From NCBI GenBank assembly GCA_963555825.3, contig CAUVXB020000001.1, positions 160,001-224,000 on the forward strand: DNA of 64,000 nt. The letters run 5' to 3'. The notes under the pieces were generated by a model. It was not told where the DNA came from. It was given only the letters and a program-made list of their open reading frames with translations, and ran no database searches. Positions 1-64,000 of this stretch are shown here, piece by piece. The stretch's first letter is position 1; each line of letters starts with the position of its first letter. The position numbers were made by a program, and so were the translations under genes. This stretch comes from Alphaproteobacteria bacterium (GTDB lineage Bacteria; Pseudomonadota; Alphaproteobacteria; JAAXGF01).

Positions 1-416
1 ACATCGAGCACCGCATCCTGCGCCCCATCTGGCGCGATCCGCGCATCCACTACGCGGTCAACTGCGCCTCGATCGGCTGCCCCAACCTGGCGACCATGGC
101 GTTTACCGGCGCCAACGCCGAGGACATGCTGACGCGCACCGCGCGGGACTACGTCAACAACCCGCGCGGCGCCGAGCTGCGCAACGGCCGCCTCGTCGTC
201 TCGAGCATCTACGAGTGGTACAAGGAGGACTTCGGCGACAGCGACGTGGGCGTCATCCGCCACCTCAGGCAATATGCACAACCCAATCTCGCTGCCGCGC
301 TGGACGGCGTCACGCGCATCGCCGCCGATGATTACGACTGGGCGCTCAACGAGGCCGAGCGGCCGGCGTCGACGACGACGGCCCCCCCCAGGGGGAGCTT
401 CGGCGGCGAACGCTAA
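1..416 (+). CDS. DUF547 domain protein, C-terminal part (5' end outside the window)
   Basis: Frame from nt 3 reads IEHRILRPIWRDPRIHYAVNCASIGCPNL...SSIYEWYKEDF...YDWALN, the DUF547 motifs. Confidence 0.85.
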   Translation, partial: IEHRILRPIWRDPRIHYAVNCASIGCPNLATMAFTGANAEDMLTRTARDYVNNPRGAELRNGRLVVSSIYEWYKEDFGDSDVGVIRHLRQYAQPNLAAALDGVTRIAADDYDWALNEAERPASTTTAPPRGSFGGER

Positions 417-473
417 CCGACAGGGAGGCCCGGCAATCTGACGCTCGCCCCCGCTCCAAGCCAGACCGGGTTC

Positions 474-1898
474 GTGGCGAATGCCGTGTGGCTCGGCGCC
501 GGCGTTGCGTTGCTCGCGGCGCAGCTTGTGCTGCTCGCGCTTTCGCGCCGGTTTGCCTACGAAGCCAGCCTGGTCCACCTGCCGATCCCCTGGCTGGTGG
601 TGCTCGGGGTCACCGCCGGCGTCGTCTTCCTGGCGCTCCCCTGGGCGGTGCGTCGGGCGCGGGGCGGCAGGCTCCTGCTCGTCTGGATCGTCGCCGTCGG
701 CGTGCTGATGCGCGTCGCGATGTTGCCGTCGACGCCGGTGCTCGAGGACGATTTCAACCGCTATCTGTGGGATGGCGCGGTCGTGAGCCAAGGCATCAAC
801 CCCTACGCCCACGCGCCGATCGCGGCGACCGAATCGGAGGATGGCGGGCCGCCGGCGATGGTCGCGCTCGCCGCCGAGTCGGGGCGCATCGCCGAGCGCA
901 TCAACTACCCGGCGCTGCGCAGCATCTACCCGCCGGTCGCGCAGGCGGCGTTCGCGCTCGCCTATCGGCTCGAGCCCTGGAGCCTCGAGGTGTGGCGCGC
1001 CGTGCTCATGGCCTTCGACCTCGCGACGCTCGGCCTGTTGCTGGCGCTGCTGCGCCGTCTCGGCCGCTCGCCCTTGTGGGTTGTGCTTTACTGGTGGAAC
1101 CCGCTGGTCGTCAAGGAGCTGTTCAACTCGGCGCATATGGACGCGCTGGTGATCCCCTTCGTGCTCGGCGCGCTGTGGCTCGCGACGCGTGGCCGTAACG
1201 TCTGGGCGTCGGGCGCGCTGGCGCTGGCGGCGGGCGTCAAGCTTTGGCCGGTGCTGCTCTTGCCCATCGTGCTGCGGCCGCTGCTCGGGCATGGCGCCAA
1301 ACTCGCCGCCGCGTTGGCCGCGTTCGCCCTCCCGCTCGGCTTGATGGCGGTCCCCGTAATCGTCGCCGGACTCGATGTGACGTCGGGCTTCGTCGCCTAC
1401 GGCGGTTCGTGGCAGGCGAACGACGCCCTGTTCATGGCGCTCGCCTGGCTGGCCGGCGCGCTGCTCGATCTGGTCGGGGCGGGATCGGACGCGGCCGACG
1501 GGCTCAGCCGCATGCTCGTCGGCCTCGCGGTCGTCGGCCTCGCCCTCGCGCTCAACCGGACGGTGGCCGAAGAGCCCGCCGAACTATGCCGCCGGTCGAT
1601 GATCATCGTCGCCGCCCTGTTCCTGCTCGGCCCGACGCCGTTCCCCTGGTACTATGCCTGGCTCGTGCCGCTGCTCGTGCTGGTGCCGGTGACTTCGCTG
1701 CTCGCGCTCACCGCGCTGCTGCCGCTCTATTACCTGAGGTTCTACTTTGATGCGCGCGGACAGGCCGTGATCTTCGATAACGGCGTCGTCTGGCTCGAGT
1801 ACCTGCCCGTCTTGGCGCTGCTCGCGCGCGAGTGGCTGGTCGCCCGCCGAAGCGGGCAGTCGCGGATGCCGTCGGGAGTGGCCATCGATGTGCGGTGA
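474..1898 (+). CDS. Multi-pass membrane glycosyltransferase (GT87/DUF2029-like)
   Basis: EDDFNRYLWDG, INPYAHAP, IYPP, YWWNPL, NSAHMD motifs; many hydrophobic segments. Confidence 0.75.
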   Translation: MANAVWLGAGVALLAAQLVLLALSRRFAYEASLVHLPIPWLVVLGVTAGVVFLALPWAVRRARGGRLLLVWIVAVGVLMRVAMLPSTPVLEDDFNRYLWDGAVVSQGINPYAHAPIAATESEDGGPPAMVALAAESGRIAERINYPALRSIYPPVAQAAFALAYRLEPWSLEVWRAVLMAFDLATLGLLLALLRRLGRSPLWVVLYWWNPLVVKELFNSAHMDALVIPFVLGALWLATRGRNVWASGALALAAGVKLWPVLLLPIVLRPLLGHGAKLAAALAAFALPLGLMAVPVIVAGLDVTSGFVAYGGSWQANDALFMALAWLAGALLDLVGAGSDAADGLSRMLVGLAVVGLALALNRTVAEEPAELCRRSMIIVAALFLLGPTPFPWYYAWLVPLLVLVPVTSLLALTALLPLYYLRFYFDARGQAVIFDNGVVWLEYLPVLALLAREWLVARRSGQSRMPSGVAIDVR

Positions 1899-2560
1899 CG
1901 TCTCGATCGGCGCCGTCATCCCGGCGCTCGATGAGGAGCGGGCGATCGGCCGCGTGCTCGACGCGCTCCCCGCATGGGTCGACGAGGTGATCGTGGTCGA
2001 CAACGGCTCGAGCGACGCCACGGCCGCGGTCGCGCGCGGCTACGGCGCCGCCTGCCTCGCTGGCATCGCCGCGCTCGACGGCGCCGAGATCGTCGTCTTT
2101 CTCGACGCCGACTTCAGCGATCACGCCGAGGAGATGGCCCGCTTGGTCGACCCGATCGTCGCCGGCGAGGCCGAGCTGGTGATCGGCTCGCGCGTCCTGG
2201 GGCACAGCGAGCCGGGCGCGCTCACGGCACAGCAGCGTATCGGCAACCGTGTCGCTTGCGCGCTGATGCGCGCCTTCTGGGGCGCGCGCTACACCGACCT
2301 CGGGCCGTTCCGCGCCATCCGCTGCGACGCGCTCGCCCGCCTCGCTATGCGCGACCGCGACTTCGGCTGGACCGTCGAGATGCAGATCGAGGCGGCGCGC
2401 CTCGGCCTGCGCGTCCGCGAGGCGCCGACCAGCTACCGCCGCCGCGTCGGCGTCTCGAAGATCTCCGGCACACTGAGCGGTACGCTGCGCGCAGGTCTCA
2501 AGATCGTCTATGTGATCCTGCGCGCCGCGCTCGCGCCGCGGCCAGGAAATGCCCGAGGCC
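1888..2560 (+). CDS. Glycosyltransferase family 2; recognisable domain ends near 2540 although the frame stays open to 3249
   Basis: VIPALDEE, VVDNGSSD, FLDADFSD, TDLGPFRAI, GWTVEMQ, SKISGT; end coordinate approximate. Confidence 0.75.
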
Positions 2561-2568
2561 GGCGCCGG

Positions 2569-4020
2569 TCAGGCCGGGTCGCGACGCCGCGACGAGCGCT
2601 TGTCGATGTAATCCTTTATCCAGGACGCGGCATAGACGACGAGGAGCGGCTCGATCATGACCCGGTTGCGGTTGTTTTCGAAACTCACCAACAGGCACGA
2701 GATAACGGCGATGTAGATAAGCGTCATCGATATGTACAGATAGACGACCTCCTTGTCGGTCACGGCGCGCCGCCGCAACCCCTTGATCAGGATGACGACG
2801 CCCGAAGCGGCGACGAGACAGACGATCAGCAGAACGAAAACACCGAGCTTGGCGGTCGGCGCATAGAGCTCGCTTTCCGGCTTCACATCGAACCACGACA
2901 TCACGTGTCCCAGAAACCGTCCGTAGACGGCGACGTTGTACACCGCGTCCAGCGCCGTGATCTTTTCGAGATTAGCGAGAATGAAGTGGTTGTCCGTCGC
3001 TGGCATCGAGAATTCGCCGATCGCGAGCGCGACCTTTCGGGCGCAGTGTCCGGGGTAATGCCACATCGCATAGAGGTCGTCCCGCTTCAGCATCTCGGCC
3101 ACGGTGAGGTAAATTCGATGGTTGTAGTTGCTCTCGCCGTTGGTCTTGTAATAGTCGTCCAGGATGGCCATGCCGAAGGGCGGCGGCGGCTCGATCACCT
3201 CGGCGAACAGATGAGGCGGGGCCATGTCGGGAAGCTTGGCCGCGGGTGACAGGACGCCCGATCCGATGAGCGCCATGCGCTCGTCTTCGGGGACCTCGGC
3301 GACCGTCGTCATCGCGAAGTGCCACCACAGCCAACGGCTTGCCGAGAAATTCGAGAACAGCACTTGGTTCTTCGCGTAGATGCCGACAACCGGGACGAAT
3401 GGCACGATCGCGCCGGCCAGGGTGCGCCGCCAGATTTTTGGCCGCGCGAGCACAAGGGCGGCGATCGCTGCCACCACCCAGACCAGGTGAAACGCACTGC
3501 GCGTCAGCGCGAGGATGCCAATCAGGGAGAAGAAGAGGGCCGCCGTGCCGGCCGTCTCGCGGCTCAGGAAGCTGCGTAGCGCAAGCGCCGATAGTGTCAG
3601 CAGAGCGCCGGCTGGCCAGGTGTAGAAAAGCCAGCACTCGTAGATGATCGCGATCGGGCTGATCATGTATGCGGTGACGACCGCCAGACTTGTCCGCGAC
3701 GACAGGTCGTTGCCATGCATCAGGCGGTACATCGCGATATACATGGCCAGCGACAGGGCGGCGAAGGATGCCCAGAAGAACAGGTGAGCGAGATCGCCCG
3801 CGACTTGCAGCTAAAAGCCCAGGAACAGGTTGAACAGCGGCGGCTGTGCGTGGAAATACAGCAGGCTTGCGAACAGGTCCTCGCGCAACAGGACGGGGTC
3901 GATGTACTGGCGGAAATACCACAGCGGCTGGTAGTCGAACCTGACACCGGCGAACATGTAGCCAATGCGCGAGACAAGGAAAATCACGATCAGATGCAAC
4001 AGGTGACGGTCGGTCTTCAT
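2569..4020 (-). pseudogene. Polytopic membrane protein (GT-C-like) with an in-frame TAG at 3811-3813
   Basis: ORFs 3811..4020 and 2569..3744 share a frame; reading continues ...QPPLFNLFLGF*LQVAGDLAHLFFW... Confidence 0.65.
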
Positions 4021-4258
4021 TGTCCATCCGAACCTTGTACAAACCGCCGAAGTCGTCGCCGGCCGAATGGGTGCGTCGGTCGGCGAACCACCTTAACCGA
4101 GTTCCCCCGGATGGCGCCCGGCAGTCGTGGACCCGGTCGATCCAAACGCCGGACAGGCCGCTTCAGGCAGCAAGGTCGGAATCGGTCGTCGGCCATTTCG
4201 TCTCGAACCTCCCCATCTGGCTGGTCGAGCCGGCCAAGTCTATTAAAGTCGGCGTGCT

Positions 4259-6249
4259 TCACGGTAGCCGGAACAGAAGGAAGGTTTTGTCTTCGTGCAG
4301 GATTTGCGAGCGCTGGCTCAGATCGAACAGCATCCGGCTGAAGGCGAGAACGATTCTGCCAAAGCGGCGTCGAGAGGCGTTGCGCGAGTCCAACAAGTTC
4401 AGCAGGTACTTGTCCGAGCGGACGACAGCGCCGGAACGCTGCCATAGCACGTAGCGCACGCTATGCCTTCGGAAGTATTCTTCAGCCGCCTCGGTATCCC
4501 CATCGACAGGAAAGTCCTGTGCCGGCGACACCAAGCCGGCGGGCACGACGCTGAATATCGGATTGCGCCGGTAATCCAGATGCAGCTGTAAGGAAATCCA
4601 GGCCAGGAGTGTCTCGCCCTCCGGGACCAAGTGCTGCATTTCGGACACCGCTTCTTTGGCTTCGTCGCTCATAGAGAAACGGCTAAACTTCGAATAAATT
4701 GGCGCCCGGGCTGCCGCAAACGACAGAATTGATCCGTGGTTAGCCGCCTGATCAATACGGTTGACGAGCGGTCCAAAGAATGCCCCCAACAATAGGAAGG
4801 TCGGTAAAGATATCGCCATTAGCGCCATCAGGGGTCTCATGTTTTGCCCTCTCTCCTGGCGTGGAATTTGGGCGGCGCTTCTCCCGCAAAAATGATTGCC
4901 GCCGGCACAAGAGCAATCAAGATTGGGCACATGTAGCGAAGCGCCCTGTCGTAGCCGGACAGATAACGCTCGAAAATCAGTAGGGTTACGAGGTAGAGAA
5001 TGGGCAGCATGGCGCAACTGGATAGGGACCAGAGTATCGACGGGTTTCTTGACCAAGCATGCCGACGAGGACGGTACGCGATCAACGCGCAGCACAGACA
5101 GACGAGTAGAACGGCCACCGTGTAATGGGCAAAGCTGGCGCCGAGCCCCCACGACAGGGGCTTCAGAGAAAACAGGTCCAGCGACAGCAACGAAAATTCA
5201 GATTGATTCCCTTCGGCAGTGGTCGTGACCGAGGGCCCAAGCGCGGCCCAAGCGGCGTACCACCGAGGCGCATGAATTAGCATCCAGGGAAGAATGCCGG
5301 CCATGGCGATCGCCGCAACCGTGACGCACCAGATCAGGGTTGTGCGTATGCGGCGCGTGGCGACCGCGACGGCCAATACAGATAGTGGGAAGTGGAACAG
5401 CGGGACCAGCAAATACGTCGACTTGAGGGCGACCAACGCGGCATACATCAAACCCACGACAATGGCGCTCGACGGTGTCGCGAAGAAAATGCCGGGTCCC
5501 TCGCTCTCCCCGTAGGGAATGAACACGAGGAATAGCAGTAGAGCGACGCCGACGTATAACGCCGAAATGTTGACATACTGCGGGCTGATGAAGAACAGTG
5601 CTGCGACCGCCAGCGGCACGAGCCAACCACGCAGGCGGGCGCGTTCGGCGGCAACCAAAACCATGGTCATCGATAGGACCAATCCGAATAAAGCGTCGAC
5701 GGCGTTGATCTGGCCGATCGACCAGTGCGCCGCAATGAAACCGTGAAGGTAGGCTTGGCCGCCTAGTGTTTCATAGCCAAGAGCGCTGAACGGACCTCCA
5801 TCCAGCGTACCCGTCGCCAGCATGCGCAACGGATGGGTCAGATATTTCTCGAGGTCATCGCGAAAATTGAAGGCTTGCGGCGGTACCTGAGTGATCGCCG
5901 TGAAGACGAACACAGATAAAATCAACGCACCGCCGGGATAGGTGCGTAAGGCGAAATCCATCGAACCATAGCGTTCCCGGAGGCTCTCGAGTGAAACGCG
6001 TCGCGCCGATGGCCACACATCCACGCAAGCCCCGACCAACCCCAGGAGCACAATGAAATCGAGGACGATAGCGCGGGCAATTCCCAGCAGATTGAGGACG
6101 CCGCCGAGGATGACCCAAATGGCCAATCCGAAGCATAGCGTGGCGGGCCACGGCCAGCGCGCCCGAACTATTCTCTCGCCAAGACGCCCCCACCCATAAA
6201 GTGCAAAGGAATAGACGATGAGTAACGCGCTGATTCCTATGACCTTCAT
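4259..6249 (-). pseudogene. Large polytopic membrane protein, probably frameshifted near 4840-4890 (or two coupled genes)
   Basis: ORF from MKVIG (6249) stops at 4837; another frame continues MRPLMALMAISL...FLLFRLP to 4259; lower GC than flanks. Confidence 0.5.
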
Positions 6250-6799
6250 CCCGCTACGCCCCTCGACATCCGAGACTTGACGGCCGTCGCCCCGATACCA
6301 TGGGTGAGCCGACATCTCACCCGAAAATCCGCCGATGACCGACGACCCAAAGCCGGCTTGCCGGGCGCCGTCAACAGTCCGCTGCCGTCTTCGTCGAAGT
6401 CTATAGGATTGTTTGTATCACCGAGTGTGCGTTCGACGAGAGATGTGGCCACCATTTCTCAGTCTGCCGATATTACCCCAAATGATACAGTAGATAAATC
6501 AAATAGTTAATGACTAAATCCTAACCTTATAATTGAATGGAATTATCCGGGGAGATTTAAACCCAATTCTGCGGTGAGGTGGCTCCGGCGGATGTCGTTG
6601 CTCTCGCCGTTGGACGCGAAGCAGTCTCCCACGATGGCCATGCCGAATGTATCGCCGGCCTCGAAGACACGTCGGTCGGCGAGCCACCTTGAGACGTCCA
6701 AGGTGGGACGTTCAGGTTATGCTGGCCCATGCAGAATATTTCTTGTCATGCGGCGATGTCCCGGCCACTTTGGCGACCGCCCCCGTCGGAGAGCCCACC

Positions 6800-7102
6800 A
6801 TGCGCGAATGCCGAACCATGAACGAAGTACGCGAAGAGATCGACCGGCTCGATCGCCAGCTCGTCACGCTGCTCGCCGAGCGCTCCGGCTATGTCGGCCA
6901 AGCGGCGCGTATCAAGACGCAGGAAAATCAGATCCGCGACGTAGCGCGCATCGACGACGTCATCGCCAAGGTCCGGCTGCACAGTGAGACCGCGGGCCTC
7001 GATGCCGACCTCGCCGAACGCATCTGGCGCGGCATGATCGAAAGTTTCATTGCTCACGAGCACGCCCAACACCGGCGCATCCACCGTCGCGAGCCGGGCT
7101 AG
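6800..7102 (+). CDS. Chorismate mutase / isochorismate-pyruvate lyase (AroQ/PchB-like)
   Basis: MRECRTMNEVREEIDRLDRQLVTLLAER...AARIK; GGAG RBS before ATG 6800. Confidence 0.85.
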   Translation: MRECRTMNEVREEIDRLDRQLVTLLAERSGYVGQAARIKTQENQIRDVARIDDVIAKVRLHSETAGLDADLAERIWRGMIESFIAHEHAQHRRIHRREPG

Positions 7103-8277
7103 CGCGGCAATCCGAACAGCGGCCTTAGGCGCACGCCGATCCAGGTGCCGGCCAGCGCGCAGACGATCCACAGCCAGCCGTGCAGGCTGGTCGAGGCGAC
7201 GCCCGAGAAGAAGGCGCCGATGTTGCAGCCGAAGGCGAGCCGGGCGCCGTAGCCCATCGCCAGACCGCCGATCACCGCCGCCAGGGCGCCGCCGGGCGCG
7301 ATGCGGCGTGTCGGTGCAAACCGACCGGCGAGCCCCGCGGCGGTCAGCGCGCCGAGCACGATGCCGATGTTCATCACCGATGTGACGTCGTCGAACACGC
7401 CGCCGGCCATCGCGCGCGCCGGGAACCCGCCGCTCCAGAAGGCGCTCGCCGCCGGGTCCCAGCCGAGCACGGCGGCGGCCTTGGCGCCCCACAAGGTGAA
7501 GCCCCAGGTGATCGTCCAGGGGTGGCCGGCGATCAGCAGAGTCAGCCAATTGAGCAACGCGAGCAATCCGGCGCCGAGCAATAGCGGCCATGGTCCGCGG
7601 GCGAGGTCGCGCCAACCCAGCCGGCGGCTCCAGAGCGGCCGCTGAGCGACCGCGCCGGCCCAGCGGCGCAGACCAAACCAGAGCGCGCCGAGCACTGCGA
7701 TTTGGAGCGCGAGCGCGAGCGGCCAGCCGAACTCGGCGGCCAGCGAGACGCTTCGCCAGCGCGGCGCGGTGGCCCAGAATTCCAGGTCGAGGCTGCCCCA
7801 CAGCCCGCCGGCGCAAAAGGCGACGAGCGTGATCACCATACGCGTCGAACCGCCGCCGACGGTGTAGAGCGTGCCGGAGCCGCAGCCGCCACCGAGCTGC
7901 ATGCCGAGCCCGAAGATCAGGCTGCCGAAGGCGACCTGGAGGCCGACCGGCGCAACCGCGCCGACCACGCCATGGCCGAACACGCGGCCCTCGGCGAGCA
8001 CCGGCGCAAACAGCAGCATCGCCGCGCCGAGCATGACGAGCTGCGCGATGACGCCGGAGACGTCGCGCCGAACGATCGCATTGCGGTACGCCGCTGTGAA
8101 GCCGAACGCCGCGTGATACAGGCTGACGCCGAGCAATCCGCCGACCAGGAACAGCGCGCCGGGCTTCCAGCCATCGGTGGCCAGCAAAGCCGCGCCGCCA
8201 ACCAGGACGACGGCGCCGAACCCGGCGATCACCGGCTGTGCCGGCGGTTCGGTGATGGTGCTCGACGCGGTGCTCAT
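7099..8277 (-). CDS. YeeE/YedE family sulfur-compound (thiosulfate) transporter
   Basis: FGLGMQLGGGCGSGTL and MGYGARLAFGCNIGAF motifs. Confidence 0.9.
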   Translation of the reverse strand: MSTASSTITEPPAQPVIAGFGAVVLVGGAALLATDGWKPGALFLVGGLLGVSLYHAAFGFTAAYRNAIVRRDVSGVIAQLVMLGAAMLLFAPVLAEGRVFGHGVVGAVAPVGLQVAFGSLIFGLGMQLGGGCGSGTLYTVGGGSTRMVITLVAFCAGGLWGSLDLEFWATAPRWRSVSLAAEFGWPLALALQIAVLGALWFGLRRWAGAVAQRPLWSRRLGWRDLARGPWPLLLGAGLLALLNWLTLLIAGHPWTITWGFTLWGAKAAAVLGWDPAASAFWSGGFPARAMAGGVFDDVTSVMNIGIVLGALTAAGLAGRFAPTRRIAPGGALAAVIGGLAMGYGARLAFGCNIGAFFSGVASTSLHGWLWIVCALAGTWIGVRLRPLFGLPR

Positions 8278-8280
8278 CGA

Positions 8281-8748
8281 CTAACCGTCGAGCATGTCGG
8301 CGCGCAGCATCCAAGCGACGTACCAGCCGCTGGCGGCGCCGTGTTCGAGGCATACCATGGTAGCCGGGCGAAACGCCGCGACGACGACGTCCTCGCTGCC
8401 GACGACGAGCCGCGCGGCGAGGTCCCCCATGAACGGCAAATGGCCGACCAGCACGGTGTTCTCTTGCAATCCGCTGAACTCGTTGGCGACCGGCGCGGTC
8501 GGATCGTTGGGTGCCAGGCCGTCGCGGGCGACGCAGGCGCCGGCGTCGGCCATCACCTCGGCGAGGATCTCGGCGGTCTGGCGCGCCCGCGTCTTGCCCG
8601 AATGCAGGATGCATTCGGCGCGCACGCCGCGCTGGCCGACGAACGCCGCGAGACGTTCGACGTTGGCGCGGCCCGCCGCGCTCAAGGACTGATCGGGGTC
8701 GACCTCCTTGGCGAGCGCCTCGCCGTGGCGGACGAGGTAGAGCTTCAC
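8281..8748 (-). CDS. sixA: Phosphohistidine phosphatase SixA
   Basis: LYLVRHGEA, HSGKTRARQTA, LVGHLP. Confidence 0.85.
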   Translation of the reverse strand: MKLYLVRHGEALAKEVDPDQSLSAAGRANVERLAAFVGQRGVRAECILHSGKTRARQTAEILAEVMADAGACVARDGLAPNDPTAPVANEFSGLQENTVLVGHLPFMGDLAARLVVGSEDVVVAAFRPATMVCLEHGAASGWYVAWMLRADMLDG

Positions 8749-8882
8749 GGGCGGTCCTTCCTGGCGGTGTCGTCGATAACGCCGAGTCTATACCCGAACC
8801 GGCCATTTCGAAAACCGGCGGCGAGTGGCGGAAATTCAGCTAAATTGACGCGCGGTCGGCAGGTAGACGCTTTGGAGGCATC

Positions 8883-9347
8883 ATGATCGAAGTCAACGGG
8901 ATGGCGCACGTCATACTCACCGTGAGCCAGTTCGACAAAGCCCGCGAATTCTATTCGGCGTTGTTGCCGTCCTTCGGCATGGAGCTGATCCACGACGGCG
9001 CCGACTTCTGCTATCACGTCGGCGGCCGGACGGCGATCGGCATCCGGCCTTGCGACGAGGAATGCGCCGGCGAACGTTTCAACCAGTTGCGCGTCGGCCT
9101 GCACCATATCTGCCTCAGGGCCCGTTCCCGCGAGGACGTCGACCAGGCCGGCGCCAAGGCGGCCGAACTCGGCGCCACGATCGTGCGCGGCCCGCAAGAC
9201 GGTGACTGGGCGCCGGGCTACTACTACGTGCTGTTCGAGGATCCCGACGGCATACGCCTCGAAGTGAATTTCGTTCCCGGGCAGGGCTTGTTGAAGAAAG
9301 GCGCGCGGTTCGATCCCGGGACCGGTTATGCCGCCGAGCCGGCCTGA
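8883..9347 (+). CDS. VOC (glyoxalase/bleomycin resistance) family protein
   Basis: HVILTVS, GLHHICLRA, YYVLFEDPDGIRLEV. Confidence 0.85.
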   Translation: MIEVNGMAHVILTVSQFDKAREFYSALLPSFGMELIHDGADFCYHVGGRTAIGIRPCDEECAGERFNQLRVGLHHICLRARSREDVDQAGAKAAELGATIVRGPQDGDWAPGYYYVLFEDPDGIRLEVNFVPGQGLLKKGARFDPGTGYAAEPA

Positions 9348-9595
9348 GGCCGCCGGCGCGCATATTCTCTCTGTCGCCGGACTTCGCGAGACGATAGGTA
9401 ATACCAAGGATCAGTGATAAAGACCCGTAGAGATCGCGTCCGCTTTTCGCCGGTGAGGCAAGGGAGCCGCGGGCGATGCAGCGCATCGGCTAGGCAACCT
9501 GACGCCCTCCAGCGATAAGCGGACGTGACCCGAAGGGCGGCGTGCCGAGGCTCCCGGACGTCGTTCCACCCATCTTGCGATGCCCCTCCTATTGC

Positions 9596-10187
9596 CATGT
9601 GTGGACGGCTCCCTGTTGGCAAGAGATTTTGTGACGTTGATGCAAGCTGGTCGGGTGCTGCCATGTGTCCGGCCTTTTGGTGCGGCGTACATGTGTGGAC
9701 GGCTCCCTGTTGGCAAGAGATTTTGTGACGTTGATGCAAGCTGGTCGGGTGCTGCCATGTGTCCGGCCTTTTGGTGCGGCGTACATGTGTGGACGGCTCC
9801 CTGTTGGCAAGAGATTTTGTGACGTTGATGCAAGCTGGTCGGGTGCTGCCATGTGTCCGGCCTTTTGGTGCGGCGTACATGGCCGCTGGCCCTAATGCGA
9901 TCCGCGGGGTCGGGTCCCATGTGTGGACGGCTCCCTGTTGGCAAGAGATTTTGTGACGTTGATGCAAGCTGGTCGGGTGCTGCCATGTGTCCGGCCTTTT
10001 GGTGCGGCGTACATGGCCGCTGGCCCTAATGCGATCCGCGGGGTCGGGTCCCATGTGTGGACGGCTCCCTGTTGGCAAGAGATTTTGTGACGTTGATGCA
10101 AGCTGGTCGGGTGCTGCCATGTGTCCGGCCTTTTGGTGCGGCGTACATGGCCGCTGGCCCTAATGCGATCCGCGGGGTCGGGTCCCA
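9596..10187. repeat. Tandem nested copies of the IS1111 right end, starting at 9596, 9690, 9784, 9918, 10052 (94, 94, 134, 134 bp, then full length)
   Basis: Each unit begins CATGTGTGGACGGCTCCCTGTTGGCAAGAG; copies look identical over shared lengths. Confidence 0.95.
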
Positions 10188-10308
10188 GTCATAAGCACGC
10201 GCTCGAGGCGCCGTGGCTATAGCGGGTTTTCCCGATCCTCGGTTCGACCGATTTTGCATTACGTCACTTACACTCCGCCAAACTCGTGAACGCCTTGTTT
10301 TCGTCGGC
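10052..10308 (-). ncRNA. Putative IS1111 bridge/seek RNA region
   Basis: Non-coding end after the transposase stop; contains segments matching the IS ends (ACACATG, CGCATTA) and the flank (CTATAGCCA); boundaries inferred. Confidence 0.6.
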
Positions 10309-11331
10309 CTAGGCCGTCGCGGGCCTGCGATAGGTTCCGCCATGTCTCAGAAGCGCCCAGGCAATGCGGGCGTTCTTGTTGGCCAGCGCCACGGCCGCGA
10401 CCTTGGTCGGCTTGTCGGCGATGATGTTGGCAAGCCATGGATCGGTCGTGCCGCGTCGCTTGGCGTGGCGGATGACCGTCATGGCGCCGGCGACCAGCAG
10501 CCAGCGCAGGTATTGATCGCCCTGCTTGGAGATCCGCCCCATGCGCTCCTTGCCACCGGTCGAGTTCTGTCTTGGCACCAGCCCGATCCAAGCGGCCATT
10601 GAGCGGCCCGATTTGAAGATCGACGGATTGGCAATCGAAGATGCCAGCGCGCTCGCCGTGATCGGTCCGATGCCGGGTGTGGTTTCGAGACGCAGGCTCT
10701 CTTCGTTCGTCCGGTGCCAGGCGTGGATACGCCTCTCAGCGCCGACGATCTCCCGCTCCAGCGACAGCAACTGCCGCGCCAGCCCTTCCAGGCAAGTCCG
10801 CGCCAGGGGCGGAATGCGCTCATCCGCCTCATCGCTGATCACCGCGAGCAGCTCCTTGACCTGCGGCAACCCGGTTCGCGCCACCACCCCGAACTCCGCC
10901 ATGTGCGCCCGCGTAGCGTTGACCAGCATGGTTCTCTGGCGGACCAGAAGCTCGCGCGTTCGGTGCAGCATCAGAACGCTCTGCTGCTCGACGCTCTTCA
11001 CCGCGACAAAGCGCATCGTCGGGCGCGTGACGGCCTCGCAAATAGCCTCCGCATCGGCAGCGTCATTCTTGTTCCGCTTCACGTAGGGCTTCACATAGCG
11101 CGGCGGCATCAGCTTGACCTCATGCCCAAGCGCCGCGATCTCCCGCGCCCAGTAATGCGCGGTCGCACATGCCTCCATACCAACCAGGCAGGGCGGCTGT
11201 TTCTCGAAGAAGGCCAGCACCTGACGCCGCCTCAACTGACGGCGGACGACCACGGTTCCCTCGGCGTCAACGCCATGCACCTGAAATACGTTCTTCGCAA
11301 GATCAACACCGATCGTGATAACTTCGTTCAT
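10309..11331 (-). CDS. IS110-family DEDD transposase/recombinase
   Basis: GVDLAK, MEAC, KNDAADA catalytic residues; QNSTGGK serine loop; ALANKNARIAWALL. Confidence 0.95.
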   Translation of the reverse strand: MNEVITIGVDLAKNVFQVHGVDAEGTVVVRRQLRRRQVLAFFEKQPPCLVGMEACATAHYWAREIAALGHEVKLMPPRYVKPYVKRNKNDAADAEAICEAVTRPTMRFVAVKSVEQQSVLMLHRTRELLVRQRTMLVNATRAHMAEFGVVARTGLPQVKELLAVISDEADERIPPLARTCLEGLARQLLSLEREIVGAERRIHAWHRTNEESLRLETTPGIGPITASALASSIANPSIFKSGRSMAAWIGLVPRQNSTGGKERMGRISKQGDQYLRWLLVAGAMTVIRHAKRRGTTDPWLANIIADKPTKVAAVALANKNARIAWALLRHGGTYRRPATA

Positions 11332-11551
11332 GGACGGCTCCTATTTCCCTGTGGTTCATCGAAACCACCATTTTGGCACCTAGATGCCTGCGGGTGGGAG
11401 CCGTCCACCGCATCATACATGGGCATCGCCGCGACGGGCGCGCCTAGCCGAGAACCACGGCAAGCCGTCTCTATGGGTCTTTATCACTGATCCTTGGTAT
11501 TAGCCGGCCGCGCGAGCGCGCCCGCGGCAGGCGGCCGACAGGGAGGAACAT

Positions 11552-12721
11552 ATGCCGGCATTCGAAGCGGCGGAGTATCGCGAGCGCCAGGCCAAGACCA
11601 AGGCGCGCATGGCGGCCGAAGGCGTCGATGTGTTGCTGGCCAGCGACCCGGCCAACATGTGTTACCTCTCGGGTTACGACGGCTGGTCATTCTACGTCCA
11701 CCAGCTGCTCGTCGTCGCGCTCGACGCCGACGAGCCGGTGTGGATCGGCCGCGGCATGGACGCGGGCGCCGCCAAGGTGACGACCTATCTCGCGCACGAC
11801 GAGATCCTGGGCTATCCGGACGACTATGTGCAGTCGACCGAGAAGCACCCGATGGACTACGTCGCCGGCGTGCTCGAGGCGCGCGGCTGGGGCGGTCTCC
11901 GTATCGGCGTCGAGATGGACGCCTACTATTTTACTGCCGCCTGTCTCGCCGCGCTCGAACGCAACCTGCCGAATGCCACGTTCGTCGATGCCACGGGGCT
12001 CGCCAACTGGGTGCGCATCGTCAAGTCGCCGGCCGAACTCGAATACATGCGGCGCGCCGCGCGCATCGTCGAGCGCGTCATGGCGACCGCCTTCGACGCC
12101 GTCAGCCCCGGCGTCAGACAGTGCGACGCGGCGGCGGCGATCTATCAGGCCGAGATCAGCGGCACGCCCGAGTTCGGCGGCGACTACACCTCGCTGGTGC
12201 CGATGCTGCCGTCCGGCGTCGGCACCTCGACGCCGCATCTCACCTGGACCGAAGATCCGTTCGTCGAGGGCGAGGCGACGATCCTCGAACTCGCCGGTTG
12301 CCACCGCCGCTACCACTGCCCGATGGCGCGTACCGTGTTCCTCGGCACGCCGCCCACCAAGATGGCCGACACCGCCGCGGTCGTCGTCGAGGGGCTCGAG
12401 GCGGCGCTCGACGCGGTCGAGCCGGGCATGACCGCCGAGGCGGTCGAGGCCGTCTGGCGCGCGACCATCGCGCGCCACGGTATCGTCAAGGATTCGCGCA
12501 TCGGCTACTCGACCGGTCTCAACTATCCGCCCGACTGGGGCGAGCACACGATCAGCCTGCGCCCCGGCGACAAGACGGTGCTCGAGCCGAACATGACGCT
12601 GCACATGATCCCCGGCGTCTGGTTCGACGACTGGGGCATCGAGATCAGCGAGTGCTTCCGCGTCACCGAAACGGGTGCGGAGCCGCTCGCCGACGTGCCG
12701 CGCGAACTGGTCGTCAAATAG
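11552..12721 (+). CDS. doeA: Ectoine hydrolase DoeA/EutD-like M24 peptidase
   Basis: DPANMCYLSGYDGWSFYVHQ, FGGDY, RYHCPMART, YPPDWGEHTISLR; GGAGG RBS. Confidence 0.8.
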   Translation: MPAFEAAEYRERQAKTKARMAAEGVDVLLASDPANMCYLSGYDGWSFYVHQLLVVALDADEPVWIGRGMDAGAAKVTTYLAHDEILGYPDDYVQSTEKHPMDYVAGVLEARGWGGLRIGVEMDAYYFTAACLAALERNLPNATFVDATGLANWVRIVKSPAELEYMRRAARIVERVMATAFDAVSPGVRQCDAAAAIYQAEISGTPEFGGDYTSLVPMLPSGVGTSTPHLTWTEDPFVEGEATILELAGCHRRYHCPMARTVFLGTPPTKMADTAAVVVEGLEAALDAVEPGMTAEAVEAVWRATIARHGIVKDSRIGYSTGLNYPPDWGEHTISLRPGDKTVLEPNMTLHMIPGVWFDDWGIEISECFRVTETGAEPLADVPRELVVK

Positions 12722-13001
12722 GCTCCGCCGGGTTACTCTAGCTGGCCAGGAAAACCACCCGGAGCCGCCGTCATGTTCACCACACGGCCCGAGATCCGCG
12801 GCACATTCGGTGTCGTGACATCGACCCATTGGCTGGCCACGGCGGCCGGCATGGCGATGCTCGAAAACGGCGGCAACGCGTTCGACGCGGCGGTCGCCAC
12901 CGGCGTCGCGCTCAACGTCGTCGAGCCGCACCAGTGAGGTGGTCCCAGAAAATCGGACAGGGAGCTAAGGTGTATTCCACCGGATAACGGAGGAATACGA
13001 G

Positions 13002-13283
13002 ATGACGAATCGACGCCGGTTTACGGCGGAATTCAAGGCCCGGGTGGCGCTGGAAGCGCTGCGGGGCGACAAGACGATCCAGCAGATCGCGGCCAAGCAC
13101 AAGGTGCATCCGAACCAGGTGAGCGCCTGGAAGCGCCAGGCGGTGGACGGTCTGGGCGAAGTGTTTTCGAACGGCGCCAACCGCGCTTGCCGGGATCATG
13201 AATCCGAGGTCCGCGACCTTCACGCCAAGATCGGCGAGCTGACGGTGGAACGGGATTTTTTAGCCAGAGGGCTCAAGCGATGA
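13002..13283 (+). CDS. IS3 OrfA (HTH)
   Basis: RRRFTAEFKARVALEAL...LHAKIGELTVERDFL. Confidence 0.9.
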   Translation: MTNRRRFTAEFKARVALEALRGDKTIQQIAAKHKVHPNQVSAWKRQAVDGLGEVFSNGANRACRDHESEVRDLHAKIGELTVERDFLARGLKR

Positions 13284-14209
13284 GCCGGGGGGAGCGCAAG
13301 GCGATGATCACACGCGACGCCCCCGAGCTGAGCTTGAGCCGTCAATGCCGCCTGCTTTCGATCGGCCGGTCCTCGTTCTATTATGCGCCCAGGGGGGAGA
13401 GCCCTTCGAGTCTGGCGCTGATGCGTCGGATCGACGAGTTGTTCATGAAGTACCCGTTCTACGGCAGCCGCCAGATGGTCCGCCAGTTGCGGCGGGACGG
13501 CGTTTGCGTCGGCCGTCACCGGGTTCGCAGGTTGATGCGATTGATAGGCCTGGAGGCGATCTATCAGGCGCCGAGAACCAGCGTGCCGCATCCCATGCAC
13601 CGGATTTATCCTTATCTTCTCAAAGGGATGGCTATCGACCAGCCCAATCGGGTCTGGTGCGCCGACATCACCTATATCCCCGTCCAGCGTGGCTTTCTGT
13701 ACCTGGTAGCGATCATGGACTGGGCGACGCGCCACGTTTTATCCTGGCGGCTGTCGAACACCATGGACGCTGGATTCTGCGCCGAGGCCTTGGGCGACGC
13801 GCTGGCCCGCTACGGCCAGCCGGAGATATTCAATACGGATCAGGGCAGCCAGTTCACCAGCCTCGACTTCACCGGCGTGCTCAAGAACGCGAGCATCCGC
13901 ATCTCCATGGACGGTCGGGGCCGCTGCATGGACAACATCTTCATCGAGCGCCTGTGGCGGTCTCTCAAGTATGAGGCGGTCTACCTACACGAGCTCACCG
14001 ACGGCTTCCACGCCGAACGGGTCATCGGCGAGTGGATCGGCTTCTACAACACCGAGCGGCCCCATTCGTCCCTCGACGGTCAAACGCCGGCCGAGGCCTA
14101 CGGGGCCGGTCAACCTGTGGATATGATGGACAAGGCTCGCGCCTTGCCCACATCCCCACAGGCTCAACAACAGCAACAGGATGTGATAAAAAGGATTTTG
14201 GCAGCATGA
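13280..14209 (+). CDS. IS3 OrfB (DDE integrase core)
   Basis: WCADITY, NTDQGSQF, DNIFIERLWRSLKYE; ATGA overlap with orfA. Confidence 0.95.
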   Translation: MSRGERKAMITRDAPELSLSRQCRLLSIGRSSFYYAPRGESPSSLALMRRIDELFMKYPFYGSRQMVRQLRRDGVCVGRHRVRRLMRLIGLEAIYQAPRTSVPHPMHRIYPYLLKGMAIDQPNRVWCADITYIPVQRGFLYLVAIMDWATRHVLSWRLSNTMDAGFCAEALGDALARYGQPEIFNTDQGSQFTSLDFTGVLKNASIRISMDGRGRCMDNIFIERLWRSLKYEAVYLHELTDGFHAERVIGEWIGFYNTERPHSSLDGQTPAEAYGAGQPVDMMDKARALPTSPQAQQQQQDVIKRILAA

Positions 14210-16140
14210 TCAAACAACGGAATACACCTTAACCGTGCTGCCAAACTGTCCAACAAAGTGGGACCACCTCACCAGAACGGCCCGGGTGGCGAGGTGCCGC
14301 TGATCGTCTACAGCGCCGCCAAGGACAAGGTCGAGGTCATCTGCGGTCAGGGTCCGGCTCCGGCGGCGGCGACCATCGACGCCTACCGCGACCTCGGCCT
14401 CGACATGGTGCCCGGCATCGGCCTGTTGTCCGCCGTCGTGCCCGGCTCGTTCGGTGCCTGGATGCTGATGCTGCGCGATTACGGCCGCTTGCCGTTGCGC
14501 GAGGTGCTTGGCCCGGCGATCGGCTATGCCCGCGACGGCCATTACGTGACCCAGCCTATCGCCGACGACATCGCCGCCGTGCGCGCGCTGTTCGAGGAGG
14601 AATGGACGACATCGGCCGATGTCTACCTGCCCGGCGGCGCGCCGCCCAAGCAGGGCGGTCTGATGCGTAATCCGACGATGGCGGCGACTTACGAGCGCCT
14701 GATCGGCGAGGCCGAAGCGGCGGGCGGCGACCGCGAGGCGCAGATCGAGGCGGCGCGGGCCGCCTGGTACGAGGGCTTCGTCGCCGAGGCGATCGACCGC
14801 TTCTGCCGTGAGACCGAGTGGATCGACAGTTCGGGTCGGCGCCACGGCGGTCTCTTGACCGGCGACGACATGGCGCGCTGGCGGCCCACCGTCGAGGACC
14901 CCGTCACTTACGACTACCACGGCTACACCGTGTGCAAGGCGGGACCCTGGAGCCAGGGGCCGGTGGCGCTGCAACAACTCGCGCTCCTCAAGGGCTTCGA
15001 TCTCGCGGGCATGGGGTCCGAGAGCGCGGATTTCGTGCACACCGTGATCGAATGCACCAAGCTCGCGATGGCCGACCGCGAGGCGTTCTACGGCGATCCC
15101 GACTTCGTCGAGGTGCCGTTCGACGTGCTGTTGAGCGACGCCTACAACGACGCGCGCCGCGCCCTGGTCGGCGCCGAGGCGTCGCACGAGATCACGCCCG
15201 GGTCAGTGCCGGGCCACGGCGCGCCGATCAAGTTCCGGCCCAAGGGCTCGACCGAGTTTGCCTACCGCGAGGCGCATGTCGTCGGCGGGCCGGCGCCGTT
15301 GCGCCGGCTCGACCGCGCGATCGCCACGGCGGTCGCATCGGCCAACGACACCTGCCACTTCGACATCATCGACGGCGACGGCAACATGGTGTCGGGCACG
15401 CCGAGCGGCGGCTGGCTGAGCGGCTCGCCGGTCGTGCCAGAACTCGGTTTCTCGATCTCGGCGCGCGGCCAGATGTTCTGGCTCGACGCCGACCATCCGA
15501 CCGGTCTGGCGCCCGGCAAGCGGCCGCGCACGACGCTGACGCCAGGCCTCGCGCTGCGCGACGGCGAGCCCTATATGGCGTTCGGCACGCTGGGCGGCGA
15601 CCAGCAGGACCAGTGGGCGACGCATGCCTTCCTGCGCCACGTCCACTTCGGCCACGACTTGCAGCGCGCGATCGAGGCACCCGAGTTCCACACCAAGCAC
15701 ACGCCGAGCTCGTTCTTTCCGCGCGAGTGCGACCCGGGCCATCTTGCCGTCGAGGCGCGCTTCGCCGAACCGGTGCTGGACGATCTCGCCGACCGCGGCC
15801 ACCGCATCGAGGTCTACGGCGACTACAGCCTGGGCTACGTCACCGCGGCCACGCGGGATGGCACGTTTCTCCGCGCCGGCGCCAGCCCGCGCCACATGCA
15901 GTGCTACGCGGCGGGTCGCTGACGAGGCCTAAAGGAAAACCCTCGGTCGGCTAGGTAATCATGCGGGATGGCGCGGCGCGCCCGTCTGGGTTACGACTGG
16001 ACTCGTTACATGGGTATGGCGAAAGCGACCCGTGCTGTGGGGACCGCGTCGGCGGGAAATTTTTCAGCGAAGCCGTCGGCGCCGGTCAGTTAGTATTACA
16101 ATAGCGTTCATGGGCTCCATTCCGGCCCATCGTCAAGACG

Positions 16141-16187
16141 ACGCCCGTCCCGGTCCGGTTCCCCCCGCCGGGGCGGGCGTTTCTTTT
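16141..16187 (+). terminator. Probable intrinsic terminator upstream of dinB
   Basis: Stem ACGCCCGTCCCGG / CCGGGGCGGGCGT followed by TTCTTTT. Confidence 0.55.
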
Positions 16188-16250
16188 GTCCGCGGTCGAC
16201 GCCGCTGGGCGATAGCGTCGTGGCGCTGGTATGGGTATTCTGGGTTGGCT

Positions 16251-17522
16251 ATGCCGACGATTTGCCGCGATTGCGCAACCATGTTCGAAGCCAGCGATGG
16301 CGTCGCGGCCTGCCGCGACTGCGGCTCTTCGCGCCTCGTCGCGCACCCCGAAGTCGACGCCCTCGCGATCGCCCATCTCGATTGCGACGCCTTCTACGCC
16401 AGCGTCGAGAAGCGCGATGACCCGTCGCTCGCCAAGCGGCCGGTGGTGGTCGGCGGGCGCCACCGCGGCGTCGTCGCGGCGGCGTGCTATGTTGCCCGAA
16501 CCTACGGCGTGCATTCGGCGATGCCGATGTTCAAGGCGCTGCGCGCCTGTCCCGACGCCGTCGTTATCCTGCCCAGAATGGCGCACTATCAGGCGGTCGG
16601 CCGCGAGGTCCGCGCGTTGTTCGACGCGGTCACGCCGCTGGTCGAGCCGATTTCGATCGACGAAGCCTTCCTCGACCTCACCGGCACCGAACGGCTGCAT
16701 GGCCGGACACCGGCGCAGACACTGGCGATGCTGGCCGGGCGCATCGAGCGCGAGATCGGCATCACCGTCTCGGTCGGTCTGAGCTACAACAAGTTCCTCG
16801 CCAAGGTCGCCTCGAACTTCGACAAGCCGCGCGGCTTCGCTGTAATCGGCCGCGCCGAGGCGGTCGACTTCCTGTGCCACCAACCGGTTGCCATCCTGTG
16901 GGGCGTCGGCAAGGCGCTGCAACGCCGCCTGGCGCGCGACGGCATCGCCACCATCGGTGATCTGCAGGGCATCGACGAACGGGTTCTGGTCGCGCGCTAC
17001 GGGCAGATTGGCCACCGTCTGGCGCGTTTCTCGCAGGGCCGGGACGAGCGCGCCGTCGATCCGAGCGGCCCGGCCAAGAGCATCTCGGCCGAGACCACGC
17101 TGAACGCCGATCTCGACAGCGCCGAGGCGCTGCGCAGGGTGCTCTGGCCGCTCTGCGAGAAGGTCGCGACAAGGCTCAAGCGCGCCGGCCTCGCCGGCGG
17201 CGGCGTCGTCCTGAAGCTCAAGTCGGCGCGCTTCCGCCTGCGCACGCGCAGCCACCGACTGGCCGACCCGACCCAGATGGCCGAGACGATTTACGAGGTC
17301 GCCGAGACGCTCTTGGTGCGCGAGACCGACGGCACGCGCTTCCGCCTGATCGGTGTCGGCGTCGAACATCTCGTGCCGGCGGCGCAAGGCGATCCGCCCG
17401 ACCCGTTCGACCCGGCGCGCGACCGCCGCGTCACGGTCGAGCGTACGATGGACGATTTGCGTGAACGCTTCGGCAAGGCGGCGATCGCCAAGGGCCGCGG
17501 CCTCGACCGCGCGCCGAATTGA
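16251..17522 (+). CDS. dinB: DNA polymerase IV with N-terminal CxxC..CxxC extension
   Basis: HLDCDAFYASVE, SAMPM, ISIDEAFLD, NKFLAKVAS; likely start MPTICRDC. Confidence 0.93.
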   Translation: MPTICRDCATMFEASDGVAACRDCGSSRLVAHPEVDALAIAHLDCDAFYASVEKRDDPSLAKRPVVVGGRHRGVVAAACYVARTYGVHSAMPMFKALRACPDAVVILPRMAHYQAVGREVRALFDAVTPLVEPISIDEAFLDLTGTERLHGRTPAQTLAMLAGRIEREIGITVSVGLSYNKFLAKVASNFDKPRGFAVIGRAEAVDFLCHQPVAILWGVGKALQRRLARDGIATIGDLQGIDERVLVARYGQIGHRLARFSQGRDERAVDPSGPAKSISAETTLNADLDSAEALRRVLWPLCEKVATRLKRAGLAGGGVVLKLKSARFRLRTRSHRLADPTQMAETIYEVAETLLVRETDGTRFRLIGVGVEHLVPAAQGDPPDPFDPARDRRVTVERTMDDLRERFGKAAIAKGRGLDRAPN

Positions 17523-17553
17523 CACCGAAATGACAATGAGAAAGGCAGACGCC

Positions 17554-18132
17554 ATGTCGCGCATCGACGTCATCCTCGATTTCTGGTTCGGCCGCCCCGA
17601 CGACGCGGGCTACGGCGGGAAGCGCGAAATCTGGTTCGAGAAGAACGACAATTTCGACGCCGAGATCCGCGAGAACTTCATGACCGACTACGAGGCCGCC
17701 AAGGCGGGCCAGTTGGACCCGATGCAGCGCACGGCGCGTGGCGCGCTGGCGCTGGTCATCCTGCTCGACCAGTTCCCGCGCAACATGTTCCGCGGCGAGG
17801 CGCGCGCCTTCGCGACCGACGGTCAGGCCCGAGAAGTGGCCGGCGCGGCGATCGCCTGCGGCTTCGACAAGGCACTGACGCCGGTCGAGCGGCGTTTCTT
17901 CTACCTGCCTTTCGAGCACGGCGAGAACCTGGCCGACCAGGCGCGCTGCGCGTGGTACATGCGCGAGCATCTACCGGCGGACGACGAGCGCGATCAGTCG
18001 ATCGAATACGCGCGCAACCATCGCGTCATCATCGAACGCTTCGGCCGTTTCCCGCACCGCAACGCGGCGCTCGGCCGCACCTCGACAGCCGAGGAGATCG
18101 CCTTTCTCGATGAGCCCAATTCCAGTTTTTAA
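17554..18132 (+). CDS. DUF924 family protein
   Basis: ILDFWF, LLDQFPRNMFR, FYLPFEH, RFGRFPHRN. Confidence 0.9.
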   Translation: MSRIDVILDFWFGRPDDAGYGGKREIWFEKNDNFDAEIRENFMTDYEAAKAGQLDPMQRTARGALALVILLDQFPRNMFRGEARAFATDGQAREVAGAAIACGFDKALTPVERRFFYLPFEHGENLADQARCAWYMREHLPADDERDQSIEYARNHRVIIERFGRFPHRNAALGRTSTAEEIAFLDEPNSSF

Positions 18133-18158
18133 TTATTTGTACGGTGATCTTTGACTTA

Positions 18159-19089
18159 GAGCCCGGCCGGGAATGAATTGTTTGATTTCAAAGCCTTGCG
18201 ATCCTTCGTGTGAGGAGTTGGATGCTTGCGATCATGAGCCAGGCCTCGGCGCTGGCGATGGTGGCCTCGAAGTCTTTGGCGAGACGGCGGTTGCGACCGA
18301 GCCAGGCAAAGGTGCGCTCCACCACCCAACGCCGGGGCAGGACCTTGAAGCCCGTCACGTCGTCGCTTCGCTTGACGATCTCCAGCGTCCACTGGCCGAT
18401 CTTTTCCAGCGCCTTGCCGAGTTTCGGTCCGGCGTAGGCGCCATCGGCGAAGACGTGGCGCAGCCAGGGGAAGGCCCATCGGATCGAGGCGAGCAGCGGC
18501 GGCGCGCCGTCGCGGTCCTGGATATGGGCGGCGTGAACCATGCCGGCGACGAGCCGCCCGCCGGTGTCGGTGAGGATATGGCGCTTGCGCCCCTTAACCA
18601 ACTTGCCGGCGTCGAACCCGCGCGGGCCGCCGCTTTCCGTGGTTTTCACCGACTGGCTGTCGATCACACCGGCGGACGGGCTGGCCTCTCGGCCCTCGGC
18701 CTCGCGCGCGCGCATGAGCAGCTCGTGGTTGATCCCGTTCAGCGTCGCCTCGGTGCGCCAAGCGTAGAAGTACTCCTGGACCGTGCTCTTCGGCGGAAAG
18801 TCCTTCGGCAACATCCGCCACTGGCAACCCGTGCGCGCCATGTACAGGATCGCGTTCACCACCTCGCGCAGGTCCGTCGTTCGCGGGCGTCCCAGCCGTT
18901 TGCATGGCGGCAGCAGCGGGCCGATCACGCCCCACTCCGCCTCGGTAAGATCGCTTGCATAGCGCAGCCCCTTGCGCTCATATTTGGGTCGAGTGGTCTC
19001 GGTCCACATCTTGTGCCTCCATCGCTGTTCAACCACAACGAAGGAAACACAAGTGACTGATTCCACTCAACTCTTATTCGGCCGGACTC
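18159..19089 (-). mobile_element. IS5-family (IS1031-like) element with TTA duplication
   Basis: Ends GAGCCCGGCCG.../...CGGCCGGACTC; TTA at 18156-18158 and 19090-19092. Confidence 0.85.
18188..19009 (-). CDS. IS5-family transposase
   Basis: YASDLTEAEW, IDSQSVK, GRKRH, ADGAY, RRWVVERTFAWL. Confidence 0.93.
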   Translation of the reverse strand: MWTETTRPKYERKGLRYASDLTEAEWGVIGPLLPPCKRLGRPRTTDLREVVNAILYMARTGCQWRMLPKDFPPKSTVQEYFYAWRTEATLNGINHELLMRAREAEGREASPSAGVIDSQSVKTTESGGPRGFDAGKLVKGRKRHILTDTGGRLVAGMVHAAHIQDRDGAPPLLASIRWAFPWLRHVFADGAYAGPKLGKALEKIGQWTLEIVKRSDDVTGFKVLPRRWVVERTFAWLGRNRRLAKDFEATIASAEAWLMIASIQLLTRRIARL

Positions 19090-19273
19090 TTAGGTAAAGA
19101 CGACCTGCGCTCAATCGCCGCGCATGCCAATCTTATGGAATAAAGCCGTTCTTATGGGATCAAGGGTGGCCGAACGGTCGGCGGCCCCCTCTTGTCGGAA
19201 TCAAGACTGGCGCGAGCTGGTAGATTTCGACCGACCGGATTATGCGCTACGCCATCTACAAAGGAGACCCATC

Positions 19274-19876
19274 ATGTCCGACCAACACGGCGTTCGTATC
19301 GCGACCATTCTGGGTACGGCGCGGCCCGGCAATTACACCTCGAAGGCGCTCGCGCTGGTGATCGACGAGATCGCCAAGCGCGATGGCATCGCGCTCGACG
19401 TCATCGATCCAGCGGGCATGGACCTCGCCGCGCCGGGCGCCGCCTCGGCCGACGCCGAGGCGCTCGCCGAGATCGTCTCCAAGGCGACCGGCGTGATCTT
19501 CGCGACGCCCGAGTACCACGGCACCTACGCGAGCGTCGCCAAGCTGATCATCGAGAACCTCGGCTTCCCGTCGGTGCTCGCGGGCAAGCCGGTCGCGCTG
19601 GTTGGCGTCGCCGCCGGACAGATCGGTGCGATCAAGGCGCTCGAGCATCTGCGCAGCGTATTGTCGCATGTCGGCGCCATCGTGCTGCCCGGGCCGGTCT
19701 CGGTGGCCGGCGTGCGCGCGGTCTTCGACGAGGACGGCGGCTGCACGGACGAGGCCACCGAACGCCGCCTGCGTCGCGTCGCCGACAACATGATCGACTA
19801 CATCCGGGCCAACATCTGTCCGCGCGTCGCGCTCGAGCAGATGGTCCGCGAGGAGCTCGCCAAGCGCGCCGCCTGA
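19274..19876 (+). CDS. NADPH-dependent FMN reductase family
   Basis: ILGTARPG, FATPEYHG, KPVALVG; AAGGAG RBS. Confidence 0.85.
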   Translation: MSDQHGVRIATILGTARPGNYTSKALALVIDEIAKRDGIALDVIDPAGMDLAAPGAASADAEALAEIVSKATGVIFATPEYHGTYASVAKLIIENLGFPSVLAGKPVALVGVAAGQIGAIKALEHLRSVLSHVGAIVLPGPVSVAGVRAVFDEDGGCTDEATERRLRRVADNMIDYIRANICPRVALEQMVREELAKRAA

Positions 19877-19921
19877 CCGCTGGGCGGAAGGACGGGGCAA
19901 GGCGGCATCGAATTTCCAAAC

Positions 19922-20056
19922 AATCAATGTTTTAACGAGGTGTCAGACACCATTATACTTTCATCTCGCCTTATATCAACCAGTTAGAGAGGTGTCAGAC
20001 ACCTTTATTGGGTTACCGTGCGTTGTTTCAACGACTTAGGGAGGTGTCAGACACCA
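19922..20056. repeat. Three units with an exact 52-bp period: IHF-like site plus GAGGTGTCAGACACC
   Basis: GAGGTGTCAGACACC at 19937, 19989, 20041; WATCAANNNNTTR-like at 19922, 19974, 20026. Confidence 0.9.
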
Positions 20057-20123
20057 TTCGGTGCGGGGGCCGGTCATTGCGGGCGCGGGCGCAGACGCGC
20101 GGCGCGGCGCGGTCGGCCGTGCT

Positions 20124-21548
20124 TCACGCCGCCCAGGAAAGGTCGGGGTGCCGGGTCCGCCATTCGGTCGCTTGTGCGTACGCGTGGGCGACGCGCAGGG
20201 CCGCCGCCTCGTCGAACGGCTTGGCGTAGACCATCACGCCGATCGGCAGGCCGTCGGCCGAGAAGCCGCAGGGCACCGAGACGGCGCAGAGGCCCAGAAG
20301 GTTGCCCAACGACGTGTTGCGCAGATAAATGCCGCTGAAATGAGCGAAGCTGTCACGGTCGGCGTCGACCTCGGCGACGGGCCGGGCCGGCAGCGCCGTG
20401 GTCGGAACCAGAAACGCGTCGATCGCTTCGAGGCGCGTGGCGAAGCGGCGCCTGAGGTCGGCCAGCCGGCGGCGCGCCAGGAAATGCTCGACCGCCGGGA
20501 TGTCCCGGCCGTCTTCCATCCACGCCAGCGCGGCATCGAGCGGGCCTTCATGGCCGTCGACGATCGCGCGATTGAAGGCATAGCCCTCGACGGCGTAGTG
20601 CGCCGGTTCGTGGGACAGCGCTTGCGCTTCGGCGACCTCGGGCATCTCGAGACCCGCGACGTCGGCGCCGAGCGACCGACAGACCTCGGCCGCCGCGCGC
20701 ACTGCCGCGCCGACCTCGGCGTCGACGCCGTCGAAGAACACGGTTTCGCCGATCGCGATCGCGAGGCCCCGAATGCCCGACTTCAACGTGCCGAGAACAT
20801 CGTGGGGCGCGATCAGCGCGGTGCTGTCGTCGTCGGCGTCGGGGCCGTGGATCGTCTGGTAGACCAGCGCCGCGTCCTCGACCGAACGGGTCAGCGGGCC
20901 GACCGAATCGAAGGTCCAGGACAGCGGATAGACGCCGGCGCGGCTGACGCGGCCGACCGTCGTCTTGAGGCCGACCGTGCCGCATAGCCCGGCCGGCGCG
21001 CGCACCGAGCCGCCGGTGTCGGTGCCGAGCGCCATCGGTGCCAGGCCGGCGGCGACCGCGACCGCCGACCCGCTCGACGAGCCGCCCGGAATATGCGCGT
21101 CTCGGTGCCACGGATTATGCGGCGTGCCGAGATCGTGATTGATGCCCAGAATGTCGGCGGCGAGCTGAACGGTATGCGTCTTGCCAATCAGGATCATGCC
21201 GGCGGCGGCGAGCCTGCGCACCACCGCGCTGTCGGTCGCCGCGACATTGCCCGCCGTCACGCTCATGCCGGCCGCCGTGACCTCGCCCGCGACGTCGAAC
21301 AGGTCCTTCGCCAGGTAAGGAATGCCATGCAGCGGCCCGAGGTAGTCGCCCGCGGCGATCATCGCGTCGGCGGCGGCGGCCTCGGCCAACGCGCGGTTGC
21401 GCGTGAGACCGACGACGGCATGCAACGCACCGTTCAGGCGTCCGATGCGATCGAGCAGTCGTTCGGTGAGATCGACCGAGCGGAGCGCCCCCGATCGGAT
21501 CGCGGGCGCGAGTTCGGCGATGGTCGCGAAGGATGCATCGGACGCCAT
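20124..21548 (-). CDS. Amidase signature family protein
   Basis: GPLHGIP..KD, PGGSSSGS, GTDTGGSVRAPA. Confidence 0.92.
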   Translation of the reverse strand: MASDASFATIAELAPAIRSGALRSVDLTERLLDRIGRLNGALHAVVGLTRNRALAEAAAADAMIAAGDYLGPLHGIPYLAKDLFDVAGEVTAAGMSVTAGNVAATDSAVVRRLAAAGMILIGKTHTVQLAADILGINHDLGTPHNPWHRDAHIPGGSSSGSAVAVAAGLAPMALGTDTGGSVRAPAGLCGTVGLKTTVGRVSRAGVYPLSWTFDSVGPLTRSVEDAALVYQTIHGPDADDDSTALIAPHDVLGTLKSGIRGLAIAIGETVFFDGVDAEVGAAVRAAAEVCRSLGADVAGLEMPEVAEAQALSHEPAHYAVEGYAFNRAIVDGHEGPLDAALAWMEDGRDIPAVEHFLARRRLADLRRRFATRLEAIDAFLVPTTALPARPVAEVDADRDSFAHFSGIYLRNTSLGNLLGLCAVSVPCGFSADGLPIGVMVYAKPFDEAAALRVAHAYAQATEWRTRHPDLSWAA

Positions 21549-21759
21549 GAGCGGCCTCTTTCCATGGAGAAATTCAAGCGATCAGCATATCCGAAATTGG
21601 CCAGCCCGACCAAGGTGCTAGGCGGTCGATGACGCGCCGGAAGGGCGATTCGGCGGCGATCGCGAATTTCGCCAATAACACAACATATTGCGTTGAATAT
21701 GCAGGGATAATACAGCATCGGCATTGCGGGTGGGGGCCGCGCTGCCTATAATCCGGGCC

Positions 21760-23745
<1,986 letters not shown>

Positions 23746-23830
23746 CCGCCATCCGCTAGGATGGCGCGGCGATGACTGACGCCCTTGACCGATTCCTGAC
23801 CGCCGACGAACGCGCCGCCGTGCGCGCGGC

Positions 23831-24760
23831 ATGATCGAAGAGGGCATGCCGTCGGACGGCGCGGGCGGCTATGGCCGGGGCATCGCCTATATGCTCGCGT
23901 CGCTGGTCTTGTGGGTCGTCATGAACGCGATCATCAAGCAGGCAGCGGAAACCATCCCGACGATGCAAATACTGTTGTTCCGCAACGCCGTGGCGATCCC
24001 GACGCTGCTGCCCTTCATGATCGCGGCGGGCGGCGTCTCGATCCTGGCGACGCGGCGGCCGGGATGGCATCTGCTGCGTTCGGCGATCGGCGTCACCGGC
24101 ATGACCTGCTTGATCTTCGGGCTCGGCGCGCTGCCGCTGTCCGAGGCCATCACGATCACCTATGCGGCGCCGCTGTTCGTCACGGCGTTGAGCGTGCCAC
24201 TGCTCGGCGAGAAGGTCGGCGTGCGCCGCTGGAGCGCCGTCGCGATCGGCTTCATCGGCGTCCTGGTCATGATGCGGCCGGGCGGCGAGATCAACCCGGG
24301 CGCCGTGGTCCTGCTGTTCGGCACGCTGTGCTTCGCCTTCGTCGTCATCATCACGCGGCATATCTCGAAGACCGAGCACAGCGTCGCCATCGTGTTCTAT
24401 TTCTCGCTCGCGGCGTCGGTCGCCGGCGCCGCCGCCATGCCGTGGTTTTGGGTCACGCCGCAGGGGGTGGGATGGCTCATGCTGGTGGTCGTCGGGGTGC
24501 TCGGCGGCGTCACGCAGGTCCTGCTCGCCATGGCGATCAAGGAAGCGCCGGTGTCGGTCACCATGCCGCTCAACTACCTGGCGCTGGTCATCGCGGCCGG
24601 CCTCGATATCGCGGTCTGGGGCGTCTGGCCAAGCACGACGACGGTGGCCGGCGCGGCGTTGATCGTCGCCACCGGGCTGTTCATCGTCTACCGCGAGACC
24701 GACCCCGCGACGCGGGTGCGCCTCCGCGCCTGGTTCACACTAAGCCGCAACCCCCCGTGA
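23831..24760 (+). CDS. DMT/EamA family transporter
   Basis: About 10 TM segments; LLGEKVGVRRWSAVAIGFIGVLVMMRPG. Confidence 0.9.
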   Translation: MIEEGMPSDGAGGYGRGIAYMLASLVLWVVMNAIIKQAAETIPTMQILLFRNAVAIPTLLPFMIAAGGVSILATRRPGWHLLRSAIGVTGMTCLIFGLGALPLSEAITITYAAPLFVTALSVPLLGEKVGVRRWSAVAIGFIGVLVMMRPGGEINPGAVVLLFGTLCFAFVVIITRHISKTEHSVAIVFYFSLAASVAGAAAMPWFWVTPQGVGWLMLVVVGVLGGVTQVLLAMAIKEAPVSVTMPLNYLALVIAAGLDIAVWGVWPSTTTVAGAALIVATGLFIVYRETDPATRVRLRAWFTLSRNPP

Positions 24761-24851
24761 CGCCAATCCCTATTAAACGTAAGCAGTATACATTTAATGA
24801 TTGCCAAGCGCCGGAAAATGTATACTGCTTACGTTTAATAGGGATTGGCGT
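24760..24851. repeat. Perfect 36-bp inverted repeat with 20-nt loop between convergent genes
   Basis: ACGCCAATCCCTATTAAACGTAAGCAGTATACATTT (24760-24795) and its exact reverse complement at 24816-24851. Confidence 0.95.
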
Positions 24852-24852
24852 G

Positions 24853-25185
24853 CTAGTACATGCCGAGTTCGAGGCGCGCCGCTTCGGAGAGCAGCTCGGG
24901 CGTCCAGGGCGGGTCCCAGACCAGCTCGACCGCGACGTCGGTGACGCCGGGCAGCTCTCGTACCTTGTCGGCGACCTCGACCGGCAGGATATCGGCGACC
25001 GGGCAGGCGGGCGCAGTCAGGGTCATGTCGATCGTGACGGCGCCGCCGGCGCCGATGTCGATCTTGTAGATCAGCCCGAGCTCGTAGATATTGACCGGAA
25101 TTTCCGGATCGTAGACGGTGCTTATCGCGGCGATTACCGCCGCTTCCGTCGGGCCCGCCACGGGGCCGGTTTCATCCGTTGTCAT
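24853..25185 (-). CDS. SUF-associated DUF59 (SufT-like) Fe-S assembly protein
   Basis: VYDPEIPVNIYELGLIY, MTLTAPACP, VWDPPW. Confidence 0.9.
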   Translation of the reverse strand: MTTDETGPVAGPTEAAVIAAISTVYDPEIPVNIYELGLIYKIDIGAGGAVTIDMTLTAPACPVADILPVEVADKVRELPGVTDVAVELVWDPPWTPELLSEAARLELGMY

Positions 25186-25193
25186 CGGCGTTC

Positions 25194-25652
25194 CTATTCC
25201 TCGGTCGAGACTTCTTCGGCGCCGCCGTCGAGCGCGGATTGCAGCGTGTGCCAGGCGAGCGTCGCGCATTTGACGCGCACCGGGAACTCGCGCACCCCCG
25301 AGAACACGGTCAGTTTGTCGAGCGTTTCGGGGTCCGCCTCGGAACCGTCGTCGGTGACCAGGCCGTGGAAGCACTGGAAAATGTCGCGCACCTCGGCTTC
25401 GGTCTTGCCCTTGACCATCTCGGTCATCAGCGAAGCCGAGGCGATCGAGATGGCGCAGCCGTTGCCCTCGAAGCCGATGTCCCGGACGACGCCGTCCTCG
25501 AAGCTGAGGTAGAGCGACAACCGGTCGCCGCACAGCGGATTGTGGCCGTCGGCGCGCCGGTTGGTGTCGGGCGGCGGGTGGCCGAAATTGCGCGGCTGGC
25601 GGCCGTGGTCGAGAATGACTTCCTGGTAGAGGTCGCGCAGCTCATCGTCCAT
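25194..25652 (-). CDS. sufU: SUF system NifU-family protein SufU
   Basis: LYQEVILDH, NPLCGD, GCAISIASAS, RVKCATL. Confidence 0.92.
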   Translation of the reverse strand: MDDELRDLYQEVILDHGRQPRNFGHPPPDTNRRADGHNPLCGDRLSLYLSFEDGVVRDIGFEGNGCAISIASASLMTEMVKGKTEAEVRDIFQCFHGLVTDDGSEADPETLDKLTVFSGVREFPVRVKCATLAWHTLQSALDGGAEEVSTEE

Positions 25653-26932
25653 CAGCCGAACAACTCCATCACCTTGGCGATGCCGGCGCAGAGCGCGTCG
25701 GCGTCCTCGGTCGTGTTGTAGAGGCCGAACGAGGCGCGCACCGTCGCCGCCACGCCGAAGCGGTCCATCACCGGCTGGGCGCAGTGGTGGCCGGCGCGCA
25801 CCGCGATGCCCTGGCGGTCGAGGATCGTGCCGACGTCGTGCGGGTGCACGCCCTCGATGCCGAAGGACAGGATTGCCGCCTTGTCGCGCGCCGTGCCGTA
25901 GAGACGCACACTGTTGAATTCGCTCAGCTTTTCGGTGGCGTAGGTGAGCAGCTCGTGCTCGTGGGCGGCGATGCGTTGGATGCCGAGGCCGGTGACATAG
26001 TCGATCGCCGCGCCCAGGCCGATCGCGCCGGCGATGTTCGGCGTGCCGGCCTCGAACTTGTGCGGGATGACGTTGTACTCGGTCTTCTCGAAGGTGACCG
26101 TGCGGATCATCTCGCCGCCGCCCTGGTAGGGCCGCATGTCCTCCAGCAGCGCGGCCTTGCCGTACAGCGCGCCGATACCCGACGGGCCGTAGAGCTTGTG
26201 GCCCGAGAAGACGTAGAAGTCGCAGTCGATGTCCTGCACGTCGATGTCGAGATGCACCACCCCCTGGCAGCCGTCGACCAGTAGCAGCGCGCCGTGGGCG
26301 TGGGCGAGCCGCGCCACCTGCTTGATGTCGACGACGGTGCCGAGCGCGTTCGAGGCGTGCGTCATGGCGACCAGGCGCGTGCGCGGGCCGAGCAGCTTCT
26401 CGAACTCGTCGATCAGGAGGTTGCCGTCGTCATCGATCGGCGCGACGCGCAGCACGACGCCGCGCTCGGCGCGCAGCATCTGCCAGGGCACGATGTTCGA
26501 ATGATGCTCCATGTGCGACAGGATGATCTCGTCGCCGGGGCCGAGATTCGCCCGCCCGTATGCGTCGGCGACAAGGTTGATGGCCTCGGTGCCGCCGCGC
26601 AGGAAGATGATCTCGCGTGATTCGCGGGCGTTGAGGAAGGTCCGCACCTTGTCGCGCGCCGCCTCGAAGCCTTCGGTAGCGCGCTGGCTCAAGGCATAGA
26701 CGCCACGATGGATGTTGGCGTATTCGTGCTCGTAGCAGTGCTTGACCGCCTCGATCACCTGGCTCGGCTTCTGTGCGCTGGCCGCCGAATCGAGGAAGAC
26801 CAGCGGGTGGCCATAGATCTTCTCCGCCAGAATCGGGAAGTCGGCGCGCACCCGCGCGACGTCATACGCCTGGTCCGCGGTATCCCGGTTGCTCTCGATC
26901 GGGTTCAACGCCACGCTTGGGCCCTCACTCAC
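25652..26932 (-). CDS. sufS: Cysteine desulfurase SufS
   Basis: LDSAASAQKP, SGHKLYGP, RAGHHCAQP. Confidence 0.95.
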   Translation of the reverse strand: MSEGPSVALNPIESNRDTADQAYDVARVRADFPILAEKIYGHPLVFLDSAASAQKPSQVIEAVKHCYEHEYANIHRGVYALSQRATEGFEAARDKVRTFLNARESREIIFLRGGTEAINLVADAYGRANLGPGDEIILSHMEHHSNIVPWQMLRAERGVVLRVAPIDDDGNLLIDEFEKLLGPRTRLVAMTHASNALGTVVDIKQVARLAHAHGALLLVDGCQGVVHLDIDVQDIDCDFYVFSGHKLYGPSGIGALYGKAALLEDMRPYQGGGEMIRTVTFEKTEYNVIPHKFEAGTPNIAGAIGLGAAIDYVTGLGIQRIAAHEHELLTYATEKLSEFNSVRLYGTARDKAAILSFGIEGVHPHDVGTILDRQGIAVRAGHHCAQPVMDRFGVAATVRASFGLYNTTEDADALCAGIAKVMELFG

Positions 26933-28253
26933 CGTGGTTGACTTGCGGCAGCCAGCCGGTGACGACGCGCCACAGATGCGCCTTGATGGCGTCGTCGTCG
27001 ACGGTCTCGATGATCTCGCCGACGAACGCTTCGACCAGCAGGTTCTGCGCGCTCTCGGCGTCGATGCCGCGCGAGCGCAGGTAGAACAGCGCGTCGGCGT
27101 CGAGCTCGCCCGCCGTCGCGCCGTGGCTGCACTTGACGTCGTCGGCGAGGATCTCGAGCTCGGGCTTGGTATCGACCCGTGCCGTCTCGGCGAGCAGCAG
27201 GTTCTTGTTGAGCTGATGGGCGTCGGTCTTCTGGGCGTCCGCGCGGACCACGATCTTGCCTTGGAACACGCCGTGCGCCTCGTCGTCGATCACGCCGCGG
27301 TAGTGCTCGTGGCTAGTGCATTCGGGCCTGGCGTGGTCGATCAGCGTCGTCGTGTCCATGTGCTGGCGGCCGCGCGGCAGATAGGCGCCGCCGAGGCGGC
27401 ATTCGCCGTGTTCGCCGTCGAACACCGCGCTGATCTCGTTGCGCGACAGCCGGCCGCCGACCGAGACCGCGAAGCTATCGAATCGCGCGCCGCCGCCGAG
27501 GCGCGCGCGCGTCGCCGCGATATGGATCGTCTCGGCACCCTCGGCCTGCAGCTTGACGTGGCGGATCGCCGCGTCGCGATCGGCGGCGATGTCGGTCACC
27601 GCGTTGGTCCAAAAGGCGCCGCCGCCCGCCGGGGCGTACGACTCGATCAGCGTCGCCGCGCTGGCCGCGCCGGCGATGACCAGGTTGCGCAGATGTGCGG
27701 CTACCGGCGCCGCGCCGCCGGCGCCGAGATAGAGCAGATGGACCGGCTTCTCGAGCATGACGCCCGGCGCCAGCGTGAGCACCGCGCCGTCGGCCATCAG
27801 GGCGGCGTTGAGCGCGGCCGGGCCGAAGGCGTCCGTGACGCCGGCGTCGGCCAGCATGGGCTCGACCAGTTCGGGATCATCCGCGATGACCTCGGCGAGG
27901 CTGACCAGGCGTGCGCCGTCGGGCAGCGCGCCGATGTCGGAAAGGTCGGGCCGCGCGTGGCCGTCGACGAAGACCATCAGGTGGCAATCGAGGCCGTCGG
28001 GCAGGAAGGCAGCGATGTCGCCGACCGCGACGCCGTTGGCGCGCCTGGGCGCGGGCGCGTAGCTGGTGCGCGCGAAGCGCCTGAGGTCGGTGAACTTCCA
28101 CCGCTCGTCGCGGTTGGTCGGGAAGCCGACGTCGGCGAAACGCGCGATCGCGGCTTCGCGCGCGTCGTCGAGCCAGGCGATGCCGTTGCCCGGCAACGCG
28201 GCGCGCTGGGCGGCGAACTGGTCGATGTAGATGGTGACGGGATCGGTCTTCAC
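26925..28253 (-). CDS. sufD: Fe-S assembly protein SufD
   Basis: ERWKFT, KPELEILADDVKCSHGAT, FYLRSRGI. Confidence 0.93.
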   Translation of the reverse strand: MKTDPVTIYIDQFAAQRAALPGNGIAWLDDAREAAIARFADVGFPTNRDERWKFTDLRRFARTSYAPAPRRANGVAVGDIAAFLPDGLDCHLMVFVDGHARPDLSDIGALPDGARLVSLAEVIADDPELVEPMLADAGVTDAFGPAALNAALMADGAVLTLAPGVMLEKPVHLLYLGAGGAAPVAAHLRNLVIAGAASAATLIESYAPAGGGAFWTNAVTDIAADRDAAIRHVKLQAEGAETIHIAATRARLGGGARFDSFAVSVGGRLSRNEISAVFDGEHGECRLGGAYLPRGRQHMDTTTLIDHARPECTSHEHYRGVIDDEAHGVFQGKIVVRADAQKTDAHQLNKNLLLAETARVDTKPELEILADDVKCSHGATAGELDADALFYLRSRGIDAESAQNLLVEAFVGEIIETVDDDAIKAHLWRVVTGWLPQVNHGE

Positions 28254-28268
28254 GGGGCGCGCTCCGCT

Positions 28269-29021
28269 TCAGGCCGCCGCGCCGGAGAGCTCGCCGTAGC
28301 CCTGGTCCTCGACCTCGAGCGCGAGCTCGGCGCCGCCCGACTTGACGATGCGCCCCCCGTTCAGCACGTGGACGCGGTCGGGCACGGTGTAATTCAACAG
28401 CCGCTGGTAATGGGTGATCAGCACTATGGCGCGCGTCGGCGCGCGCAGCGCGTTGATTCCGTTGGCGACGATGCGCAGGGCATCGACGTCGAGGCCCGAA
28501 TCGGTCTCGTCGAGGATCGCCAGCCGGGGCTCGAGCATGGCCATCTGCAGCACTTCGTTGCGCTTCTTCTCGCCGCCCGAGAAACCGACGTTGAGCGGTC
28601 GCTTGATCAGCGACTCGTCGAATTTGAGCTGGCTGGCCTTCTCGCGCACCAGCTTGAGGAAGTCCATGGCGTCGAGTTCGGGCTCGCCGCGATGGACGCG
28701 GATCGCGTTGAGCGACGACTTCAGGAAGTTCATGCCGGAGACGCCGGGAATCTCGACCGGGTACTGGAAGCCGAGAAAGACGCCCTCGCGCGCCCGCTCG
28801 TCGGGCTCGAGCGCGAGCAGGTCGCGGCCCTGGTAAAGCACCTCGCCGTCGGTCACCTCATAGCCCCCGCGGCCGGCCAGCACATAGGCGAGCGTCGACT
28901 TGCCCGAGCCGTTCGGCCCCATGATGGCGTGCACCTCACCGGCGCCCACCGATAGATCGATGCCTTTGAGGATCGGCTTGCCGTCCACCGCGACATGCAG
29001 GTTCTTGATTTCGAGCATCAC
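28269..29021 (-). CDS. sufC: Fe-S assembly ATPase SufC
   Basis: GPNGSGKST, GFSGGEKKRNE, LDETDSGLD, ITHYQRLL. Confidence 0.96.
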   Translation of the reverse strand: MMLEIKNLHVAVDGKPILKGIDLSVGAGEVHAIMGPNGSGKSTLAYVLAGRGGYEVTDGEVLYQGRDLLALEPDERAREGVFLGFQYPVEIPGVSGMNFLKSSLNAIRVHRGEPELDAMDFLKLVREKASQLKFDESLIKRPLNVGFSGGEKKRNEVLQMAMLEPRLAILDETDSGLDVDALRIVANGINALRAPTRAIVLITHYQRLLNYTVPDRVHVLNGGRIVKSGGAELALEVEDQGYGELSGAAA

Positions 29022-29057
29022 GCCTTCTCTAAATTATCGTCGAAAATGAATGCCGGC

Positions 29058-30512
<1,455 letters not shown>

Positions 30513-30532
30513 GGTCGTCTCCCTACGGCGCC

Positions 30533-30982
30533 CTAATGGTCGTGCGCTTCGCGCGCCAGCGCGAGCGGCGGCAGCGGGAAGGGGCTCACCAGGTCGGCGA
30601 GCGTGATGTCGTCGAGCGCCCGATGGATCGCCTGATTGATCTTGTAGAGATGGCCGCGTGTCGGGCAGAAGGTCTCGAGCACGCAGGGGCCGGTATGCGC
30701 ATCGAGGCATTCGGTGAGCGCGATCGGCCCGTCCAGCGCGGCGATGATCTCGGCCGACGTGATGTCGTGGGGCGACCGCGCCAGCTCGTAGCCGCCGCCC
30801 GCGCCGCGGTGCGAGTCGAGAAGCTCGCTGCGCGACAGCGCCTTGAGAATCTTTGCCGCGGTCGGTTCCGGCACATGCGTCGCGTCCGCAACCGCGTGCG
30901 CCGTGTGCAGCGGTTCGGGGCTCGACGCGATATGCGTCATCAAGATCATGCCGTAATCGGCCAGCCTGCTCAGGCGGATCAT
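30533..30982 (-). CDS. Rrf2-family SUF system regulator (IscR-like)
   Basis: [29 protein letters not shown]...C....C; first gene of the suf operon. Confidence 0.88.
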
Positions 30983-31004
30983 CGCTTGGGTCCCGGTCTA
31001 ATGC

Positions 31005-31019
31005 GGACCAATATGGTCC
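31005..31019. promoter_or_regulatory. Candidate operator for the suf Rrf2 regulator
   Basis: Near-palindrome GGACCAATATGGTCC just upstream of the Rrf2 start. Confidence 0.4.
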
Positions 31020-31139
31020 TGATTGGTCAATTAGTCGCCGAAGGCCCTTGGGTCAAGCGGTTTGACGCAGAAAATCACGGTTTTTCGTCCGAAGCCTGTA
31101 TAAATCGGTAAGCCGAAAACGGACGCGGGAGAAAGGCCG

Positions 31140-31898
31140 ATGGGCGACTTCGACGGCAAGGTGATTCTGGTGACCGGCGGCTCGCGCGGCATCGGCGCGG
31201 CGATCACCCGGCAACTCGCGGGGGGCGGCGGCGAGGTCGCCATCCACTACAGCCATCATTCGCGCCGCGCCGAGGCGCTCGCCGACGAACTCGGGCCGGC
31301 GCGCTGTCACCTGGTGCAGGCCGATTTTTCCGATCCGGCCAGTGCGCTCGACGCGTGGCGCGCGGCGCTCGAATGGCGAGGCCGCATCGACGTGCTGGTC
31401 AACAACGCCGGCATCTATGCGTCGGCCGGCGTCGACGACGACTTCGCGCATTGGGCCGAGACCTGGCGGCGGACGCTCGACATCAATCTGGTGGCGACGG
31501 CGCATCTCTGCCGCGAGGCGATTGTGCACTTCCGCACCCGCGGCGGCGGCACGATCGTCAACATCGCGAGCCGCGCGGCGTTCCGTGGCGACGACATCGA
31601 CAACACCCATTACGCCGCGTCGAAGGGTGGCATGGTCGCGCTGACGCGCACCATCGCGCGCGGCCACGCCGCCGAGGGCATCCTCGCCTATGTCGTCGCG
31701 CCCGGCTTCGTGCGCACCGAGATGGCCGAGCAGGTCTTCAGCGAGGAGGGCGAGGCGCGCGTGCTGGGCGAAATCCCGCTGGGCGAGATTCCCGGTCCCG
31801 AAGACGTTGCCGAGGTCGTCGCGTTCCTCGCCTCGGGCCGCGCGCGCTTCGCCACCGGCACGACGGTCGACGTCAACGGCGCGTCTTACCTGCGCTGA
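31140..31898 (+). CDS. SDR family oxidoreductase
   Basis: TGGSRGIG, NNAG, YAASK. Confidence 0.93.
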   Translation: MGDFDGKVILVTGGSRGIGAAITRQLAGGGGEVAIHYSHHSRRAEALADELGPARCHLVQADFSDPASALDAWRAALEWRGRIDVLVNNAGIYASAGVDDDFAHWAETWRRTLDINLVATAHLCREAIVHFRTRGGGTIVNIASRAAFRGDDIDNTHYAASKGGMVALTRTIARGHAAEGILAYVVAPGFVRTEMAEQVFSEEGEARVLGEIPLGEIPGPEDVAEVVAFLASGRARFATGTTVDVNGASYLR

Positions 31899-32042
31899 TG
31901 CCAATGGCGACGTCTTGGGATAGCCGACCGCACACCCAGTCACCGGTAGCGACGGACCTAACCATCCGTGAGATAAACTGGTAGATTCGCCGGTCGTACG
32001 AACGTCCCTCGGGCGTTTTGTCGGAAGCTACGGTAGCCTGCC

Positions 32043-32903
32043 ATGATCACGGTCTATTACGGTCATCGCGTCACGCGCAACGGATCGACCGCAACATTCG
32101 GGCCCGATCCGGGGAACGTGCTCGCGGCGGCGGCATTCGAGAGTTTCGTCGCGTCGTTGGGTGTCGAGAACGCGCTCTCGATCGATGATCTCGACGGACC
32201 AGCGCGGGCGGCGAGCCGCTTTCTCCTCACCTTCGACGACGGCTACGCCGACAACGTGACCGAGTTGCTGCCGATACTCGAGCGCATGGACCTGCCGGCG
32301 ATGATTTTCGTCACCACGGGATTTCTCGACGACGACATGCTTCCCTACGGCTCGCGGCTGACCTTGTTTCTCGAAAGCCATAGCGAAGTAGGCTTGCCCG
32401 ATGGCAATTCACGGCGGGTTTCGAATGGCGAGGAAAAGGCGGCGCTCTACAGCGAGATCAAGCGGCGGATCAAACCCATGACACATTCGAACCGGGAGCG
32501 GTTCCTGGCTTCGCTGGTCGCGCGGGACGGGTCCACCGCAGCGACGACGATCCCTTCGACGCGCGTGATGCTGACGCGCCAGGAGACGCGTGAACTCGAC
32601 CGCCACCCCTTGATCCGCATTGGCGCGCATTCGCAGACGCATTCCCAATTGAACGCCATCTCGCGATACGCCGCCTATCGCGACATGGCGACCAGCAAAC
32701 GCAGCCTGGAGCGGATACTGGGCAGAGCCGTGCCGGACTTCGCCTATCCCTACGGCGCCCATGGCCGGGCCGTTTGTTGGCTGGCGCGCCTGTGCGGTTT
32801 CAAGCGCGCGTTCACGACCGAGTCCCGGGCGATCGAGAACCTCGGCAAGGAATCGGCAATGAAACTGCCGCGGGTCGACCTCGTGAAGGCAGCGCGGAAG
32901 TGA
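32043..32903 (+). CDS. Polysaccharide deacetylase family protein
   Basis: LTFDDGY, GAHSQTH, FAYPYG. Confidence 0.88.
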   Translation: MITVYYGHRVTRNGSTATFGPDPGNVLAAAAFESFVASLGVENALSIDDLDGPARAASRFLLTFDDGYADNVTELLPILERMDLPAMIFVTTGFLDDDMLPYGSRLTLFLESHSEVGLPDGNSRRVSNGEEKAALYSEIKRRIKPMTHSNRERFLASLVARDGSTAATTIPSTRVMLTRQETRELDRHPLIRIGAHSQTHSQLNAISRYAAYRDMATSKRSLERILGRAVPDFAYPYGAHGRAVCWLARLCGFKRAFTTESRAIENLGKESAMKLPRVDLVKAARK

Positions 32904-32950
32904 GAGCCGTCTGGAATTGCTCGTGCCTGGAGTTGCCGATTCAATGCCTT

Positions 32951-34127
32951 ATACCAGTGAGCGCCTGAATTGACTCTCGGGATATTCATTGATGGCGGAT
33001 GATGGCGGATTGTGATTCTATGGTCTCCCACCAGATGTGGGGGATGTCATGGGATCAGCACTCAAGATACGGGATGATTTGACGCCTTTGGAGCTTCGGC
33101 GCTGGGCTCGCGTGGAATCGTACGGTCGAGCGGCGGCGCGGGCCTATGGGATCGCGAATGCTTTGGAGGAGATGCCCCGGGCTGATGCCGCGCGGCTTGC
33201 GGGGATGGATCGCCAAACGCTTCGCGACGCGGTTGTTCGTTACAATGCAAAGGGATTGGAGGGGCTTCACGACCGTCCAAAGGGCTACTCGCCGCGGCGG
33301 CTGACGGCAGACGAGGAAGCGGCGCTGGCGGCGGTCATCATCGCCGGGCCGGAGCCTGAGCGCGACGGGGTTTGCGCCTGGACCCGGGCCGATCTGTGCC
33401 GCTGGCTGGAGGAGCGCTTCGCCAAGACCTACCACCCCTCGAGCATGACCCGGGTTCTACGGCGGATGGGATTTTCCCGCCAGAAGGCGCGCCCGAGCCA
33501 CCCGCGAAGGGACGCCGAAGCGCAGGAGCGCTTCAAAAAAGGGGGCTTCGCGACATCCTGAAGGCGACCGCCGCGGCGCATCCCGACAAGCGCCTACAGC
33601 TGTGGTTTCAGGATGAAGCGCGCGTCGGCAACAAGGGCCGGGTGTGTCACCGGTGGTGGCGCAGGGGCGAGCGTGCCCCCGGGACGCGTCAAATCGGCTA
33701 CCAGTGGGCCTACATCTTCTCCGCCGTGCGCCCGGACACCGGCGACGACGTCACCCTGGTGATGCCGAGCGTCAACGCCAAGGTCATGGACCTGTTTCTC
33801 GCACACTTCGCCGATACCCTGGACCAGGATGCGCACGCCGTCATGATGTGCGACGGCGCCGGTTGGCACGACGAGCGCGCCCTCACCGTCCCCGACAACG
33901 TCACCTTGGCGCTGTTGCCGCCTTACAGTCCCGAACTCAACCCCGTCGAGCGGGTTTGGCTCTACCTACGCGAACGCTTCCTATCGCTCCGCGTCCTCGA
34001 CGACACCGAGGCCATCATCGACGCCTGTTGCCAAGCATGGATCGACCTCATCGCAGAACCGGATCGTATGCGAACCCTCTGCGCCTATCCATGGATCATG
34101 AAGGTGATTTCATAGGCTCACTGGTAT
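32951..34127 (+). mobile_element. IS630-family element; transposase in two ORFs (33049-33561 and to 34115) joined by a probable -1 frameshift
   Basis: Ends ATACCAGTGAGC / GCTCACTGGTAT; AAAAAAGGGGG at 33535-33545; FQDEAR, DGAGWH, PYSPELNPVE. Confidence 0.9.
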
Positions 34128-34611
34128 TACAATGCGCTGCAGACAGTCGTTGGCAAAATAGCCGTTAAAAGCACGCGGCACAGAACCGGCGCGCCCTTCG
34201 TTAGCTGAGTCGGGAAACCTGGAGCTACGCCTTGCGATAGCCGACAGCACACCAGAACGGTGCCGTATCGGAAAATTCGATACGGTCGAGTCCGGCGGCA
34301 TGCATCATCGTCTCGATCTCTGCGCGCGAGAAACGCCGTTCGAGGCGCGTGCCGAACCGATCGAGCGCGTCGGTGCGCATGGTGTAGAAGCTCTTGTCAC
34401 GATACGTGGAGAGCGGCCAGTCGGCGACGTCGGCGCCGAGCCGCTCGATGATCCTCGCCGCTCTCCCGAGCGGCCAATAAACAAGCGCGGCGATGACCTC
34501 GGCGATCGGCCGTCGGACGACGAAGGGGAGGATCGATATCAGCCGTCTGAGGCCGTTCGAAACATGCCAGATCAGCTTGAACCACGTGGGCCGAGAGCTA
34601 TTGTCAAAAGT

Positions 34612-36414
34612 TGACGGGGCGGTAAAAAGTTGTTGGCCGATGGCGTGCTTGTACAGGTCTTTGCGGTTCGGTGAAGAATATTTGCCTGTCTCCGCGTTGC
34701 TGGTGGATAAAACCTGATATTACCTACCCTTGGCTTCTCCTTGGCTTCGTTTTTTATGGTGCGATTGCCGCGCAGCGTCGGATATTGAGGCCGAGGGCAC
34801 GCAGATTGACCACGTAGCGCATGGCCGGCATGCCGCGAATGCGTAGGTGAGCCAGGTTCATCTGGTACTTTAATCGCGACATGGTCGCTTCTATGCCGGC
34901 CCGCCATCTGTAGACGTTGCGGAAGGCATCGCTTTGTTCATAAAGCCGGCGCTTTTGGTTGGCAGCCCTGGCCGGGGTATATTGAAAGCGGGAAAATTGG
35001 CCGTCACGCTTGGCCGCCTGCACGGGACATCGCAGTATATCGGGACATTTTTGGCAGATGGAGAGGTCGAAACGGGCCTGCAGCTTGGCTTTGGCGAGCG
35101 AGGCTGAAACCGGTTCGACGTTATTGGGACAGCGCAAGACCAAGCCTTCTTCGTTGAGAGTGAAATCCTCCAACGTCAACCGTCCCGAGACGGCGCCTTT
35201 CGGCGGTCGTGCGGGCGCCACGAGATTGATGTTCTGTTCGCGCGTCAGAGCCATGTTGTCACTGGAACCGTAATGTGAATCACCCAGCATCACCGCCGGC
35301 GTCAGCGCGCGCTCGCTCAGATCATCCAGCGCATCGGCTAAGCGATGGCCGTCATGCACCGTCATCTTGTGGACCTCCACGTGGGTGATGAGGTCCGGTG
35401 TCGCGGCAACCGCCTCGTTACTGACATCTTCACAATAGGTTTCGACGATCTGCGCCATGTATCCTTGACCCTTGTGCGCGTTGTAGCTCGCGTCCGGGTC
35501 GGCCGGATTGCCGACGGTATCGCACGGCACATCCTTTGGATCTCGAATCGCGGCGCGCGTTGCGTCACGATCGCCATACTCATCATCAACGATCTCGAAC
35601 TGATCGCGCAGAACCCTCTCCAGGATCGCAAAACTGAAAAGCTTTGCCGCCGCCGTGTCACGGAATTGCAGCACCAGGGCTAGGAGATACTGACCCGCTT
35701 CGCCGAGGCGCCGTTTTGAAACACTCGGCGCCGTATTCGCGAACGCGCCATTACCCTCGCGATCGACATAGCGGCGGATCACCTCCTTGCTGATCTGCTC
35801 GTGCAGACCGGGATGATATCGCTCAAGCTCACGGGCAAACTTCGAGATGCTCTCAACAACGATACCAAGTCGTGTCAGCGCCCGCATTGCCGAACGAAGG
35901 GCCGTCGAATCCATGCGTTGGTGGCTGGTATCGACAGAGAACCCCTGCACCAGCCGATCCGTCAAACACCGGAACAGCAATTCATCGAGACCTTGTTCGA
36001 TAAACAGACGGCGATAGTTGCGCAGGGTTTTCTCACAGAAATAGCTGTCCGCTTCGCTGCGCACGTCCAAGGCATAGTGCCACGCCATATTGAAGGCCAG
36101 GGCCTCGACGGTCTCTGCATCGCTCAGATCGTGCAGCTGCTGCAAAAGCAAGACCCCGATGACAACGTGTAGATCCTTCGATGGTCGGCCCATGCGTTCA
36201 TCAAGGTGACGGCAAAGATCGTCAACCGGAAGTTCGACAAGCAGATGGTTCCGAAAAACCCCGGCCCAGGATTGCTCCATCAGGCGCCGACGTTTGTCCC
36301 CGAAATCGGACCAGCGATCAAACAATTCCCCAGTCCGTCGGTCGCGTAAAGTAAACATGCACAATTATAATCCAGCCGACTCTCATGAGGAATCGACTTT
36401 TTACCGCCCCGTCA
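34612..36414 (-). mobile_element. IS (IS1182/IS5-like DDE) inserted inside the IS256 terminal repeat
   Basis: IRs TGACGGGGCGGTAAAAAGT / ACTTTTTACCGCCCCGTCA; AAAGT repeated on both flanks. Confidence 0.85.
34754..36364 (-). CDS. DDE transposase, 536 aa (IS1182/IS5-like)
   Basis: GRPS, RMDST, DPDASY..KG.GY, LGDSHYG, YRWRAGIEATMS. Confidence 0.8.
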   Translation of the reverse strand: MCMFTLRDRRTGELFDRWSDFGDKRRRLMEQSWAGVFRNHLLVELPVDDLCRHLDERMGRPSKDLHVVIGVLLLQQLHDLSDAETVEALAFNMAWHYALDVRSEADSYFCEKTLRNYRRLFIEQGLDELLFRCLTDRLVQGFSVDTSHQRMDSTALRSAMRALTRLGIVVESISKFARELERYHPGLHEQISKEVIRRYVDREGNGAFANTAPSVSKRRLGEAGQYLLALVLQFRDTAAAKLFSFAILERVLRDQFEIVDDEYGDRDATRAAIRDPKDVPCDTVGNPADPDASYNAHKGQGYMAQIVETYCEDVSNEAVAATPDLITHVEVHKMTVHDGHRLADALDDLSERALTPAVMLGDSHYGSSDNMALTREQNINLVAPARPPKGAVSGRLTLEDFTLNEEGLVLRCPNNVEPVSASLAKAKLQARFDLSICQKCPDILRCPVQAAKRDGQFSRFQYTPARAANQKRRLYEQSDAFRNVYRWRAGIEATMSRLKYQMNLAHLRIRGMPAMRYVVNLRALGLNIRRCAAIAP

Positions 36415-36433
36415 AAAGTTGTGTATGGGCTGA

Positions 36434-37678
36434 TCATGCGGCGGCGCGATCCTGGCGTTCTCCATCTACGAATTTGACGCCGCGAATGATCTCGGCGAGA
36501 TGGTTCGATCCATCGAGTTTTCTCCATTTTCTCTGAGCGCACTGGCATAGTTTGAAGACCATGGCCATCGCCGTCTTGCGCGACAGGCAGCCCTTGGTCC
36601 GGTAGGTGCGCAGACGAACCGTGGCGAACGTGCTCTCGATGGGGTTGGTCGTGCGTACATGCTTCCAGTGCTCGGCGGGGAAGTCGTAGAACGTCAGCAG
36701 GACGTCGCGGTCCTTGGCCAGGCAGGCCGCGGCCTTGTCGTACTTCGGCCCGTAGGCTTCCAGGAAGAAGTCGAAGGCGCTCTCGGCATCCTTCCTGGTT
36801 TCGGCCATCCAGATGTCTTGCAGGCGCCCCTTGGCTTTCTTTTGCAGACCCTTGGGCAGCTTGTTCAAGACGTTGCCCGTCTTGTGAACCCAGCAGCGTT
36901 GCTCGCGGGCGCCTGGGTAGACTTGGCGGAGCGCCTTCCAGAAGCCGAGCGCGCCGTCGCCGAGCGCCAGTTGCGGACCCATTTCAAGGCCGCGCCGCTT
37001 GAGATCGAGCAGAACTTCGAGCCAGGACTGCTCACTTTCGCGATAGCCGTCGGCGATGGCGATCAGTTCCTTCTGTCCCTTGTCCGTGGCCCCGACGATC
37101 ACCAGGATGCACTGCTTCTCTTCCTCCATGCGGGCGCTGAAATAGATGCCGTCCACCCAGAAATAGACGTAGCGCTTGGCCGTGAGGTCGCGCCGTTGCC
37201 AGCGCTCCGCCTCAACCCCCCAGACCTCTTTCAGCCGGGTGATCGTGGAGGCCGAAAGCCCCGGCGCGGAGCTCCCCAGGAGCGCCGCCAAGGCTTCCCC
37301 GAAGTCGCCGGTGGAAATGCCCTTCAGATACAGCCATGGCAAAAGGTCTTCCAGGCTCTTGGCGCGGCGCAGATAGCGCGGCAGGATCGCCGACGTGAAG
37401 CGGATGGCGCCGTCCCCCCGGTCCCGCACACGGGGTTGGCGCACGCTCACCGGGCCGATCCCGGTCTGGATGAAGCGTTCCGGCAGATATCCATTGCGGA
37501 CAACCCGGCGGCGGCCGGCGGCGTCAACAAGCGCCGCATGGCTACCCAAAAACACGGAGACCTCGGCCTCAACGGCTTGGGCCAACAACTCGCGAGCTCC
37601 AGCTTGTAGGACTTCCGTCAACGGATCTTTCTGAAAATCAGATGGGTTTTGAAAAGCAACAACGGTATTCTCTTTCAT
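36434..37678 (-). CDS. IS256-family transposase
   Basis: RNGY, LYLKGIST, WVDG, GDGALG, QRCWVHK, RTTNPIES. Confidence 0.95.
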   Translation of the reverse strand: MKENTVVAFQNPSDFQKDPLTEVLQAGARELLAQAVEAEVSVFLGSHAALVDAAGRRRVVRNGYLPERFIQTGIGPVSVRQPRVRDRGDGAIRFTSAILPRYLRRAKSLEDLLPWLYLKGISTGDFGEALAALLGSSAPGLSASTITRLKEVWGVEAERWQRRDLTAKRYVYFWVDGIYFSARMEEEKQCILVIVGATDKGQKELIAIADGYRESEQSWLEVLLDLKRRGLEMGPQLALGDGALGFWKALRQVYPGAREQRCWVHKTGNVLNKLPKGLQKKAKGRLQDIWMAETRKDAESAFDFFLEAYGPKYDKAAACLAKDRDVLLTFYDFPAEHWKHVRTTNPIESTFATVRLRTYRTKGCLSRKTAMAMVFKLCQCAQRKWRKLDGSNHLAEIIRGVKFVDGERQDRAAA

Positions 37679-38336
37679 GGCGTATCCTTCCTTGGCTTAG
37701 CTCAAGTGGTGACATCAACAATCACCAGGATACGCCGCCTTCATTTCAACGCCGTACACAAGATTCGGTTATAGCTCGTGGGCCGATCGTCCAAGGCATA
37801 GTAGAGGTAGACCAGAAATGGCGCGCCGGGCTTGAGCTTGCGCGCGCAGGCGGCGAGCCCGGACGCGGTGTCCGGGAGGTGGTGCAGCACGCCGAGAGAA
37901 TAGCCGAAATCGGCGTCTGCCTCGTTCAGCGGCATGTCGTTTATGCTTGCCAGATGGAAGCTGCAGTTGGGTAGCTCATGCAGGTTGTCTCGCGCAACGC
38001 CAAGCGCCTCGCTGCTCGCGTCGACGCAATGCAGATGGCCGACCCTGGGCGCGACGAAACGCGCCCAGCGGCCGGTACCGCAGCCGGCGTCGAAGCCGAC
38101 CGCGCCGTCGGGCAGCGCCGACCACGGGAAGATGCGGAAATAAGCCTCGAAGATGGCGCGCAGTTCAGCTTCGGCGACACCTGACTGGTCGAACGCCGCC
38201 CATTCCTTGCCGAAGCCATCGACGGTCGGTTTGTCGAGGTTGGTCACGACTCGCACCTGGCCGGCGCGTTTTCAAACATGGTGCTGTATGCAAACCCCCC
38301 GTATGGCGGTCGAATTCCCATCTCGCCCTTCGCTGC

Positions 38337-39059
38337 CTAGATACGCTCGAGCACGACGAACAGTCGGAACGCCATCAGCCGGCCGAGCACCGGAGCGAGC
38401 CGGTCCTCGAGGCGCAACATTGGCGCGACGGCGCCGCGTGGGATCAGAGACCAGCGCCGAAAGCCGCCCGACATCGGGTAGGCGAACAAGCTGAGCAGGC
38501 GCGCCGCCTTCATTTCGAGCTCGGGCACTGCGTCGGCGAACGCGCCGGGCTGGCGTAGGAACAGAAGGGTGGGGATCGCCTGATTGGCGTCGAACGGATC
38601 GCTGTCCGGGTCGGGCGCCGCGGCGGCCAGCGGATCGGCGTCCATGAGCACCGGTTCGGGGTGGAACCAAGTGTAGAAGATACGGCTCACCGGCGTGATC
38701 GCCGGCTCGATCATGACCAGCCGGCCGCCGGGCCTGAGGATGCGCACCGCCTCGCCGAAGAAGGCGCGCGGCGCGCTCAGATGGTGCAGCACGTCGAGCA
38801 TGGCGATGTTCGCGAAGCTCGCGCCGGCGAAGGGCAGGGCGTGCGCGTCGGCCACCGTGTCGAGCCAGGGCGCCGGCAGCACATCGGTCGTCACGACGTC
38901 GTCCGCGATGGTTTCGAGGCCGCCGCCCGAGCCGATCTCGAGGCTCGGTCCGGGCACGCAGGCCGCCGCGATGCGCCGGTAGTAGTCCTCGTAAATCTCG
39001 CGCAGGACCGCTTTGTCCCGCCACGCGTCGCGGCGCTCGGCGAGGCGCGTGTCGGTCAT
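38337..39059 (-). CDS. Class I SAM-dependent methyltransferase
   Basis: LEIGSGGG, ADAHALPF, LDVLHHL, RILRPGG. Confidence 0.88.
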   Translation of the reverse strand: MTDTRLAERRDAWRDKAVLREIYEDYYRRIAAACVPGPSLEIGSGGGLETIADDVVTTDVLPAPWLDTVADAHALPFAGASFANIAMLDVLHHLSAPRAFFGEAVRILRPGGRLVMIEPAITPVSRIFYTWFHPEPVLMDADPLAAAAPDPDSDPFDANQAIPTLLFLRQPGAFADAVPELEMKAARLLSLFAYPMSGGFRRWSLIPRGAVAPMLRLEDRLAPVLGRLMAFRLFVVLERI

Positions 39060-40519
39060 ATGGCCTTGAGCTTGCGGTATGCGAAAACGACCATGCGCAG
39101 CAGCAGCCAGCCGTGCGTGAAGCGCGATATCTGGGTCTCGCCGTAGGTCCGCGCACCGTAGCGGATCGGGATGTCGATCAGCTTGAGGTTCAATTTGGCG
39201 GCGCCGAAGATCAGGTCGAAATCGCCAAATGGATCGAAATTGCCGAAATAGGCGCGGTTGGCCGCAATGCGTTCGTAACACGCCTTGGTCAGCACCTTGG
39301 TGCCGCACAGCGTATCGGTGATGCGCTGGTTCAGAAGCCAGCGGAAGATCAGCGAGAACGCCCGGTTGGCGACCCAGTTGAGCGGCGGCATCGCCTCGTC
39401 CTCGAGCGGATAGACCAGGCGCGAGCCGTTGATGAACTCGCCCTTGCCCGAGATCAGTGCGTTGTAGAACTTGGGCAGCGCCTCGGGCGGCACGGTGAGG
39501 TCGGCGTCGAGGATCATGAGCACCTCGCCGCGCGCCGTGGCGAAGCCCTTGCGCACGGCATCGCCCTTGCCCTTGCCGTCCTGGCGGATGACCCGAATGT
39601 CGAATTCGTCCTTGTAGGCCTCCTTGACGCGCAGCGCCTCTTCGTAGGTGCCGTCGACGCTGTGGCCCTCGACGAACAGAATCTCGAGGTCGTCGCAGAA
39701 CCGCGGCATGCGCGTCACCGCGGCTTCGATATTGCCGCGCTCGTTGCGGCAGGGCACGACCACGGTGGTCGAGAGATCGCCGAGTTCGGCGTCGCGCAAG
39801 GGGCGGGCGACCAGGTAGTTGCGCAGGCACAGCCGGCGAATGCCGGGCAGGGTGCCGACGACCCGGTTGATCAGCCGGCCCAGGCCGAGCAGCCGTTTGG
39901 GCACGAGTTGGCGCCAGTCCTGCTTGATGATCTCGAAGTCGGCGAGCGAGACGAGCGACGCGATGTCGTCGGTCCACAACCAGTTCTGCTCTTTCTGGGG
40001 CATCTTGCCGCCCATCGACTCGGCCAGCCGAAGCAGCGGTTCCCAGCTCTTGGCATAATAGGCGATGACCAGCCGCGTGTCGCGATGACACAGATCGTGC
40101 AGACTGGCCAGCGTGGTCTCGCAGTCCTCGAGGCTGCCGATCGTGTCGGACAGCACGATAACGTCGAAGGGCCCGTCCAGGTCGGCCAGCACGGTGGCGT
40201 CTTCGACGTCGCCGACGTGGAATTCGAGGTCGGGATAGTCGGCTTGCGCGATCTCGATCATGCCACGGCTGATGTCGATGCCGACGCCGTGCGACGGCTT
40301 GAGCGCATCGAGCAGTTGTCCGGTGCCGCAACCGAGCTCGAGGACGCGCAGGCCTTCGTCGACCAGGAAACGCATGTAGCGCCGGTCCTCTTCGTAGTAG
40401 TACGCGTTGCGCTCGACCCATCGGTTGCGCTCGGTCGCGAGACGATCGGCGAGGTCGCGGATCGCCTGCTTGCGCGGCGAGAGATCGCCTGACATTTCTG
40501 ACTTGTCGTCGGTCGTCAT
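39056..40519 (-). CDS. Fused methyltransferase / GT2 glycosyltransferase
   Basis: VLELGCGTG N-domain; VVVPCRNE, ILDADLTV, TDTLCGTK C-domain. Confidence 0.88.
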   Translation of the reverse strand: MTTDDKSEMSGDLSPRKQAIRDLADRLATERNRWVERNAYYYEEDRRYMRFLVDEGLRVLELGCGTGQLLDALKPSHGVGIDISRGMIEIAQADYPDLEFHVGDVEDATVLADLDGPFDVIVLSDTIGSLEDCETTLASLHDLCHRDTRLVIAYYAKSWEPLLRLAESMGGKMPQKEQNWLWTDDIASLVSLADFEIIKQDWRQLVPKRLLGLGRLINRVVGTLPGIRRLCLRNYLVARPLRDAELGDLSTTVVVPCRNERGNIEAAVTRMPRFCDDLEILFVEGHSVDGTYEEALRVKEAYKDEFDIRVIRQDGKGKGDAVRKGFATARGEVLMILDADLTVPPEALPKFYNALISGKGEFINGSRLVYPLEDEAMPPLNWVANRAFSLIFRWLLNQRITDTLCGTKVLTKACYERIAANRAYFGNFDPFGDFDLIFGAAKLNLKLIDIPIRYGARTYGETQISRFTHGWLLLRMVVFAYRKLKAI

Positions 40520-40527
40520 TTAGCGCG

Positions 40528-41472
40528 TTACGCCTTGGGCTCGGGCTGTGCGTCGGTGCCGGCCATCATCCATAGCACGCCCCCCGGCCCCCCGGTCAGC
40601 ATGATGACGAGACCGAACGCGACCGATAGCGCCAGCGCCTCGTGGGCGGCGACGCCGATGAAGCCGAAGGCGGCGACCATCGCACCCTCGCGCACGCCCC
40701 AGCCGGCGAGCGAGATCGGCACCACGGAGGCGAGGATCACGGGCGGCACCAGCACGAGGCAATCGAGAAAGCCGACCGGCACGCCGAGACCGATGGCCAG
40801 CGCCGTCATCATCGTGATCGTGATCAGGTGGATGCCCAGCGACATTCCTATCACGGCGGTGGCCGGGCGCAGCTTGAACAACACATCGCGCACGCCTCCG
40901 GCGAGCTTGGCGATCGCATCCGACAGTCGGAAGCGGGCCGGCAGGGTGAACAGCCGGTCGATGACGACGATCAGCACGAAGCCACCCGCGATGGCGCCGA
41001 GCCCGATCATCACGCCGTTGCGCGCAATCGGATCCGCGACCCGGGCGAATAGCGCCGGAAGTGTCGTGATCGACAGCAGCGCGAGCGCCGCGAGCGCGAT
41101 CAGCCGATCGATCAAGACCGAATTGACGGCGCCGGCCAAGCGAAACCCGGCGCGCCGGACGAGCCAGATGCGCACGGCGTCGCCGCCCACCGTTGAGGGC
41201 AGACATTGGTTGAAGAAGACGCCGATCAGGGTGAACCGCAGCAGCATCAGAATGTGCAACGGCTTGCCGAGTTGGCGACAGACAATGCGCCAGCGGCCCG
41301 ACCCCAACACCGGCTGCGTGAAGGCGAGCACGAGCGTCGCGACGATCCAGCCGGGCGAGGCCTCGGCGAAGGTCTTTCCGACGGCCTCGAGATCGACGTT
41401 GGCGGCGAGCAGCCAAAGGAGGCCAACGGTAACGCCAAAGCGCACCGCAAAGCCGATTATATCATGATGCAT
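40528..41472 (-). CDS. Lysylphosphatidylglycerol-synthase TM (flippase-like) protein
   Basis: RW, FFNQCLPSTVGGDAVR, VPISLAGWGVRE. Confidence 0.88.
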   Translation of the reverse strand: MHHDIIGFAVRFGVTVGLLWLLAANVDLEAVGKTFAEASPGWIVATLVLAFTQPVLGSGRWRIVCRQLGKPLHILMLLRFTLIGVFFNQCLPSTVGGDAVRIWLVRRAGFRLAGAVNSVLIDRLIALAALALLSITTLPALFARVADPIARNGVMIGLGAIAGGFVLIVVIDRLFTLPARFRLSDAIAKLAGGVRDVLFKLRPATAVIGMSLGIHLITITMMTALAIGLGVPVGFLDCLVLVPPVILASVVPISLAGWGVREGAMVAAFGFIGVAAHEALALSVAFGLVIMLTGGPGGVLWMMAGTDAQPEPKA

Positions 41473-41680
41473 TAATTCTCCCGCATCGCCATGGCTGCGC
41501 AGAGATGCGCAGGGATGCGATAAAGTAGCGGTTTCTGCATTTATAGAAGGTTTCAGTTGCCATTTCCCGCTTGCGCCTCCCTGTCAGGGACGCGCCATGA
41601 TGCGCCCCGGTTTGAGGGCGGTCGCTTGCATAGTGCTTACGGATCGTCCGGGCGGCAGAACGAGAATAGCCGGAAACGCC

Positions 41681-42868
41681 ATGCCGAGACGCCAGGAACG
41701 GGTTATCACCAAACGCACCGTCGACGCGTTGTCGGTCGAGCATCGCGACGCCGTGTTCTGGGACCGGGACCTCCCCGGCTTCGGCATCAGGGTCTATCCC
41801 TCGGGCCTGAAGAAATACGTCGTCCAGTCGCGCGGCCCCGGCGGGTCGAAGAGGGCGACGCTTGGACGGCACGGGAAACTCACCGCCGACGAGGCGCGGC
41901 GCCGGGCGGCGGAGGCCATCGACCGCATCAAGCGGGGCGAGGATCCGATTCCCCCTCCGCCGGAGCCCGAGCCGACGATGGCCGTTCTCGCCGAGCGCTA
42001 CATGCGCGACTACGTGCCCTCGCACTGCAGGGCGTCGAGCGCGGAGGTCTACCGGCGGGCGCTCGACAACCACATCCTGCCGGCGTTGGGTGAGATGCGT
42101 GTTGGCGCGGTCGGGCGCGAGCAGGTGGCGGAACTGCATTACGCGATGCGCGGCGCGCCCCATGCGGCGAACGGGGTGCTGAAGATCGTGGCCAAGATGC
42201 TGTCGCTGGCCGTCGAATGGGGCCTGCGGGAGCACGGGCCGAACCCGTGCCGGGCGGTGCGCAAGTACCGGACGCACCCGCGCGAGCGGTTCCTGACCGG
42301 CGAGGAGTACCGCCGGCTCGGCCGGGCGATCGACGAGCTGGAGGCGAAGGGGAAGGTGTCGCTCCATGCGGCGGCAGCGATCCGGCTGCTGGTGCTGACC
42401 GGGTGCCGGCGCAACGAGGTGCTGGAGCTCAGGTGGGACGACATCGACCGGACGGTGGGGGAGCTGCGGCTGCGCGACGGCAAGACCGGTGCGCGCATGG
42501 TGCCGCTGACACCCGCCGTGGCCGGTGTGCTGGCGGAAATTCCCCGGGTTCCGGACAACCCGTGGGTGATCGCCGGGCAGAAGCCGGGCGCGCGCATGAC
42601 CAACGTCAACGATCCGTGGCTGGTCGTGCGTGCCCGGGCCGGGCTCGAAGATGTACGTATCCATGACCTGCGGCATTCCTGGGCGAGCCGTGCGCTGGCG
42701 CTCGGCGAGAGCCTGAGCATGATCGGGAAGCTGCTGGGCCACAACAGGATCGAGACCACCGCGCGCTACGCGCATCTCGCGCGCGACACCGAGAAGGCCT
42801 CGGCGGCCAAGATCGGCGGCAGCATCGGCGCCGACATCCTGCCGGCGGACGGCGCGGAGGCGGCGTAA
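41681..42868 (+). CDS. Tyrosine integrase with N-terminal arm-binding (DUF4102-like) domain, paralog 1
   Basis: FWDRDLPGFGIRV; LTGCRRNE, K, HDLRH, LGH, TARYAH. Confidence 0.92.
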   Translation: MPRRQERVITKRTVDALSVEHRDAVFWDRDLPGFGIRVYPSGLKKYVVQSRGPGGSKRATLGRHGKLTADEARRRAAEAIDRIKRGEDPIPPPPEPEPTMAVLAERYMRDYVPSHCRASSAEVYRRALDNHILPALGEMRVGAVGREQVAELHYAMRGAPHAANGVLKIVAKMLSLAVEWGLREHGPNPCRAVRKYRTHPRERFLTGEEYRRLGRAIDELEAKGKVSLHAAAAIRLLVLTGCRRNEVLELRWDDIDRTVGELRLRDGKTGARMVPLTPAVAGVLAEIPRVPDNPWVIAGQKPGARMTNVNDPWLVVRARAGLEDVRIHDLRHSWASRALALGESLSMIGKLLGHNRIETTARYAHLARDTEKASAAKIGGSIGADILPADGAEAA

Positions 42869-44097
42869 TGGCCAAGCTGAACCGGCGTTCGATCTCCCGG
42901 CGCACCGTCGAGGCGCTCAAGGTCGAGAAGGACACGGTGTTCTGGGATCGGGACTTGCCGGGGTTCGGCATCAGGGTCTACGCCTCGGGCACGAAGATGT
43001 ACGTGGTGCAAAGCAGGACGAAAGGAAAGTCGGTGCGGGTGACGGTGGGCCGGCACGGGGTGATCTCCGCCGACGAGGCGCGGCGCCGGGCGGCGCGGAT
43101 CGTCAACCGGATCAAGGCGGGCGAGGACCCGATACCGGAACCGCTGCCGGCCCGGCTCGCGGGCGGGCCGACGGTGGCCGGCTTGGCGGCGCGCTACATG
43201 GAGAAGCATGTCGCGGTGCGCTGCAAGCAGTCCACGGCGGAAGGCATCCGGGGGCTGCTCGGCAAGTACATCTTGCCGGAGTTCGGCAAACTCCCGCTGC
43301 TCGCGGTGGAGCGCGAGCGGGTGGCGGCGTTCCACGTCCGGTTGAACGGGGTTCCCTACGCGGCGAACCGGGCGGTGGCGCTGATGTCGCGCATGTATGC
43401 GATGGCCGCGGACTGGGAGATGGTCCCCGACGGCACCAACCCTTGCCGGTCGGTGCGCAAGTACCCGGCGCGCGGGCGCGAGCGGTTCCTGACCGACACC
43501 GAGTTCCGCCGCCTCGGCGAGGTTCTCGGCGAGGCCCCCACCGAGGGCGGGGTGTCGGTCCATGCCGTGGCGGCGATCCGGCTGCTGATGCTGACCGGCT
43601 GCCGCAAGAGCGAGATCCTGTCCCTGCAATGGACTGACATCGACCTCGAGGCCGGCGAATTGAGGCTCCGCGAAAGCAAGACGGGCCCGCGCGCGGTGCC
43701 GCTGTCGCCGCCGGCGGCGAAGGTGCTGGCGGAACTGCCCCGGGTTCCGGGCAACCCCTGGGTAATCCCCGGCCAGAAGCCGGACACGCACATGACCAAC
43801 CTGGACGACCCGTGGCGGATCGTGCGGGAGCGCGCGGGGGTCGAGAACGTCAGGATTCACGACTGCCGGCATTCCTTCGCGTCGAGGGCGCTGGCGCTGG
43901 GCGAGAGCCTGCCCGTGATCGCCAAGCTGCTCGGGCACAGCCAGATCCGGACCACCGCCCGGTATGCGCATCTGGCGCGGGATTCGGTCAGGGCCGCGGC
44001 GGCGCGGGTCGCCGCCAGCATCTCGGAGGATTTCCTGAAGGTCGGTTCGGCAACAGCGAAGCTGCCAGGGCGACAGGGTACGGACAGTCCAGGGTGA
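42868..44097 (+). CDS. Tyrosine integrase, paralog 2
   Basis: FWDRDLPGFGIRV; LTGCRKSE, K, HDCRH, LGH, TARYAH; TAATG coupling to paralog 1. Confidence 0.92.
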   Translation: MAKLNRRSISRRTVEALKVEKDTVFWDRDLPGFGIRVYASGTKMYVVQSRTKGKSVRVTVGRHGVISADEARRRAARIVNRIKAGEDPIPEPLPARLAGGPTVAGLAARYMEKHVAVRCKQSTAEGIRGLLGKYILPEFGKLPLLAVERERVAAFHVRLNGVPYAANRAVALMSRMYAMAADWEMVPDGTNPCRSVRKYPARGRERFLTDTEFRRLGEVLGEAPTEGGVSVHAVAAIRLLMLTGCRKSEILSLQWTDIDLEAGELRLRESKTGPRAVPLSPPAAKVLAELPRVPGNPWVIPGQKPDTHMTNLDDPWRIVRERAGVENVRIHDCRHSFASRALALGESLPVIAKLLGHSQIRTTARYAHLARDSVRAAAARVAASISEDFLKVGSATAKLPGRQGTDSPG

Positions 44098-44265
44098 CGA
44101 GCTATCGCGGAACTGCCGGAACGGCAAAGCGACGGCAAGCCAGTTCATTGTCGCCGAGAGCACGCCGGGTGACATTGTCAGACGCCGGAATGCCGGGAAA
44201 CATCGACTTTAGCGAATTTGTCCGATGGCCGGTGGCCGAATGGCCGGTTACCGGGAAAGCAAGTC

Positions 44266-44601
44266 GTGAGCGAATACCGGTACTATGAGGTCCAGGCGAT
44301 AGACCGCCCGCTTGGCGAGGCGGACATGGAGGCGCTGCGGATATTGTCGACGCGGGCGCGAATCACGGCCACGAGCTTCACCAATCACTACAAATGGGGC
44401 GACTTCCAGGGCGCCCCGAATCGGCTCATCGGCCGCTCCCGGCTCGACCCCTTCCGGCGCGGCTGCGACCTCGCGGAAGTCGTCGAATTGGGCGAGTCCC
44501 TGATCCTCGACTGTTATTCGGCGCGGAAATTTGACCCCCAAGAATCAAGGAATCTCAACAGGTTGGCGCGCCGATCAGCTTCGACCCTGCGTGCCGAATA
44601 A
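44266..44601 (+). pseudogene. Probably truncated N-terminus of a conserved hypothetical protein
   Basis: SEYRYYEVQAIDRPL...LSTRARIT.TSF.N.Y.WGDF resembles, from recall, the start of a longer island-associated protein. Confidence 0.45.
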
Positions 44602-44605
44602 CAGA

Positions 44606-46843
44606 TCAGTGGCCGGAAGAGAGAGCAAGCCTGCTACCTTCATCACCGATATCCGCTTCGCCGAGCCATTCATCCAGTTTCGACCAGCGGCGGCGCCCCG
44701 AAACGTTGCGCACGGCGATGGCCACGGCCTTTTTTTGTCCGACCAGCACGACCAGCCGCTTGCCGCGCGTCACACCGGTGTAGAGCAGGTTCCGCTGGAG
44801 CATCGCGTAGTGCTGCGTCAGGACGGGGATGACGACGGCGGGATACTCCGAGCCCTGGCTCTTGTGAATCGTCGCGGCGTATGCCGGAACCAGGGTGTCG
44901 AGCTCGCCGAAACCATAGGTGAGCACGCGCCCGTCGAAACGCGCGGTCAGCTCGTCTTCATCGGGATCGACATCGTCGACATAGCCGATGTCGCCGTTAT
45001 AGACCTCCTTGTCGTAGTCGTTTTCTATCTGCATCACCTTGTCGCCGGGCGCGAAGGTCCAGCCGAAGCGCTCGACCTTGCGCTCGCCGGCGGGATTGAG
45101 GGCGGCTTGCAACTCGATGTTGAGCGAGCGGGCGCCGACGCCGCCGCGGTTCATCGGGCACAGCACCTGGATGTCGCGCACCGGGTCGAGCCCGAAGCGC
45201 TTCGGGATGCGCGTCTTCACCAACTCGATGATCATGGGGACCGCGGTTTCCGGATCGTCCGCCCGCACGAAGTAGAAGTCGCTGTCGCCCTCGGGCTTGG
45301 AAAGATTGGGAATGGCGCCCCGGTTGATCCCGTGCGCGCTGGTGACGATCCGGCTTCGCGCCGCCTGACGGAATACCTCGGTCAGCCGCACGACGGGGAC
45401 CGCACCGGAGGCAATGATATCGGCCAGCACCTGGCCCGGACCGACCGACGGTAGTTGGTCGATGTCGCCGACGATCAACAGAGCGGCTTCGTCGGGGACC
45501 GCCGTCAGCAACGCCCGCATCAGCATGACATCCACCATCGAGGTCTCGTCGACGACCAGAAGTCCGCAGTCGAGCGGATTGTCGGCGTTGCGTTTGAACC
45601 CTCCGCCCCTGGGATCGACCTCAAGCAGCCGGTGGATCGTCATGGCCTCGAACCCGGTGGCCTCCGTCATCCGTTTGGCTGCGCGGCCGGTCGGCGCGCA
45701 AAGCAGCAGGGTCACGCCCTTGGCGTCCAGGATGCGCAGGATGGCGTTGACGATGGTCGTCTTGCCCACGCCCGGACCGCCGGTGATGACCATGGCCTTG
45801 GAGTTCAGGGCCCGGCGAACCGCATCGGCCTGGCTTTCCGCAAGCGACAGGCCGGTCTTGCCCTCGACCCAGGGCAACGCCTTGCCGGCATCGATGTTCG
45901 GCCAGGGCAGCCTGCCGCCCGCGATCTTCAGAAACCGTTCGCCGATCGCCCGTTCGGCCCGGTACAGGCCACCAAGAAAAATACAGGGGGTTCCGGCAAC
46001 CGTGTCCGCAACGACCGTTCCCTCGGCCAGTTCGAAGTCCAGAGCGGTTTGAACCAACTCCTTCGGGACTTCCAGCAATTCGACGGCGAGCGGCGCAAGC
46101 TCTGCGGCGGGAAGGCCGCAATGGCCGTCGTCCATCGCCTCGGTCAGCGCATGGGAAATCCCCGCGCGAACCCGGATCATGGCCGTCTTTTCGATGCCGA
46201 GTTTCATGGCGATCGCGTCCGCGGTCTTGAACCCGATGCCGCGAATGTCGCGGGCAAGGCGGTACGGGTTCTCGGTCATGACCTGAACGGCATCCACGCC
46301 GTAGGTCTTGTAGATCCGCACCGCGCGCGCCGTGCCGACGCCATGGCTGTGCAGGAACACCATGATCTCCCGGATGACCTTCTGCTCGGCCCAGGCGTCG
46401 GTGATGCGTTTGGCGCGAACCCGGCCGATGCCGGTCACCTCGCGCAGCCGTTCCGGCTCCGCCTCGATGATGTCGAACACCTTCTCACCGAACGCCCTGA
46501 CCATCTTCCCGGCATAGACCGGCCCGATGCCGCGGATCATGCCGGAGCCGAGGTATTTCTCGATGCCCTCGATCGACGAGGGCTCCGAGGTGCGCATGAA
46601 GCGCGCCTTGAACTGCTGACCATGGGTGCGGTCGTTGATCCATTCCCCCGATGCGGTTATCCACTCCCCGGCCGAGACCATGGCGGCGTGGCCGACGACC
46701 GTCACGAGATCGCGATGGCCGCGTGCCTTGATGCGCAGAACGCAAAACCCGTTATCGGCATTGTGGAACGTCACTCGCTCGACGAGGCCAGCCAGAACCT
46801 CCCGGTTCGGCGCTTCCGGTTGCCGCACAGCCGTCCCGCTCAC
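44606..46843 (-). CDS. ATP-dependent RecD2-like DNA helicase
   Basis: YLGSGMIRGIG, ITGGPGVGKT, VVDETSM, GDIDQLPSV, AYAATIHKSQGSE, YTGVTR. Confidence 0.93.
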   Translation of the reverse strand: MSGTAVRQPEAPNREVLAGLVERVTFHNADNGFCVLRIKARGHRDLVTVVGHAAMVSAGEWITASGEWINDRTHGQQFKARFMRTSEPSSIEGIEKYLGSGMIRGIGPVYAGKMVRAFGEKVFDIIEAEPERLREVTGIGRVRAKRITDAWAEQKVIREIMVFLHSHGVGTARAVRIYKTYGVDAVQVMTENPYRLARDIRGIGFKTADAIAMKLGIEKTAMIRVRAGISHALTEAMDDGHCGLPAAELAPLAVELLEVPKELVQTALDFELAEGTVVADTVAGTPCIFLGGLYRAERAIGERFLKIAGGRLPWPNIDAGKALPWVEGKTGLSLAESQADAVRRALNSKAMVITGGPGVGKTTIVNAILRILDAKGVTLLLCAPTGRAAKRMTEATGFEAMTIHRLLEVDPRGGGFKRNADNPLDCGLLVVDETSMVDVMLMRALLTAVPDEAALLIVGDIDQLPSVGPGQVLADIIASGAVPVVRLTEVFRQAARSRIVTSAHGINRGAIPNLSKPEGDSDFYFVRADDPETAVPMIIELVKTRIPKRFGLDPVRDIQVLCPMNRGGVGARSLNIELQAALNPAGERKVERFGWTFAPGDKVMQIENDYDKEVYNGDIGYVDDVDPDEDELTARFDGRVLTYGFGELDTLVPAYAATIHKSQGSEYPAVVIPVLTQHYAMLQRNLLYTGVTRGKRLVVLVGQKKAVAIAVRNVSGRRRWSKLDEWLGEADIGDEGSRLALSSGH

Positions 46844-47232
46844 GACGTGCCGAGCGTATTGGCGGTCAACAACTCCTTGATCGGATCGAATTGCCGCGTC
46901 CGCTCCAAGGCCGCCGCCGGGTTTTCGAAGGGTGCCTCGTCGTCTTCCATGGCGGCCAGGTCGTTTTCGCGGCGCTCACGCTCTATGCGCGCGAGGTGCA
47001 CCACTAGCTCTTGCGCCGTAAACATCTGCCTCACCCGCGAAACGAACCAGGGTAGTTCGCGGGCGAATTCGGGATGTTGGGCGGCGGCCTCGGCGAAGTT
47101 CAGAAGCTTCTCGGCAACCGCATAGTCAAAGGCCGCCTTGAGACCGTACCGCAGCTTGATAGTCTCAGCGGCAACGCACTGTTCCACCCAGATCTGGTGC
47201 AAATTTCCGTTCGTCATCCGAGGCCCCCGCAT
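46840..47232 (-). CDS. Hypothetical protein coupled to the RecD2-like gene
   Basis: GTGA overlap with helicase start; IWVEQC.AA..IK..YG...AFDY...EKL. Confidence 0.6.
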   Translation of the reverse strand: MRGPRMTNGNLHQIWVEQCVAAETIKLRYGLKAAFDYAVAEKLLNFAEAAAQHPEFARELPWFVSRVRQMFTAQELVVHLARIERERRENDLAAMEDDEAPFENPAAALERTRQFDPIKELLTANTLGTS

Positions 47233-47317
47233 TGTTTCACATTTCTTGCCGCACCTCTCCGGAAGGGCTCACAATTCCGATGCCGCCATCATGAGTCCTG
47301 ACGGCACTTCCCTTAGC

Positions 47318-48895
47318 TGTCAACGGCGGAGCAAAATTAGTCCACCCGGGCGGAGCAAAACTAGTCCACTTAACGTTATGCGGTACGCGGTGTTGGGGGG
47401 TTGTCCCGGTAGTCCATAGGAGGGACCCGCGCTGCTTCGTGTAGCGCTTGCGTTACGCGGAGCGAAGCAGCGTGGGAGGTTCCTGTGGACCCACCGGGTC
47501 AACCATTGCACCGGCGGTTAAGCAGGTATTTTTGGGGATTTCCGCCGTTTTTGGCTTTGGTTGCGACGATAGCTCTCGCCGTTCATTTCCAGGATATGGA
47601 CATGGTGGGTGAGGCGGTCCAGCAAAGCCCCGGTCAGGCGTTCCGAGCCGAATATCTCCGTCCACTCATCGAACGGCAAGTTGGAGGTCACCAGGATCGA
47701 GCCCCGCTCGTAGCGCTGGCTGAAGACTTCGAACAGCAGCTCGGCGCCGGTCTTCGAGAGCGGCACGAAGCCGAGTTCGTCGATGATCAGAAGGTGATAC
47801 TTTGCCAGTTGCTTCTGCAGGCGCAACAGGCGTTTTTCATCCCTGGCCTCCATCAGTTCATGAACCAGGGCAGCGGCCGTGAGGAAGCCGACGGAGAGCC
47901 CCTTTTGGCAGGCCGCCAGACCGAGACCGAGGGCGATATGGGTCTTGCCGGTTCCGCTGTTGCCGAGCGCGATGATATTCTCACGACGCTCGACGTATTC
48001 GCATCGCGCCAACTCCAGAACCAGCATCTTGTTGAGCGATGCGATGGCCTTGAAGTCGAAGCTGTCGAGGCTTTTGACGGCGGGGAACCTGGCCTGTCTG
48101 ATCCGCCGCTCGACCATGCGGCGCTCACGGTCGATCAGTTCCAACTCGGTCAGACGGACAAGATACCGCACATGGTCGGCGCCCTCGGTGGCGCATTGGC
48201 GGGCCAGCTTGTCGTATTCGCGCAGGAACGTCGGCAGTTTCAGGGTCTTGAGGTGATGGGCCAGCAACACTTGCGGCGTATCGGTCATGACGCGCCTCCA
48301 CCCAACAAGCTCATATAACTGGCGGCGGCCGTGGTCGCCACGTTGGCCCGAGGCAGGTAGGGATAGATATCCAGGTCGAGTTTGGGCGGGCGTCGCTCGA
48401 TACGGCACAGCACAAGGTGTTTGACGGCGTCGTAGCCGATCGCACCCAGGCGCAGGGCGTCCTTCACCGCGCCGTGAAGCACCTCGAGATCGAAGGTCTC
48501 CAGAAGCCGAAGGACCTGGACGTATTCCCGCTTGCCGGCCTTGCCCATGCGCGCCTCCAGGAGACGGCGCAGGGTTGGGAAGGCATCAGGCAGTTCCCAT
48601 CCGGCTAGCGGCGCGGCCTGATCCAGGGCACCGATCTTGTGCTCCAGCAAAGGCAGGTAGTGGATCGGATCGAAGACCATATCTTCCCGGTCGTAGGAAC
48701 GGGGGTGTCGGGCAATGATCCCGGCGCCGCAACCGATAACCACCTCGTGGACATAGCCACGGATCCAGACTTCCTGATGGCCGTAGGCGACGGGCACGGA
48801 ATAGTCATTCGTCCGGTAGCGCACCAGGGACAGCGAGTTGACCCGCGTGCCCTGCTTGTCGCACGCGTCGAACGGTGCCGGCAGTGGCCTCTTCT
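47318..48895 (-). mobile_element. IS21-family element, right part only (istB intact; istA 3' fragment 48285-48895)
   Basis: TGTCAACGGCGGAGCAAAA end with internal repeat; istA-like LVRYRTNDYSVP, HYLPLLEHKIGAL. Confidence 0.88.
47518..48288 (-). CDS. istB: IS21 helper ATPase IstB
   Basis: GNSGTGKTH, IIDELG, TSNLPF, LLDRLTHH. Confidence 0.93.
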   Translation of the reverse strand: MTDTPQVLLAHHLKTLKLPTFLREYDKLARQCATEGADHVRYLVRLTELELIDRERRMVERRIRQARFPAVKSLDSFDFKAIASLNKMLVLELARCEYVERRENIIALGNSGTGKTHIALGLGLAACQKGLSVGFLTAAALVHELMEARDEKRLLRLQKQLAKYHLLIIDELGFVPLSKTGAELLFEVFSQRYERGSILVTSNLPFDEWTEIFGSERLTGALLDRLTHHVHILEMNGESYRRNQSQKRRKSPKIPA

Positions 48896-49089
48896 GATCT
48901 TGCCCGGTTTCAGTGGACGGTTCAGAAAGATCCGGTTGACCGCTTCTCGAAGTCATCCGGACTGATGTTGCCAAGGTAACCATGGCGCCGTTTTCGGTTA
49001 TAGAACACCTCGATGTAGTCGAACAGATCGGCACGCGCCTCGTCTCGCGTACGATAGCGCACACGGTTCACTCGCTCTCGCTTGAGTAA
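48896..49089 (-). mobile_element. IS3-family 3' remnant inserted in istA
   Basis: TGATCTTGCCCGGTTTCAGTGGAC end; reverse strand reads LKRERV...TRDEARADLFDYIEVFYNRKRRHGYLG. Confidence 0.75.
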
Positions 49090-50464
49090 GAGCTATTGTC
49101 AAAAGTTGTGTATGGGCTGATCATGCGGCGGCGCGATCCTGGCGTTCTCCATCTACGAATTTGACGCCGCGAATGATCTCGGCGAGATGGTTCGATCCAT
49201 CGAGTTTTCTCCATTTTCTCTGAGCGCACTGGCATAGTTTGAAGACCATGGCCATCGCCGTCTTGCGCGACAGGCAGCCCTTGGTCCGGTAGGTGCGCAG
49301 ACGAACCGTGGCGAACGTGCTCTCGATGGGGTTGGTCGTGCGTACATGCTTCCAGTGCTCGGCGGGGAAGTCGTAGAACGTCAGCAGGACGTCGCGGTCC
49401 TTGGCCAGGCAGGCCGCGGCCTTGTCGTACTTCGGCCCGTAGGCTTCCAGGAAGAAGTCGAAGGCGCTCTCGGCATCCTTCCTGGTTTCGGCCATCCAGA
49501 TGTCTTGCAGGCGCCCCTTGGCTTTCTTTTGCAGACCCTTGGGCAGCTTGTTCAAGACGTTGCCCGTCTTGTGAACCCAGCAGCGTTGCTCGCGGGCGCC
49601 TGGGTAGACTTGGCGGAGCGCCTTCCAGAAGCCGAGCGCGCCGTCGCCGAGCGCCAGTTGCGGACCCATTTCAAGGCCGCGCCGCTTGAGATCGAGCAGA
49701 ACTTCGAGCCAGGACTGCTCACTTTCGCGATAGCCGTCGGCGATGGCGATCAGTTCCTTCTGTCCCTTGTCCGTGGCCCCGACGATCACCAGGATGCACT
49801 GCTTCTCTTCCTCCATGCGGGCGCTGAAATAGATGCCGTCCACCCAGAAATAGACGTAGCGCTTGGCCGTGAGGTCGCGCCGTTGCCAGCGCTCCGCCTC
49901 AACCCCCCAGACCTCTTTCAGCCGGGTGATCGTGGAGGCCGAAAGCCCCGGCGCGGAGCTCCCCAGGAGCGCCGCCAAGGCTTCCCCGAAGTCGCCGGTG
50001 GAAATGCCCTTCAGATACAGCCATGGCAAAAGGTCTTCCAGGCTCTTGGCGCGGCGCAGATAGCGCGGCAGGATCGCCGACGTGAAGCGGATGGCGCCGT
50101 CCCCCCGGTCCCGCACACGGGGTTGGCGCACGCTCACCGGGCCGATCCCGGTCTGGATGAAGCGTTCCGGCAGATATCCATTGCGGACAACCCGGCGGCG
50201 GCCGGCGGCGTCAACAAGCGCCGCATGGCTACCCAAAAACACGGAGACCTCGGCCTCAACGGCTTGGGCCAACAACTCGCGAGCTCCAGCTTGTAGGACT
50301 TCCGTCAACGGATCTTTCTGAAAATCAGATGGGTTTTGAAAAGCAACAACGGTATTCTCTTTCATGGCGTATCCTTCCTTGGCTTAGCTCAAGTGGTGAC
50401 ATCAACAATCACCAGGATACGCCGCCTTCATTTCAACGCCGTACACAAGATTCGGTTATAGCTC
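49090..50464 (-). mobile_element. IS256 copy 2 (transposase 49121-50365, same protein as copy 1); no target duplication
   Basis: Identical 414-aa translation; intact end GAGCTATTGTCAAAAGTTGTGTA; flanks differ. Confidence 0.95.
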
Positions 50465-50519
50465 GGCGGCGTATCCTGGCGATGATCGTACCGCCAATTT
50501 TACGAAGGCCGGATACGCC

Positions 50520-50790
50520 ATGAGAGAGAGGATACAGTTGTGTGGATCCGCCAACCGCGGACATATTCAGAGGATCCGCTGACGGAGATTATACGCATGG
50601 GCGCGCGGCGCCTTCTGGCACAAGCGGTTGAGATGGAAGTCGCGGCGTTTGTCGAGGGGCAAGCCGACCGGACGGATGAGAGGTGTCGCCGTCGGATCGC
50701 AGGTCACGGGTATTTGCCAGAGCGCGAGATTCAGACCGGCATTGACCAGGTTGTCGTTCTTCCTCGGTCTGCGACATCTCGAGCCTGACG
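50520..50790 (+). pseudogene. Degraded 5' remnant of a related IS256 transposase
   Basis: DPLTEIIRMGARRLLAQAVEMEV...HGYLPEREIQTGI. Confidence 0.75.
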
Positions 50791-50943
50791 GATTCCGGAG
50801 AGCGACACTAGCTCGAAAGTTCAACTTCGAGCGGGACATTCCCAACCCACTTGCCGCGCCCATCGGGATTGCATACTCTTTATTGGAACTGTGGTCGGTC
50901 GTGCGACGACGGAACTCGAGTGAATATCTATCCGAGGAGTTAC

Positions 50944-51519
50944 ATGAAAGTCTGCTGGCGATCGACGATCATGATGGTGTCGCTGTTGCCCCTTGCATGC
51001 AGCGGCGCGGTTACCACGCAGTTCGTCCAATACGACGATTCGGGCGTTCCTGAGCTGTTCAGATACGGGGCCGTGGATCGTGATTTTCGCACCGTGATCC
51101 ACGGAAATCCGAGCGCCGGGACCACGGAAGCTTTCGAGACGGCCGTAATTGATGCAATGCAGGGTCACACATGGGGGCGAAGGACGAACTTCACCACCAC
51201 ACCCTCGGCAAACGCGCGCGACGGATACCGGGTGGTAATGGTCTTCAGCGGAGAGCATCACATTGGCGGCCGTGTCGCGTGCCAAAATCCTGACTCTGGC
51301 ACCCTCGCTCTCGTAACCAGCCAAGTGCACTTGCAAGCAGCATTCTGTTTTGAGGAACGCGTGCTGTCGCAGGTGCAGGTAACCTTTGTATCCTTTAGTT
51401 CACTTCAAGATCCGGTGCTGGGTGAAGCTGTTTCGCAAGCGGTACTTCATCTCTTCCCGTTGCGCGATCCAAGCCGCCAAGCGGACCCCAGCGACCATGA
51501 TATCGTCGTTCCCCCCTGA
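50944..51519 (+). CDS. Putative lipoprotein of unknown function
   Basis: GAGGAG RBS; MKVCWRSTIMMVSLLPLACSG with LAC lipobox. Confidence 0.65.
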   Translation: MKVCWRSTIMMVSLLPLACSGAVTTQFVQYDDSGVPELFRYGAVDRDFRTVIHGNPSAGTTEAFETAVIDAMQGHTWGRRTNFTTTPSANARDGYRVVMVFSGEHHIGGRVACQNPDSGTLALVTSQVHLQAAFCFEERVLSQVQVTFVSFSSLQDPVLGEAVSQAVLHLFPLRDPSRQADPSDHDIVVPP

Positions 51520-51624
51520 CATTAATCCGCTTAGGTGACATTCTGGAAGCGTGGCTCTTAGGGAGCGATGTCCCCTGCTGTTGGATTTGACGAGGTGGGT
51601 AGTAGGGCCGTCCAGGCGATATTG

Positions 51625-51652
51625 CCCCCCCCCCCCCCCCCCCCCCCCCCCC
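51625..51652. repeat. C28 homopolymer
   Basis: 28 consecutive C. Confidence 0.9.
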
Positions 51653-51742
51653 GGGCAAACCCCGTGGTGATCACGGACTCAGCGGCTAGATCGATCAAAT
51701 TGATATGATTATGTCTCTATTTGTTTTTAGGAGGCGCGATTG

Positions 51743-52843
51743 ATGGCGAGAGTGGCGGTGACGATCTCTTTGAGCGATGACGAGCGCGCCGAATTGGAGG
51801 CGCTGTCTCGTCGTCGCAAGACGTCGCAGGGGCTTGCGCGGCGGGCTCGGATCGTCTTGGCGGCGGCGGAAGGGTTGGAGAACAAGGAGATCGCCGTTCG
51901 TTCGAGGCGAGCGCGGACACCGTGGGCAAGTGGCGTCGCCGCTATGCGGCGGAGGGCCTCGACGGTTGTACGACGAACCCCGCCCCGGCGCGCCGCGTCA
52001 AATCGGCGATGACGCCATCGCGGAAGCGGTCCGGCTGACGCTGGAAGAGACGCCGCCGGACGCGACCCATTGGAGCCTTCGCTCGATGGCGCGGGCGAGC
52101 GGCCACGCGCCCTCGACCATTCATCGCATCTGGCGGGCCTTCGGCTTGCAGCCGCATCGCTCGGAGACCTTCAAGCTGTCGAGCGATCCCTTCTTCGTGG
52201 AGAAGGTCCGCGACATCGTCGGTCTGTATTTGGCGCCGCCGGATCGTGCCCTGGTTCTCTGTGTCGACGAAAAGAGCCAGATCCAGGCCCTGGACCGTTC
52301 CCAGCCCCTCTTGCCGATGCGCCCCGGGCAGGCGGAGCGGCGCAGCCACGACTACAAGCGCCACGGCACGACCTCTCTCTTCGCGGCCCTCGACATCGCC
52401 ACGGGAGAGATCATCGGCAAATGTTTCCCGCGCCATCGGGCCCGAGAGTTCCGCAAATTCCTCGACCTCGTCGAGGCGAACGTCCCTTGATCTCGACATC
52501 CACATCGTCATGGACAACTACGGGACCCACAAGACCAAGGCGATCCGCGACTGGTTCGCCAAACGGCCGCGCTGGCAGGCCCATTTCACACCCACCAGCG
52601 CCTCCTGGCTGAACCAGGTCGAGCGCTGGTTCGGGCTGCTGACCGACAAGCAGATCAGGCGCGGCGTCCATCGCTCCACCAAGGAGTTGGAGCGCACCAT
52701 CCTCGACTACATCGACACGACAAACCAGAACCCCAAACCCTTCACGTCTTGCGAATGGACCAAATCCGCCGATGACATCCTCGGCGCCATCCAGCGCTTC
52801 TGCCTCCGAACAATCGAAACGGACTCACTTCGGCGGACACTAG
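51743..52843 (+). pseudogene. IS630-family transposase with several frameshifts
   Basis: [35 protein letters not shown] spread over three frames. Confidence 0.85.
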
Positions 52844-53051
52844 AGCATTTCAAGTTTGATTGAATCCATACACTGAGTTTCGGAAGTAGTTTGCGCATTC
52901 TTCTGGCATGAAGAGCTCGATGATGTCGGCGATGGCGGCCCAGAGGTCATCGACGGTTCGCGCTGAGACCTTTCGAAGCAGAGCCTTGAGCTTGGCGAAG
53001 GTTTGCTCGATCGGATTGAGATCGGGCGAGTAGGGTGGCAGGTAGAGCAAA
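52844..53051 (-). mobile_element. 3' remnant of another IS630 element
   Basis: LYLPPYSPDLNPIEQTFAKLK...ECANYF. Confidence 0.8.
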
Positions 53052-53053
53052 TA

Positions 53054-53999
53054 GGAGATGTCCCGGTCGATGTTGAAAAGTTGAGGTAGGTGTCGCTCTC
53101 CTGGAGCCGTTAGGCTCCGGGTGCTGCAAACCCAAGAGGGAGAACGACACCATGGGAAAGAATATCCGTAGTTCCAGTAGCCCGAAAGCCCTTGCCACCT
53201 CGTTTCCTATGCCGCCGCTGGCAGACGCGATGGACGCAGTCCGTCTCAGCGTGGATCGGTTCTGTCTCCTGGCCGGGGTCGAGGCCTTGGCCGAGATGAT
53301 GGAGGAGGACGCCACGACCGTGTGCGGGGCCCGACATCGTCGCCATGGGAACCGTCGGGGTTATCGCTGGGGCCATACGCAGAGCGAGATCGGCTACCAC
53401 GGCGGCCGCGTGAAAGTGCAGCGGCCACGGGTTCGCGACCATGCTGGCAAGGAGGTGGGTTTGGAGAGCTGGCAGGTGCTGCGCGACGGCAACCTGTTGC
53501 TCGAGTGGGCGCTCAACCTGATGGTCCTGAACGTGTCGACCCGCAAGTACCACCGCGCGGTCCGTCTGCCCGAGGGCGACCTGGCGAAAGCGCGTGGCGA
53601 CGGCACCTCGAAGTCGGCCGTTTCCCGGCGCTTTGTGGCGCTGTCGCGCAAGAAGATGAAGGCCTGGCTCGCCTCGGACCTCTCGGAACTCGACCTGCTG
53701 GTCATCCAGATCGACGGTCTGCATGTCGGCGACCATGTCTTGGCGGCGGCGATCGGCGTCGATGGCAACGGCGACAAGCATGTCCTGGCCGTGGTCGAGG
53801 GGGCGACGGAGAACACTGTCGTCGTCCAGGCCTTGCTCGACAATCTCCTCGCCAGGGGGCTCGATCCGACGCTGCCCCGGCTGTTCATCGTCGATGGCGC
53901 GAAGGCGCTCAGCAAAGCGATCCGCAACACCTTCGGTGTGGCCGCCGCCATCCAGCGCTGCCAGGTCCACAAGGGCCGTAACATCATCGAGCGCCTGCC
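53054..53999 (+). mobile_element. IS256-family element of a different lineage, transposase (from 53152) cut at 53999
   Basis: VSTRKY, SKSAVSRRF, IQIDG, IVDGAKAL, QRCQVHK, then abrupt junction. Confidence 0.82.
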
Positions 54000-55337
54000 T
54001 GTGGCTCCCATAAATCCTATCTGCCGCAGAAATCCTAGTATTCCCGGCTTGTGCCGGATAGCGTCTCCGACATGTGCACGACCATTCGAATTGTCCTTGC
54101 CATGGTCCGTGAGGCTTTCCTCAGCCGCGCGGCGTTGCATCTTGAGAACCTTGCCCTGCGACAGCAGCTTGCCGCCTTAGATCGGAAAGGAGCCAGGCCA
54201 TCGCTTCGGATGGCCGATCGCCTTTTCTGGGTCGTCCTGTCTCGGCTGTGGTCGGGTTGGAGGGAGATCCTGGTGATCGTCAAGCCGGAGACGGTTATCG
54301 GCTGGCATCGAAAGGGCTTCCGACGTTTCTGGACCCGGAAGTCGCGACGGGGGAAGCCGGGACGACCGCCCGTGTCGAGCGAATTCCGAGGGCTTATCCG
54401 CCGGATGTCTCGGGAGAATCCGTTGTGGGGCGCTCCCCGAATCCACGGTGAGCTCAGGATGCTCGGCTTCGAGGTCTCCGAGGCGGCCGTGTCCAAGTAC
54501 ATGCCGCGCCATCCAAAGCCACCTTCGCAGACATGGCGGACGTTCCTCGAGAACCACGTCGGGTGCCTAGCGTCGACCGACTTCTTCGTCGTACCCACCG
54601 CGACGTTCAGTCTTCTATTCGTGCTCGTTGTGCTGCGGCACGAGCGTCGGCGGATTGTTCACATCGGCACCACGGCACACCCGACTGCGGCGTGGGTCGC
54701 GCAACAGATCCGGGAGGCCTTTCCGTGGGAGACAGCACCACGGTATATGATCCGAGATCGGGATCGTGTGTACGGTATTGCCTTTCGTTCGCGGATAAAG
54801 GCGATGGGCATCGAAGAGGTCGTGACGGCGCCGCGATCGCCGTGGCAGTCGCCGTACGTTGAGCGCGTGATCGGGTCCATCAGGCGAGAGTGTCTGGATC
54901 ACGTGATCGTTCTAAACGAACGGCATCTGCGGGCGATACTCTTGTCGTACATCGACTACTACCAGCGATCCCGCACGCACCTGGCGCTAGGCAAGGATAC
55001 CCCTGAACGGCGATCGGTTCAGCCGGCTGGCGCCGGGAAGATCGTGGCGTTTCCACAGGTCGGCGGGCTGCATCATCGGTACCAGCGGTTGGCGGCCTGA
55101 CTGGCACCGGCTATCGTATAATCGGCTTGCGGCGATGATTCTGACGCCGTCGGGGTCGCCGTAACCTCAGCAATCCGTCTTACTATGGCAAGGCCCCCCA
55201 AGCCGGTTGCCGATCGATGTGGGCGTCGTTTCCGAAGATGACTATGCCCGCCTCACAGCGAAGATGGTGCCATCACCAGTGCCGGCGGACCGGTCGGCGT
55301 TCTTGATGCACCCCGGATGAGATAAATGGGAGGCACA
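54000..55337 (+). mobile_element. IS with rve integrase-core transposase (54072-55100)
   Basis: IRs TGTGGCTCCCAT / ATGGGAGGCACA; WGAPRIHGEL, DFF, IRDRD, ERVIGSIRRECLDH, GGLHHRY. Confidence 0.82.
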
Positions 55338-55676
55338 GCTGGTCGCCATGGCCAATAAGACAGCCCGTGTCGCCTGGGCACTGCTCAGGTACGAGCGTAT
55401 CTACCGACCGACGCCGGCATAGCCAGCTGGCAAACCGGGATCAAATTGCGAGGGTAACGACGATTTGATGGCGAAACAGGGTTCCACCCGAGATCGGCCA
55501 AACCCGAGGCATTGTCCGAGCATCAAGCTCGTTAGTCTGACTGGGCGTCGATCTTTCGGATTCCATCAGGGCCAGCGGTCAGCGTACCGCAGAGAAAAGG
55601 CCGGATACATGACTGCAAGCTCTACCGCCGATTCAAATCAGTTTTCCCCTTGCAACACCGGGGGCGTCCATACATG
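55338..55676 (+). mobile_element. IS1111-type remnant: last transposase codons plus complete non-coding right end
   Basis: LVAMANKTARVAWALL...* then ...AGGCCGGATACATG...TTGCAA...GGGGCGTCCATACATG, homologous to the end at 10052-10308. Confidence 0.85.
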
Positions 55677-55802
55677 ACAATGCCAATCAGCGAGATATTG
55701 TCCCCATCATCGAAGAGAGTCATCAAGCGGTCGACATCTTTGGAGCAGTAAGCCTCTGAGTATTCCTCAAGCGTGGCTAGAACAGCCTCTTCATCCGTCA
55801 TT
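55677..55802 (-). pseudogene. 5' fragment of a SnoaL/NTF2-like gene cut by the IS1111 insertion
   Basis: MTDEEAVLATLEEYSEAYCSKDVDRLMTLF...ISLIG. Confidence 0.55.
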
Positions 55803-55825
55803 TGTAAATCCCCCGGCCTCCGATG

Positions 55826-55982
55826 TGGCCTAAGGGCCGCAAGGACCGCTATGCCATGCTGTCCGAGCATCTCCTCCATCTGCTGCGGACCTACTGGAAA
55901 GCGTCACGGCCGCAGGGCTGGCTGTTTCCGGGTCAGAACCCGGTCAATCCGCTGACCACCTGTCAGTTGAGACGCGCCTTGA
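55826..55982 (+). pseudogene. Internal fragment of a tyrosine recombinase
   Basis: KGRKDRYAMLS..LL.LLRTYWKASRPQGWLFPG. Confidence 0.65.
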
Positions 55983-56011
55983 ATGAGTCGTTATAACCGT
56001 TCTCCCATGGG

Positions 56012-57301
56012 CTACACGATTCGCGCATAGCGTTCGCGCTCCCAGTCACTGACGGCTCTCTGCCAGGCGCGCAGCTCCCACGCCCGGGAGATTTCGTAGT
56101 ACTTGCTGAAGTCTTCACCGAGCGCGGCTCGAAGCACCTCGTCGGTGCGGAAAGCGTTGAGCGCGCTTTCCAGCGAGTTCGGGAGAGCGAGAAGATCGGC
56201 CCGGTCAGACACGTCGCCTTCGAGTGGGGGGGGAGGCGCCGACTCGTGGTGGATACCGTCGCAGGCCGAGGCGACGAGCACCGCCAGCGCGAGATAGGGG
56301 TTGGCGTCGGCGCCGGGCCGGCGGCACTCGATGCGCGAGTGCTCGTGGCGGGCGGAGTGAATGGCACGGATCGACGCGGAGCGATTCTCGTAACCCCAGC
56401 TCACGTTGACCGGAGCGAAGTATCCGGGCACCAGGCGTTTGTACGAGTTGACCGTCGGATTCAGCAGCAGCGACGCCGCTGGCAGGTGGTCGAGCACACC
56501 CGCGATCGCCGCGGCTGCCACGGGTGTAGCATCATCGGCAGGCGCCGCCGGGGCGAACGCGTTTGTCCCATCGCGCCACAACGAAAGATGCACGTGGCCG
56601 CTCGAGCCCTCCTCCAACGGCATGGTCTTCGCCAGGAAGCTGGCGCGCAGCCCCAGCGCAGCCGCCACGTCCTTGACCGCGAACTTGACGAACGCGGCGT
56701 CGTCGGCGGCTCGCAACCCGGAACGGGCTTCGATGTTCAGCTCCAGCAGCCCCGGGCCTGCCTCGGTGTGGACGGCCTCGAGCTCGACGCCCAGACCCTC
56801 GAGCGCGGGCACCAGGCTGGAGAGCAGGGCATCGAAGCGACCGATCTCATTCAGGTGGTAGCTGAGCCCGCTCGACAGGGGCTCCGCGTCGCGATCCCAG
56901 AGACGGACCTCGTACTCAAACGCGGCCAGCACCTCGTAGCCGAGACCCACCATGGCGGCGAGCGAATCGCGCAACACCTCGCGCGAGGCGAGGTCGCAGG
57001 GACTGCCATCGCGCCAGCTCGGCGTAGCGAGGCAGATTCGCCACCCCGGCCGCCAGCTCAGCTCGCGCAGGGTCTCTGTTTCGGGCACGATCAAGAGGTC
57101 GGGCGCGCCGGCGCGAATCCCATGGTGCTCGTAGTCGGCAATGGGTTCATCCACGGGGTCGAGGCCGAGCCAGAGGTCAGTCATCACGGTCCCGTTGTCG
57201 ACCGCCGACTGGAAGGCCAGCGGCCGGAGCGCCTTCCCCCGAATCGAACCGTGCACGTCGGGCATCCCGAGCAGCACGAACTCTTCGTCCGGGGCCGTCA
57301 T
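56012..57301 (-). CDS. Glutamine-synthetase-like gamma-glutamylamide ligase (PuuA/PauA-like)
   Basis: DVHGSIRGK, AFEYE, HTEAGPGLLE, SSGHVHLSL, NSYKRL, WGYENR, IECRRPGADANPY. Confidence 0.85.
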   Translation of the reverse strand: MTAPDEEFVLLGMPDVHGSIRGKALRPLAFQSAVDNGTVMTDLWLGLDPVDEPIADYEHHGIRAGAPDLLIVPETETLRELSWRPGWRICLATPSWRDGSPCDLASREVLRDSLAAMVGLGYEVLAAFEYEVRLWDRDAEPLSSGLSYHLNEIGRFDALLSSLVPALEGLGVELEAVHTEAGPGLLELNIEARSGLRAADDAAFVKFAVKDVAAALGLRASFLAKTMPLEEGSSGHVHLSLWRDGTNAFAPAAPADDATPVAAAAIAGVLDHLPAASLLLNPTVNSYKRLVPGYFAPVNVSWGYENRSASIRAIHSARHEHSRIECRRPGADANPYLALAVLVASACDGIHHESAPPPPLEGDVSDRADLLALPNSLESALNAFRTDEVLRAALGEDFSKYYEISRAWELRAWQRAVSDWERERYARIV

Positions 57302-58671
57302 TGCTCTCCTCGAGCGGCAGCACCCGGACCGGTGAGTGCCGCCTTCACGTTGCGCTCGACCTCGGCCACCGTCTCGGCGAAGCGTTCGATCATCTCCGCG
57401 AGCTCCTCGTCGGTGCTCGTGTAGGCAGGGGCCAGCAGCGTCTGGTCCCCGGCGAAGCCGTCGCTGGTCGGGTGGGTGGACGTGATCAGCAACCCTCGCT
57501 TGAGCGCCTTGGCATCGACGAGACTGGCCGTGTCGAGCGCATCCGGGAGAAAGGATTGCCCGTCCCGCGGGTCGACGTACTCGACGCCGAGCAGGAATCC
57601 ATGGCCGCGCACCTCGCCGACAATCTCGCACCCGGCAAGCGCGGTCTCAAGCTCCTCTCGCAGCGACGGTCCACGTGCGCTGACGTGGCCCACCAGTTGG
57701 TGGTCGACCATGTAGTCGAGAACGGCGAGGCCGACCGAGCACGGAAGCGGCGCACCGTCCCAGGTGTGCCCCAGATCGAAGGATTTCGAGCCGCTGGCGA
57801 GAGCCTCGTACACATGCTCGCGGCACAGCGTTGCCGCCAGCGGGGCATAACCGGCACCAAGGCTCTTTCCCGTGGTGACGATGTCAGGCTCGATGGCTAA
57901 GCCGTGCCCGGCGAACCACCGTCCGGTTCGGCCCATGCCGGTGACGACCTCATCGAAACAGATCAGGAACCCGTGACGCTCGCGGCGCTCGGCCAGCCCC
58001 TCCCAGAACCGTGCCGGAGGCGAGTACGCGGGCAACGCCGCCGCACTGATCGGCTCACAGAAAAACGCCGAGACCGTCTCGGGCCCGGCCTCCTCTAGCG
58101 CACGATCGAGCGCCTCGAGGGCGGCTTCACCGGTTGGATCGAACCGCTTCGTGCTCGGCGGTATGTGCAGATGCTCGCTCAGATACGGAACGAACGGTCC
58201 CTGGAGCCCAGGACGTCCCGTCAACGCCAACGCCGCCATCGTGGCTCCGTGATACGCCTGCGCCGGCGAAATCACCCGCCACCGCTGCGGTTCCCCTCGG
58301 TCGACGTGATACACCCGCGCCAGCCGAAGCGCCGTCTCGTTCGCCTCGGCACCACCGCTCCCAAACCGCACGCGCGCCATCTCCGGTGCCGCCACGTCAA
58401 GCAGCCGTTCGGCGAGACGCTCCTGGGGCTCGTTCGTGAAAAAATGGTTATACATATAGGTGATCTCACCGGCGCGCTCCCAGGCGGCGTCGGCGATCTC
58501 ACCGAGGCCATGGCCGATGCTGGCGGCCATGGCACCGCCCGAGCAGGCGTCGAGGATCTCGCGGCCTTCGGTGGTGTAGAGCCACACGCCCTCGCCGCGG
58601 TCTATGTTCGGATAGGGCCAGTCGAGGAGGCGCGGAAAGACGCTCGTGGCGCCGGCCTCGATCCCGATCAC
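57298..58671 (-). CDS. Class III PLP aminotransferase, paralog B
   Basis: GEGVWLY, GAEANE, DEVVTGMGRTG, DIVTTGKSL (PLP Lys), GHTW, RGHG. Confidence 0.9.
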   Translation of the reverse strand: MIGIEAGATSVFPRLLDWPYPNIDRGEGVWLYTTEGREILDACSGGAMAASIGHGLGEIADAAWERAGEITYMYNHFFTNEPQERLAERLLDVAAPEMARVRFGSGGAEANETALRLARVYHVDRGEPQRWRVISPAQAYHGATMAALALTGRPGLQGPFVPYLSEHLHIPPSTKRFDPTGEAALEALDRALEEAGPETVSAFFCEPISAAALPAYSPPARFWEGLAERRERHGFLICFDEVVTGMGRTGRWFAGHGLAIEPDIVTTGKSLGAGYAPLAATLCREHVYEALASGSKSFDLGHTWDGAPLPCSVGLAVLDYMVDHQLVGHVSARGPSLREELETALAGCEIVGEVRGHGFLLGVEYVDPRDGQSFLPDALDTASLVDAKALKRGLLITSTHPTSDGFAGDQTLLAPAYTSTDEELAEMIERFAETVAEVERNVKAALTGPGAAARGEQ

Positions 58672-60477
58672 GATGCCGTCTTCCTGGCCTTCACACGACC
58701 GACGCACGCATCGGGTACGCGACGCGGGAGCCCGGCTATATCCTCGGCGAATCGTTCGAACAATTGCAACGCGATTTGTCGTGACGCGTCGGCCATGCGA
58801 TTGGTCTCCTCGAGCAACTCGTCGGGATCGACGCCTACCTCGGCGAGCTCATGGGGATAGGTCTTCACCCAGACGTCCATGATTTCCGGTGTGACCTCCG
58901 GGTGAAACTGCACCCCGAGGCTGCGACCGATGATGAATACCTGCGGACCTGCATCGCTGTCGGCCACCAGCTTCGCGTCTCGCGGGAGGGTGAAGGTGTC
59001 GAAATGCCACTGAAACCAGGGCCCTTCCGGCACCAGTTCCACGTTGCTGCTTCGCACCGGAAGCCACCCTACCTCCGACAGCTCGCCGCGATAGCACTCC
59101 CCGCCGAGGATCCGTGCCAGCAACTGGCCGCCGAAACAAAGACCGAGTATCGGAACCTCGGCCTCGGTCGCGTCGAGGAACAAGCGCTTCTCCCGCTCGA
59201 TCCACGGGAGCCAATCATCGAAGGCCGCGTACTGGGAGCCGAGAGACGCGAGGAGGTCGTAGTCCCGGGGGTCGACGTTCCGGTCGTCCAGGTCGATACG
59301 GAACACGTCCACAGCCGCGCCCAGATCAGCGAGCCACTCACTGAGCACACCCGGCGGCGTGGCGTCTTCGTGCTGTACGATCAGCGCCCGCACGTTGCCG
59401 TCAGTTTCGCTCACGGCGCATCTCCTTCCGCGACGGCAGGCGAACGGTATCCTTGCCGGGACAGCTCGCGCTCAACCTGCTCGGCCACTTCTGCCACCGA
59501 GGCGGCAAAGCGACGAACCATCTCCGCGAGGTCCGCTTCGGTGGTCACGAATGGCGGGGCGAAGAGGCTTTGATCTCCCGCATACCCGTCGCCAGTGGGC
59601 TGTGTGGAGAGGACGAGCAGCCCGTTCCTGGCAGCGGCTTGATCGATTCGACCGGCCACCCCCAGCTCGCGCGGGAGAAACGACCACCCGTCGCGGGGGT
59701 CGACGTAGTCGACGCCGAGCAGAAAACCGTGGCCACGTACCTCACCCATGAGATCGATCCCGGCGAGCGCGGCCTCGAGCTCCTCTCGAAGCGGGGGTCC
59801 ACGCGCCGCAACGTGCTCCACGAGCCCTTCGGAGCGCAAGGCGTCGATCACGGCAACACCAACCGCACAGGACAACGGAGCCCCGTCCCAGGTGTGACCC
59901 AGCGGAAACGCACGAGACCCATCGGCGACCGCGCAGTAGACGTGCTCGCGGCAGATCGCTGCACCGATCGCGGCGTACCCGGCACCCAGACCCTTCGCCG
60001 TGGCAATGATGTCGGGGAGCATGGGCAAACCCTCGGCCGCGAACCATCGTCCGGTTCGGCCCATGCCGGTGACGACCTCATCGAAACAGATCAGGAACCC
60101 GTGACGCTCGCGGCGCTCGGCCAGCCCCTCCCAGAACCGTGCCGGAGGCGAGTACGCGGGCAACGCCGCCGCACTGATCGGCTCACAGAAAAACGCCGAG
60201 ACCGTCTCGGGCCCGGCCTCCTCTAGCGCACGATCGAGCGCCTCGAGGGCGGCTTCACCGGTTGGATCGAACCGCTTCGTGCTCGGCGGTATGTGCAGAT
60301 GCTCGCTCAGATACGGAACGAACGGTCCCTGGAGCCCAGGACGTCCCGTCAACGCCAACGCCGCCATCGTGGCTCCGTGATACGCCTGCGCCGGCGAAAT
60401 CACCCGCCACCGCTGCGGTTCCCCTCGGTCGACGTGATACACCCGCGCCAGCCGAAGCGCCGTCTCGTTCGCCTCGG
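57920..60477. repeat. 430-bp identical direct repeat, 57920-58349 = 60048-60477
   Basis: Constant offset 2128 bp; flanks diverge abruptly on both sides. Confidence 0.9.
58668..59414 (-). CDS. Type 1 glutamine amidotransferase-like protein (candidate gamma-glutamyl-amide hydrolase)
   Basis: PILGLCFGGQ, QWHFDTF, VQFHPE (Cys-His-Glu triad). Confidence 0.88.
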   Translation of the reverse strand: MSETDGNVRALIVQHEDATPPGVLSEWLADLGAAVDVFRIDLDDRNVDPRDYDLLASLGSQYAAFDDWLPWIEREKRLFLDATEAEVPILGLCFGGQLLARILGGECYRGELSEVGWLPVRSSNVELVPEGPWFQWHFDTFTLPRDAKLVADSDAGPQVFIIGRSLGVQFHPEVTPEIMDVWVKTYPHELAEVGVDPDELLEETNRMADASRQIALQLFERFAEDIAGLPRRVPDACVGRVKARKTAS

Positions 60478-60805
60478 ATCCGCTGGTGACGAACCGGACG
60501 CGGGTGAAGCCCCCGGGCGCGACGTCGACGAGCTCGCGGGCGAGGCGTTCCTGCCACGGGTTCGTGAGCCGCTCGTTGTGGACGTAGGCGAGCCGCTTCG
60601 CCTGGTTGCGTGCCACCTCGATCAGATCGCGGCGCCCGTGCCCGAGCGTTGCCGCCATTGAGCCACCGCTCATTGCGTCCAGATAGCGCCGCCCCGCCGA
60701 ATCCTCGACCCAGACACCCTCGCCCCGGACAACGACGGGATATGGCCGGTCTAGTACCAGGGGGAGAACCGACGTAGACGCGCTGTCAACGCTCGATGTC
60801 GTCAT
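59411..60805 (-). CDS. Class III PLP aminotransferase, paralog A
   Basis: GEGVWVED, SGSEANE, DEVVTGMGRTG, DIIATAKGL (PLP Lys), GHTW. Confidence 0.9.
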   Translation of the reverse strand: MTTSSVDSASTSVLPLVLDRPYPVVVRGEGVWVEDSAGRRYLDAMSGGSMAATLGHGRRDLIEVARNQAKRLAYVHNERLTNPWQERLARELVDVAPGGFTRVRFVTSGSEANETALRLARVYHVDRGEPQRWRVISPAQAYHGATMAALALTGRPGLQGPFVPYLSEHLHIPPSTKRFDPTGEAALEALDRALEEAGPETVSAFFCEPISAAALPAYSPPARFWEGLAERRERHGFLICFDEVVTGMGRTGRWFAAEGLPMLPDIIATAKGLGAGYAAIGAAICREHVYCAVADGSRAFPLGHTWDGAPLSCAVGVAVIDALRSEGLVEHVAARGPPLREELEAALAGIDLMGEVRGHGFLLGVDYVDPRDGWSFLPRELGVAGRIDQAAARNGLLVLSTQPTGDGYAGDQSLFAPPFVTTEADLAEMVRRFAASVAEVAEQVERELSRQGYRSPAVAEGDAP

Positions 60806-60949
60806 TTTAATTGGCGCCTTGGAAATAACGGCGTGATGCGATGTGGGAGGTGGTCAGCATCGTGCCGACGAGAACCCGTTCGCGGGTTCACCATAAGCCA
60901 CTTCCCGTGGCGATAGTCAACGTTCCTGGCCCAGGCGCCCAGTCCTCCC

Positions 60950-63493
60950 GTAAGCGTTCGTTCAGGCCGTGGAATGGGTCCCGTCAAGCGCATCTCCCAC
61001 GTTGAGGCGAGGCCCCACAAGGTGCTGTCTTTCTGCTGGTAACGCGATTTGCCATGCGCTATCGTCGTGCGCATGGTGGTTCTGGACGAGGATTTTGGCA
61101 CCAACCTGACGCTGGTCGAGGGTAATGGCGGGGTCCGGTTGTCCCCCGTGTCGGTGCCGGAGCACGCGCCGCGCGACTGGCGGTCACAGTGTGAGCGGGA
61201 ACGGGCGCGGGCGGACGCGGCCGAAGCGCGCGCGGAAGAGCTGCGCTGGGCGGAAGTGGCCGCCCGCAGCGATGGCGGTTCGTGGAAGTCTCGGTTCAAG
61301 GCCTGCCGGCGCAGGCTGAGTGAGGCCGTCGAAGAGACGAAGGAAGCCCGCCGCACGGCAAGGGACGTGCCGTCCTTGCAGGCGGAAGTGGCGCGCCTGG
61401 AGACGCTCCTTTCTGAAGCCGGCATCGCGTCGGCCTTCGATACGGCCGGGGCGCTGCGCAAGGAGAACGCCCGGCTGCGCAAGGCCCTGGCGGCATCGAA
61501 GGCCCGAGAGGGCGCGACCGGGCCGTGGCCCGCTCCGCCCCGGCGGCGCACCGTCCTGGAGCCTTCCCCGGACCAGAAGGAGACCGTCAGGTCGCTTCGC
61601 ACGGAACTCCGCCGGCTCGACAAGGAGGTGGTCCGGCGGGACAAGGAGAACGCCCGGCTGAACACGCGCCTCGACCAGGAGAAGGAGAGGACGGAGCGCA
61701 TCAGGGAGACCGCGAAGAAGCTGTCCAGCGAGTCCCTTCGGCTCCACCGGGAGGTGAGGATACTGGGCGACGCCGAGGCCCGCGCCCGGTCGCTGTCCGA
61801 CGAGGTTTTCTGGCTGCGCCATGCCCTGGAGGTGTCCAAAGCCGGTAAGGAGAAGTTGAAGGCCCGGCTCGCCAAGCTTCGGGCGGCCGGGGCGACCCTG
61901 TCGAAGCTGCCGTCCGACGAGGCCGCTCAACTGCGCGCGGCGTTAAGGCGATCACGGCGTCAGAAGACGACGATCAACGCGCTGCGCAAGGGCAACGCCC
62001 GTCTGCGCAGGACCATGCGGGAGTTGGAGACCCGGAAAGCGGCGCTGGCGGTTCAGCCTGCCAAGCTTCGCGCGATCAGGAAGGCACTCGAGTCCGAGCT
62101 TGCCGGGCTTCGGGCGGTCAGGAAGACGTTGTCGAAGTCGCTGTCCGTTGCAGACGCCGATCTCCGCAGGGCTCTGCGAAGGTCGCGGCGCCAGAAGGCT
62201 ACGATCAAGTCGCTGTCCCGGGAGAACGCCCGCCTGCGCAAGGGCGCGAAGACGTCGCGGAACCGGATCGAGACACTGGAAGTCCAGCTTGAGAGGCTTC
62301 GTGCGACCGGGGCGGTGCTGTCGAGGGCGCTCTACGGCCGCAAGAGCGAGCAGCAGGACAAGCCGGGCTCGGAACACAAGCGCGGCCAGCAGCGCGGCGC
62401 GCCCGGCCACGGCCGCACCCAGCGGCCCGGGCTCGATGAGCGCACCGAAGAGCACAACCCGCCGCCGGATGCGTGCGTCTGCGGCCGGTGCGGGCAGCCC
62501 TATGCGCCGAACGGCGCCGAGGAATCCACCCTCGTCGAGATCGAGGTCAAGGCCTACAAGCGCGTGATCCGCCGTCCGCGCTGGCGCCGGACCTGCGAGT
62601 GCGCGTCGTCGCCCATGGAAGTGTCGGCGCCCCCGGTGCCGCGGCTGTTCCCCAGGACGCTCTACGGGACCAGCTTCTGGGCACGCTTCCTGTTCGAGCA
62701 CTGTGCCTGCTTCCGCCCCGTGCACCGCGTTGCCGCGTGGATGTCCGCCCAAGGGCTGACGGTCTCGCCGGGGACGCTGGCCGACAGCCTGAAGCGGTTC
62801 GTGCCGCTGCTCGAGCCGCTGGCCGAGGCGATCCTTGCGCACCAGAACAAGGCGGCGCTGCGCCATGCCGACGAGACCAGCTGGCGCGTCCAGGAACTTC
62901 GCGGGGAAGACCGCTCGAGCCGCGCCTGGCTGTGGGTCTCGGTCAGCAATGACGCGGTCTCTTTCCATATCGACCCCTCGCGCAGCGCCGAGGCGGCGCA
63001 GAAGCTGTTCGGCGACGCTCTCCTCGACACGGTCATCGTCTGCGATCGCTATAGCGCCTACAAGCGACTCGCTCGCCTTCGCGAGGGCAAGGTGACCCTT
63101 GCATTCTGTTGGTCCCATATGCGCCGCGATTTTGTCGAGTGCGCGGCCGGCCAGGTGAGACTGACGGACTGGTGCCAGGGATGGATCGAGCGGATCGCGT
63201 CGATCTACCGCCTGAACGAGGCGAGGTTGGCTCATTACGACCCCGTGATCAAGCGCCAGACGCCGGCGTTCGACGCGGCGCAGGGCGCGTTGAAGGCGGC
63301 GCTCGACGGCCTGTTCGCGGAGGCCGCCCGGGAGTTGGTCGGCCTGCCGGACCAGGCGCGCCAGGGCAGGGCGCTGCGCTCGCTGCTGAACCATCGCGAA
63401 GGGCTGAGCGTGTTCGTCGACCGCCCGCAGGTGCCTCTGGATAACAATCGCGCCGAAAGATTGTTACGAGGTCCGGCCATAGCAGCCCGTTGA
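60950..63493 (+). mobile_element. IS66-family single-ORF element; TnpC-like transposase with long N-terminal coiled coil, C-terminus truncated
   Basis: GTAAGCG left end at 60950; LYGRKSE, CxxC, HADETSW, VCDRYSAY, CWSHMRRDF, DNNRAERLLR. Confidence 0.85.
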
Positions 63494-64000
63494 TTAAGTG
63501 GCTTTTTCCGGCTCTCACTCCCAGATGAGGAATGCGGCGGCGAAAACCGTCTGGCCGCTTTGCGAGACCCCCAGTGCGACCAGCATGGCCCCGGTGGGCG
63601 TGAGCAGCACGAAAATACCGCCATATCCGCCCGCCACGGCCTCCCGCGGGGTGCCGGCGCCGATGAGCTGGCGCATCAGCAACGATAGGTTGTGGCCGGC
63701 GACGTGGAGCAGGTATCGCTTGTGCACGTTCTCGCGGCCCCGAAGCCAGGTCCGGCGCATGCCGCCGCGATCGAGGTTGTGGGCGAAGGAGCGCTCGACG
63801 ATCTCGGCGCGCAGCTTGAAGGCTTGCTTGGCCACCCCCGATAACAGCCGGGTCCGGTTGTTGGTGACCGCGCGCCGCGCCGCCTCGTCGCCGCGCCAGC
63901 GCGCGAAGCCCTTCTGCTTGGGCTCGGCGATCCGGGTCTTCCACGGGCCGTTGTCCAAGGCCTTCAAGACCGCCCGTGAGTGATAGCCTTTGTCGGTCAC
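63483..64000 (-). mobile_element. 3' part of an IS1182/IS5-like element (runs off the window)
   Basis: TDKGY, LRAEIVERSFAH, GGMRRTWLRG, HNL; end ...ATCAACGGGCTG. Confidence 0.75.

Follow-up and report, generated by a model that had tools for sequence, protein, structure and literature searches.

An IS1111-type insertion element in the 64,000-nucleotide window (the whole stretch of alphaproteobacterial DNA analysed here) carries, next to its resident right end (RE), four truncated tandem copies of that same end. The locus is a clear and unusually clean IS1111-type example of the left-donor (LD)-anchored expansion recently reported for IS110-family elements. What it adds is that, in an IS1111-type element, expansion creates extra copies of the donor-binding half of the guide RNA gene; since this gene adjoins the reactive end in such elements, a local expansion duplicates guide modules. 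In our view, the array is probably a product of the element's own RNA-guided DEDD recombinase, acting through one-sided joining at the RE terminus, with homologous expansion thereafter.

Results

The IS1111-type element and its insertion site

The element encodes a transposase with both domains of the DEDD transposases of the IS1111 group, namely PF02371 (E=7.9e-26) and PF01548 (E=1.7e-16), and its length of 340 aa lies within the 330-350 aa of that group. Read in transposase sense, the element runs TG-ATGCG-GTGGACGGCTCCC ... GGGAGCCGTCCAC-ACA-TG, with 13-bp subterminal inverted repeats (GTGGACGGCTCCC at 10057-10069, its complement at 11396-11408) and the left extension TGATGCG, which are kept in related elements, and with a long non-coding region of 257 nt downstream of the gene, from the stop codon (10309) to the terminus (10052). 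Subterminal inverted repeats, a 7-nt left extension and a downstream non-coding region are described as hallmarks of IS1111-type elements (PMC11187229). The initial annotation, made from the letters alone, had assigned the element to this type, with a guide RNA gene in the downstream non-coding region, and had counted one transposase and one left end. The domains, the ends, the 257-nt region and the covariation described below support the former, and the open reading frame at 10309..11331 and the left end at 11332-11415 are indeed the only ones. The element and its site comprise the following features:

9398..9595, no strand assigned: left half of a ~270-bp palindromic MITE-like repeat hit by the IS insertion (repeat search, paralogues)
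9596..9597, no strand assigned: target core dinucleotide CA (TG in transposase sense) at the outer junction of array and flank (empty paralogue TTGCCA^TACATGG)
10052..10308, minus strand: resident right end and 257-nt non-coding region encoding a predicted seekRNA/bridge-type guide RNA (fold z = -2.5; consensus structure and guide covariation)
10057..10069, no strand assigned: right subterminal inverted repeat GTGGACGGCTCCC, present in every unit (sequence)
10309..11331, minus strand: transposase, 340 aa, PF01548 (DEDD) and PF02371 (open reading frame; domain search)
11332..11415, minus strand: left end, present once only, with the inverted repeat at 11396-11408 and the 7-nt extension TGATGCG in transposase sense (sequence)
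11416..11506, no strand assigned: right half of the ~270-bp MITE-like repeat (paralogues)

The insertion point is given by an empty paralogue of the target repeat, which reads ...TATTGCCA^TACATGG (in a longer reading, ...CCTATTGCCA^TACATGGGCATC...), and the element together with its array therefore occupies exactly 9598-11415. It is flanked by CA and TA, and no target duplication is seen. Comparison of the empty paralogue (TTGCCA^TACATGG) with the filled site points to site-specific insertion, and the targets of related elements share GTCCGCT..TG GC.. sequences. The core dinucleotide is CA on the plus strand of the window, which corresponds to TG in transposase sense. The MITE-like host repeat occurs in dozens of copies on both contigs of the genome, with 88-96% identity; its terminal inverted repeats read GGTAATACCAAGGATCAGTGATAAAGACCC..., and a central CCCCTCCTATTGCCATACATGG segment is missing from some copies. 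An IS3-family element lies 1.5 kb away (window 13002-14209), with an orfA carrying PF01527 and an overlapping orfB with an rve integrase core.

Anatomy of the array

The array at 9596-10187 consists of units of 94, 94, 134 and 134 bp plus the resident RE, all 100% identical and arranged head to tail. TRF resolved it into a period of 94 at 9596-9881 (3.0 copies, 100% matches, no indels) and a period of 134 at 9784-10187 (3.0 copies, 100% matches), and a repeat search returned five in-register RE copies with start-to-start spacings of 94, 94, 134 and 134; both bear out the five copies of the terminus that had first been read from the letters. The copies begin exactly at the IS end, with CATGTGTGGACGGCTCCC, and the upstream ones are cut at an internal CA, as had likewise been noted: the 94-bp units close with the letters ...GGCGTA and the 134-bp units with ...GGGTCC, each followed by CA. 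Chance is excluded as a source of the array by the 100% identity over 94-134 bp. The units are:

9596..9689, minus strand: unit 1, the last 94 bp of the RE (LD guide, -35-like TTGCCA, subterminal inverted repeat, terminus) (sequence, TRF, repeat search)
9690..9783, minus strand: unit 2, 94 bp, identical to unit 1; at the junction GGCGTA is followed by CATGTGTGG, with CATG common with the terminus (sequence, TRF; 56-nt contig over the equivalent 9783/9784 junction in run X15)
9784..9917, minus strand: unit 3, the last 134 bp of the RE, covering the terminus and the whole donor-binding module with its RD guide, hairpin and LD guide, without target guides (sequence, TRF, covariation)
9918..10051, minus strand: unit 4, 134 bp, identical to unit 3; at the junction GGGTCC is followed by CATGTGTGG, with only CA common with the terminus (sequence, TRF; 57-nt contig over the 9917/9918 junction in run X16)

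Hu et al. define expansions by TRF as adjacent same-strand repeats with at least 95% identity, a unit of at least 50 bp and at least two copies. By this definition the array copies are LD-anchored expansions, with periods of 94 and 134 at 100% identity. At the unit boundaries the LD match is kept and the RD match is not, as each unit terminates in ...GTCCACACA-TG in transposase sense, and the units hold neither the left-end extension nor a second left repeat.

On the plus strand, and thus antisense to the transposase, every unit also contains a terminator-like hairpin with TTTT after it (9649-9674 and four equivalent places). Five such hairpins thus stand in series facing the upstream glyoxalase-family gene; the search found seven sites, versus 1.6 expected in shuffled sequences.

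Guide segments and the content of the units

An alignment was made of the final 200 nt from 34 distinct related elements, and guide covariation (n=33) delimited four segments:

10214..10222, minus strand: RT guide CUAUAGCCA, complement of the core and right target flank (self 6.79 vs non-self 4.85 of 9; 0/5000 permutations; 8/9 match to the locus's own right target flank)
10189..10197, minus strand: LT guide UGCUUAUGA, same sense as left target flank, core and A; its TG is the junction of the 138-bp unit at locus F (covariation)
10161..10167, minus strand: RD guide CGCAUUA, complement of the core and the left-end extension ATGCG (covariation)
10116..10124, minus strand: LD guide ACACAUGGC, same sense as right-end terminus, core and GC; its TG is the junction of the 66-bp unit at locus D (covariation)

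In the RNA, the order of the segments, numbered 1 to 4 below, is CUAUAGCCA, UGCUUAUGA, CGCAUUA and ACACAUGGC. Each of them matches its own DNA better than that of other elements, and none of 5000 permutations reached the observed mean (n=33), which, on the alignment, shows specificity of the predicted guides and not independence, the elements being mutually related. In the consensus fold, segments 1 and 2 lie in the internal loop of a stem with GC/AU/GU covariation, and segments 3 and 4 flank a conserved hairpin, a layout of target module followed by donor module with the top-strand match 5'. At the sequence level the arrangement is that of a seekRNA, as the predicted RT guide (complement of the top strand) lies 5' of the LT guide and both covary with the flanks. 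For structure we relied on the alignment, because single-sequence folds were of little help: the 149-nt end alone folds no better than shuffled sequences (z +1.41), and the minimum-energy fold of the 257-nt region (z -2.5) pairs the two core-containing segments with each other. An Rfam scan of 9000-12000 at E<=1 gave two chance-level hits (E 0.2) and no curated family for the guide RNA.

The covariation among the 33 elements agrees with the content first proposed for the two unit sizes, namely that the 134-bp units hold both donor segments and stop before the target ones, and that the 94-bp units hold one. The start of the 134-bp unit lies 4 nt after segment 2, which leaves a complete donor module and no target guide, and that of the 94-bp unit lies in the hairpin loop, which leaves only the LD guide (segment 4). 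Two of the partner sites used elsewhere in the genome are TGs within guide-coding DNA, 138 bp (segment 2) and 66 bp (segment 4) from the end, a coincidence that is not significant given that 6/13 nearby TGs are used.

Arrays at other copies in the genome

The genome (G000; two contigs, C1 and C2, 6.04 Mb) holds six full or near-full copies of the element, A to F, with A being the present locus. Identity to A is at least 99.9% for copies B, C, D and F and 97% for E; A, B, C, D and F have an intact transposase reading frame. RE-anchored arrays are present at A, B, D and F and absent from C and E. No left-end array was found at any of the six copies, and two related IS types in the same genome (RE ~80% and 74% identical) have single ends only.

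Seven unit periods occur in these arrays, i.e. 24, 66, 94, 134, 138, 296 and 872 bp. The terminus motif has 42 exact occurrences in the genome, and in 20 of them it is preceded by at least 10 nt of IS-internal sequence, which always ends in CA. All seven junction types are on TG in transposase sense, a dinucleotide that accounts for 7% of dinucleotide positions, and six of the 13 TGs within the last 300 nt are in use. The homology with the terminus amounts to 2 nt at four sites (24, 134, 296 and 872), 3 nt at 138, 4 nt at 94 and 7 nt at 66. Outward from the IS body the units are ordered 134, 134, 94, 94 in A and 872, 66, 66, 66 in D, with the larger units nearest the body, and both of these arrays are clean. 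The outer 134- and 94-bp units are common to A and B. Arrays B and F also hold mosaic, non-anchored stretches (C1:2233957-2234568 and C2:2098552-2099650) in which short RE pieces are out of order or interleaved; some resemble two interleaved registers, and the mosaic parts may be real decay or scrambling, or consensus noise. At B, the first 27 nt of the resident copy are missing.

Further rearrangements involve the same ends. Copy E (C2:1504945-1506304) has an RE that is 100% identical to the other copies over 300 bp, together with a left end (ATGCT) and a target (TG-ACCCAGG) typical of the related IS type at C2:2409230, and judged by its sequence looks like a recombinant of two IS types. At C2:525380/525397 and C2:1017016/1017033, the REs of two different IS1111-type elements stand head to head a few bases apart (...GTCCACACATAGC meeting CATGTGTGGAC...), where the end and flank of one element seem to have served as the target of the other. 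A solo RE copy, diverged (88%), without transposase and with an internal deletion, lies at C2:2633437-2633510 and ~20 nt beyond; its start coincides with the TG at which the 134-bp unit begins, and it may represent a donor module that either moved or remained behind on its own.

Arrays in other genomes

Eighty public loci with relatives of the transposase (60-84% identity) were all scanned by TRF, 78 of them with at least 400 nt downstream of the gene. A tandem repeat with a period of at least 15, beginning at most 250 nt past the gene end, was found at four of the 80 (L088, L121, L124 and L071); repeats farther downstream, as at L108, L126 and L127, fall outside this count. At L088, whose protein is 67% identical, a 98-bp unit is present twice and joined as ...GTCCACACA-TG-GATCAGC; its internal site, GGCCAGCGGCCA-TG-GATC (CCA-TG), is the orthologue of the 94-bp site, and only one end is present at L063, a sister copy within that MAG. 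One MAG contributes two loci whose flanks differ, L121 and L124, at both of which an identical 192/193-bp unit occurs twice, with joints from the terminus to an internal TG. The repeat at L071 is a 62-bp duplication at the stop codon and is not anchored at the terminus.

Core-joined end arrays of the kind for which the initial annotation had proposed a survey are present at four of the six copies in G000 and, among the 80 loci, at L088 and L121/L124. Junctions unrelated to the core, which would have spoken against the reading given there, were not found among the terminus-anchored types, since 9/9 across three genomes (seven in G000, two elsewhere) are on TG. A repeat at L077 (5547-5795) was considered as a further RE array and rejected, as it is a coding repeat outside the IS. 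At L077:5200-5270, an inverted piece of the element's own RE repeat (GGCCAG-TGTGGACGGCTCCGA) stands in place of the donor module, which is a rearrangement of another type affecting the same hairpin. Sixty relatives of G000, searched with 300 bp of the RE, gave 13 matches and no adjacent hits on one contig; most of these assemblies consist of hundreds of contigs, and no other member of the genus of G000 is among them.

Discussion

Origin of the array

We infer that the joints were catalysed by the element's recombinase. In the course of events that we hold to be probable, the enzyme would recognise and cleave the right-end terminus, i.e. the left-donor half-site ...CCACACA-TG, and would join it to a nearby internal TG of the same element or of a sister copy instead of the left end, its partner in normal excision. 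Every one-sided 'half-match' event of this sort would add one copy of the segment between TG and terminus, here starting from the TGs 94 and 134 bp from the end; the number of identical units could subsequently grow through unequal homologous crossing-over or if the event recurred. As the guide RNA gene of IS1111-type elements adjoins the reactive end, the added units would be pieces of that gene, and elements bearing an array could transpose as a whole. Possible routes are exchange between sisters, cis strand transfer resolved by replication, or self-insertion of a full circle with homologous deletion; the origin may lie in cis, between sisters or during copy-out replication.

Several observations argue for recombinase action rather than slippage, the view already taken in the initial annotation, namely the anchoring at the terminus, the core dinucleotide at all joints, the restriction to the RE and the minimal homology at most joints. 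Anchored, core-exact junctions make up 7/7 types here and 2/2 elsewhere, four of the seven with 2 nt of homology. The ordered arrays A and D fit repeated use of the IS-proximal terminus without target flank, i.e. recognition of the donor half-site alone. Movement of array-bearing elements as a whole is suggested by the outer 134+94 units common to A and B, and by the identical duplication found at both L121 and L124.

Several findings stand against one-sided joining by the recombinase. The partner sites share little beyond TG; the 66- and 94-bp junctions, with 7 and 4 nt in common, could arise by microhomology alone; and the mosaic, non-anchored stretches in arrays B and F are outside its reach. 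In addition, two of the four read sets compared gave no junction contig among the pieces listed, the relatives searched, mostly fragmented assemblies, had no arrays, and neither had the two related IS types of G000. With respect to the first of these, three of the seven used sites resemble target or donor half-sites at five or more of seven positions, compared with 6/93 TG sites (P=0.005, by a score devised post hoc; P=0.07 within the last 300 nt), so that mimicry of half-sites by the partner sites is a trend only. DNA stiffness makes very small double-stranded circles implausible, and on this ground we rejected re-integration of unit-sized double-stranded circles as physically implausible for the 24-, 66- and 94-bp units.

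A different route, which we regard as unlikely but as the foremost alternative, is self-insertion, in which an excised full IS circle would insert at a TG pseudo-target in the resident RE and RecA-type recombination would then remove one of the two bodies, leaving a terminal duplicate of d bp. The array would in this case still be made by the recombinase, through its normal insertion reaction. Self-insertion yields exactly the observed junction (terminus, TG, internal sequence) for any d, including 24 and 872 bp; moreover, the TG 138 bp from the end, in the DNA of the LT guide, copies the left target flank and core, and the 296-bp site resembles the 138-bp site at 5/7 positions. However, most sites are without any match to the right target flank, and no unresolved intermediate, with two full bodies and a partial end between them, is present among the six copies. 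Self-insertion further predicts neither the ordered unit sizes nor the absence of inverted insertions at CA sites.

Possible functions of the units

It can also be imagined that the array is kept because it is useful, as a source of donor-module-only RNAs, through additional excision ends or by insulating the element from outside transcription, which we consider doubtful. The 134-bp unit is a complete donor-binding module, each unit has its plus-strand terminator-like hairpin, and array-bearing elements seem to move (L121 and L124 in one MAG; the outer 134+94 units of A and B). In addition, donor-only (DBL-DBL) complexes are reported to suffice for IS621 excision in vitro (10.64898/2026.08.31.748434). 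On the other hand, no promoter-like site is found in the array, the unit sizes range from 24 to 872 bp across loci, as would be expected of by-products, and copies C and E do without arrays. The absence of promoters also bears on the stacked outward TTGCCA -35 boxes that had been put forward as a possible effect of the array. A scan of 9300-11600 returned no sigma-70-like site, and this proposal was abandoned. The hexamer following the TTGCCA box is CATGTA or CATGGG at the array joints, compared with the CATGAT that a circle junction would give.

More specifically, the 134-bp units might be transcribed by read-through from the transposase and processed to donor-loop-only RNAs that load into the recombinase, with the extra units serving as extra usable REs, a scenario to which we give little credence. 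If it were true, the array could raise the copy-out rate, which is proposed because donor-only complexes suffice for IS621 excision, or, as a decoy, it could lower insertion, and the length of the array, made by the element itself and inherited, would set the activity of an RNA-guided transposon like a dial. Expression of the modules would matter for how bridge/seek-RNA editors are designed and for their off-target behaviour. Without such expression, the arrays would be by-products that can confuse IS annotation and short-read assembly.

Slippage, read support and assembly

Replication slippage or duplication by microhomology without the recombinase, followed by unequal crossing-over, is in our estimate very unlikely as the source of the arrays. 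In its favour are the 66- and 94-bp junctions, which share 7 and 4 nt with the terminus, and the related locus L071, where a 62-bp tandem duplication did form away from the terminus; homology-driven expansion is moreover to be expected once a duplicate exists. However, slippage cannot set the position of the joints where only 2 nt of homology are available, as is the case at four of the seven sizes in G000, and nine duplication sizes in three genomes all start from the exact IS terminus, with nothing comparable at the left end or in the transposase gene.

Read support for the array is partial. Twenty public runs from eight studies, none of them RNA runs, match part of window 8900-10400; they are stored as contigs built from 31-mers, and four of the 20 were compared over 9740-9960. 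In run X15, a 56-nt contig crosses the 94-bp junction without differences (26+30 nt), and a joint equal to the 66-bp junction type is also present. In run X16, from a different study, a 57-nt contig crosses the 134-bp junction, again without differences (28+29 nt), and a loose end reads into the flank of locus D. These junction contigs are shorter than the 31+31 bridging rule, yet have the maximal length for junction-specific 31-mer paths within the repeat. Among the pieces listed, X1 and X3 gave no junction contig, and none of the listed pieces spans the whole stretch. X15 may be the assembly's own source.

That the array is an artefact of assembly or consensus and the true locus has a single RE is the least probable of the readings, and we regard it as highly improbable. 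In its favour, the interleaved mosaics in B and F resemble a consensus from misregistered reads, the pieces listed do not span the whole stretch and the best-matching run may be the source of the assembly itself. Against it, arrays A and D are clean and 100% identical, the X15 and X16 junction contigs from two studies show no differences, and analogous duplications occur in unrelated assemblies.

Relation to known systems

The initial annotation had put the array forward as its best candidate for an undescribed phenomenon. This is not supported, as the kind was reported for the IS110 family at large in August 2026 (Hu, Xie, Yang, Rubin, bioRxiv; 10.64898/2026.08.14.744561). Hu et al. describe non-coding units repeated in tandem next to transposases of the IS110 family (n=468); at the unit boundaries, left-donor (RE) matches are almost the only ones retained, and the authors suggest LD-initiated reactions resolved in place (10.64898/2026.08.14.744561). 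The present locus is like theirs in having tandem non-coding units next to a PF01548+PF02371 transposase, an LD and not an RD match at the boundaries, and a reading in terms of one-sided half-matches (10.64898/2026.08.14.744561). It differs in that the units, which are at least 50 bp in Hu et al., are here nested truncations of one terminus with sizes of 24-872 bp and with every joint at the core dinucleotide, and in that they carry the donor-binding half of the guide RNA gene, which is LD-side in IS1111-type elements. The words 'IS1111' and 'seekRNA' do not occur in the text of Hu et al., the figures (4B/E) and supplements of which may include IS1111-type cases (10.64898/2026.08.14.744561). 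A literature search of article texts returned no paper on RE arrays or guide-module duplication in IS1111-type elements.

Another related system is ISPpu9 with ssr9 in Pseudomonas putida KT2440, an IS110-family system in which a downstream small-RNA module is likewise present in extra copies (PMC12288879). The ISPpu9 transposase is described to recombine alternative combinations of ends at the core dinucleotide AG, the corresponding dinucleotide of the present element being TG (PMC12288879). Each ssr9 module has two boxes, one left-type (A') and one right-type (B'), and the modules form minicircles and occupy separate loci, whereas the units described here are right ends only, arranged head to tail (PMC12288879). 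They start at arbitrary internal TGs and are without left-end sequence, and thus do not have the two end boxes of an ISPpu9-type module.

With ISEc11, ISPa11 and ISKpn4, the element shares a DEDD transposase of 330-350 aa, subterminal inverted repeats, a 7-nt left extension and the lack of target duplication, as well as a downstream non-coding RNA, here a predicted one, in which the top-strand match lies 5' of the bottom-strand match (PMC11187229). In the text on these three elements no end arrays are described, and the present donor guides differ in having been mapped by covariation alone and not by RNA sequencing (PMC11187229).

The bridge RNA of IS621 is similar in being a guide of two modules (target loop and donor loop), in the exchange at a core dinucleotide and in reactions that use donor half-sites only (PMC13626964; 10.64898/2026.08.31.748434). 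IS621 encodes its RNA upstream of the gene, whereas the predicted guide RNA of the present element is encoded downstream. According to a preprint by Xie et al. (2026), IS621 requires no more than the donor half-sites for its excision, in which a single strand is released (10.64898/2026.08.31.748434). The half-match mechanism has been demonstrated for IS621 and CazIS110, and not for any IS1111-type element (10.64898/2026.08.31.748434). If the arrays arose by one-sided joining as proposed, the locus would be a clean natural record of 'half-match' reactions by an RNA-guided recombinase, with seven nested sizes in one genome and on the LD side only. As such, it would extend to the IS1111 branch the support for the asymmetry reported in 2026 in the IS110 family, and it provides a defined set of partner sites for biochemical tests.
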